Shown: positions 1 through 64,000 of the stretch, in pieces
Layout: each line of letters starts with the position of its first letter
Position numbering within the stretch: position 1 is the first letter of the stretch
From: Pecten maximus
Taxonomy: Eukaryota
Direction: 5' to 3'
Assembly: GCF_902652985.1 (NCBI RefSeq)
Contig: NC_047021.1
Coordinates: forward strand, 20,894,001-20,958,000
Length of the DNA: 64,000 bases
Notes under the pieces: generated by a model
Seen by the model: the letters and a program-made list of their open reading frames with translations, nothing else
Told to the model about the DNA's origin: nothing
Database searches by the model: none
Position numbers and translations under genes: made by a program

Positions 1-1669
1 AATAAAATAAAAGAAATATCTTGAAGACCAAATAGTTTTATACAAAAGAGGTGTAATGCAGTTATCAGTTCAAACAGACTTTGACAGATAACAAAGGGTG
101 AATGAGTCCCACGAGATTTATTAATCAGATGTAAATATGTTTTACATTCAGTGCCTAACTTTGACCTTCTCACAATTCGATTAAAGACTACAAAATCAGA
201 CATTTTATACCTGTACCCCTTGTGCTCTTGATGCATTTGTGATCACATCTACGTCCTGAGTGCACATGGGTTTGTATCAAAATCTCATGTGTGAAGGTTT
301 GATTGGAGCAGAGTGTGACTTATGTCTCATACTCTACACATACACTCTCCATCCAGACATCATACAGAGAGCATGTCATTATTCAACTCATACCATGTTT
401 ATGCTTCTGATAAGAGTCGTTTTTTGTTTTTGCGGTCAAAAAGGTGGACTGTTGGACCAGTGTTGTTCGTTTATGAAATAAAGACAGACCTGGTGATTTT
501 ATATTGTTTTCGGGCTAGCATTGACAAAGACTTCCATGGCTTGTATTGACATTCACAGGTACGTCAAGATATATGTTTGACAAACCGGTTTGTCCGCATA
601 AACGAACAGGCAATATGTACCTCACTGCTTCTACCAGTGAAATGTTTCCTCAACATAGGTAGGCGTGGACTCAACATCAGTTTCTAATCTGACAAAAGTC
701 ACTCTATTTGTCGATGAAATATGTAAACAATCATATAGCGCCCATTTTGAGTACCTACCTGATGATCTACATAGTGTAAAAGAGGGGCCAAAACCCAACT
801 CCGCCTATACGAATACTCCGGTTATTTGCATATTTTGCCATGGAAAAAGGGCTATGCAAATAAGCGGGTTGCTCTGTATTCACTTATCCCCTTAAAACAC
901 TGAATTTACGAGAGGAAGACATCAACTTTTCACCATGAAACAAAATTGATTGGTTTATGGGATCATCAACTAGACTTTAAAATCAATCTACTAAATAATG
1001 ATACATTTAAAATGAACTCTTTCAATTTTTTTTTTTTTTTTGTGATTTATTATAAACCATACTTAAATTGAAAACTCTGTAATAACACATAAAAGTTTTA
1101 TATCCATTGATAAACAGTAATAAATCTGTACATGACAGGATAGAATGTCACTCTCTCACAGCATTGTGACTGGAAGTGTTTGTTCGAGAGCATGCACTGT
1201 AATGAGAACTCTGATCAGTTTACATCAGTGAACCACTAAATTCCAGACCAGCCTTCACCAATACGTTAATTTCACTCTGAAAATCTGTCTGCCACGGAAT
1301 GGTTAGATCTCCTTTAGAATGTTAATTCCAGCTCAGGAAACCTCACAGCACTTTCACTCTAGAATTATGAATCAGTGTCATTAATTCCCAATCAGCCTCT
1401 TTATTCTCTAACTCTTTATTGGTGTCAAATAGTTAGCTGCTACCTTTATTGATCTCAACTTTTTTAACTCCCTCTAAATATTTTTAACTCCATCTTAACT
1501 TTCTTAATTCCTTTTAATGTTTTTTAGAACTCCTCTTTACATTTTTCATTCCTCTTAACTTTTTATAACCCCTTAATTTTTTCACTCCTCTCAACTTTTT
1601 ATTAATTATCAAACTATATATAATTAACACTTACAGTTCTAACCTCTGACTTCATGAATATTAATTCGT

Positions 1670-1825
1670 GTTTTGCTAACTTTCTCCAACCAAGTCGTTG
1701 ATTCGTGGAATTCTCTGCCACCGTCATTTGTCATGGCACTTACTTTGAATAGCTTTAAATCAGGCCTGAACCAAACTCGGAGACACCTGACCCAGGGAAA
1801 TTTAACCCAGGATGCGATCTGGTAG
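1670..1825 (+). mobile_element. Degenerate CR1/L2-type LINE ORF2 3' fragment
   Basis: Translates VVDSWNSLPPSFVMALTLNSFKSGLN, resembling the WNSLP...FK..L C-terminal motif. Confidence 0.6.
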
Positions 1826-4744
1826 GAAATAACCGGAAGTCAATAACAGTACAGTAGAGTAGATGTGTTGATAGTCAAAGACTAATAAATGATGTCAACA
1901 ATGGGGAGTTAATTAGACTTAAAAACATTGGAGACAATTTCAACCTAAGGGACTTGATCCATGCTACTGACGCATGTTATTGGACTAAAGATATATATAT
2001 TTGTCTTGATCAGTAGGGGAGACAAATCTGGATGTATAGAGATTGGTGATGTGTGAAAAGAACACAATCACCATGTGTAATGTCTGTCACTTCAATTATA
2101 GGAGCTAATTGTGGAAAATGGATGCTAAAATTGCCTTTATAAACTTCCTCCGGAACAAAATGATCGAAGGTCTTTAGTATTATGTAATAGCAAATTCCTC
2201 CATTGACCACTTATTTCACTAGAGAGATAAATGCCAGAAAACAATACTATTATAATGATAATTATAGTAATTTATATATAACTGAGTCAGAGATTTAAGT
2301 CAATTATAGATTTCATTCCAACAGATATTGCGGAGTTTGACATTCAAAAGAGAAAATATATGTAACTGTTGTAACAAATACCCCAACAAACTGCCTAGAC
2401 TGTCAATAAGGCAGAAACACTGAATCAATTTAACACAATAAACTAATTAAATTACCAGTTTAGTGATAGTCCTCATGGGAAAATGAACAATTTAAAGACA
2501 TGTGGCTTTGTAATTAATTTTTCAGGCACCTCAGGGCTAATAAAACTTTCACCATATAAACTATACAGAATCAAATTAAATTTGAGACTTGAATTGAATC
2601 TGAAATCAAATAAAAATGAAGGAAATCTTGAGCAACTGTTGGTTTTCCTGAACAGTTTATGTTTTTACACTTAACAATAACTAGGGTGAAGTATTGTTGT
2701 GACCAGTGATTGTCATGATTTTATAATATGGCAGTAACATAAAGTCTATCAACTAGGTACAATGATATATTGTACTGGCTATAAGGTATTATATATGGCA
2801 CAAATTACCAAGACATCAATACAGAATGTAGCATGAATGTTCATTAAATGTTGAATCCATAAAAGGAGTTATCTAATATTTCATATGAAACCAACAAAGG
2901 AGTGAGTCGTACTTATTACATGAATAAATGTTATATTCGATTCATCATTATTATTAATTAAGTTATCAATGTTTACTGCTTCAGACAGTTTTCACAACCA
3001 GAAGACCATTGAGTGTGATATGTTATGCAACATGACATGTACAATGTTACAACAGTGACACCTAAGGCTCATTTGTGACTTTATTGTATATATATATTAA
3101 GCAATACTGTTCATTGCAATCAAATGCCACCATTATATCATGAGTATTCATATCAAGCATCCTCACTCAGAAGTAAATCACTCTAAAATCATATCACATA
3201 CAGCAACACTCATCTGGTTTTCAGGATCATTGTCTCCACAAACACTATCAGAACTGCTTTAAATCATGTCAACTGTTAAATAATTGAAAATACTGTTATT
3301 AAAAACATACAGTACAGTGTCTTTATGCACAGGAGCAACTTGACTTGAATTGCTTTTCTTTCTATGTGATGTGGTATACTGCAGCCTATAAGATGCTTTA
3401 CTTTATTGCCTAAGCCAGCATTGCGTACGATACAAACCACAAATCTTTGGCAGAATCACATAAAATATGCATAGAGGTCCATTACTTTTCATCTCTATGG
3501 AATACTCTAATACTGGACAGACTGCAGTCTTTGTAGACAAAGTAAAACCCCAGTGGTTTAGATTGTACTGTAAAACACCTCAATGACCTAACATAAGAAA
3601 TCCTTTTGTCAGACGACCTGAGGAATCTACAGGGACACCCTAGAGCCATGCTGTAACTTAATGAGCATGGCCCTGAAAACCAACAAGTCTCCTGCCAGAG
3701 GAAATCATCTACTTGGTCTGTCAATTTGTATATCAAGGTCAAGGACTATGCATACCAAATCAATCTCACTGTCTGAAGAGTTCTGCTTTTTGTGTCAATT
3801 TCATGTTCAGTAGACTGAAAGATTAGTTCCTCCCTCCTGTAATTAAGTCTTGTTTGTTAAATTGTGTACTTTTGCCCATGATTTGGCTCATCCTAAGTAA
3901 ACAGATTGAGTCACGTTGATAAAATTGTGTTTATGTATTTCCTATCATTGCCATCTTTTGAAGGCACTGGTGATGACTACATATAATATTGACTCTAACT
4001 TTGACAGAATCATGTTGAAGACAAATGTACATCAAATCATGAAGATATTGTAAAATATCTTGTATGATGTAAATTCCATATACAACTGTAATGATGTCAA
4101 CAAGATGATTGGCCAACACCATTCCTTATATACTACAACTACAAACTGTAAAAATAGAATATTCCAATAACTTAAGCAAAACTTAAGGCTGAAACTGAAA
4201 ATTAAGATATTCATATTCAATTCTCTTCCATGAATACATTACCGGCATGTTTGATCTCATGCTGTTTACAGCGACTTTATGGTCACTCTCAAACCTGTAA
4301 ATTTTACAACAGGAAAGTTACAACATCATCTGGCGTTATTAGTCTGCATCCAGTGGACAGGTTTTAAAGAGTTTTGAAGTGATCAATGACTGCATTTTAT
4401 TTTTCAAGATATCTGACTTTAGTAATACGTTATAATATAAGTGACAGTTTTGTTGCCCTCTGGGAAAAAGTCTAGACACTCTATCATTAGCAGCAAATAT
4501 AAAACAGCATGTTCAAAATTACGACTCTTTGGTGACTTCCAGTCTGGAACATTTCAAACATGCTCTTGTCAGAATTGCGTACTTAAGGATTCTTTAGAAT
4601 TAACAGACATCTCATATGAAGTCTATAAGGACTAGGAAGCGACAACCTTTGGTATTTTGATGAAAAATCAACATTTTCCTAATCTTACCTTCTTTCTATA
4701 TGTAAATACAACCATATAAGACAAACATACTCCTCAACCTGCTT

Positions 4745-5720
4745 AATTTGTAGATGAAACTATCACCAAGGTAGACAAATATGCTCCTCATCTAAACCAA
4801 ATTGTAGATGAAACTACCACAAAGGGAGACAATCCTCCTCATCTTTACCAAATTGTGAATGAAACTACCACCAAGGGAGACAATTAATCTTCATTATCCA
4901 TCAAATGATAGATGAAAATTCCACCAAGGGAGAAATTCCTCCTCATACATACCAAGCAATATATGAAACTAACACTAAGGAAGACCATGCTTCACATCTG
5001 TACCAAATTGTAGATGAAACTGTAACCACCAAGAGAGACAATCCTCATCATTTTTACCAAATTGTAAATGAAACTACCACCAAGGGAGACAATCCTCATT
5101 ATCCATCAAATGATAGATGACAATTCCACCAAGGGAGAAAATCCTCCTCATACATACCAAATGATATATGAAACTACCACTAAGGGAGACAATGCTTCAC
5201 ATCTGTACCAAATTGTAGATGAAACTGTAACCACCAAGAGAGACAATCCTCATCATTTTTACCAAATTGTAAATGAAACTACCACCAAGGGAGACAATCC
5301 TCATTACTCATCAAATGATAGATGAAAATACCATCAAAGCAGACATAAAATTGCTCCTCATCTATACCAAATTGTAGATGAAACTACCACCAAGGGAGAT
5401 GATCTTCATTATCCATCAAATTATAGATGAAAATTCCAGCAAGGGAGACAATCCTCCTCATACATACCAAATAATATATGAAACTACCATCAAAGGGTGA
5501 TGATCCTCTCATATGTACTAAATTGAATATGAAAATACCACCAAGGGAGACAATGCTCCTCATCTATACCGAATTGTAGATGAAACTACTACAAAGGGAG
5601 ACAATCCTCATTATCCATCAATTAAATGATAGATGAAAATACCATCAAAGCAGACAATGCTCCTCGTCTATACCAAATTGTAGATGAAACTACCACCAAG
5701 GGAGATTATCCTCTCATATA
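4745..5720. repeat. Degenerate ~52-bp tandem repeat with ~207-bp higher-order unit
   Basis: Recurrent GATGAAACTACCACCAAGGGAGACAAT; near-identical blocks at ~5005 and ~5212. Confidence 0.85.
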
Positions 5721-7250
5721 TACTAAGTTTTCTGAATGAGATATGTGTTGTGGGGCTACATCGTGCAGAAATAATTCTGGACAGAAAAAAGATATAATAC
5801 CCAGGATTCATGTTGTACATTTGGAAATTAACTGTCATTTCAGAAGACAAAAAAAAAAATGTTGGCGATCTCTGTACCACTGTCCCAATGTAATTGATGC
5901 ACCCTACTGTCCTTACTGCCAAGAACTCATTACTACAAAGGGACCCATTGCAACCAGAGTATCACTACAGAAATTCAGTCATCACCGGGCTTTTAGAACC
6001 GATCAATTAATGTGACAACATTCTGAACCTGTATTCGGTGTGAAATGTGAGAAATCTAACACCAATCTAAAATATAACATTAAATACTATGGACCTCCAC
6101 CAGCAATGTGGTATCTCTTCATGTTGCAAACGTTAACACTATACACAAAGCAAAAAGAGGCATATTTGGAAAATTTCATGGGAAAACAATAACAAAACAC
6201 AAAATAAAAATGTAGTTTTCTTTTGTGAGAATTATTTAACATTCCTATATCTTTAAATGCTAGTTGTGATAATGTGTCAACATGTACGAACTGTTCTGGG
6301 AATTTTGTAATTCTAAAACACAGTGTCATCAACATCAAATTAATGCTACTTTATATCTCTAGAATTGATTGCACATTTTTAACTTTTCATCTAACAAAAT
6401 GAAAGATTTTATGTAATAGTGGAAAAAAGAAACAAATATAAGTTTCTATTCAATAGTTATGATTTTACATAATTCTATGATGATGTGTTACTTGTGTGGG
6501 TTTCTCGATTATTATATCATTACTGAATACATTGGGATGATTTTTGTTTTCCTATCAAAGACTGTTTTTGTGTGAATACTGTTAAAACAAGGACATCGTA
6601 CGCCGTTTCCTGATCCAAATCAGTAGCATGTCTGACCTGTAAAGCGAGACTCATCAGTGAACACAAAAATCTCCAATGGGCCAAGCAAAACCGATTAGGT
6701 GCATGTGCAAGCAGTCACTGCTTTCGACGTTGGTTTTGCCTCTGCATAAACTCCCTCAACTGATTCCTAACCGTTCTTGGACATACAGGCTGACCATGAG
6801 TGCTGACTACTTGATGTGCTGTCTCTGTCGCCGTCTGAAATCGGTTACAGAGGTCGAGAGATGTATGACTCTATCCTTTACCTTTGCATTATCAGAGCAA
6901 TTTTCCTACTCATATCGACTTCACTCAATCGCAGCAGTTTGCTGTGTAATGGCTCCGAAAAGAAATGTGTAAGTGATCTGTACTGTTCCAATGTGCGATT
7001 TGTAGTTATTTACCAGTACATATGATGCTAGGAGTACCCCAGATGCACACTTTCTTGAAAAATCTGATGAAAGAACGCAGCGTTCAGCAGAGTCAGGGTC
7101 ACCTGAATTTTAACTGAAGAACATTTTCACAGTGCACGGAGGTAGCTCAGTGTGAAATTTAATTGAATTTAGACCAAGTGTCTAAGAGTTATATTCAGAA
7201 AAACCAAACTTTTCTTCCACTAGTAGATACATGCAAAACTATCCTATAAT

Positions 7251-9238
7251 AAAACAAGAGATCCCAGAGGGATCTAATGGAACCAGCTGTTGAAAGTTCT
7301 TTAGTAGTTCTTCGTTAGATTGATTTCTATGCCCTTTTCTCTTCTTTCCTCATTCCTCACAGTTACCTCTCACAATAGTTTAAACATTGTATATTGACAA
7401 AAAATGTATTGTACTAAAGTTATTCAATCTCAACACTGATCATGTACAGCTAGTATTGAAGGAACCACCAAGGACATTGGAAGTATTCAATGATTAATTT
7501 CTCAGAAATGGTGATTTTAGACTTTATTTGCTAAAATCTTATTCTTTTGGCCATTTTGTTTTCTGATCATGAACATTTAACATGAACAACAAGGGACCAA
7601 AGGGAGCCAACATACGAAAATTGAAAAAGATCCATGCATTCAGTATTTTCTAAGAAACTGTGGCAGATTACTCTTCAACAGTCAAAATTCAAAATGGACA
7701 CCTGGTTAGTTTACAGAGAACGGACGAATGGGTAGACTCCAGACCACGGACACAAGGTAACAAGGTTAGTTTACAGAGAACGGACGAATGGGTAGACTTC
7801 AAACCACGGACACAAGGTAACAAGGTTAGTTTACAGAGAACAGACGAATGGGTAGACTCCAGACCACGGACACAAGGTAACAAGGTTAGTTTATAGAGAA
7901 CGGACGAATGGGTAGACTTCAGACCACGGACGAAAGGCAACAAGGTTAGTTTATAGAGAACGGACGAATGGGTAGACTTCAGACCACGGACACAAGGCAA
8001 CAAGGTTAGTTTATAGAGAACGGACGAATGGGTAGACTTCAGACCACGGACAAAAGGCAACAAGGTTAGTTTATAGAGAACGGACGAATGGGTAGACTTC
8101 AGACCACGGACACAAGGTAACAAGGTTAGTTTATAGAGAACGGACGAATGGGTAGACTTCAGACCACAGACACAAGGTAACAAGGTTAGTTTATAGAGAA
8201 CGGACGAATGGGTAGACTTCAGACCACGGACGAAAGGCAACAAGGTTAGTTTATAGAGAACGGACGAATGGGTAGACTTCAGACCACAGACACAAGGTAA
8301 CAAGGTTAGTTTATAGAGAACGGACGAATGGGTAGACTTCAGACCACGGACGAAAGGCAACAAGGTTAGTTTATAGAGAACGGACGAATGGGTAGACTTC
8401 AGACCACGGACACAAGGTAACAAGGTTAGTTTATAGAGAACAGACGAATGGGTAGACTTCAGACCACAGACACAAGGTAACAAGGTTAGTTTATAGAGAA
8501 CGGACGAATGGGTAGACTTCAGACCACGGACACAAGGTAACAAGGTTAGTTTACAGAGAACAGACGAATGGGTAGACTTCAGACCACGGACACAAGGCAA
8601 CAAGGTTAGTTTACAGAGAACAGACGAATGGGTAGACTTCAGACCACGGACACAAGGTAACAAGGTTAGTTTATAGAGAACGGACGAATGGGTAGACTTC
8701 AGACCACGGACACAAGGTAACAAGGTTAGTTTATAGAGAACGGACGAATGGGTAGACTTCAGACCACAGACACAAGGTAACAAGGTTAGTTTACAGAGAA
8801 CGGACGAATGGGTAGACTTCAGACCACGGACACAAGGCAACAAGGTTAGTTTACAGAGAACGGACAGATGGGTAGACTCCAGACCACGGACACAAGGTTA
8901 CAAGGTTAGTTTACAGAGAACGAACGAATGGGTAGACTTCAGACCACGGACACAAGGTAACAAGGTTAGTTTACAGAAAACATACGGATGGGTAGACTCC
9001 AGACCACGGACACAAGGCAACAAGGTTAGTTTACAGAGAACGGACAGATGGGTAGACTCCAGACCACGGACACAAGGTTACAAGGTTAGTTTACAGAGAA
9101 CGAACGAATGGGTAGACTTCAGACCACGGACACAAGGTAACAAGGTTAGTTTACAGAGAACGGACAAATGGGTAGACTTCAGACCACGGACACAAGGCAC
9201 TTTTAACACGCCACAGTCTGATGATTATGGAGTTAAAA
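7251..9238 (+). mobile_element. Degenerate HINE/pearl-like non-autonomous element carrying the 60-bp array
   Basis: Starts AAACAAGAGATCCCAGAGGGATCT, as does the element at 55541. Confidence 0.55.
7704..9198. repeat. 60-bp minisatellite, ~25 copies
   Basis: Near-perfect 60-nt period (GGTTAGTTTACAGAGAACGGACGAATGGGTAGACTTCAGACCACGGACACAAGGTAACAA). Confidence 0.98.
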
Positions 9239-10344
9239 GATCGATCCACTGATTTTGTTTCATCTTGAAAATTCTATAGCACCTTAATATAATATGACAT
9301 ACTGATTTTGTACAATTCTGAAATCGACATTTCTGGATTAATCCTTGGAAAAGACATTGATTATCTCATTCAAAGTGTCTGTCCAGCACATTGTATCAGT
9401 ATTTGCCATCAAACAAATGTTATATTCTCATCCCAGGGCGACAAACACAAATGGCAGCCAATCTAGGATTGTAATATGTTTGCCTGTCTGGGTGTGACAT
9501 CACTCTATTTTCCGTTGTGATTTAACGCCACTTTCAATATCTGAAGCAGATGAGCTAGTCAGAAATAGGTATTGTTCGGACACTTGAATCTAAGTAATGT
9601 ACTAAATGAGCAGAAATCGTGCGGTCACTGGCCAGCAATGCTGACCGTTGGACATCATCAATCTTATTCCTGTATCAATCATTAATGTTGTAATTACGTT
9701 ATCAATCAGCAATATTTTTATGGATTTCTGGAAGATAATACACTTGCTACGAAATCTAAAGGTTAGATTTCACATGTATCATCAGTTTGATGAAAACCAG
9801 TGTCCATAATCTTGCAGGGTATCTCAGAAGATTGCCACCTCTAAGCTATTACTCAAATTGACATTTTAAATCTCACACCTTTAACCAATTTTACATAACT
9901 TGACAGTACCACATGTTTAATACAAAGTCGAAAATGTTTTCCTTAAGGATCAAATTGTGTAAAATCTGCAAGGCGCTACTTGGAAGCTTTTAAGTTGATG
10001 AATAATTCATCTTATGGAACACAATTTTAATGATTAAGAAAATTAAAGAGAATTAATGATGATATGAGTTGTCATTTATTCAATAACACCGGATTATAAT
10101 CATGATCAACTTAATTCAAAATGCTTTCTATTTTTGATATCATTTTCAAATGGCACACAATTAAAGACAATGATCTGCTTTGAAATGAATGACTAGAGAC
10201 ACATTTGTGAAACACGTTTATGTCCCTCTTCCCCTTTGATGGAAAAGGAGCTACAATGTAATATAATTGCAAAAATCCAAAACATGTCAAAATTTGATAA
10301 AAATTTATCGCACTTGTTGGCCCTGATGGAAGATGGAAGACAAA

Positions 10345-10490
10345 GGGTCTTAAGTGTTGGAGGAAGCTGGAATACCCAGGTAAAAACCCACATGGTCAGT
10401 AGGCGGTCCCATACCATTTTACATCAGGGAATCAAACCCCACCGCCTAAGTGTAATGCAAGCGTGTTACCACTTAGCCACCTCACCTCCC
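10345..10490 (-). mobile_element. Degenerate tRNA-derived SINE fragment
   Basis: GGAGGAAGCTGGAATACCCAGGTAAAAACC resembles the core of the SINEs at 41.6 and 53.3 kb; tRNA-like head. Confidence 0.5.
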
Positions 10491-10527
10491 TCTTATAGAA
10501 ATTCCATATTAGCATAAACTGAACTAA

Positions 10528-11345
10528 ACTAGAACTGTCGCCAGGATGGCTGACTAATACCCCCGCAATCTGCACGAGTCAATGGTGAATTGGAACTGTT
10601 AATAAGAGGCCAACTAAGACAACCCAGTAATATAGTGACCAGTTGCCATAGCAACCCTAATTTTGAGAAAAAGCAAGTGAGATGCACATCTACACATTGT
10701 CCTCTATATATGTGTGAAGTTTCATTGAAATCAGCCCTTCGGTTTAGGAGGAGTTGTCCGGACAAACTTAAAGTTATGGTTCTTATCGGAAAACCTGTTT
10801 ATAGTGACCAGTTGCCATAGCAACCATAATTTTGAAAAAAAGAAAGTGGCATGCACATCTACACATGGTCCTCTATATTTGTGTGAAGTTTCTTTGAAAT
10901 TGGCCCTTCGGTTTAGGAGGAGTTGTCCGGACAAACTTAAAGTTATGGTTCTTATCAGAAAACCTGTTTATAGTGACCAGTTGCCATAGCAACCATAATT
11001 TTGAGAAAAAGAAAGTGGCATGCACATCTACACATGGTCCTCTATATTAGTGTGAAGTTTCATTGAAATCGGCCCTTCGGTTTAGGAGGAGTTGTCCGGA
11101 CAAACTTAAAGTTATGGTTCTTATCAGAAAACCTGTTTATAGTGACCAGTTGCCATAGCAACCATAATTTTGAGAAAAAGAAAGTGGCATGCACATCTAC
11201 ACATGATCATTAATATGTGTGTGAAGTTTCATTGGAATCGGCCCAGCGGTTTAGGAGGAGTTGTCCGGACAAAATGCGTCTACAGACGGACGGACGGACA
11301 ACCTGATTCCAGTTTACCCCCCTAATTTCGTTGCAGGGGTATAAT
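10528..11345 (+). mobile_element. HINE/pearl-like element with ~4 internal 169-bp repeats
   Basis: 169-bp period (10635, 10804, 10973, 11142), GACG microsatellite, 3' hairpin complementary to 5' TACCCCCGCAA; second copy at 20221. Confidence 0.8.
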
Positions 11346-11934
11346 TAGTTCCCCCTACTCTTATTAAAGCACAGGTTGTTTAGCTTCTAAAGTCAGATCT
11401 ATTGTAGGAATTGATGTAACAGAAAAGTCAAAACAACATAGACACTAAACATTTCTTTTCTTACACAGCTTACTTTATATTACCATTAATAGCATTGCCA
11501 GACTCTTTATAGCACAAGAACTCCGTTGGACAAATGACATTCACCATCAAAGTCTTTACTGTACATATACATTCCATAAATATTGCCACAGAAATGCTAC
11601 AAAGTAGAGAACTGAGATATAGTACTATGTTACATCGTTATTAGAACATCAATATCCTTGATAAAATCAACTCTGGGGACATGCTCGCTATATAAGTTAA
11701 GACAGCTTACAATTAATATCAGGATTTACTGAACAAACCTTAAGAAGCTCCATCATACACTTAAAAAGTTTCAAATTTTAACAGTCTTCAATAAAAAATA
11801 GGCAATGACAAATTGCTTCCATATCCAAACCTCCAGTGAGAAATATAAATAGGAAATGGTTTTTTTTATTTGGTTTAGGTATGTACTAGTTCTGACAATG
11901 ATGATATTGATTTTACAATAACAGTGAGATTTAT

Positions 11935-12449
11935 TACCCAGCTTTACCTACATGGTAGGTATAGGTGATATTCACTATAGATAGCTGTTACTACCCAGCT
12001 TTACCTACATGGTAGGTATATGTGATATTCACTATAGATAGCTGTTACTACCCAGCTTTATACCTACATGGTAGGTAGGCGATATTCACTATAGATAGCT
12101 GTTACTACCCAGCTTTACCTACATGGTAGGTATAGGTGATATTCACTATAGATAGCTGTTACTACCCAGCTTTATACCTACATGGTAGGTATAGGTGATA
12201 TTCACTATAGATAACTGTTACTACCCAGCTTTACCTACATGGTAGGTATAGGTGATATTCACTATAGATAGCTGTTACTACCCAGCTTTATACCTACATG
12301 GTAGGTAGGCGATATTCACTATAGATAGTTGTTACTACCCAGCTTTACCTACATGGTAGGTATAGGTGATATTCACTATAGATAGCTGTTACTACCCAGC
12401 TTTATACCTACATGGTAGGTAGGTGATATTCACTATAGATAGCTGTTAC
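11935..12449. repeat. ~56-bp minisatellite, ~9 copies
   Basis: Unit TACTACCCAGCTTTACCTACATGGTAGGTATAGGTGATATTCACTATAGATAGCTGT with an internal palindrome. Confidence 0.95.
12433..12448 (-). CDS. Candidate terminal coding segment (S-NSYL-stop)
   Basis: TTGTTACAG acceptor at 12449 gives TAG at 12433-12435 in the phase-2 frame. An alternative acceptor near 14080 is also open. Confidence 0.3.
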
Positions 12450-12699
12450 TGTAACAATGCATAGGAACTCATACAGCTGGTTCATCTACTTAATCAAAAC
12501 TTTCAGTTTCATCACATTGTGTACCGTAAACCAACTTATTTTTTTTTTCATGAAAATCAATCACTGCAAAAAAGATTTAATCTTGGGAAGAGTAGGCCTT
12601 TTATGACTGTAAATTACAAAATAAAATAGCTGTGAAAAAGTCATCAGGCATGAAATCATAAAACTAAGTTGCCGCAAAAAAAACACTCGGGAATGGTGA

Positions 12700-13510
12700 A
12701 TGTTTAGGATGCTTGGACTGTTGAACATCAAGACACTGGGGGACTGTGGAGTGTTTATGATGCTTGGACTGTTGAACATCAAGACACTGGGGGACTGTTG
12801 AATATTTTGGATGCTGGGACTGTTGAACATTTTGGATGCTGGGACTGTTGAACATTCAATGCACTTGAGAACTGTGGACATTCAAGACACTGGGGGACTG
12901 TGGAATGTTTCAGATGCTGGGACTGTTGAACATTAAAGATACTGGCGACTGTTGAATTTTTTGGATGCTGGGACTGTTGAACATCAAGACACTGGGGGAG
13001 ACTGTTGAATGTTTATGATGCTTGGACTGTTGAACATCAAGACATTGGGGGACGGTCAAATATTTAGGATGCTTGGACTGTTAAACATTCAAGACACTGG
13101 GGGACTGTCGAATGTTTATGATGCTTGGACTGTTGAACATCAAGACACTGGGGGACTGTTGAATATTTTTGATGCTGGGACTGTTGAACATTTTGGATGC
13201 TGGGACTGTTGAACATTCAATGCACTTGAGAACTGTGGACATTCAAGACACTGGGGGACTGTGGAATGTTTCAGATGCTGGGACTGTTGAACATTAAAGA
13301 TACTGGCGACTGTTGAATTTTTTGGATGCTGGGACTGTTGAACATTTTGGATGCTGGGACTGTTGAACGTTCAATGCACTTGGGAACTGTGGACATTCAA
13401 GACTCTGGGGGACTGTTGAATATTTCAGATGCTGGGACTTTTGAACATTTGAGATACTGGGGACCATGGAATGCTTCAGATACTGGGACCATTGAACATT
13501 TGAGGCTTGG
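12700..13510. repeat. Complex tandem repeat built on GATGCTGGGACTGTTGAACATT
   Basis: Repeated ~23-bp modules with larger duplications. Confidence 0.9.
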
Positions 13511-14151
13511 GACTCATGCTTCTAACATATAACTTGGTAATGTAACTCCAATAAATCTACCCCAGCTCAATCATATAATATAAACAGTTATTTTAGAGGT
13601 TATCTGATTTAAGTGCTTTTCTCAGTGAAAGTATTCTGCTAAATTAAGATTGCACTTATCTAAATTTCTATATGTTGTTTTCTACGGCAAGTACTGGGGA
13701 CGCATCAATTTATCGTCATGCTAATCTATTTAATTCCTTTATGTGATTAAATTTGAGTGCACCAAAATATGTATGTTTACAGTATCTGACACACATTGTG
13801 GCTGTATGTGTTCAAGCAAACTTATTAAATGGGTGAAAACCATTACAATACTATAAATGGATAGATATTATACAGAATCTAAATGGGGAATGTATCTGCT
13901 GAGAAAAATTTGAAATCTGTGACAGCTTCCGTCATTGATAGAGTATATGTGCCTTCTGTAATAAAATCATTTGTATGGATTCTTTCAGAAGCATTTTTAA
14001 CAACTGACATAAGACCTTATAGGCAGAGACCTTCATTTCTATTTTCATCTTCAGTGATTTTTTTTTATCTGCACTTTTCCTACAAATAAAATTTCTGAAA
14101 AAGAATCAACTGACTGGAATACAATAGAAATAAGAGAATATTTGCACGTAC

Positions 14152-14188
14152 CTTTCTTCTACTTTAGGCCTTAAATCTGGAATTGGCA
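14152..14188 (-). CDS. HDAC6: HDAC C-terminal exon ([11 protein letters not shown])
   Basis: 37 nt, TTCCAG acceptor, AAG|GTACGT donor, phase fits. Confidence 0.75.
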
Positions 14189-17100
14189 CTGGAAAAGACA
14201 TTAGTTGTTGTAAATATGTCATATTAGAGCCAAAGTATTCATCATCTATATTTTTTTCAGATTATGTGAAATAAAATGGTTATATTTCTGTAAGTTTTTA
14301 TCCTATAAAAAGCCCAGGGGTCAATATAATCTCTCTGATCAAGGAAGGGATGGGCATATTATATCTGTTGACAGTAGTAGGTACTCCAATAGGTGTGGGC
14401 ATTGCCACATAGATATGGTAGGATGTGTACTTTAAACAAATATCAAAGAGAAATATATGTAACTTCAAGTGTCCTACCTCTGAACTTGAGACACTTCCAG
14501 AACTGTTTGTGAGAGTCCAATGTACTGTTGATACTCTTGACAGCACTGAAATCAATGAAGTCCCACAATAACACATGGATATAATATTAATGAAAACACT
14601 TCCTTTACAGTCTCTCTCTCACTCCATATATCTGGAAAGTCCACAGATGTAGAGACCTGTTGTGTCCAGGTGTCTAGTACATTCAACATAAACATCATAC
14701 ACTTAGCATGGTACTTCTAGGAGATGCTCAATGTCAACATTCTTCAGTAATTATATAACAGCATGTTCCTAAATTTAATACAGTCAAACCTGTCTATAGC
14801 GACCGCCCAAGGGGAGGCAGAAAAACGGTCACTATAGACAGGTTGCCTTTATAGACAGGTCAAAAGTATTGCACCAACCAATTTACTTAAAACTGCCATA
14901 AATAAATTGTCATTGAACAGGGCATTCAGAAGACCAGTCAGAAGTTACATAAATGCATAAACTTTATAAATCTGAAGGGTTTAATATTTAATGATTTGTG
15001 GACCCACACACAAAATATAACTCAAAATGGTCTTATAGATTTTTTTTTTTTAATTTTGTTCTGAAATAATGCTATATGTATCTATCAAATTATCTCCCTT
15101 TCTTTCATAAATAAAGAAAAAGAATACACAATAATTAATTAATTAATTATATTTGTGTTACTACTAATTATTTTATGTTATAGTCTTACTTCTTAAAACC
15201 AAAATATTTTTTTCTAACCCAAATTGAAATCCGGATATTTGTGTCAGTTTACGACTTTTTATTAGTATTGACTAATTAAAGATGGCGGCAGTACAAACGC
15301 TAGTACCGACAGCTACGATTAAGAAAGGCATTATTGGCTTTCATGTGAGTAAATCTTGTTGACAGATATGACCAGTGTTTGTTATTGAAGTGATGTATCC
15401 TAGTTGTAATCATAAAATTAACTGACCGTGTCAAATGAAGCCACCTGTGCACAGTTGTAATGTAATACCTATATTAACCTGTATAAAAACCTATATAGGG
15501 CACTACAACGTATTCATACAGATACAGATACAGAATACCGACACGCATGGTGACCCGACTCCTCTCCTACTGAGCCCCAGGCCAGGGCAGCTACAGTAAT
15601 TATAGGCTAACAGGTGGTAGGGGTCTTTTGTTTATATTCTCAGGCCAGGGTTGTGGTGCTCCTTTGTCTGTATAATCAAGCCAGGGTCGATGTGTCTGAA
15701 TTTTCCGGGGATTTTTATGAGGGATGACTGCCGAGAGCAGAAAATGGCTGACAGAAATCGGTCGCTATAGAAAACAAATTAGCGACCGCCGTTCCGAAAT
15801 CACCGGTCGTTAGCCACATTAGACAGGTAGTCGCTATACAGAGGGTCGTTATATAGTAAAATCTCACGGGGAATCTTAAAACCGGTCGTTATAGACAGGC
15901 AGTCGTTATATACAGGGGGTCGTTAGAGCAGGTTTGACTGTATATGTATGTCTATACTTGACTTTAATCTGACAGATGTTAATGTCTTTATCTGTCTGAT
16001 GTTAATGTCTTAATCTGTCTGATGTTAATGTCTTTATCTGTCTGATGTTGATGTCTTTATCTGTCAGATGTTGATGTCTTTATCTGTCTGATGTTGATGT
16101 CTTTATCTGTCAGATGTCAATGTCTTTATCTGTCAGATGTCAATGTCTTTATCTGTCAGATGTCAATGTCTTTATCTGTCAGATGTTGATGTCTTTATCT
16201 GTCTGATGTTGATGTCTTTATCTGTTTGATGTTGATGTATTTATCTGTCAGATGTTGATGTATTTATCTGTCAGATGTTGATGTATTTATCTGTTTGATG
16301 TTGATGTCTTTATCTGTCAGTTGTTGATGTCTTTATCTGTCAGATGTTGATGTCTTTATCTGTCAGATGTCAATGTCTTTATCTGTCAGATGTCGATGTC
16401 TATATCTGTCAGATGTTGATGTCTTTATCTGTCAGATGTTGATGTGTTTATCTGTCAGATCTCAATGTCTTTATCTGTCAGATGTCGATGTCTATATCTG
16501 TCAGATGTTGATGTCTTTATCTGTCTGATGTTGATGTCTTTATCTGTCAGATGTTGATGTCTTTATCTGTCAGATGTTGATGTCTTTATCTGTCTGATGT
16601 CAATGTCTTTATCTGTCAGATGTTGATGTCTTTATCTGTCTGATGTTGATGTCTTTATCTGTGAGATGTTGATGTCTTTATCTGTCTGATATTGATGTCT
16701 TTATCTGTCAGATGTTAATGTCTTTATCTGTCTGATGTTGATGTCTTTATCTGTGAGATGTTGATGTCTTTATCTGTCAGATGTCAATGTCTTTTTCTGT
16801 CTGATGTTGGTGTCTATATCTGTCAGATGTTGATGTCTTTATCTGTCTGATGTTGATGTCTTTATCTGTCTGATGTTGATGTCTTTATCTGTCTGATGTT
16901 GATGTCTTTATCTGTCTGATGTTGATGTCTATATCTGTCAGATGTTGATGTCTTTATCTGTCAGATGTTGATGTCTTTATCTGTCAGATGTTGATGTCTT
17001 TATCTGTCAGATGTTGATGTCTTTATCTGTTTGATGTTGATGTCTTTATCTGTCTGATGTTGATGTCTTTATCTGTCAGATGTCAATGTCTTTATCTGTC

Positions 17101-20100
17101 TGATGTTGATGTCTATATCTGTCAGATGTTGATGTCTTTATCTGTCAGATGTTGATGTCTTTATCTGTCAGATGTTGATGTCTTTATCTGCCTGATGTTG
17201 ATGTCTTTATCTGTCTGATGTCAATGTCTTTATCTGTCAGATGTCAATGTCTTTATCTGTCAGATGTCGATGTCTTTATCTGTCTGATGTTGATGTCTTT
17301 ATCTGTCTGATGTTGATGTCTTTATCTGTCAGATGTTGATGTCTTTATCTGTCTGATGTTGATGTCTTTATCTGTCAGATGTCAATGTCTTTATCTGTCA
17401 GATGTTGATGTCTTTATCGGTGAGATTTTGATGTCTTTATCTGTCAGATGTTGATGTCTTTATCTGTCTTATGATGATGCCTTTATCTGTCTGATATTGA
17501 TGTCTTTATCTGTCAGATATTGATGTCTTTATCTGTCAGATGTCAATGTCTTTATCTGTCAGATGTCAATGTCTTTATCTGTCAGATATTGATGTCTTTA
17601 TCTGTCAGATGTTGATGTCTTTATCTGTCAGATGTTGATGTCTTTATCTGTCAGATGTTGATGTCTTTATCTGTCTGATATTGATGTCTTTATCTGTCTG
17701 ATGTTGATGTCTTTATCTGTCTGATGTTGATGTCTTTATCTGTCTGATATTGATGTCTTTATCTGTCAGATGTTGATGTCTTTATCTGTCTGATGTTGAT
17801 GTTGTCTGATGTCAATGTCTTTATCTGTCTGATGTCGATGTCTTTATCTGTCAGATGTTGATGTCTTTATCTGTCTGATGTTGATGTCTTTATCTGTCAG
17901 ATGTTGATGTCTTTATCTGTCTGATGTCAATGTCTTTATCTGTCAGATGTTGATGTCTTTATCTGTCAGATGTTAATGTCTTTATCTGTCAGATGTTGAT
18001 GTCTTTATCTGTCTGATGTTGATGTCTTTATCTGTCTGATGTCAATGTCTTTATCTGTCAGATGTCAATGTCTTTATCTGTCAGATGTTAATGTCTTTAT
18101 CTGTCTGATGTTGATGTCTTTATCTGTCAGATGTCAATGTCTTTATCTGTCAGATGTTGATGTCTTTATCTGTGAGATTTTGATGTCTTTATCTGTGAGA
18201 TTTTGATGTCTTTATCTGTCAGATGTTGATGTCTTTATCTGTCAGATATTGATGTCATTTTCTGTCAGATATTTATCACAAACATTTATATTCAGATTTT
18301 GGTCTCGATCCTTGTTTTTTTCAGATGATGATCACAGACATCAACTTTATTTCAATCTCTTTATTCATATTCGAATATACTTAGTTTTAAATGTCACATG
18401 TTGATATCTGAAATCAGCAAGATTACCCACATGAACAGGTAAGAAACACAAAAAGTACCAATTTGTTGATCTGCTTGAATAAATCTATGTAAAAATTTAC
18501 CTTTCCTGAGGTTGAGCGTAAGGTAGATATGGACACGGGTCACCGAGCAGGACAGAGGTAACGGTCGCCATACTGTTTGATATGGACGACAGATTGTAGC
18601 CTCCCTGTCAAACACAAATTGAATATCGAGTTACAACAACAAAAATGTTACATGTAAAGCCAACATCTAACAAGTACAATTTTTTTTTTAAATAAACTTT
18701 AATATTGATCCTAGGAAAAAAGATATATGTATGAAGATCTTACCTCCAAGGCAACTATTACTCTCCCATTGGCCAGTGAGGACAGCATGTGGGTCATGTG
18801 ACCATACCCAGCAGGTGTGATGTGGTATCCACCCTAAAACAAACGTGTAATCATAGAGTACAGGCAATACAGAGAGATGACAAAGAAAAAAGTACAATGA
18901 CTAGTGAGCAGACAGAGTGGACGAAATCATGCGTATGTATACTATACAGGTATATATCAGCTAAAGTATGGTGTAACCTGCCTGACCACATCAGTTTTCT
19001 CCGAGAACTCCGGTTCCCATCCACAGTATAAAGACCCCTTACATGCTTCAATTGAGCAACAAGCGTAATAAATATAAGTTGACACAACTTGTTGTGTAAT
19101 TGTTACACTGTATAGACCAAGTATGAAATATACATTGATGTCTGTCTTCTTGTGTTGAATTACCTGATTTAACCTAATAAGTATGTATAACAGCAAACAA
19201 ATCTGTCTGTACTCCAAGACAAAAATAGAACGTCCAATCAAATCACAGAAACACAGTAAATTATAACTTACCAGTGGATCACCCAGGGCAGCATCAAACC
19301 CAGCCGACACCAACACAAGTTCAGGGGCAAACTATAAGGTCAAAGGTCACATCATTGTATATCAATAATGAGTACACATTTCTTTTGTTGATTCTATCCA
19401 GTTCAATAATAAATACTTTATAGACTCTCGATTTACAACAAAAATAAAATATATCGTCATTGATTTAGTTGAAAAGATTATCGTGAAACAAAACAAAGAT
19501 CAAGAATAAAATACTGAAATATACGAAGGGCAGTAACTCTTTCAAAGGTTTTTGAATCACAACGTTTATCAAGTTTCAAAGCAATCGGTTTGAAAATATC
19601 CGAGGAGATCTCCTGAAAAACACAAGTTTTTGCTTGATGCTGGACAGAAGGATGGACAGAGGAAATCTCGGGACAAATACAAAGTTAATGTCAGAAGAAA
19701 GAACACCATATCACAATACTGTTGTAAACTTTTGATATATCTAAGAACATTGATTAATTTAGATGTAATTACATGAGACATATGTTTCCCCTATGTAAAT
19801 TAGTGCCATGTAAATTGTTGAGTTTTACCTCATAAGCAATGGGCATCACTACTTGTTGGAAGGCAGCCTTGTATTCTGCATCACCTTTGGGGCCCTTTGA
19901 TTAAAAAATAATCATTTATTTTGTAAATTAAAAAAAAAAACTGTTACAACATTAAAACAATATTTCTTTTCTCTCAATCAAAGAGTTAGATTTGTGCTTA
20001 AAGAAAACAAAAAACAATGATATTTGCAAACTATATTATGGATTCAAAAGAAAAAGTGATAAAAGAGTTTTATTAAGTACATGTAGCAACAGAATGCATG

Positions 20101-23100
20101 CATATATCCATTTCTACTTTAAGATCAAGACAAGCGACATGACATGATCCTATCCTGCTGTAGAAGAGAAATTTTGCTAAATTAGAACATCCTATAAATC
20201 TGTTTGCAAAATAAAATTCAACTAGAACTGTCGCCAGGATGGCTGACTAATACCCCCGCAATCTGCAGGGGTAAATGGTGAATTGGAACTGTTAATTAGA
20301 GGCTAACTAAGATAACCTGTGCATGCCGATATTTCTGAAATTCAGAATGTCTCAAATAAGATTTGTTCACAATAAAGAGAATTCAGGGACAAGTTGCCAT
20401 AGCAACCATAATTGAAAGTGGCATGCACATCTACACATGGTCCTCTACATTTGTGTGAAGTTTCATTGAAATCGGCTCTTCGGTTTAGGAGGAGTTGTCC
20501 GGACAAACTTAAAGTTATAGTTCTTATTGGAAAACCTGTTTATAGTGACCAGTTGCCATAGCAACCATAATTTTAAGGAAAAGAAAGTGAGATGCACATC
20601 TACACATAGTCCTCTATATTTGTGTTAAGTTTCATTGAAATCGTCCCTTTGGTTTAGGAGTTGTCCGGACAAACTTAAAGTTATGGTTCTTATCGGAAAA
20701 CCTGTTTATAGTGACCAGTTGCCATAGCAACCATAATTTTTTGATGGACGGATGGATGGATGGACGGACGGACGGACGGACGGACGGACGGACGAACGAC
20801 CTGATTACAGTATACCCCCCTAACTTTGTTGCGGAGGTATAAAAACACATTACCTCATTGAATGGAATGTTAACATTGAACCCATTTCCTGCCTCCGACC
20901 CGGTCATATTGTGATTTCCATCAGTAGAGCTCGGATAGAAGAAACTATGGTCATATCGATGGAGACTGATGAAAAGGATGCTGTAACATAAACATAACAG
21001 AAAATTTTTATCTGTAGTGAGACCTGTCTAATTAAATAGTGTCCAATAAAACACATATAGTAAAACCTGTGTAATCTGACACCATGTAAGATCCAAAAAC
21101 TTATATACACAATAAAACCTGTGTAATCAGACACCATGTAAGATCCAACAACTTATATATACATTAAAACCTGTGTAATATGACACCATGTAATATCCAA
21201 CAACTTATATACACAGTAAAACCTGTGTAATCCGACACCATGTAAGATCCAACAATTTATATACACAGTAAAACCTGTCTAAAGTGACACCATGTAATAT
21301 CCAACAACTTATACATACAGTAAAACCTGTGTAATCTGACACCATGTAATATCCAACAACTTATACATACAGTAAAACCTGTGTAATCTGACACCATGTA
21401 ATATCCAACAACTTGTACATACAGTAAAATCTGTGTAATCTGACACCATGTAAGATCCAACAACTTATATACACAGTTAATATAATAATACTGTAAAACC
21501 TGTCTAATCTGACACCATGTAATATCCAACAATTTTATACACAATAAAACCTGTGTAATCTGACACCATGTAAGATCCAACAACTTATATACACAGTAAA
21601 CCCTGTGTAATCCGACACCATGTAATATCCAACAACTTATATACACAGTAAAACCTTTCTAATTTAACACCATGTAAGATCCAACAACTTATATACAATG
21701 TACACAGATAAACCTATCTAATTTAACACTATGTAAGATCCAACAACTTATATACACAGATAATATAATAATACAGTAAAACCTGTGTAATATGACACCA
21801 TGTAAGATCCAACAACTTATATACACAGTAAAACCTGTGTAATCCGACACCATGTAATATCCAACAACTTATATACACAGATAATATAATAATACAGTAA
21901 AACCTGTGTAATATGACACCATGTAAGATCCAACAACTTATATACACAGTAAAACCTGTGTAATCTGACACCATGTAAGATCCAACAACTTATATACACA
22001 GTAAAACCTGTCTAATTTGACACCACATGTAAGATCCAACAACTTATATACACAGTTGTACTATATAACCTAAGCCTCAGCAATAAGGGTAAAATGTCTT
22101 GCCCAAGGACAAAACCACGACTGCACAGACTTGTTCTGTTTCTCAACCTCCCAATAAACACAAACCGCCACAAATAGAGAGCATCAAACTTTGCACCTCC
22201 GATCTTCACCTGAGGATAAATTGGCCGAAACCGGCTGAGCTAGTGCAGCCCACTTCGTGATATTGCATAGGAAAAAAGAATAAAATTTCATTTGATTGAT
22301 TCTTGAATATTTCCTTAACAAATTTAAGGTTAAGGCTTTTCAGATTTTTTTTCTCAATCAACGATCATTGCTGAAGAAATAAATCTGACAAAATGATATT
22401 GGAGTAATCCCTGTACCATGTCGGTAAACATTTACAATTATGGATATCTTTATAAGATTTCTTTTGCAGAAAATGCAGATATAAACAAAGGGAAAATTTT
22501 CACTACTCGTATACATTATCTGTTATTACCTTGGATCCTCATAAAAGCTGTGCTGTGTTCCATTTCCATGGTGAACATCCCAGTCGAGAATCAAAACCCT
22601 GTGCATAGTTGAGACAGGTACACATACATTTTATATACAGGTACATTCTATAATCTACTATTCTGTTAAAGTTACACATTCTGACAACCACCAGTAAATG
22701 ATATGAGATAAACTATAATACATCAACATGATAATTTTTTGCAGTGAAACTAAATATGTTCTGAGAGTAGGTTACAATCTACTAGCAAGAGTATATATGG
22801 TTATCTGTGATAAATGCTTAGTTATACCATACAAATAATCACTTTATGTTTCTATGGTTATCTGTGATAAATGCTTAGTTATACCATACAAATAATCACT
22901 TTATGTTTCTATGGTTATCTGTGATAAATGCTTAGTTATACCATGTAAATGATCACTTTATGTTTCTATGGTTATCTGTGATAAATGCTTAGTTATACCA
23001 TGCAAATGATCACTTTATGTTTCTATGGTTATCTGTGATAAATGCTCAGTTATACTGTGCAAATCTGTGATAAATGCTTAGTTATACCATGCAAATGATC

Positions 23101-26100
23101 ACTTTATGTTTCTATGGTTATCTGTGATAAATGCTTAGTTATACCATACAAATAATCACTTTATGTTTCTATGGTTATCTGTGATAAATGCTCAGTTATA
23201 CTGTGCAAATCTGTGATAAATGCTTAGTTATACTGTGCAAATAATCACTTTATGTTTCTATGGTTATCTGTGATAAATACTCATTATACTGTGTAAATGA
23301 TCACTGTATGTTTCTATGGTTACCTGTGATAAATGCTTAGTTATACTGTGCAATTGATTACTTTATGTTGTGAGATAAGGTCAGGTGATAAGCATTCACA
23401 TGACTATGATTTTTTAACCTCATGTTGAAATCAATTTTCACCAACCATGAAAATTGCAAAATATATATTATATAGTATATGAAATGAGTTGAAGAACAAA
23501 ATGACAGATTCTTACCGTTTTATTCCGAATTTGTTTTGAGCATATTTGGCTGCAATGGCAACACTGTTGAAGAAACAGAATCCCATGGCCTTTGTACATT
23601 CCGCGTGGTGACCAGGAGGCCTTAATAAATTAACAAAATTCAAATAATTAAATTTCTACCAACAATACCTTTATTAGACAAAAAATTCTTTGGTTGTATT
23701 TTAAGGAAATGACCTGAATTTTTTTTCATGACCAGGGCTTTTTCTCCCTAATTTGGGATTTGGCCTCTAACTGGTAATTTTGGGAACTTGGCCTAAATAC
23801 GAAATAATTTAAATTGGGAATGGAGTCCATTATCCATCCCAAAAAGCCCTCAGAAAATGTCTTAAATTAAATGAGAATAAATATGAAGGTATTTCAGAAC
23901 TTTTATATGATTTGTTCAAAACAGATAAGTTTATCTTGTGTAATTTTCAAATCTGTCCATATTAATTCATAAAGTCTGAAATCTCTGGTTTACTTAATAT
24001 CCTTATATCACAGTAAGGAAGCTAACATATCTCCGTACTATTAGAGATAACAGGCTAACATATCTCCGTACTATTAGAGATAACAGGCTAACATATCTCT
24101 GTACTATTAGAGATAACAGGCTAACATATCTCCGTACTATTAGAGATAACAGGCTAACATATCTCCGTACTATTAGAGATAACAGTAAGTAAAGATGCAG
24201 TCTGAAGTGAGTATCAATGTCACAGTAAGGTGGCATACTTTCTTAAAAACCCACTATTGGCCTACATCACAACAGCTACCCCACTTTAGCCTACCTCACC
24301 ACAACTACCCCACTGTTGGCCTACCTCACCACAGCTACCCCATTGTTGGCCTACCTCACCACAACTACCCCACTTTTGGCCTACCTCACCACAGCTACCC
24401 CACTGTTGGCCTACCTCATCACAGCTACCCCACTGTTGGCCTACCTCACCACAGCTACCCCACTGTTGGCCTACCTCACCACAGCTACCCCACTGTTGGC
24501 CTACCTCACCACAACTACCCCACTGTTGGCCTACCTCACCACAACTACCCCACTGTTGGCCTACCTCACCACAGCTACCCCACTGTTGGCCTACCTCACC
24601 ACAGCTACCCCACTGTTGGCCTACCTCACCACAGCTACCCCACTGTTGGCCTACCTCACCACAGCTACCCCACTGTTGGCCTACCTCACCACAGCTACCC
24701 CACTGTTGGCCTACCTCACCACAGCTACCCCACTGTTGGCCTACCTCACCACAGCTACCCCACTGTTGGCCTACCTCACCACAGCTACCCACTGTTGGCT
24801 CACCTCACCACAGCTACCCACTGTTGGCCTACCTCACCACAGCTACCCCTCTGTTGGCCTACCTCACCACAGCTACCCCACTGTTGGCTCACCTCACCAC
24901 AACTCCCCCACTGTTGGCATACCTCACCACAGCTACCCGACTGTTGGCTCACCTCACCACAACTACCCCTCTGTTGGCCTACCTCACCACAGCGACCCCA
25001 CTATTGGCCTGTCCTGACAACACAGCATCCGTTACACTAAGAACACATCCTGCTGCCATCCTGGCACACACATTGGTTTCCTGAACAGAAGAAGAAACAC
25101 AGTACTGTCAAAAAAGTATTCAATATGTCACCTATTAACTGAGACAAAAACCTTGAAACATTATTCCCTTTCTCATGCAATTATTGTTATATCAATTTGC
25201 CTTTCTGTCCCTTAGATTGATAAGAAGAACTTGTGTAACTAGTGTAAAGAAATAACTGCTGACTGAAAGATGATTTGCATGTGCTGAAATTTGGAACATT
25301 ATCAAGTCACTTTTTATAACGCAGATATTGTCCAATTTAGAGATAGGTTAGTTTGCTATGATGTACACTGAGGAAGCATTGAAGTTAGGTCTCAATCTTA
25401 CCGGGCACATATAGATGGAATTGAAGCTATGCTGTAAATTTCTTAGTTCCATGGGAGGTAACTCTGCTGATGCTTGCATCTGTTCTATGTAGGATGAACT
25501 AAGGAGACAAAATAGTGTGTTATTACAATGAAGAGCTATCACAAAACATGTAACTACAACAATTACAAGTGACAACTAGATTGACAGGTACCCTACATCA
25601 GAGGACCTAAAGGTCTTGTTTTAATACCTGATCAATTATTATACTGGTTATTATATTTTGATTTTTTGGGGTATTTTTGGTTATTTTTGGGCCTTTTCAG
25701 AATATATTTCTTTGTATAAGAGCTGTGGTATCACAGTTACTACTATAGCAGGAATATATCTAGAAGTGCCTATAGATTGATTAAGAAGTTATTCAAGGGT
25801 AATATTTCAATATCTTACAATTCATAATTATAAACATAAGATTAATTGGAATTTTTTTTTAATACTGTATAATAATTTCTTTTCCTATTTCTATCATATT
25901 TATGTTGTTAGGGTAGTTGATCTTGACAAATCTAGATACTAAATATTACCTGTGTACAGTCTGTATTTCTCCATCTGTAGCGAGCCGAGACTGTAATCAA
26001 CAGGTAAATATATATGATCACAACAGTTATCTCTCATATATCATTGTTACAATATCATGTCATACATGCAAATGTACATCTCAACATGTAATGACATAAT

Positions 26101-29100
26101 GCAGAATTCTCCCTAATATCACCTTCCCCGATTCTTTAGATGAAATCTTAAAATTTCTTTTCCATGCAATAAGACAGGTAAGATTATGGTCTAGTTAAAA
26201 CTTGGAATTAACAAATATTGCATGGATGAATGATTTTTATTCGAAATACTCTATCTCATTATACTTCTTACAAAATATTACCAAGTTTTTAGTTTTCAAC
26301 ACACAATTACACTTTAATAAGTTTACCTGGACCCGTAAACACCTATCCAACAAACCCCATTCTGAATGCTTGTCAAATATACTTGTGACGCGATCCGGGT
26401 CCTCTGGATGTCTGAAAACAAACCTCTCAATATTATAACAATACTGGTACACCAAGGGTATAATCAAATTAGAAAATTTGTTTCTACTGGACACTAAGTA
26501 CCTTTTACAATCTGGATATCTAAACTCAAACATTCCAAAGAGTTTTAATTGTAGAAGCAGAAATGAATCTATTACACTGAAACAATTGTACCAATAGAAT
26601 ATAGATCTGCCTAAAAATTTTCATTGCCCTAGCAACCAACAATTTTTACAATAAACGTAACACCCTGGATCATTTAACTTGTTTAAGTAATGTATGACTA
26701 CATATTGCATTAAAGCAATGATTTATTTGGTAGGCGGTTGCCATTCATTTATTTTCAGGTGAGGGTGACCTCTTCTTTGGAGGAGTGAAATAACTTACCC
26801 TCTGAATGTGATAGCGTGGTGGACTCGCATGCCTTCATCATACACGATACAGGTCCTACAAAAATACACCAATATAATTTATTAATAGTAAATTCTTCTA
26901 CTGCAAATGGTAAACTTAAACTCATTTTAGTACATACTATATCTTAATAACGTAATCATTTACTACAACGTAATTGTCTGATTTTGTGACGTCGTATCAG
27001 AGATCACACGTGAAATAGCCAGGGCATGGGAAAAAATTCCACTTTTTCCTGACTGGGAATAGTGTATCATATGCACACAGAGAGAAAGTTTAAACCCAGG
27101 ACACCCTTACATTTCATCCATCAAATGTACTCTTAATTAAGCTATTTTGACAGAAAAACTAGCACTGTGAAAATGAGATCTAACATAACAAATCATCACT
27201 CCGCTACATGGCTTTAACTCACTTGTTAGGGGGTGTGGCGAGGGAGGTCTCTGCGATCAGCTGATCGATGACTGGGTCAAATTTATGTTGTATAATATAC
27301 TCCTCCTCCACCCCATCCTCAAACTCGTACATGATAGGAAACTCCTTTGGTTTGTTCTCCTCTGTGACAAATGGCATATCTGGCCTAAAGTCAGAAGAAA
27401 ATGGTCCCATCAGTTTCTTAGGAACAGCAGTAAAAATCATCAAATGTCAAAATGAAAATGGCCGCTGCTTACAGAATAACTGATCATCAAAGAGAACCTA
27501 TTTGAAAAGCCAACCGAGCGCTGATGTTGAGCTGAAAATTTCACTTGAATATTGCCTCCTTGGTTTGTACAATTAAATCATGAGTAATTTATTTTCATTT
27601 TGATCTAGCTGATAAATCATTCAGCTTAGAACTTCAAAACTTAAAGAGGAGGCTGATCTTGTAATCATTGTAAACTAAACCTCCCCAACATTTATTGACA
27701 ACTGTTGAAATTTTTTCAATTACAAGACACCAGACTGTTTCTTACTTTGGAGGCATTTCGTTGACATCTTCAAAGGGACATAACTCTTCCCAGGTTAGCT
27801 CTGTCTGGTAGCTAAAACAGCTCCAGTATGGACGTAGAACTTTGATCACATTCAGGATGGTGGATGTTATACTGTAACAATATCAAGTGTTCATTGCAGT
27901 ATGGGGGCTGACTAGACAACAAATTTGAAAATGAAGCCATGTTATTTCCTTAAACTGCACAATATTTTGTGAAATATCATAAAAATACAACATAACAAAA
28001 ATAATCTAGGCTATCAACCAAACCATTAATAATTCTTTCATACAGTTATACCTATATATAGCAAGCATTAACAGTTTATATCATTGCGATATAACATTAA
28101 AATCTCCATTTTTCAATTGTACATGTATGCTTTATAGAAAGCGTTCTCAGGAAAACCTTGTTTCAAAAATGTAAAAAGGAAATCAAAGAGCAAGTAGGAA
28201 TGACTTGTTCTTAAAGGGTTTTGTGGTGATATACTTACCTTGATAGTGCCTAACGAGGTAATACACACCTGTGACAAGGGTCGCCCATGGCAGGCAACAT
28301 AGGACAGGAGTCGCCAAGGAGAGTTCTCAATGTTAGAGCCACTGCCTCAGACAGCGATTTTATACAGTACCCACCCTGTAACATTACATGTTATACCACT
28401 GACACAGTTATAACTTATAATTCGTAGGCTAGAGGCAAGTTAAAGGGCTAAGTTTATTTAGGGTAAAACTACAATTTGTATCCATACCTCCAAACATATA
28501 CACACACGCCCCTCTGCCAGCGACATCAACGTATGGGTCATGTGGGCGTAAGCTACTGGAGTAACTCGCATCTCACCCTGTCAATCAAACAAAAAATATG
28601 TAAAGAATTTGGATGTGTAAGAGGTCCAGCAGGTCAATAAAGCTTACTAATAACACAGATCAACCAGGTCAATAAAGCTTACCAATAACACAGATCAACC
28701 AGGTCAATAAAGTTTATCACTGACATATATCAACAGTAAAGGACACAGTCATTGTAAGAACATTGACAATGTTTATTAGCTAAAATCAATATTTATTATA
28801 TTTATCTATTCAAATCATAACTAAAAATGACAAAATCACTGATCATAATATATATACAACAGGAAATATATATTCTTTAAGAACATTTCTTAGGATAATA
28901 AGATATATGCAAAATTAGAATTCTGAATGCTGACTTTGTCATGCAGCCAATGCAATTCAACTATCATTGTAACAGATAGAAATTAATTATCAGAAATGTC
29001 TGCTTACATAATGTATATATCGCAGCAACATCCTTGGATCCTACTCTATATGTATTTCACATAGCTAACTTAAAACAACCCATGGATCCTACTCATTCAA

Positions 29101-32100
29101 CATGGCCGATGTCACCTATCCTTAGATCTAACCCATTTAACATGGCCGACAAAGACCATCATTGGATCCTACCCATTTAACATGGCCGACAAAGACCATC
29201 ATTGGATCCTACCCATTTAACATGGCCGACACAGACCATCGATCCTTGGATCCTACCCATTTTATATGGCTGACATAGATCATCGTTGGATCCTACCCAT
29301 TTCACATGGCCGACACAGACCATCGATCCTTGGATCCTACCCATTTAACATGGCCGACGTCACCTACCCTTGGATCCTACCCATTTCACATGGCCGACGT
29401 CACCTACCCTTGGATCCTACCCATTTCACATGGCCGACGTCACCTACCCTTGGATCCTACCCATTTCACATGGCCGACGTCACCTACCCTTGGATCCTAC
29501 CCTATATGTATTTCACATGGCCGAAGAAACCTCTCGTTGGATCCTACGTCTAGATGTTTTTCCATTATACATCAATTAGCAATAAGTTATGTCAGCAAAA
29601 GACATGAAGGCAATAGGCTGGGACAGGAACTGCTCAGCACTCCACATTAAAAGCACATCAATATCATGAATTTCTAGTATGCATTAATACAATATTAATA
29701 CTAAAACATTTTGTATTATATAACCTTTTTGTCATATCATGTAAGGCACAGCCATAAACACTATGATACAATCTTACCTTATATCATATATAACATTATA
29801 TTATAGAATATATTATCTTGATATGAATAAACCTACATGATACATAATATTACATTATCTTGTCATAAATAATCCTACATTGAATACCTTATATAATATT
29901 AAATTATCTTGTTATAAATCATCCTAAATATCAGCTTATATCATATTAAATTATCTTGTTATAAACAATCCTACATATTGTCTTATATAAACAGTATCTT
30001 GATATAAATAAACCTACATAATATTGTATATAATATTACATTTTCTTGTCATAAATAATCCTACATATCATACATATTACATTATCTTGTTATAAATAAT
30101 CCTACATAATATTATCTTACATAATCTTACATTATCTTGTTACAAATAATCTTATATATTATTTTATATAATGTTACATTATCTTGATATAAATTAACCT
30201 ACATAATATTATACATAATATTACATTATCTTGTTATAAATGATCTTACATGATATTATCTTGCATCATCTTCTCAGAAAATAGCATATATATTTATATC
30301 CTGTAATGTACTCTCTACAAATTGTCTTACATTTATCCTCCATTACTTTACTATGATTTCTGACTTGATAAGGTCCTTACTTCACCTTATCTTGCAGTAA
30401 CTGACCTTGTAGTCCCCGATAGCCGCATCATAGCCCCCAGAAATAAACACCAGGTCTGGAGAGAACTAAGGTAGAAACAACACTGATCTATCAGTCTATA
30501 TTATATATTAAATTCCACTAAACATCAGCCTTCCATAGCCGCCAGAAGCATGCATACATTCATGCCAGGATTTCTACCTATTGAGTAAAAGGGTCAGTAC
30601 AAGATTGTAGTTCAGTATCATCTGTCCTGATGTCATGGAGCCCATCTTTTACAAGTATACTTCAAAAGTCCTTGTTAATTTTTGAGGTCCTGCCCTTGGC
30701 TTGTTTGGAAACAACATTCTATTCACTTTACGCTTCATTCCAAAAAACACATTTCTGTTTAATGTGCAGAAAACTGTTGAAATTTCAGTGTACATTTTAA
30801 TATATTACACAAATGTTTTTGAAAGCTTCTGTGATATGCTGGCAAACACATATACAGTGGTACAGAGACAAGATTACTCAACAGTGAGGAAATTCAAGTG
30901 CAGATCATTTGTTTCTAAATCCATAGACTTTGACAATAGGACTCTCGATCAACACAAGACAAATTTCACTCTACTTCAACAATGTATTATATCTTCTGTG
31001 AGGTTGTATTAGCTGGTAAAACAAGATAGGATTTAATTGCATCAGTGCAAAGGTCTTAACTATATTTGGCAGTTGTTACTAGATTTAGAATCTAAAGACA
31101 AAGTTAACATGAAAAAAAGATTTTGGATAAAGTGGGTTTTTTTATCTTCTATCATTTAATGTTGAACTTTTTTTGATGATTGAAGTTATTGGCAGAACCA
31201 AAAGTCATTAAATTTACATTCTAAAGACTGAGTTAACCTGAAAAAAGATTTTGGATAAAGTGGGTTTTTTTTATCTTCTATTATTCAATGTTGATTTTTT
31301 TTTTTTTATGATTAAAGTTAATGGCAGAACTAAAAGTCATTAAATTTACATTCTAAAGACTGAGTTAACCTGAAAAAAGATTTAGGATAAAGTATTTTCT
31401 TATTTTCTATAATTTAATGTGGAAAATTTTTGTCTGATGATTAAAGTTATGAAGTTGGAATTTATCATAGAAAGAATGATAAAAGGGAATATTAATGCTG
31501 AAGACTTATAGAAACATATCTTTATTTCAGCCAAATATTGTCTCATTTAAATGACATTAAAAAATCATTTGAAATTCATTTATTTTGATTCCATTTAATG
31601 AAAGTTTTTAAAAGTGTTTTAGAAATCCAGCCACTAAGCAGTTTATTTTTAGTAATCCTGTTGAAATCATTTGTAGATGTTAGACTTTGGTCACAGAGCT
31701 GTTTATCGAGTATTTATGTTGAAATCATTTGTAATTTGAGACTTAGAATCTAGTGCATAAAATATCATAAATATTTCATAATTAGGAATGTTGTATAAAA
31801 TCTATATTAATACATTGTTAACTTCTGTAGCTTTACTTGGGACATACATGTAGGTATGAAGCTGGTGTTACAGTCCTGCCTGTCTTTTACAGAAATCTAA
31901 TTAGCTGTACTGAAGCTACAACAAAACCACAGTTCACCATGCATATAAAACAAGTCAACCAACAAAGGGGACCCACACAACATACCAAACAACTGTAAAC
32001 CCCAAACATGCTGAATATTTAAATCACTTTTTACCATAATTCACAGTCTGATTATATTTACTTAAAACAAAAATTTTCCTTGTCACATCCTGAAAAGTTA

Positions 32101-35100
32101 TCATTTTTGACAGTGGTCAAAGTTTCTAAATTTGACAGTGGTCAAAGATTCTAAATTTGACAGAGGAAAGAGGAAAATGAGTTTGGAGTTTACAGTTGAT
32201 AGTTATATGCACAAAATTAAGTCCATGCCCCAGTATTCCGTCTGGTACCTCTGGACATCCGATGGCTGCATCATACCCGCTAGACACCAAAACTAGGTCA
32301 GGGCTGAACTAAAATAGAACAAAATTCCTCACATAATTAATGTAGTGCCTTATTCTAAAAATTTCATAACAACAGCTTCGTAAACACAAGTGCAATCAAT
32401 GATTGCGAAAGCTCACCGGCGGCAGCAATCACACTATGCATTCATTTTTTATGTATGTATAGGCATGTCATTTTGAAATTGTATGTCACATAATATCGCT
32501 CCTAGACCTCTAATGGTTGTATAAACCAAATAAGAAGGGTATGGACTTACAAGCTTTCCAAAACTAGCCCCCAAAATCTTTAAAGTGGGTTTTTGTGTCA
32601 AAAAAAGTAAGTCCACAAAATGGTCAAATGCGAAAAAATCACAATTTTTTTCTGCATGATTTTGCCATAACATCACTCCTAGACCTCTAATGAATGTATA
32701 AACCTAATTAGAAGGGCATGAGGTGTATACTTTTGGACTTAAAAGCTTTCCAAAAACTTACCCCAAAAACTTTAAAGTTTTGGGGTGGGACACCGACGCG
32801 GACGCCGGGGTGACAACATTAGCTCTCGGTTACTCGTAACCGGTGAGCTAATAACTATCACTCCATATAGCTGACAAAAAACAGGAATAAATATTATTTT
32901 AGAGTTGAGTTTTTGGTTTTCTCACATACTACATATGTTGATACTATGGTTGCTAGGGAGTCTCTTACCCTGACAGGGATTTCCGCAGTTTTATGGGGAT
33001 GAGATTTCCTTTTCTCTTACCCTGGACAGGGATATCCGCAGTTTTATGAGGATGAGATTTCCTTTTCTCTTACCCTGGACAGGGATTTCCGCAGTTTTAC
33101 CAGGTGAGATTTCCTTTTCTCTTACCCTGACAGGGATTTCCGCAGTTTTATGGGGATGAGATTTCCTTTTCTCTTACCCTGGACAGGGATATCCGCAGTT
33201 TTACCGGGGTGAGATTTTCTTATTTCACCCTAGGGAAAAGACAAGCTGCACATGCTCTTTGAACATGCTCTTGTTCTCAATGGGGTGCCGTTACTGACTG
33301 ACCTGACCCAGAACTACTTTTACGGGTCACGCAAAATTAGAGTTAACTGAGTGTTTGGTGTTCTTTTTAACAAGCTTATCGGAACTACATTTTGTATGAA
33401 ATCAACATCGTAAGGTGTAAAGCGTCTGCTGCAGCCTTATCACAATAGTCATCTGCCGTTCACATGTTATTTAAAAACGTTTGGATTTGGTTCACACTAC
33501 GATTGGAAAACAGGGTAAGAGAAAAATAAGCATTCACTCCTGTTTGGGATGAAAGAGGGGGATCTCAACCCTCAAGGGAGATTGTTAAGTTCCCAAACAC
33601 TTGACAAGCCTTGTGTTTGGGATTAAACAATTTCCCTTCTCAGACTGAGATTCCTCTATCTCACCCCAAAAGGGGTGAAAGATTCTATTATTCTCACACG
33701 GGGCAGGAAGAGTGTAAGCTGACGTGCGCTTAACGCTACTCACAGTAGGGTAGAGTCATAATTTTATGTAAAGTAATGATGACGCAAATTGATAACATCA
33801 TCAATTTTGATGTACATTACATGGGTCATTAAGGATGACAAGGTGAATAGGTTTCAAATTTTAATCTGTTACTTTTTAAATAAGCGAGAAAAAATTAATC
33901 AAATTTGAGCCTCGTGAGACAAACTCTTACAGTCGGGCTGAGATATCCCTGAAACCTCATGCTGTATTCTCAGTAGTATTGACACGACAATATTTTATAA
34001 AAGCTTTAACCTAGTTGTCAACAAAAGCAAAGAAGATCATGCCAGAAACAATATCATTTTACGAAATTTTTCAAATGCAAATAAATTCATCTGAAGGAAA
34101 TTCAGTAATACATTTAATGAATTGAGTAAATTCTTTTCACATCTTCAACATTCCGTATCAAATAATGGTAGACTTAAATAATCTTGATTGAGAAAGTTTT
34201 GAACATATTTATCAAATAAAACAGATTTCATGAAACCTACCTGATGAGCAATAGGCATCAAGACTTGGTGGAAGATAGCCAGATAATCTGTGTCATTCAT
34301 ATGGATCTGTACAACAGAGGGATGACAGCTTGATAATACTAGTACATCACAATACAGAGATATATAGGGGTAGTAAAGATCAATTTAACCAAGTTAAAAT
34401 ATAGGAAACAAACACTTTAAAACTCAGTATAATAAGTTGGCAAAATCAGTAATCCAATATAACATTAGTAATGACAATAGAGTTCTGTGATCATTTGATA
34501 ATTTCTGATATGTGAATATAGCCGTGGTCCAAAGACATTTATGAAAGGATACACAAACAGGACAATGGCTATATTACGTCGCTTTTATTTCAAGATAACA
34601 TTGATTCTATAAAAGCATATTTGAACGGAATAAAAAAAAGGTGAAATAAAACCTCTCCTAGCTTCATGCTTGTCCTGCTTCTGATAATAATCAATGGTAT
34701 TTTACTGTAAGCTCTGATTATCATATACAAACCTTATTCAGAGGTACATTGACATTGTACCCTTTACCGTTTCCCTCTCCAATAAAGTCATAGTCTGACT
34801 CCCTAAGATTAGGCCAGTACTTTCCATATTCATAACGATGGATGGAAAAGTACAGAACTCTGAAATAGAAAGATAAAGATATTTAGAAATTAGCTCAGAA
34901 CTGTACATGTGTATCAATTTCGTACAAGCATAAATTCCTGTGTATTGCCCGCTCTGTTAGATTACCTGGTCTATTAGATTGCCAGCACAAGACAAAATGG
35001 TTTTATAATTCAAAGACTGCAGATAGCCCAATTTGATACTTTGGCCACAGATTTAGTGCTCCATGTAAGTAATGAACCAGCGTACCAGCTATCAGGGTAA

Positions 35101-38100
35101 TCGCCCACAGTTTACATGTTCTATGTTTACCTGAGTTTAACCTCTCATAGTCTACCTGTATTATGTTGAATCCTCATAGTCTACCTGTATTATGTTGAAT
35201 CCTCATAGTCTACCTGTATTATGTTTAATTCTCATAGTCTACCTGTATTATGTTTAATCCTCATAGTCTACCTGTATTATGTTTAATTCTCATAGTCTAC
35301 CTGTATTATATGTTGAATCCTCATAGTCTACCTGTATTATGTTGAATCCTCATAGTCTACCTGTATTATGTTTAATTCTCATAGTCTACCTGTATTATGT
35401 TGAATCCTCATAGTCTACCTGTATTATGTTTAATTCTCATAGTCTACCTGTATTATGTTGAATCCTCATAGTCTACCTGTATTATGTTGAATCCTCATAG
35501 TCTACCTGTATTATGTTTAATTCTCATAGTCTACTTGTATTATGTTTAATCCTCATAGTCTACCTGTATTATGTTTAATCCTCATAGTCTACCTGTATTA
35601 TGTTTAATCCTCATAGTCTACCTTTATTATGTTTAATCCTCATAGTCTACCTGTATTATGTTTAATTCTCATAGTCTACCTGTATTATGTTTAATCCTCA
35701 TAGTCTACCTGTATTATGTTTAATTCTCATAGTCTACCTGTATTATGTTTAATCCTCATGGTTTATCTGTGTTGTGTTTAACGATTTACCTGTTTGTGTT
35801 TAACTTCAACGGTTTACTAGTGTTGTGTTTAACTCTAACGATTTACCTGTGTTGTGATTAGCTCTCATGATTTACCTGTGTTGTGTTTAACTCTAACGAT
35901 TTACCTGTGTTGTGATTAGCTCTCATGATTTACCTGTGTTGTGTTTAACTCTAACGATTTACCTGTGTTGTGATTAGCTCTCATGATTTACCTGTGTTGT
36001 GTTTAACTCTTAACGATTTACCTGTGTTGTGTTTAACTCTAACAATTTAACTGTGTTGTGTTTAACTCTAATGACTTACCTGTGTTGTGATTAGCTCTCA
36101 GAATTTACCTGTGTTGTGATTAGCTCTCATGATTTACCCGTGATGTGTTTAATTGTCATGATTTACCCGTGATGTGTTTAACTGTCACAATTTACCTGTG
36201 ATGTGTTTAACTGTCATGATTTACCTGTGATGTGTTTAACTGTCACAATTTACCTGTGTTGTGTTTAACCCCAACGGTTTACCAGTGTTGTTAACTACTT
36301 TTTAACTCTCACCTTTTGTTTCTTGACACATGAACTGTGTAAATAAAAGTTCAACTTAAGCTCTACTTATGCGAGTTTTTTTACCTTGCACAGGTAAACG
36401 TATCATATATTTTTTGGACACAAACAGCAATGTCGGCACCTGATAGTAAACCAGGGAAACGCTAAAAGTTGGATATGAAAAGTATCATATAGCCTGCAGT
36501 TTTGATGATTTCTAGAAAATATTTTATCAGATAGCCAGCAGGAGGCATATAATAATGTTTTAAAATTATACAGCCCACAGGCAACACACTAGAAATCATG
36601 GTAATGGATGTTCAAACCTAATAACCCCCTCCCTAACCCTAGCACCCACCTAACCCACAACACACGTACCACTTACTCCAAACTAAAAACTGATATGACG
36701 ATAGTATTGCTTTAAAATCCTAAGAAAATCATTGAAATACACAAGCACACAACTTCCTTTAAATTTTTGAAAAATTGAGCAGCATTACTGCAGACAGACA
36801 TTCGTTAATAGGTGGACTGAGATAATACAGGCATTAATTACCGTGGGTCATCATAAAACATTTGTTGTGTGGCTTGACCATGATGGACGTCCCAGTCCAC
36901 AATCAGCACTCTGAAAAACAAATGAAATATCAAATAATTTTACATCACATATGTACCATAGATTCATCCTTTTAACAAAATCATGAAAAATTGACATTTT
37001 TTTGCAGTCCACTCTACTATTATTTCACTGCTTATAGAATCATACAATTAAATCATAACTTTTCCCTATGGGCCAATACCTTCAGATGTATCTTTACATG
37101 TAGAGTTGAGATTACATAAAATTACATATAGGAAAGTTAAAATGAAAGTTTTAAACCTCCAAGTATGTCTGAGAGTACCTTTTCAGTCCCAGATTGTCCA
37201 CAGCATGCTTGGCAGCGATGGCCACTTGGTTGATAAAACAGTAGCCACAGAATTCTTCAGTCATGGCATGATGACCTGGTGGTCTGACCAAGAGAAACAA
37301 AGATTTGTCGGATATGTCTGGAGGACAATATATACTCATTATATATCAGTGGGAGGTATCCTGGACAAGGGAGGTCATGGTCAATTTCTACATATCCCCC
37401 AACTAAAAGTCCTCTAGTGGCCAAAACTTAACCCCAAAACTCAAAGTCCTCTAGGGGCCAAACTCAAAGTTCTCTATGGAGCCAACATATATTGTAACCC
37501 CAAACTCAAAGTCCTCTAGAGGCTAACACATAGTCCACAACTCAAACTCCTCTGGGGTCAACACATAACCCTCAACACAAAGTCCTCTAGGGGCTAACAC
37601 ATAACCCTCAACTCAAAGTCCTCTGGGTCAACACATAACCCCTAACTCAAAGTCCTCTAGGGGCCAACAAAACCCCAAACTCATAGTCCTCTAGGAAGTA
37701 ACATATAACCCCTACTCAAAGTTCTCTAGGGCTAACACAAAACCCCAAACTCAAAGCCCTTTTGAGGCCAACACATAACCCCAAAACTCCAAGTCGTCCA
37801 GGGGGCCAATTAATACATAGTCCCGAAGTCAAAGTCCTCTAAAAGCCAACACATAGCCCCCAACACATAGTCCTCTAGGGCCAACACATAACCCCCAACA
37901 CATAGTCCTCTAGGGGCCAACACATTACCCCCAACACAAAGTCATCTAGGGGCCAACACATATTCCTCTAGGGGCCAACACATAACCCCCAACACATAGC
38001 CCTCTAGGGGCCAACACATTACCCCCAACACATAGTCCTCTAGGGGCCAACACATAACCTCAAACACATAGTCCACTAGGGGCCAACACATAATGCCCAA

Positions 38101-41100
38101 CTTATAGTCCTCTAGGGGCCAACACATAGTCCCCGAAACTCAAAGTCCTCTAGGGGCCAACACATAGTCCCCGAAACTCAAAGTCCTCTAGGGGCCAACA
38201 CATAGTCCCCGAAACTCAAAGTCCTCTAGGGGCCAACACATAGTCCCCGAAACTCAAAGTCCTCTAGGGGCCAACACACAACCCCAACACAAAGTCCTCT
38301 AGGGGCCAACACAAAGTCCTCTAGGGGCCAACACATAGTCCCCAAAACTCAAAGTCCTCTAGGGGCCAACACATAGTCCCCGAAACTCAAAGTCCTCTAG
38401 GGGCCAACACATAGTTCCCAAAACTCAAAGTCCTCTAGGGGCCAACACATAGTCCCCGAAACTCAAAGTCCTCTAGGGGCCAACACATAGTCCCCGAAAC
38501 TCAAAGTCCTCTAGGGGCCAACACATAACCCCAACACAAAGTCCTCTAGGGGCCAACACATAACCCCAACACAAAGTCCTCTAGGGGCCAACACATAACC
38601 CCAACACAAAGTCCTCTAGGGGCCAACACATAACCCCGAAACTCAAAGTCCTCTAAGGGCCAACACATAACCCCGAAACTCAAAGTCCTCTAGGGGCCAA
38701 CACATAACCCCAACACAAAGTCCTCTAGGGGCCAACACATAACCCAAATACAAAGTCCTCTAGGGGCCAACACATAACCCCGAAACTCAAAGTCCTCTAA
38801 GGGCCAACACATAACCCCGAAACTCAAAGTCCTCTAAGGGCCAACACATAACCCCGAAACTCAAAGTCCTCTAGGGGCCAACACATAGGCCCCGAAACTC
38901 AAAGTCCTCTAGGGGCCAACACATAGTCCCCAAAACTCAAAGTCCTCTAGGGGCCAACACATAACCCCGAAACTCAAAGTCCTCTAAGGGCCAACACATA
39001 ACCCCGAAACTCAAAGTCCTCTAGGGGCCAACACATAACCCCGAAACTCAAAGTCCTCTAGGGGCCAACACAAAGTCCTCTAGGGGCCAACACACAACCC
39101 CAACACAAAGTCCTCTAGGGGCCAACACAAAGTCCTCTAGGGGCCAACACATAACCCCGAAACTCAAAGTCACAAAGTGGGTTTATCACAAGGCCACAAA
39201 ATTCCTTTTTTTTTTTGGTGATTTTATTGAAACACGAAATATGCACCGTTGGCAGGCTTATTACTTATAACAGACTTATTTTCTGACAAATAAAGTGATT
39301 TATCTATTATGTCAAAGTAACTTTTATTCTTATTAAACATCTTTAATTGCTATCATTTTTGTTATTTATCTTTATGATAAAATGATTAATGTAATCATAT
39401 ACACCTATTTAAACCATATAATTGTATGATACATCTGATCATTGAAATTATGTAGATAACGCACAATGTTTGCTGTTGTTCCATAATATGGTCATCTATA
39501 TTAAAACAGTGAACAGGTCACCAAGTCAGTAAAAGTACTTACCGAATAATAGCCAGCCCATTTCTGACCTAGAAAATACAAAACAACAGTCTGGTATTGT
39601 ATCATATCTAACTTTACAAAAAAACTTGGACTTTAAGAGGTGGATACTCTTTATAAATTAAGGATATTTTCACAGGTAATATATTGTACTTTGAAGGACG
39701 AAAATCATTTATATTCTGGAGTAGAGGAAATAAGAAATCCTTCCAATTTGCAGATTCCTTTCATTTATTTACAAATTGCATGAAGGCTATTGTGATGACC
39801 TAACCAAACTTTATAGTGTATGACCAACATACCTTACAGTGTATGACTAACATACCTTATAGTGTATGACTAACATAACCTTTTCTTGTAAGACAAACAT
39901 ACCTTTTTCTTGAGAATTTGTTCCATGAGTTCCACAGTGCTACCCAGAGCTAGTAGGGAGGCTTCATATGTCCCCTGGAATACAAGGCAACACATTAATC
40001 TGTCAAATAGTATCTATCACATTCATTACATGTATGATATCTATTAAATTTCAACAAGAGTATTTGCATTTTGTCATCATCATTTTTTTGTATATAAAGT
40101 GCTGAAAACATTCAATTAAAGCATAAACCTTTTGTGGTTCAATTGAAGCTGGATGAAAGAAAACCATTAAATCGTATTTAGTTACATACCAGATAGAAGT
40201 AAACAGAATCGTATTTAGTTACGTACCAGATGGAAGTAAACAGAATCATATTTAGTTATGTAATGGATAGAAGTAAACAGAATCATATTTAGTTACATAC
40301 CAGATAGAAGTAAACAGAATCGTATTTAGTTACGTACCAGATGGAAGTAAACAGAATCACATTTAGTTACGTAATGTATGGAAGTAAACAGAATTGTATT
40401 TAGTTACGCAACGGATGGAAGTAAACAGAATCGTATTTAGTTACGTAATGGATAGAAGTAAACAGAATCGTATTTAGTTACGTACCGAATAGAAGTAAAC
40501 AGAATCGTATTTAGTTACGTAATGGATAGAAGTAAACAGAATCATATTTAGTTACGTAATGGATGGAAGTAAACAGAATCGTATTTAGTTACGTACCAGA
40601 TGGAAGTAAACAGAATCATATTTAGTTACGTACCGGATGGAAGTAAACAGAATTGTATTTAGTTACGTAACGGATGGAAGTAAACAGAATCGTATTTAGT
40701 TACGTAATGGATAGAAGTAAACAGAATCGTATTTAGTTACGTAATGGATAGAAGTAAACAGAATCGTATTCAGTTACGTACCGGATAGAAGTAAACAGAA
40801 TCGTATCAAGTTTGTACCGGATGGAAGTAAACAGAATAGTATTTAGTTATGTAATGGATGGAAGTAATCAGAATTGTATTTAGTTACGTACCGGATGGAA
40901 GTAAACAGAATCATATTTAGCTGAAACTTTCTTGAGTGCCTCTCTTGACATATCAACTGTATCTTTCAGTTTTTCCAAGTGACTCTCTGTATGTAGTAAT
41001 AACACTTGGTCTTCTGTCCCATACTGGGCCTGTAATAACAACACCATATTAAAAATGATAATTTGAAGTTCTTATATCCCACTTTATCTCAGCAATATAG

Positions 41101-44100
41101 CCTTCTCAAAGCAGTTCACAAATCACTGGCCTTTACACAACAAACAAGTTGAATAAATTCAATAATTTATTAACTTTGCATAAAATTGGGACGCCAACTG
41201 GCTGTATCTGAGATCCCTTGGGCAGGAGATAGAACAGTTAAAACAAGATCCCAATGGGCCTCTATTGATTCTACAGCAACTTTGAGGTTGATCTAGGTCA
41301 TTTCTGCAGATATGAACTTAGCTGATTACCACTTTACTCAAACATCAGAGTAAGCTAGCTTTATTTAAGTCAATAAGAATAGCTAGTCCTTCATTCTGTG
41401 TACTACTGGCCTAATATCAGGTCTCAGGATCCCTTGGCTATTGAGAAATGATTGTTTAAATATTCAAGCCTTTTCACCCCTGTGACCTTGAATGTATGTC
41501 ACGGTCATTCAATTGAACAAACTTAAGTTGTCCTGGCACTTTATCACTAGCCCTCCACCTCTGGGTTGCGAGTTCAAAACCTATGTGGGGCAGTTGCCAG
41601 GTACTGACCGTAGGCTGGTGGTTTTTCTCCGGGTACTCCGGCTTTCCTCCACCTCCAAAACCTGGCACATCCTTAAATGACCCTGGCTGTTAATAGGACT
41701 TTAAACAAAACACACCAAACCAAAGCCCTATATTAGGTCTCTTGGCCTCTTGGTTATTTTGAAGTACTTGTTTCAATGGAAAAGTTTACGTCGGATGGCC
41801 AGACCGAGGAAAGTGCAGACAAATGGCTGGATGGATGACGGATACCATGCCAAAGCATCAGATCATCTGCCCTTCGGGCAGGTGAGCTTAAAAATTGGAG
41901 ACCATGATTGACTCCATAGGTGTGGGACAGACTAGGATATACGAATGGCCAAAAACCCAATGAGCATGGCTACTTTGTATCCTAGGTCGACTTAAAAGGA
42001 CCAGCAAGTTACACTGGTTCAGCATTGAAGGTCTTCGAGAAGTATTATATAATTACTATAGACTGGACAACGTTGTACAGTTTTACTGAGTTTTCTGGTC
42101 AAAGGGGAAGCTGTTTAGTAAGCTACATAGTTCAGTTTCAAGGTTTAGCTGAGTATTACCACACTCCAGACATCTTATAACATTGCCGCAGGTGTAGCTA
42201 CATGCTGAACAACTGGAGTCACATGTGTGACAGGCTGTGGGATTCCACGAGGATGTTGGACTGACCAACACTCTATAACTGCGGTTGTATAGTATCCTGA
42301 GTTGAAGTAAGGGTCCAGTGAGCCATGCAGTCTCAGCTTCACAGTTAAACTCGGGACTAATCTCGTCTCCAGCTCCACAGCATTGAAGATATAATGCTAC
42401 ATGTTTAAGCTACATGCTGGACACTTAAAAGTTTCTGTGTCATATGACCAAATGGGGATAGAAAAGCATTGTACACTAATGTTATGGTACTATATATATG
42501 TACAGTGGAACTTCGTTAACTCGAACTCGGAAAACTCGAATACCCCGCTTAACTCGAAGTACTTTGTCAGTCCCGGCCGAAATCTCTCTTTATCCTAGTA
42601 AAAAAAACTCGGAAAACTCGAATTCGGAAAAATCGAAAAACTCGGATAATAGGAAGTGAAAATCTTGTTCCAAAAACAAAAATCCTACTTAAAATGATCG
42701 AATAACCCAAATTATCATGTTTGTTTCCAACAACGATCGGTTGTAAACGCCGACATTTTTTCAACATCAAAATTCTGTTTGTATCGGCACTAAAATTCTA
42801 CCGATTATTATACGCGATTATAAGTGTTTCATAAATTCATGAAAGAAATTGTTGGTGGAATCTTATAACAATAACTGTCGGTGATATAAAGTACTATTTT
42901 ACTTACATCAGGTAATTTCCTAAGGCGGTCGCCGATAATAGTACACACGACAGTCAACAACTCATCTACCCGCTCGCTCAAGCAGAACTAATCTCTGACA
43001 CACAGGTAGACCTACTCGGCTGTTTTTACAGGTGTAGAAATGAAACAGTCACCGGTGCCTATTAAATCTGTAAACTGCTGAAACAATAGCGTAATTACTG
43101 CCGAGGTGTTCAGAGTACGACTGTAGCGGTCAGTGCTGTCTATTAAATCGGATAAAACGCCAACTCAGTAACAGTAACATTTTATACGCACATGCGCAGT
43201 ACCAACTTCCTGTGCTAATACACATGGAAATGGCGTGGTTGTCGGTAAAACGTAAGTTGGACTATCACAGTATTTTATATGTCAAATATAAGGTTATGGT
43301 TCTGTTACGTTTTACATATAATCTGTGTTAAGTTTAAACGGTTATTTGATATAACATTAATAAATTGTTATTCGGTTGAATACCATTTTATCGTTATTCC
43401 TTTTGCAAACATGACATGAATATCAGATCGTTATTGAAGTGACTAAGCGAAAGAAACTTTATCGTGACTGTATATCGGCAAAACTACACAAAACTACGAG
43501 TGACAGAACGAAATATTACATATACATTCACATGTATTGATCAGTCTTTACACTGAACTGATGAGTGACAGAGCGGAGTTATAATGATTATATAATGTTG
43601 ACAAATATTGACCAAACTTTGCACCAAAAATGACAACTCGCTTAATTCAAACACTCGGATAACTCAAAGTTTTCCCATGGTCCCGTCGAGTTCGAGTTAA
43701 CGAAGTTCCACTGTATATGCTATATGGTGTCAGTGTAATGTAATATGCAGATATTGGTGGGTAGCAACATTCCAGTTTATTGTTAAGGGGATATGTCCCC
43801 CTACCTCACCTGTGAAGCCAAGCATCATCTTTATTCAATTCCCTGGAGAGTATATATATTCGGAGCTGCCATTCAGATCTAACACACAACTTTTTATACA
43901 TCTTCAACTTTCAATAAAGTCCACAGATAAAAACAAATTTCATAATTCATAGTATAGAAATAATAACCATCTACATTGAAACAAGAATTCCACAGAAGTA
44001 GATGTGACTTCTGCACAGAAAGTCGGATGATTACGAAAGATATTGCCTGGAAACAGATTTTTTATTTATACAGTAAACTCCACATTTCACGAAGTCGGAT

Positions 44101-47100
44101 TTAACGATATACCGCATTTCACGAAGTCTTTAAAAGTCCCCTACTGAGCCTCTATATAAACCTTTGTAAATTAATCCTGTATTCATGAAGTCGCTATGTA
44201 CGAACTATCGCTTTGTGCGATATGGTCTGGGGGTCCCCACGGGATAATTTACCTGTATGTATGAACTGTGAAAACAACTCATTAACCCTACCCGATATAA
44301 ATCGCTGTAAAAACAAGTCACTGTTCATTTGTTTGTCACTTTATACACGAAAATTAAAACTTTTGGTGATCGGGAAATTTAAAAATCCCAGATGTTTTAA
44401 GAATGTAAAAAGTCTTCCCGTGGAATACCACGCGAACAAGAAAGCCTGGATGGTGACGGAACTATTCCGAGAATGGATTTTAAAACTTGATCGTAAGTTC
44501 AATCGACAGGGTCGTCAGGTTGTGATGCTTTTAGACAACTGCACTGCTCATCCGCATGTGGAGGGTTTGAGTTCAATCAAACTTGTGTTTTTGCCTCCAA
44601 ACACGACATCGAAATTACAACCGATGGACCAAGGCATAATAAACAATTTGAAACAGAAGTACCATCGATTCCTCATTGAATACTTGCTGAAATGTTTTGA
44701 TAAAAGTCTCACTCCTGAAATCAATCTCCGACTTGACTGGATATACCGAGCGTGGAAGTGTGTCACGCCCACCACGATTCGTAACTGTTTTTTGAAGGCC
44801 GGAATCGTGCATAACGAGGTCGTGACCTCGGTGAGTGACAGCTCATCAAGCGAAGATGACAACATCCCTCTGGCAACGTTAGCCAATGAATGGAGATCAA
44901 TCTCCGAGGACAAAATCTCGCTTGCCGATTTTGTGACGATCAACGAGGATATTGTCACCACTGAACAAACAACACAGAGTGATGTTATTGAGGAAATAAA
45001 AAACAAAATGGATAACAAATCGGAAGACTCTGAGTCGGACAGCGATAGTGATACTGGGGTTGAATTGAAAATTCCTACTCTCGTAGAGTTCGTGGACAGT
45101 GTTGACAAAATAAAAATGTTCGTAGAGTCACGCGAGAATGTCGATGAAACAATGTTTGCGTGTATCACCAAACTTTCTGACTTTGCTGACAAGTGTCATT
45201 ATTCTTCAAAACAGAAACAAATGACTGACTTTTTACGAAAGTATGAAAAAAAATGTTCGATGATCGCTCGCCGGTATATTTTCCTGTGTAACTGATACGT
45301 ACACGTGTACTGCATATAGGCTAATGTACACATGATTCAATGCATGCGTTTAGCTTACGTTGTGTTAATAACAATTTGTAAATAATAATTAAAATGTAAC
45401 ACAAGTTTAACAAAATGTCCAGTGATTGTTGTTTTTAAATACTGATCATACAGTTAGTGTTTACACATTTACGCTAGGCCTAGCTAGCCAGCTGGTGAAC
45501 GGTATATATATCGAGACTAATTTTAGACAGGGAGGACTGGTCGTGTTTCACGAAGTCCGGTTTCTACGAAGTTGTTTTCATGGTCCGACTGACTTCTTGA
45601 AAACCGGAGTTTACTGTAGTTACAGTGACCTTGACCTTTGGCCTGTGCACCAGTGAAAAAACAATCCGATGCAAGCACTTGTGTTGCAGAAAAAATTAAT
45701 GAAACCTGAGTTTGCCGGACCCAAAGAAACTTTAGCTATCACAAGGAAATAAATTTTCTATCTTTAGTTAACCTGTAGCAGATTTTCTATTTATAGTAAC
45801 AGTGACATTGACCTTTGACCTTTGAACCAGTCAAAAAACAATCCCATGCAAGCACTTGTGGTAAGTAAGAACTGCATGAAAATTGAGCTTGATCTGTCCA
45901 AGGGTCACATTGGAACAAATTTTCCATTTTTAGTAACAGAGATGTTGGCTTTCTAACTTCAGACCTGAAAGGCACTCCCAAGCAAGCACTTTGGTAAGGA
46001 AGATCTATGTGAAGTTTGAGTTAGATCGGCCCAAGGGATCTTGAATTAGCGCACGGAAGCCCCTGTGCAGATGATGACGCCAACACAGACACTAACATGA
46101 TACCTATATGTCACATACACTAAATGGTTTTATACATAAAGTGTTTCATTACCTCAATTCTCGTACACCTTTCTATAAGTCCTAGCTCTGAGCATCGGGC
46201 AAATGGTTCTGTTATGCGTTCTGGTTTCTCAGGGAAAGCTGGGTCCCATAGACATTGGAATTTGGCCATCCTATCATCGTACACCAGTCCAGAACTGTAA
46301 AACAAATGTGTATGTGTTATTGCAATTTATCAGACACCTGATTCTATCTCTCCAAACTTTTGAGGTTATTTTTAGGAATTTTCAAATGTTAACACCCAAC
46401 ATTTTCAAGGATATTTTCTTCAGGTTAATAAAAATAATATCCTATTGGTTGTGTCATATAACTTCTATCATATGACCCAACATTTGTATGGACATGAGAC
46501 AACTGTACCTAAATCCAATTAATGTGGTAATTTATTTCATATACAATCATGGCACTTTGTTTCATCTGATAAGATAATTTATGGAGTGGCTAAGGTTGAT
46601 ATTGGTTATATGAATAAAACAGTGCCATAACAGTTTCATTACATTTTGGTATCAAACTCAGAGCACACAATGCTGAAGATTAAATACGATTTAACTGCAT
46701 CTTATTCCATAACACTAACCAAAACGTCATAAATACTGCATCTTTGATAAAACATTGCTCTCTCGTGCAACTAGACAGAATTTGTCAGATAAATCTGATA
46801 AGCTAATGTGACGCCACAGAAACAATTTTTGATCACTGTCACAGAGCGCAATTCAAAGTTATGATGAAAAACATGTGATCAGATATAGAGCAATCAACAT
46901 CGGATACAATACTGAAAATATCTATATATATATATATGTGGCTTATGTGGCATTGATGTCAATTTTTTTTAGTTTCATAGGGGTATGAAAAAAATGTTGT
47001 TTGCAAACTGTATGAATCCGCATAGCGGATTCTTACAGAAGTTTGCAAACAACATTTTTTTCATACCCCAATGAAACTATACAAATAATTGACATCAACG

Positions 47101-50100
47101 CTTATGATTAATTTTTGAAAATAATTTTCGAAGTTAAAATATGTTTTATGTACAATTGTACTGGTTTTATATGGGATTCCTTTTCTCAAATCAATACGCA
47201 ACGTCAATTGTCATATTGAGACGTCACATTTTTCGCGCCATTCTCAAAAAAAATTTCATAGTGGTATGAAAAAAAAATCTAAACCAGTCAGAAAGCCGCA
47301 TTCTGCGTACAAGCAGTGGAAAATTAATTATATATGTATGTAAGCTTATATTTATGGCTTATATATATATGGCTCATAACTGGATACAGACACTACATGA
47401 ATAATGTACTATTTTTATTATATCTGTCATAAATAATTAATTATACCAATAAAATTACTGCAAGATACAACATCAACGATTTCTACAAAATATCACAAGT
47501 ATTCCACTAGGTACCTCAGTTGATCAGGCCGTTCCCAAAACCAGCTCTTCACATAACTCATTATGTTTGAAACAAGGGTAGATAACTTATTCCACATGAT
47601 GAGAAATGCTTTCGAATCCACTTCCAATTAAGATGATATCACTATTATATAGATATTACTGAGTCTGACCACTGGTTACATAATGGTCAAGAGTTCCAGC
47701 CACAAAAACACAGATAACAGTCATCGCTGAGGAATTTCCAGACATCTTCTCCAGCATGATACATATCATTACTCCCATCAAGAAACTTTGTTAAATACTT
47801 TTACAAAGTAGTCACCAAAGTACTATCAGTGTATAACTGTTTCAGTGTGACAATAACAGATAGAAACTTGTTTGCAGATAATACTACAGGCACTCTGCTT
47901 TTACACTGAAATAATTGTCCAAGAAAAGATATTCATATCAACTTAAACATCCAAATCAGGTGAAATCTTCCTGCAATGAGACTTCAGTCACCTAAAAATC
48001 CACCAGATTGTGGGTATTACAGCTGACACAAGGAAATTTATAACTGATAACAAAAAAGCAAGTGATCTTGTTAAAACTGTCAACTCCCAGAAATGATAAA
48101 AAATCACCCAACTACAGGTATCTCCACACAAGGTCATCATTACCGGCTAAGGACTTCCTGTACATGTTTTATTAGAAATGTAATATCTGTGTAAATAGGA
48201 TACTTGGGTAGTTTACTGATAACATATTAAGTTGTGCCCCTCCTTGTATCCCGCTGACAGATTTAATAGTAAATGTAAATTTTCTGTATAAACCATATCT
48301 CACAATGTCCAACAAACAAGAGGCCCATGGGGAGGCACATGGGCCTAAGTTAACATGGTCACCTGAGTCTTAAATATATGCATATACAAGGTATTTATAA
48401 ACAATTCCTATATTGATAGTAGTGTTATATTGCCCCTCTTCATAATTCTAACCAATTTTTAATTATTTCCATTAAAATTTGTTTTTCCTACATAAAGTGT
48501 TGTTAAGTTTAGCACCTCTCCATGGAGAAACATGAAACTTATAGGGGTCATGAAAAAGATTTTAAGATATACATTCGTACATATATATACATGTATATAA
48601 TGTGTTATATTTCATTAATATTGTCTAGGCCAATAAATATGGTATATTGTATTTAGGAGAGGGCGTCAATAAGTTGACATAACTTGTGCCTTATCCTTTT
48701 GTTCACTTAATTGACAATAAAATATGTTTAAACTAAACTCATGAAATTTACAATTTTGATAAATCACCTTAACAACTTTCCATCCATGAAGCATATTTGA
48801 TTCTATAAAATCCAGGTCTTGAGGAGAAGATTTTTAAAATTCCAGTTAGTTTGACCCAAAACAAGGGATTCACATCCAGGAAATGATCTTTGCAGATATG
48901 CTATCCATCTGACGGTTGCTTTTATATGCTATATTTACCTACTGTTTTCACTTCTGTTCCTTGACCAGTTATTTGATTACTGTGACCTTGAACTTTCTTG
49001 GTCAAGATCAACTATTTGCATAAACTTTCCAGCCAGTACATGTAACTAATGCTGTAGATGTGCTAATTATCAAGTGTATTTGTGTCACATTAATGCAAAA
49101 AAAAACAACCAAAAAATTGCATTTTTGGGATAATTTCGAATTTTGATGGGAAAACATTATTCAAAGTTCCATATCTACATTCTTTTTGATGATTTGACCT
49201 TGAAACATTGCACACACCTTCATAAGAGTAGATTCTTTGAAATGTGATCCAAATAAACCATTTTGAAAGAACATTTTTAGTTGTTTTTTTTAATATTTGA
49301 CCCCTGTGATCTTGAATGAAGGTCATGGTCAAAGATAAGCATAACATTTGAAGCCAGCCATACATGCTATCGATGTGCCAAAAATCAAGACTTCACATGT
49401 ATAGATAAAGGAGCAGAAACATTTTATCAGCAATTAAGAGTGATTTTTTAATTTTGGAGGGAAAAAATTGCCTCTTTTTTAAAGTGTCATATCCACTGAT
49501 GTCTGTGCATTATGTTCTTTCATATACAATGAAAAAAATATTCAAGTTAAGTTAACCCTGACCAATGCTAACTAATTTCCAATTAAAATAAAACAAATTA
49601 TGCTAAGATATGCAAGTTTCCTATATAAACTATAGTAAACTTTAGCCCCTCCCCAGAAGGAATGTGAAACCAAGTGGCTATGAAATTTACAATGTTGATA
49701 AAGCACCTCAAGGACCTTCCATCCATGAAGAGTATATCATTCTGCCATATCTGGGTCTTGAGAAGAAGATTTTTGAAATATCAGTCAATTTGACCCTTTT
49801 TGACCTTGCCCCTCAGGCCCCTGAGGGGTGGTTGTTATGGTAGATCTTTAACCAAGGAAGGTTTCTACAAATTTTCATCAAAATTAGTTCAGAAGTTTTT
49901 AAGGAGAAGTCAAAAATGTGAAAATGTTATACTAACGAAGGATGATGGACGACCAACGACAATGGATGAAGCCAGACAGGAAAATGTCACTGAGCTTCGT
50001 TCATGTGATCTAAAAAGGGATCCAAGAGGGTTCTTGGCATCCACCACTGAAATTTGAGAAATATCCATAAAGTACTGTCTGAGAAAAACTGTTGGCCATT

Positions 50101-53100
50101 TTGCTTTTCCAAATTTGTCTAGAAATTGCCATCCACAACTAGGAACTGAAAGGAATTTTCAAATTAAGTTAAAAAAATATCCTTCAANNNNNNNNNNNNN
50201 NNNNNNNNNNNNNNNNNNNNNNNNNNNNNNNNNNNNNNNNNNNNNNNNNNNNNNNNNNNNNNNNNNNNNNNNNNNNNNNNNNNNNNNNNNNNNNNNNNNN
50301 NNNNNNNNNNNNNNNNNNNNNNNNNNNNNNNNNNNNNNNNNNNNNNNNNNNNNNNNNCAGTTAACTGATCAATAGCTTGATATCAAAGGGATATAGAAAC
50401 CACATTTTTAAACACATGTCAGACCTGTCTCTTTAATAGTTATCTCAAGCAACCACAGATAAAAGACTCTAATGATATCTATAAGGCGACTGTGTATAAG
50501 GAAGTGTTATTCAACTGTCCTAGCATGCAACACCTTTGGGCCAGGTGAGCTATAATTGGCAAGAAAGTTTTTGATATTTTACCTGTACAGATGGAAGTGA
50601 CCTTACACAGAAGAGATAGCAAATACAAAACCACAGACATTAACAGCAACATGGCTTTAAATCTTCATAAACAAATATTTGCCAATATAGCCGGCTTTCA
50701 GTAGACCAGCTTGAGAATATATGGCTGTTAACTCCCTAAAATGAAATTGGACTCTTGGGTTTGAAAGGTATTATGTCAATTTGTCATGTTTTGATCCTTC
50801 AAATTTATGAAAAATGGTCATTTGACTTCTGAAATCCTTAAGTTGAGGATAAACGGAAACAGTCGTGACTCAGAGACATTCCTCCAAAAGATTAGACATT
50901 ATTTTAAGGCCCTAGAGTGAAGTGTATTCTTTATTTCAGCTTCTCATAAAACTTGAAAACTATACGTCTCCCCCAAACCATCTAGCCATTTGGACTCCTT
51001 TAGGTCTTTCCAATACCATCTGGCCATTTAGATTTCTTGTAAATTTTCAGTTATTGAACCAGTGGAGTGAATTAAGATACAATACAGGCAAACAAAAGGA
51101 AGCTGAATGACAATGTACAGGGTGGAAAATAATGGAACAAAGAGGTACAGTGAGCCTGTATATCTCATATATTGAAGCAATTATCATTGAATGCAACATC
51201 ACAAATACGAGGCTATCTAAAGCAAAATTTTAATAAAATTAAGGCTTTAATTACATTTACAGATTTGTAATATCAGAATGCCTCTGTAGAACTAACGACT
51301 GTCTGTACCAGTAAGGATACCAGATACATCATAGTGGAACCTAGCTGTTGTTTATCTCGCCTTAGTGATCTTACAATGATATTTACCTAAGTGTTATAAC
51401 ATCACTCAGTTTCTAATTCAAAGGTCACATTCTCACCAAGACCGTACACATTGTAATGGAATCCCTGCTTCCTCATTTCAGTCTTAGTCAATAACACTCT
51501 AATCTATCAGAGCTGTCATAACAAAACCATTTACAGCTTTTAGAGAAACCATTTTAGACCTTTGATCTCATGATCTCAAAAGACTTCCTTGTTTGAATAT
51601 AACCAACTTTACTTTGTAACAAAACAAAATGTTTACTACTTAAAAGATAGAAAATGTCTTTGACCTTTGCCCTAATGTTAAATCATCATAATTAATCAGC
51701 TGATTTTCCTTGTTTGAATCTTAACAGTTTTGATTCATATTGTTGAAAGATACAGAATTTGACAATTACCATTATTTTACCCAATTGCAGAAAGAAACAA
51801 TTATCTTGTATTTGCTTAGAATAAAAAAAAAAACATTATTTTTATTGAAAAAGAGGTCCAGAGGGCCTGTATTGCTCACCTGGATATATCAGGGACTATG
51901 TCAGAATAGTATAAAGAACCATTTCAAAATAATAGCTATATCTTTCCTATAATGGGTCCTGATCTTTGGGCCCCAGGGCCATAACCACCTTTTATACAAT
52001 TTATTTCAATTCCCCCAAGTGTGCTTTACATCATATTTAGACATGTTATTCCACAGAAAGAGAAGGATTTGGAATACTTCCTACATTTCCCCTATTGGGC
52101 TGCCTTTTATACACAGGGACCAAATCTTTCCATTCTCAAAGAATGTGGATTTTAAAGAATTTGCAAAATTTCATCTATTTGGCTCCGTCCTTAAGGGGCC
52201 AGACCCACTGCTATACAAATTGGTTCCCTTTCACCCAAGGGGACAAAGTTTGGTCAAAATCTACCAAGTCATTGACTGGTACGTAGCGATTCTTAGAGAA
52301 AAGATGGCAGATATATGGATGGACGACAGATGAAAGATGAAGGGTGACAGACAATGGCCAATGGCATAAGCTCATAAGGTTAGCTAATACCCGGTTTCCC
52401 TTTACCCATGGATGCTTCAGACCAAAGTTGGTCTGAATCCTGTCATTCCTACAGGAGAAGAAGGATTTCAAAAAGTTTGCTATATTTCCCCTATTGCGCG
52501 TGTACATGTACGATTTTGAATCCCCACTACCTAGGGATGCTATCAGTCAAATAGGAGTGATATTCACTGCTTAGTTCCGGAAAAGAATTTGTTTATATCA
52601 ATATACCGATAGTCAAATTGCCCCCTTTCGGTCTGATCCCTCAGCGACATTAGGATCAGACCTAACATTTGCACAATTATGAATCCCTACTAAATAGGGA
52701 TCAATACTAGCAATTAAATATGAGTGATATCTATAGCTTAGTACCAGTGAATTTGTTTATATCAATTTAATTTTGAATCCCCGCCACCTTGGGATGCATA
52801 CAGTTAAATTATGTTAAATTCCAATCACAGTGGTTATGAATAAGTCATTTGAAGAAATAGCTGATGAATGAACGAAGGACAACTAAGGTCCAGGTGAGGT
52901 AACAAGAGCCCTGGAGATAAAAACAATATATATATGCCCTGTCACATCCTATATACTGTTATATACTATCTTGTATCAAAATAAGATTTGCATAACCTTA
53001 TAAGTGGCTATCTGGCATGCTATCAATCTCACTTTTCACTAGCAGTGTATATTTTTGAACTTGCAAATCTCAAGACCCTACTTTTTATTCTCGTATATAG

Positions 53101-62290: not shown

Positions 62291-64000
62291 ACTTCAACTA
62301 CATCATGTATCATTTAAATTCATGTGTTTACTGTACTGGAGACGGATTTACGTAAGTGTTTAACACTTGTTTCCGAATCCAATTCATCCCTAAGTGTGTT
62401 CGCTGTATTGAATGTAAAGGATGTATATTGAATGAAATAAAGTTTATACTAACAATTCAAAAGAGTGAGTATATGTCTTGTTTTTTTACCTGACTGTAAA
62501 ATATACTGGCATGAATTACTACAAAAATATGTTTCTATGAGTTTTGGGAATTAAGGTTAAAAGGATATTTCTTGGATTTAGCAGAAAGATATTTTCCAAA
62601 TTCCCGCAAATATGGCCAATAGTGAAGTGGTATGAATGCTGAAACTTAAAATCGATTCCTTGAAAAAATATTAATTTCCTGATGATATTCTTGTACAGTC
62701 ATCAGATAGTCAATATTTCCTATCAAATTCTAGAGGTTGTGGTCTGATCTGCTGTTCGCACTGACTTCCGGTCACTTAGCGTCTCGCTTGTATTCTTGAC
62801 CGCCCTTTGTCTATCCATCCTTAAACCGCATGGCTTAAAATCCAGATTATACTGTATGTATCGTAAACCAGGAATTCCAGTGAGACCTTGTCGTAGATCA
62901 TCATATGATGCTCATTAATTCTTTCTAGTTTAGATGCGTTCTATTCTTTCCTTCTCTTTCTCTAAGTACTTATCGACACGTGGTATTCACAAAATATAAT
63001 CATTGGTAATTGCTTCTTCTGAAAGTAGCAAAATAAAACACACCGAGAAAGAGGTTAACATATGTACATCTATCAGGGAAATAGCGAAAATAAACTGTCC
63101 AAATCTAATATCTAAGGCAAAATAGAACACTACACCAAGATTGTGACGAATTATCTTTGCAGTGCTTCGCTTGTCCGTCTGTCCGCAAATTGACAGGCAC
63201 AACGATCGCGAGGGACCGATCGAGACATACCCACACATCAAGTTCCAGAAAAATATCATATGCCTCTAAAATAGCGATAAAAAACAAATGTCAAAATCCA
63301 AGACGATTCACCCATTTGTATTTATTGATTAATCTCTACCAGCACAAAGCTGTTCTAACAATTGTGTCAACGTTAAACAATACAAAACAAATACAAAACA
63401 AAAAGCAGGCCATCAATTGATCAACACATGTAGTCCAAGAAATGTACTATACCGAAAGGAGACAGAAACAATCAGAAGTTGTCCAGTTTGCGGGAAATAA
63501 AAAGATGTAAAAAATGTAATAATTACGGTGGCTGCATGATTTATGCCATCTCGTCTTTTCGACTTTTCATCCCGAAAATACGAAAGTTAACAAACCTTAA
63601 TTTTCGTCTTTTCGGGACGGAAAGACTAATTTAAGACGAAATGTAAGGTTTATTAATTTTCGTCTTTACGGGGAAGAAAGACGAAAATTACTGTTTTTAA
63701 TTTTCGTGGAGGCATGCACGATATTGACGAGTCCAGATTTTTTATTCATTTTGAAAGGGATACCCTTGGATTTATTTTCGGTAAAAACAGAGCAATTTTA
63801 ATTGCATTTCTTATTCTTTTTAGTGTAATTATTCATCTTTTTTATCAGAAATAATGTTTGATATCAAGAAGTCGATTTTTATATAAAAGATATGTTATTT
63901 TCTATATTAAATAAATAAATAAATAAATAAAGACAGGATATCTATCGGTGTCTTCAGTAAAACAAAATATATCTCACGAGTGGGGTTAATATTTTGATAT

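What the first reader, a model, noticed from the sequence alone, without database searches (positions are those of the whole stretch)
30406..32308. Mutually exclusive exon pair swaps the CD1 gatekeeper: HDAC10-like Glu versus HDAC6-like Lys in one gene
Seen: two paralogous 60-nt phase-0 exons with intact splice sites, 1783 nt apart, encoding [20 protein letters not shown] and [20 protein letters not shown]. Both keep the Zn-ligand Asp. Many synonymous positions differ while the frame stays open, which suggests both are under selection. The equivalent CD2 exon is single and ends GDPL. Established: this position controls specificity. It is Glu in HDAC10 (zebrafish E274, favours cationic acetylpolyamines), Lys in HDAC6 CD1 (zebrafish K330, favours C-terminal acetyl-lysine) and Leu in HDAC6 CD2. 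Inference: one invertebrate gene may reverse the charge at the active-site mouth by splicing, covering functions that vertebrates split between HDAC6 and HDAC10. Including both exons would stay in frame and the intron is long, so neither NMD nor simple steric spacing explains exclusivity. Caveat: the L1 loop ([12 protein letters not shown]) lacks the HDAC10 PEACE helix, so full polyamine selectivity is not assured. I cannot verify novelty without a literature search.
Basis: partly seen in the sequence, partly recalled or inferred. Interest (0 to 1): 0.95.

Follow-up and report, generated by a model that had tools for sequence, protein, structure and literature searches.

The report
Gatekeeper-swapping exon pair in scallop HDAC6
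A scallop HDAC6 gene carries two alternative copies of one 20-codon exon that put either a glutamate (as in HDAC10) or a lysine (as in HDAC6) at the mouth of its first active site. The same pair is kept in molluscs, a nemertean, a brachiopod-like sequence, crustaceans and insects, so one gene probably makes two enzymes with different substrate preferences.

Summary
On the minus strand of a Pecten maximus HDAC6-like gene lie two 60-nt phase-0 exons, A (32308-32249, ...GCPE) and B (30465-30406, ...GDYK), with AG/GT sites, 1783 nt apart.

- **Position:** their last residue aligns with zebrafish HDAC10 E274 (A) and HDAC6 CD1 K330 (B).
- **Use of A:** RNA contigs join the upstream exon to A in 4 of 4 runs, and A to the downstream exon, skipping B, in 3 of 4.
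- **Use of B:** it is seen only indirectly, through depth confined to it in one RNA run.
- **Existing annotation:** RefSeq already models both forms, X1 and X2, which differ at six residues.
- **Conservation:** the same E-then-K pair, or equal-length isoform pairs differing only there, occurs in other bivalves, abalone, octopus, a nemertean (34 nt between the copies), a brachiopod-like sequence, crayfish, an amphipod and many insects.
- **Absent as a pair:** scorpion and leech have E only, and a hemichordate has K only.
- **No substitute gene:** the scallop genome has no other class IIb paralog.

The change of substrate is inferred, not shown. The first active-site loop (L1) is HDAC6-like and lacks the HDAC10 insertion. 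I found no paper describing this. Strict mutual exclusivity in the scallop and its mechanism remain open.

The parts
34241..34306 (-). Constitutive upstream CD1 exon ([22 protein letters not shown]), phase 0, donor gtaggt
   Evidence: Sequence. RNA contigs join 34241 to 32308 in 4 of 4 runs. It matches XP_033746720.1 residues 322-344.
32249..32308 (-). Alternative exon A, the Glu form ([20 protein letters not shown]), with a weak donor gtacca
   Evidence: Contig joints run 34241->32308 and 32249->28577. It is present in RefSeq isoforms X1, X3 and X4. Residues 1-20 align to zebrafish HDAC10 chain 255-274, ending at E274. Only 2 of 60 nt differ from Ylistrum.
30406..30465 (-). Alternative exon B, the Lys form ([20 protein letters not shown]), donor gtcagt
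   Evidence: It matches RefSeq isoform X2, XP_033746720.1, at 100%. Residues 1-20 align to zebrafish HDAC6 CD1 FQPQLVLVAAGFDAVIGDPK, ending at K330. RNA run X4 has depth only in the two bins that hold this exon, in the ratio its borders predict. It is intact in Ylistrum, with 4 synonymous and 2 conservative changes.
28488..28577 (-). Constitutive downstream CD1 exon (GEMRVTP...CICLE), acceptor tgacag
   Evidence: It is joined to exon A in 3 of 4 runs.
32181..32198 (-). 5' arm of a conserved intronic stem, 51-68 nt downstream of the exon A donor
   Evidence: It forms 18 bp with 32007-31990. The stem is kept in Ylistrum, with one A-U to G-C double change. It appears in the minimum-energy and centroid folds of both species. 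The sequence is single-copy in the genome.
31990..32007 (-). 3' arm of the same conserved intronic stem
30949..30997 (-). Best-conserved intronic block between A and B (84% identical to Ylistrum over 49 nt); role unknown
46150..46296 (-). Constitutive CD1 exon that encodes the L1 loop ([13 protein letters not shown]), shared by both isoforms
   Evidence: It aligns without gaps to human and zebrafish HDAC6 CD1. HDAC10 chains are two residues longer over the same stretch.
19272..19331 (-). Equivalent single exon of CD2 ([20 protein letters not shown]), with a Leu gatekeeper

Best explanation
This is a conserved pair of tandemly duplicated alternative exons in the first catalytic domain (CD1) of the only class IIb deacetylase gene of Pecten maximus.

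**How it works.** Each mRNA takes the upstream exon, then exon A or exon B, then the downstream exon. The choice rewrites six residues. Three lie at the active-site rim: Cys-Pro-Glu in A, Asp-Tyr-Lys in B. The last of these is the gatekeeper that sets substrate charge preference in vertebrate HDAC10 (Glu) and HDAC6 CD1 (Lys).

**Shown**
- The anatomy of the pair.
- Use of A with B skipped.
- The equivalence of the residue position.
- Conservation of the E-then-K pair in molluscs, a nemertean, a brachiopod-like sequence and pancrustaceans.
- Unusually low nucleotide divergence of the two alternative exons.

**Probable.** B is used in some samples.

**Inferred**
- The Lys form prefers substrates with a free carboxylate, meaning C-terminal or free acetyl-lysine.
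- The Glu form accepts cationic substrates such as acetylpolyamines, but less selectively than HDAC10, because the HDAC10 loop insertion is missing.

**Control of the choice.** Exclusivity is enforced at splicing, not by frame. In the nemertean, 34 nt between the exons is probably too short to splice. In the scallop the mechanism is unknown. Weak conserved donors and a conserved stem just downstream of exon A are candidate control elements.
For: - **Anatomy:**
- **RNA contigs:** joint 34241->32308 in X3, X4, X5 and X18, and joint 32249->28577 in X3, X4 and X5.
- **Exon B in X4:** depth is 0.65 and 0.48 in the two bins holding exon B and zero in the neighbouring bins. This fits a contig of depth about 3.8 over 30406-30465. 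The leftover depth in the flanking exons would fit such a contig reaching about 25 nt into each. The A contig has depth 4.16.
- **RefSeq:** Pecten X1 against X2, and Mizuhopecten X1 against X2, differ only in this exon.
- **Same pattern elsewhere:** crayfish, a mosquito and two beetles, and two octopus species.
- **Genomic pairs:** Ylistrum, then mayfly and nemertean.
- **Residue mapping:**
- **Gatekeeper biochemistry:** E274L changes HDAC10 specificity. K330E blocks free acetyl-lysine hydrolysis by zebrafish CD1.
- **No other class IIb locus in this genome:**
- **RNA-level constraint against Ylistrum:** exon A differs at 2 of 60 nt and the flanking exons at 29 of 156 nt (p = 0.004).
Against: - No contig joint to exon B was listed, and 22 joints were not shown. 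B use in the scallop therefore rests on depth arithmetic and a computed RefSeq model.
- Contigs cannot show absence, so double inclusion or double skipping, both in frame, is not excluded.
- Models of Ruditapes, Ostrea, Saccostrea and Neodiprion carry both exons in tandem.
- No enzymology exists for any invertebrate isoform.
- The L1 loop is HDAC6-like.
- The Glu exon has Cys where HDAC10 has Asp.
- Arthropod Lys exons read Asp-Glu-Lys, so the local charge is not simply reversed.
- Outside the last three residues, E and K exons of one species are more alike (0.71) than E exons of different phyla (0.67). A single ancient origin is therefore parsimonious but not proven.
Confidence: 0.75

Rival explanations
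1. The exons are real alternatives, but the swap does not change substrate class. It might tune CD1 activity, stability, partner or inhibitor binding, or redox sensitivity through the Cys of the Glu exon.
For: - The L1 loop lacks the HDAC10 insertion, whose removal cut polyamine activity 15-fold in zebrafish HDAC10.
- The Glu exon always carries Cys at -2: 89 of 89 distinct peptides.
- Arthropod Lys exons read D-E-K.
Against: Single gatekeeper substitutions alone shift specificity strongly in both vertebrate enzymes: E274L by 20-fold and about 100-fold, and K330E in zebrafish CD1. E and K are each invariant within their exon type across phyla.
Confidence: 0.15
2. The pair is not strictly mutually exclusive. 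In-frame mRNAs with both exons, or with neither, are also made, so splicing acts partly as an on/off switch for CD1.
For: - Both exons are 60 nt, so no frame penalty applies.
- RefSeq or ab initio models with both exons exist in Ruditapes X2, Ostrea edulis X2, Saccostrea X2, Neodiprion X2 and others.
- The scallop intron between the exons is long, at 1783 nt.
Against: - Scallop contigs show A joined directly to the downstream exon.
- Pecten, Mizuhopecten, octopus, crayfish, mosquito and beetle RefSeq sets have equal-length single-exon isoforms.
- In Tubulanus only 34 nt separate the exons.
- Tandem inclusion would duplicate a core strand and the Zn ligand.
Confidence: 0.07
3. Exon B is a little-used or decaying duplicate, and isoform X2 is an annotation artefact carried over by homology.
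For: Three of four RNA runs show only the A form, and no B joint was listed.
Against: - B is intact, with the same splice sites, in Ylistrum. It has 4 synonymous and 2 conservative changes.
- The K-type exon is kept in the same position in other molluscs, a nemertean, crustaceans and insects.
- In run X4 the depth is confined to B.
- An intronless Logan contig (P0015, 2473 nt for 799 aa) carries a GDEK form.
Confidence: 0.03

Closest known systems
Vertebrate HDAC6 catalytic domain 1 (gatekeeper K330 in zebrafish, K353 in human)
   Same: - The architecture is the same: two tandem deacetylase domains plus a zf-UBP finger.
- Exon B ends in the aligned Lys.
- The L1 loop has the same length.
- The catalytic His-His, Asp and Tyr motifs are present.
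   Different: In the scallop the Lys is optional, and the form seen in most RNA runs has Glu. The residue before the Lys is Tyr, not Pro.
Vertebrate HDAC10, a polyamine deacetylase (gatekeeper E274 in zebrafish, E272 in human)
   Same: Exon A ends in the aligned Glu. Scallop CD1 scores as well against HDAC10 (417 bits) as against HDAC6 CD1 (405-410 bits).
   Different: - There is no two-residue insertion in the L1 loop.
- The motif is Cys-Pro-Glu, not Asp-Pro-Glu.
- The second domain is an intact CD2 followed by zf-UBP, not a pseudo-deacetylase domain.
Mutually exclusive exon pairs that change the properties of an enzyme or receptor (PKM exons 9/10, FGFR2 IIIb/IIIc, tropomyosin exons 2/3); named from general knowledge
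   Same: These are also tandem homologous exons of equal length, with one chosen per mRNA and a swapped functional determinant. In Tubulanus the 34-nt spacing resembles the steric mechanism of tropomyosin.
   Different: Double inclusion here stays in frame, so no nonsense-mediated decay backstop applies. In the scallop the exons are too far apart for steric exclusion. No docking/selector set of sequences was found.
RefSeq isoforms XP_033746719.1 (X1) and XP_033746720.1 (X2) of Pecten maximus 'histone deacetylase 6-like'
   Same: They are exactly this exon choice. Both are 1184 aa and differ at six residues between positions 351 and 364.
   Different: They are computed models without comment. 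The link to the gatekeeper and the cross-phylum conservation is not annotated, and I did not find it in the searched literature.

Membership tests
Class IIb deacetylase, HDAC6-type | Two tandem Hist_deacetyl domains followed by a zf-UBP finger | tested here: met
   PF00850 and PF02148 are recorded on the Pecten proteins. Both domains match PDB HDAC6 chains with E of about 1e-247, and the C-terminus matches the 5g0f chain (named only 'HDAC6' in the PDB table). PF00850 exon hits lie in the window.
Class IIb deacetylase, HDAC6-type | Catalytic motifs intact in both domains (PPGHH, Zn-ligand Asp, EGGY) | tested here: met
   The translated exons contain LVRPPGHH and [11 protein letters not shown] and GFD, and LEGGY.
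Mutually exclusive exon pair | Adjacent homologous exons of the same length and phase with their own splice sites | tested here: met
   Both are 60 nt, phase 0, with AG/GT sites and 14 of 20 residues identical.
Mutually exclusive exon pair | Each exon is spliced to the same flanking exons | tested here: inconclusive
   For A both joints are seen. For B there is only depth confined to the exon in run X4 and RefSeq isoform X2.
Mutually exclusive exon pair | mRNAs with both exons or with neither are absent or rare | tested here: inconclusive
   Contigs cannot show absence, and 22 joints were not listed. Models with both exons exist in other species.
HDAC10 (polyamine deacetylase) | Glu gatekeeper | tested here: met
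   The last residue of exon A aligns to chain position 274 of zebrafish HDAC10. The role of E274 is given.
HDAC10 (polyamine deacetylase) | Insertion in the L1 loop (the 3-10 helix etaA2) that narrows the active site | tested here: not met
   Over the same stretch the scallop has 46 residues and HDAC10 has 48. The alignment to HDAC6 CD1 has no gaps.
HDAC10 (polyamine deacetylase) | Single active domain followed by a pseudo-deacetylase domain, with no zf-UBP | tested here: not met
   CD2 is intact and zf-UBP is present.
HDAC6 CD1 (specific for C-terminal or free acetyl-lysine) | Lys gatekeeper | tested here: met
   The last residue of exon B aligns to the Lys of zebrafish CD1 ...GDPK. The role of K330 is given.
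Docking-site/selector RNA competition (as in Dscam or 14-3-3 zeta) | One docking sequence complementary to a selector sequence next to each variant exon | tested here: not met
   Only one conserved stem was found, downstream of exon A, and there is no further copy of either arm in the window.

The most novel reading that the evidence does not exclude
The single class IIb deacetylase of early protostomes, and perhaps of early bilaterians, already used a Glu/Lys gatekeeper exon switch to make two enzymes from one gene: one accepting polyamine-type cationic substrates, the other specific for carboxylate-bearing acetyl-lysine. Vertebrates reach the same division with two genes, HDAC10 and HDAC6. 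Amphioxus evolved its own Met/Lys exon pair at the same site. On this reading the gatekeeper is a recurrent evolutionary switch point, and invertebrate 'HDAC6' would be the missing invertebrate polyamine deacetylase.
Probability: 0.3. Interest if true: 0.9.

Novelty: new member of a known kind. Interest (0 to 1): 0.72.

Why it matters
The gatekeeper residue is the best-documented determinant of substrate choice in class IIb deacetylases. Until now it has been studied through point mutants of vertebrate enzymes.

Here nature appears to make the K-to-E swap by splicing, and the swap is kept across several protostome phyla. This gives enzymologists two natural isoforms to compare.

It also raises the possibility that invertebrate HDAC6 is also a polyamine deacetylase. 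Most protostome models, including Drosophila melanogaster, carry the Glu form.

Finally, it offers a test case for how an in-frame exon pair with a long intron is kept exclusive. It also bears on how HDAC6 inhibitors or knock-outs in insects and molluscs should be read.

Tried and rejected
- **Docking/selector pairing.** The inverted-repeat scan of 28440-34420 gave mostly AT-rich chance pairs. Only the stem downstream of exon A is conserved in Ylistrum, and its arms have no third copy. Pair I5 (30341-30365 with 33754-33778) has one arm in a stretch that does not align with Ylistrum.
- **Duplex scan.** The scan with the conserved 49-nt block gave no clear result.
- **Mobile element.** The stem region is single-copy in the genome.
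- **Third exon copy.** None was found in the window.
- **Separate HDAC10-like gene in the scallop.** None was found.
- **Single origin of the pair from sequence alone.** Identity over residues 1-17 does not separate the E and K lineages.
- **Hidden second copy.** None was found in the hemichordate, scorpion, leech or Babylonia gene 1.
- **Loci that could not be read.** Mizuhopecten and Babylonia gene 2 were too long. Asterias and lamprey were not on record.
- **Amphioxus 'GLAE'.** In model P0072 this is a splicing artefact of the model, not a gatekeeper.
- **Spliced model.** Exons were searched one by one by reference, and whole proteins were taken from the databases.
Full report
**1. Observation**

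The window carries, on its minus strand, a class IIb deacetylase gene with two catalytic domains. CD1 exons lie at about 46300-28260 and CD2 exons at about 26400-18500. At the reported place there are two 60-nt exons.

- Exon A is 32308-32249 and reads [20 protein letters not shown], flanked by ttttag|...|gtacca.
- Exon B is 30465-30406 and reads [20 protein letters not shown], flanked by ccttag|...|gtcagt.
- They are 1783 nt apart.
- The neighbouring exons are 34306-34241 (...MPIAHQ|gtaggt) and 28577-28488 (cag|GEMRVTP...). All boundaries are phase 0.
- A and B share 38 of 60 nt. Eight codons differ synonymously and six differ in amino acid.
- The matching CD2 exon is single (19331-19272...GDPL), and no further copy exists in the window.

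**2. Identity of the gene**

RefSeq protein XP_033746720.1, 'histone deacetylase 6-like isoform X2' of Pecten maximus, matches the window exon by exon at mostly 86-100% (lower where an alignment runs past an exon border). It includes exon B at 100%. The assembly has 918,306,378 bases in 3983 contigs. I take the window to be P. maximus.

The protein has two PF00850 domains and a zf-UBP finger, and it matches solved HDAC6 structures. Its CD1 scores equally well against zebrafish HDAC10 (417 bits) and HDAC6 CD1 (405-410 bits).

Exons were searched singly by reference, and full-length proteins came from the databases.

**3. The residue position**

- Exon A aligns over all 20 residues to zebrafish HDAC10 chain positions 255-274, so it ends on E274.
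- Exon B aligns over all 20 residues to zebrafish HDAC6 CD1 FQPQLVLVAAGFDAVIGDPK, so it ends on K330.
- Hai et al. 2017 (PMC5454378) show that E274 of HDAC10 and K330 of HDAC6 CD1 (K353 in human) are the gatekeepers.
- In that paper, E274L lowered N8-acetylspermidine activity 20-fold and raised acetyl-lysine activity about 100-fold.
- A 2026 preprint (10.64898/2026.05.22.727066) reports that zebrafish CD1 hydrolyses free acetyl-lysine and that K330E inhibits this.
- The L1 loop of the scallop ([13 protein letters not shown], exon 46296-46150) aligns without gaps to HDAC6 CD1. HDAC10 is two residues longer there. Removing that HDAC10 insertion cost 15-fold polyamine activity.

**4. Use in RNA**

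Four runs labelled as the same organism were laid on 28440-34420. All are assembled contigs, so they show presence only.

- The joint 34241->32308 is present in all four runs.
- The joint 32249->28577 is present in three runs. Exon A is therefore used and B skipped.
- No joint to B was among the 15 listed, and 22 were not shown.
- In run X4, a declared RNA library, depth is 0.65 in bin 30240-30439 and 0.48 in bin 30440-30639. It is zero in the bins on either side.
- A contig of depth about 3.8 that covers exactly 30406-30465 gives these two numbers, since 34 nt and 26 nt of the exon fall in the two bins.
- My own arithmetic on the leftover depth of X4 in the flanking exons also fits such a contig, reaching about 25 nt into each.
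- The A contig in the same run has depth 4.16.

This is suggestive, not proof.

**5. Annotation**

- RefSeq already holds both forms. P. maximus X1 (XP_033746719.1, exon A) and X2 (exon B) are both 1184 aa and differ at six residues between positions 351 and 364.
- Mizuhopecten yessoensis X1 and X2 differ in the same way, GCPE against GDYK.
- In Ylistrum balloti only the Glu form is annotated, but an intact Lys exon lies in the intron at L001:16824-16883.

**6. Conservation**

| Evidence | Taxa |
|---|---|
| Equal-length RefSeq isoform pairs differing only in this exon, always G-C-x-E against G-D-x-K | crayfish Procambarus, mosquito Sabethes, beetles Cylas and Euwallacea, two octopus species |
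| Models holding both exons in tandem, Glu exon first | Ephemera, Trinorchestia, Ladona, Neodiprion, Mactra, Ruditapes, oysters, a Lingula-like sequence, and two gastropods (Gigantopelta, Batillaria) in which only the start of the second copy was read |
| Both exons seen in genomic DNA, 198 nt apart | mayfly Ephemera |
| Both exons seen in genomic DNA, 34 nt apart, probably too short to splice | nemertean Tubulanus |
| Glu exon only, DNA checked | scorpion, leech (GDPE), one Babylonia gene |
| Glu form only among the proteins seen | higher flies including D. melanogaster, ticks, a tardigrade, a rotifer, flatworms |
| Both forms | lower flies |
| Lys exon only, same exon architecture | hemichordate Ptychodera |
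| Lys models only | echinoderms and a lamprey; among other vertebrates only human and zebrafish chains were read (coelacanth is Leu, see item 10) |

Over all proteins collected there are 89 distinct C-x-E peptides, 85 D-x-K peptides and 9 D-x-E peptides.

Outside the last three residues, E and K exons of one species are more alike (0.71) than E exons of different phyla (0.67). One ancient duplication, with some homogenisation within species, is therefore the parsimonious reading. The same order, the same borders and the same signatures support it, but it is not proven.

**7. Selection and RNA-level constraint**

Between Pecten and Ylistrum:

| Exon | Nucleotide differences | Type of change |
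|---|---|---|
| A | 2 of 60 | both synonymous |
| B | 6 of 60 | 4 synonymous, 2 conservative |
| The two flanking constitutive exons | 29 of 156 | 20 synonymous, 5 amino-acid changes |

A against the flanks gives p = 0.004, and A+B against the flanks also gives p = 0.004. Low synonymous change is typical of regulated alternative exons. Both unusual donors (gtacca, gtcagt) are identical in the two scallops.

An 18-bp stem whose arms lie 51-68 and 242-259 nt downstream of the exon A donor is kept in Ylistrum. It shows one A-U to G-C double change and two G-U wobble pairs, and it closes both the minimum-energy and the centroid folds in both species. The sequence is single-copy in the genome. Two species are too few to call it proven.

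**8. No substitute gene**

A search of the whole assembly with the Pfam model, with the downstream exon and with the full protein found no second class IIb locus.

**9. Mechanism and limits**

Most likely the gene makes two CD1 variants by choosing one exon.

- The Lys form should behave like vertebrate CD1, preferring substrates with a carboxylate.
- The Glu form should accept cationic substrates, but less selectively than HDAC10.

This is inference from vertebrate mutants. The Glu exon has Cys where HDAC10 has Asp, and arthropod Lys exons read D-E-K. How exclusivity is kept in the scallop is unknown. Frame, intron length and a docking/selector system do not explain it.

**10. Novelty**

Seven literature searches found no paper that describes this exon pair or a Glu gatekeeper in invertebrate HDAC6. 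The library does not hold most subscription journals. The isoforms themselves are public computed models. I rate it a new member of a known kind, of clear interest to HDAC enzymology.

Seen in passing:

- Amphioxus has its own pair of 139-nt exons at the same site, with Met against Lys.
- Babylonia has an E-only gene beside a long model that carries the K exon.
- Coelacanth CD1 has Leu at this position.

Noticed in passing
L002:3430-3568 and L002:3876-4014 (Branchiostoma belcheri): Amphioxus HDAC6 has two tandem 139-nt exons covering the same site, with different borders from the 60-nt exon. Copy 1 has a Met gatekeeper (GDRM|GDM) and copy 2 a Lys (GDPK|GEM). Including both would shift the frame. 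Copy 2 has a 1-nt gap in this assembly. The B. floridae model P0273 holds both copies. This looks like an independent exon duplication at the gatekeeper.
   Followed up: partly
L006:4309-4368 and L006:4403-4462 (Tubulanus polymorphus): The Glu and Lys exons of the nemertean are separated by only 34 nt (gtatacacta...tctaatctttag). This is probably too short to be spliced out, so exclusivity there would be steric.
   Followed up: yes
L007:9657-9716 (Babylonia areolata), with proteins P0172 and P0194: One Babylonia gene has only the Glu exon. A second model on the same chromosome, spanning 302 kb, carries a GDEK exon with different upstream exons but an identical downstream exon. It could be a partial duplication or an alternative 5' module. 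The DNA of the long model could not be read.
   Followed up: partly
Proteins P0398-P0434: All higher-fly HDAC6 models seen, including Drosophila melanogaster (P0413), have the Glu form GCPE in CD1. Mosquitoes, sandflies and gall midges have both forms. The Lys exon may have been lost in Brachycera.
   Followed up: partly
Proteins P0163, P0167, P0173 and P0240: RefSeq 'isoform X2' models of Ruditapes, Ostrea edulis, Saccostrea cucullata and Neodiprion pinetum contain both exons in tandem. These are either real double inclusion or model artefacts.
   Followed up: no
window 32386-33950: The intron upstream of exon A holds repeats with very high summed depth in all four RNA runs (hundreds to thousands), many variants and internal joints. 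This looks like an expressed repeat family. It includes a 15-nt motif repeated four times, about 52 nt apart, at 33010-33181.
   Followed up: no
window 24289-25000: A long tandem repeat in a CD2 intron reads as an open frame, [10 protein letters not shown] repeated.
   Followed up: no
G000:C7:20755529-20780446 and G000:C3678:5589-7343: The 3' exons of the gene lie 115-140 kb beyond the window, so the gene spans more than 190 kb. A small contig, C3678, holds a 88-93% identical copy of those exons, probably an uncollapsed haplotype.
   Followed up: no
Protein P0335 (Latimeria chalumnae HDAC6 isoform X2): Coelacanth CD1 reads GDPL|GEM. This is a Leu gatekeeper, where other vertebrate CD1 domains have Lys.
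   Followed up: no
window 50188-50357: A run of 170 N, an assembly gap. It was left untouched.
   Followed up: no
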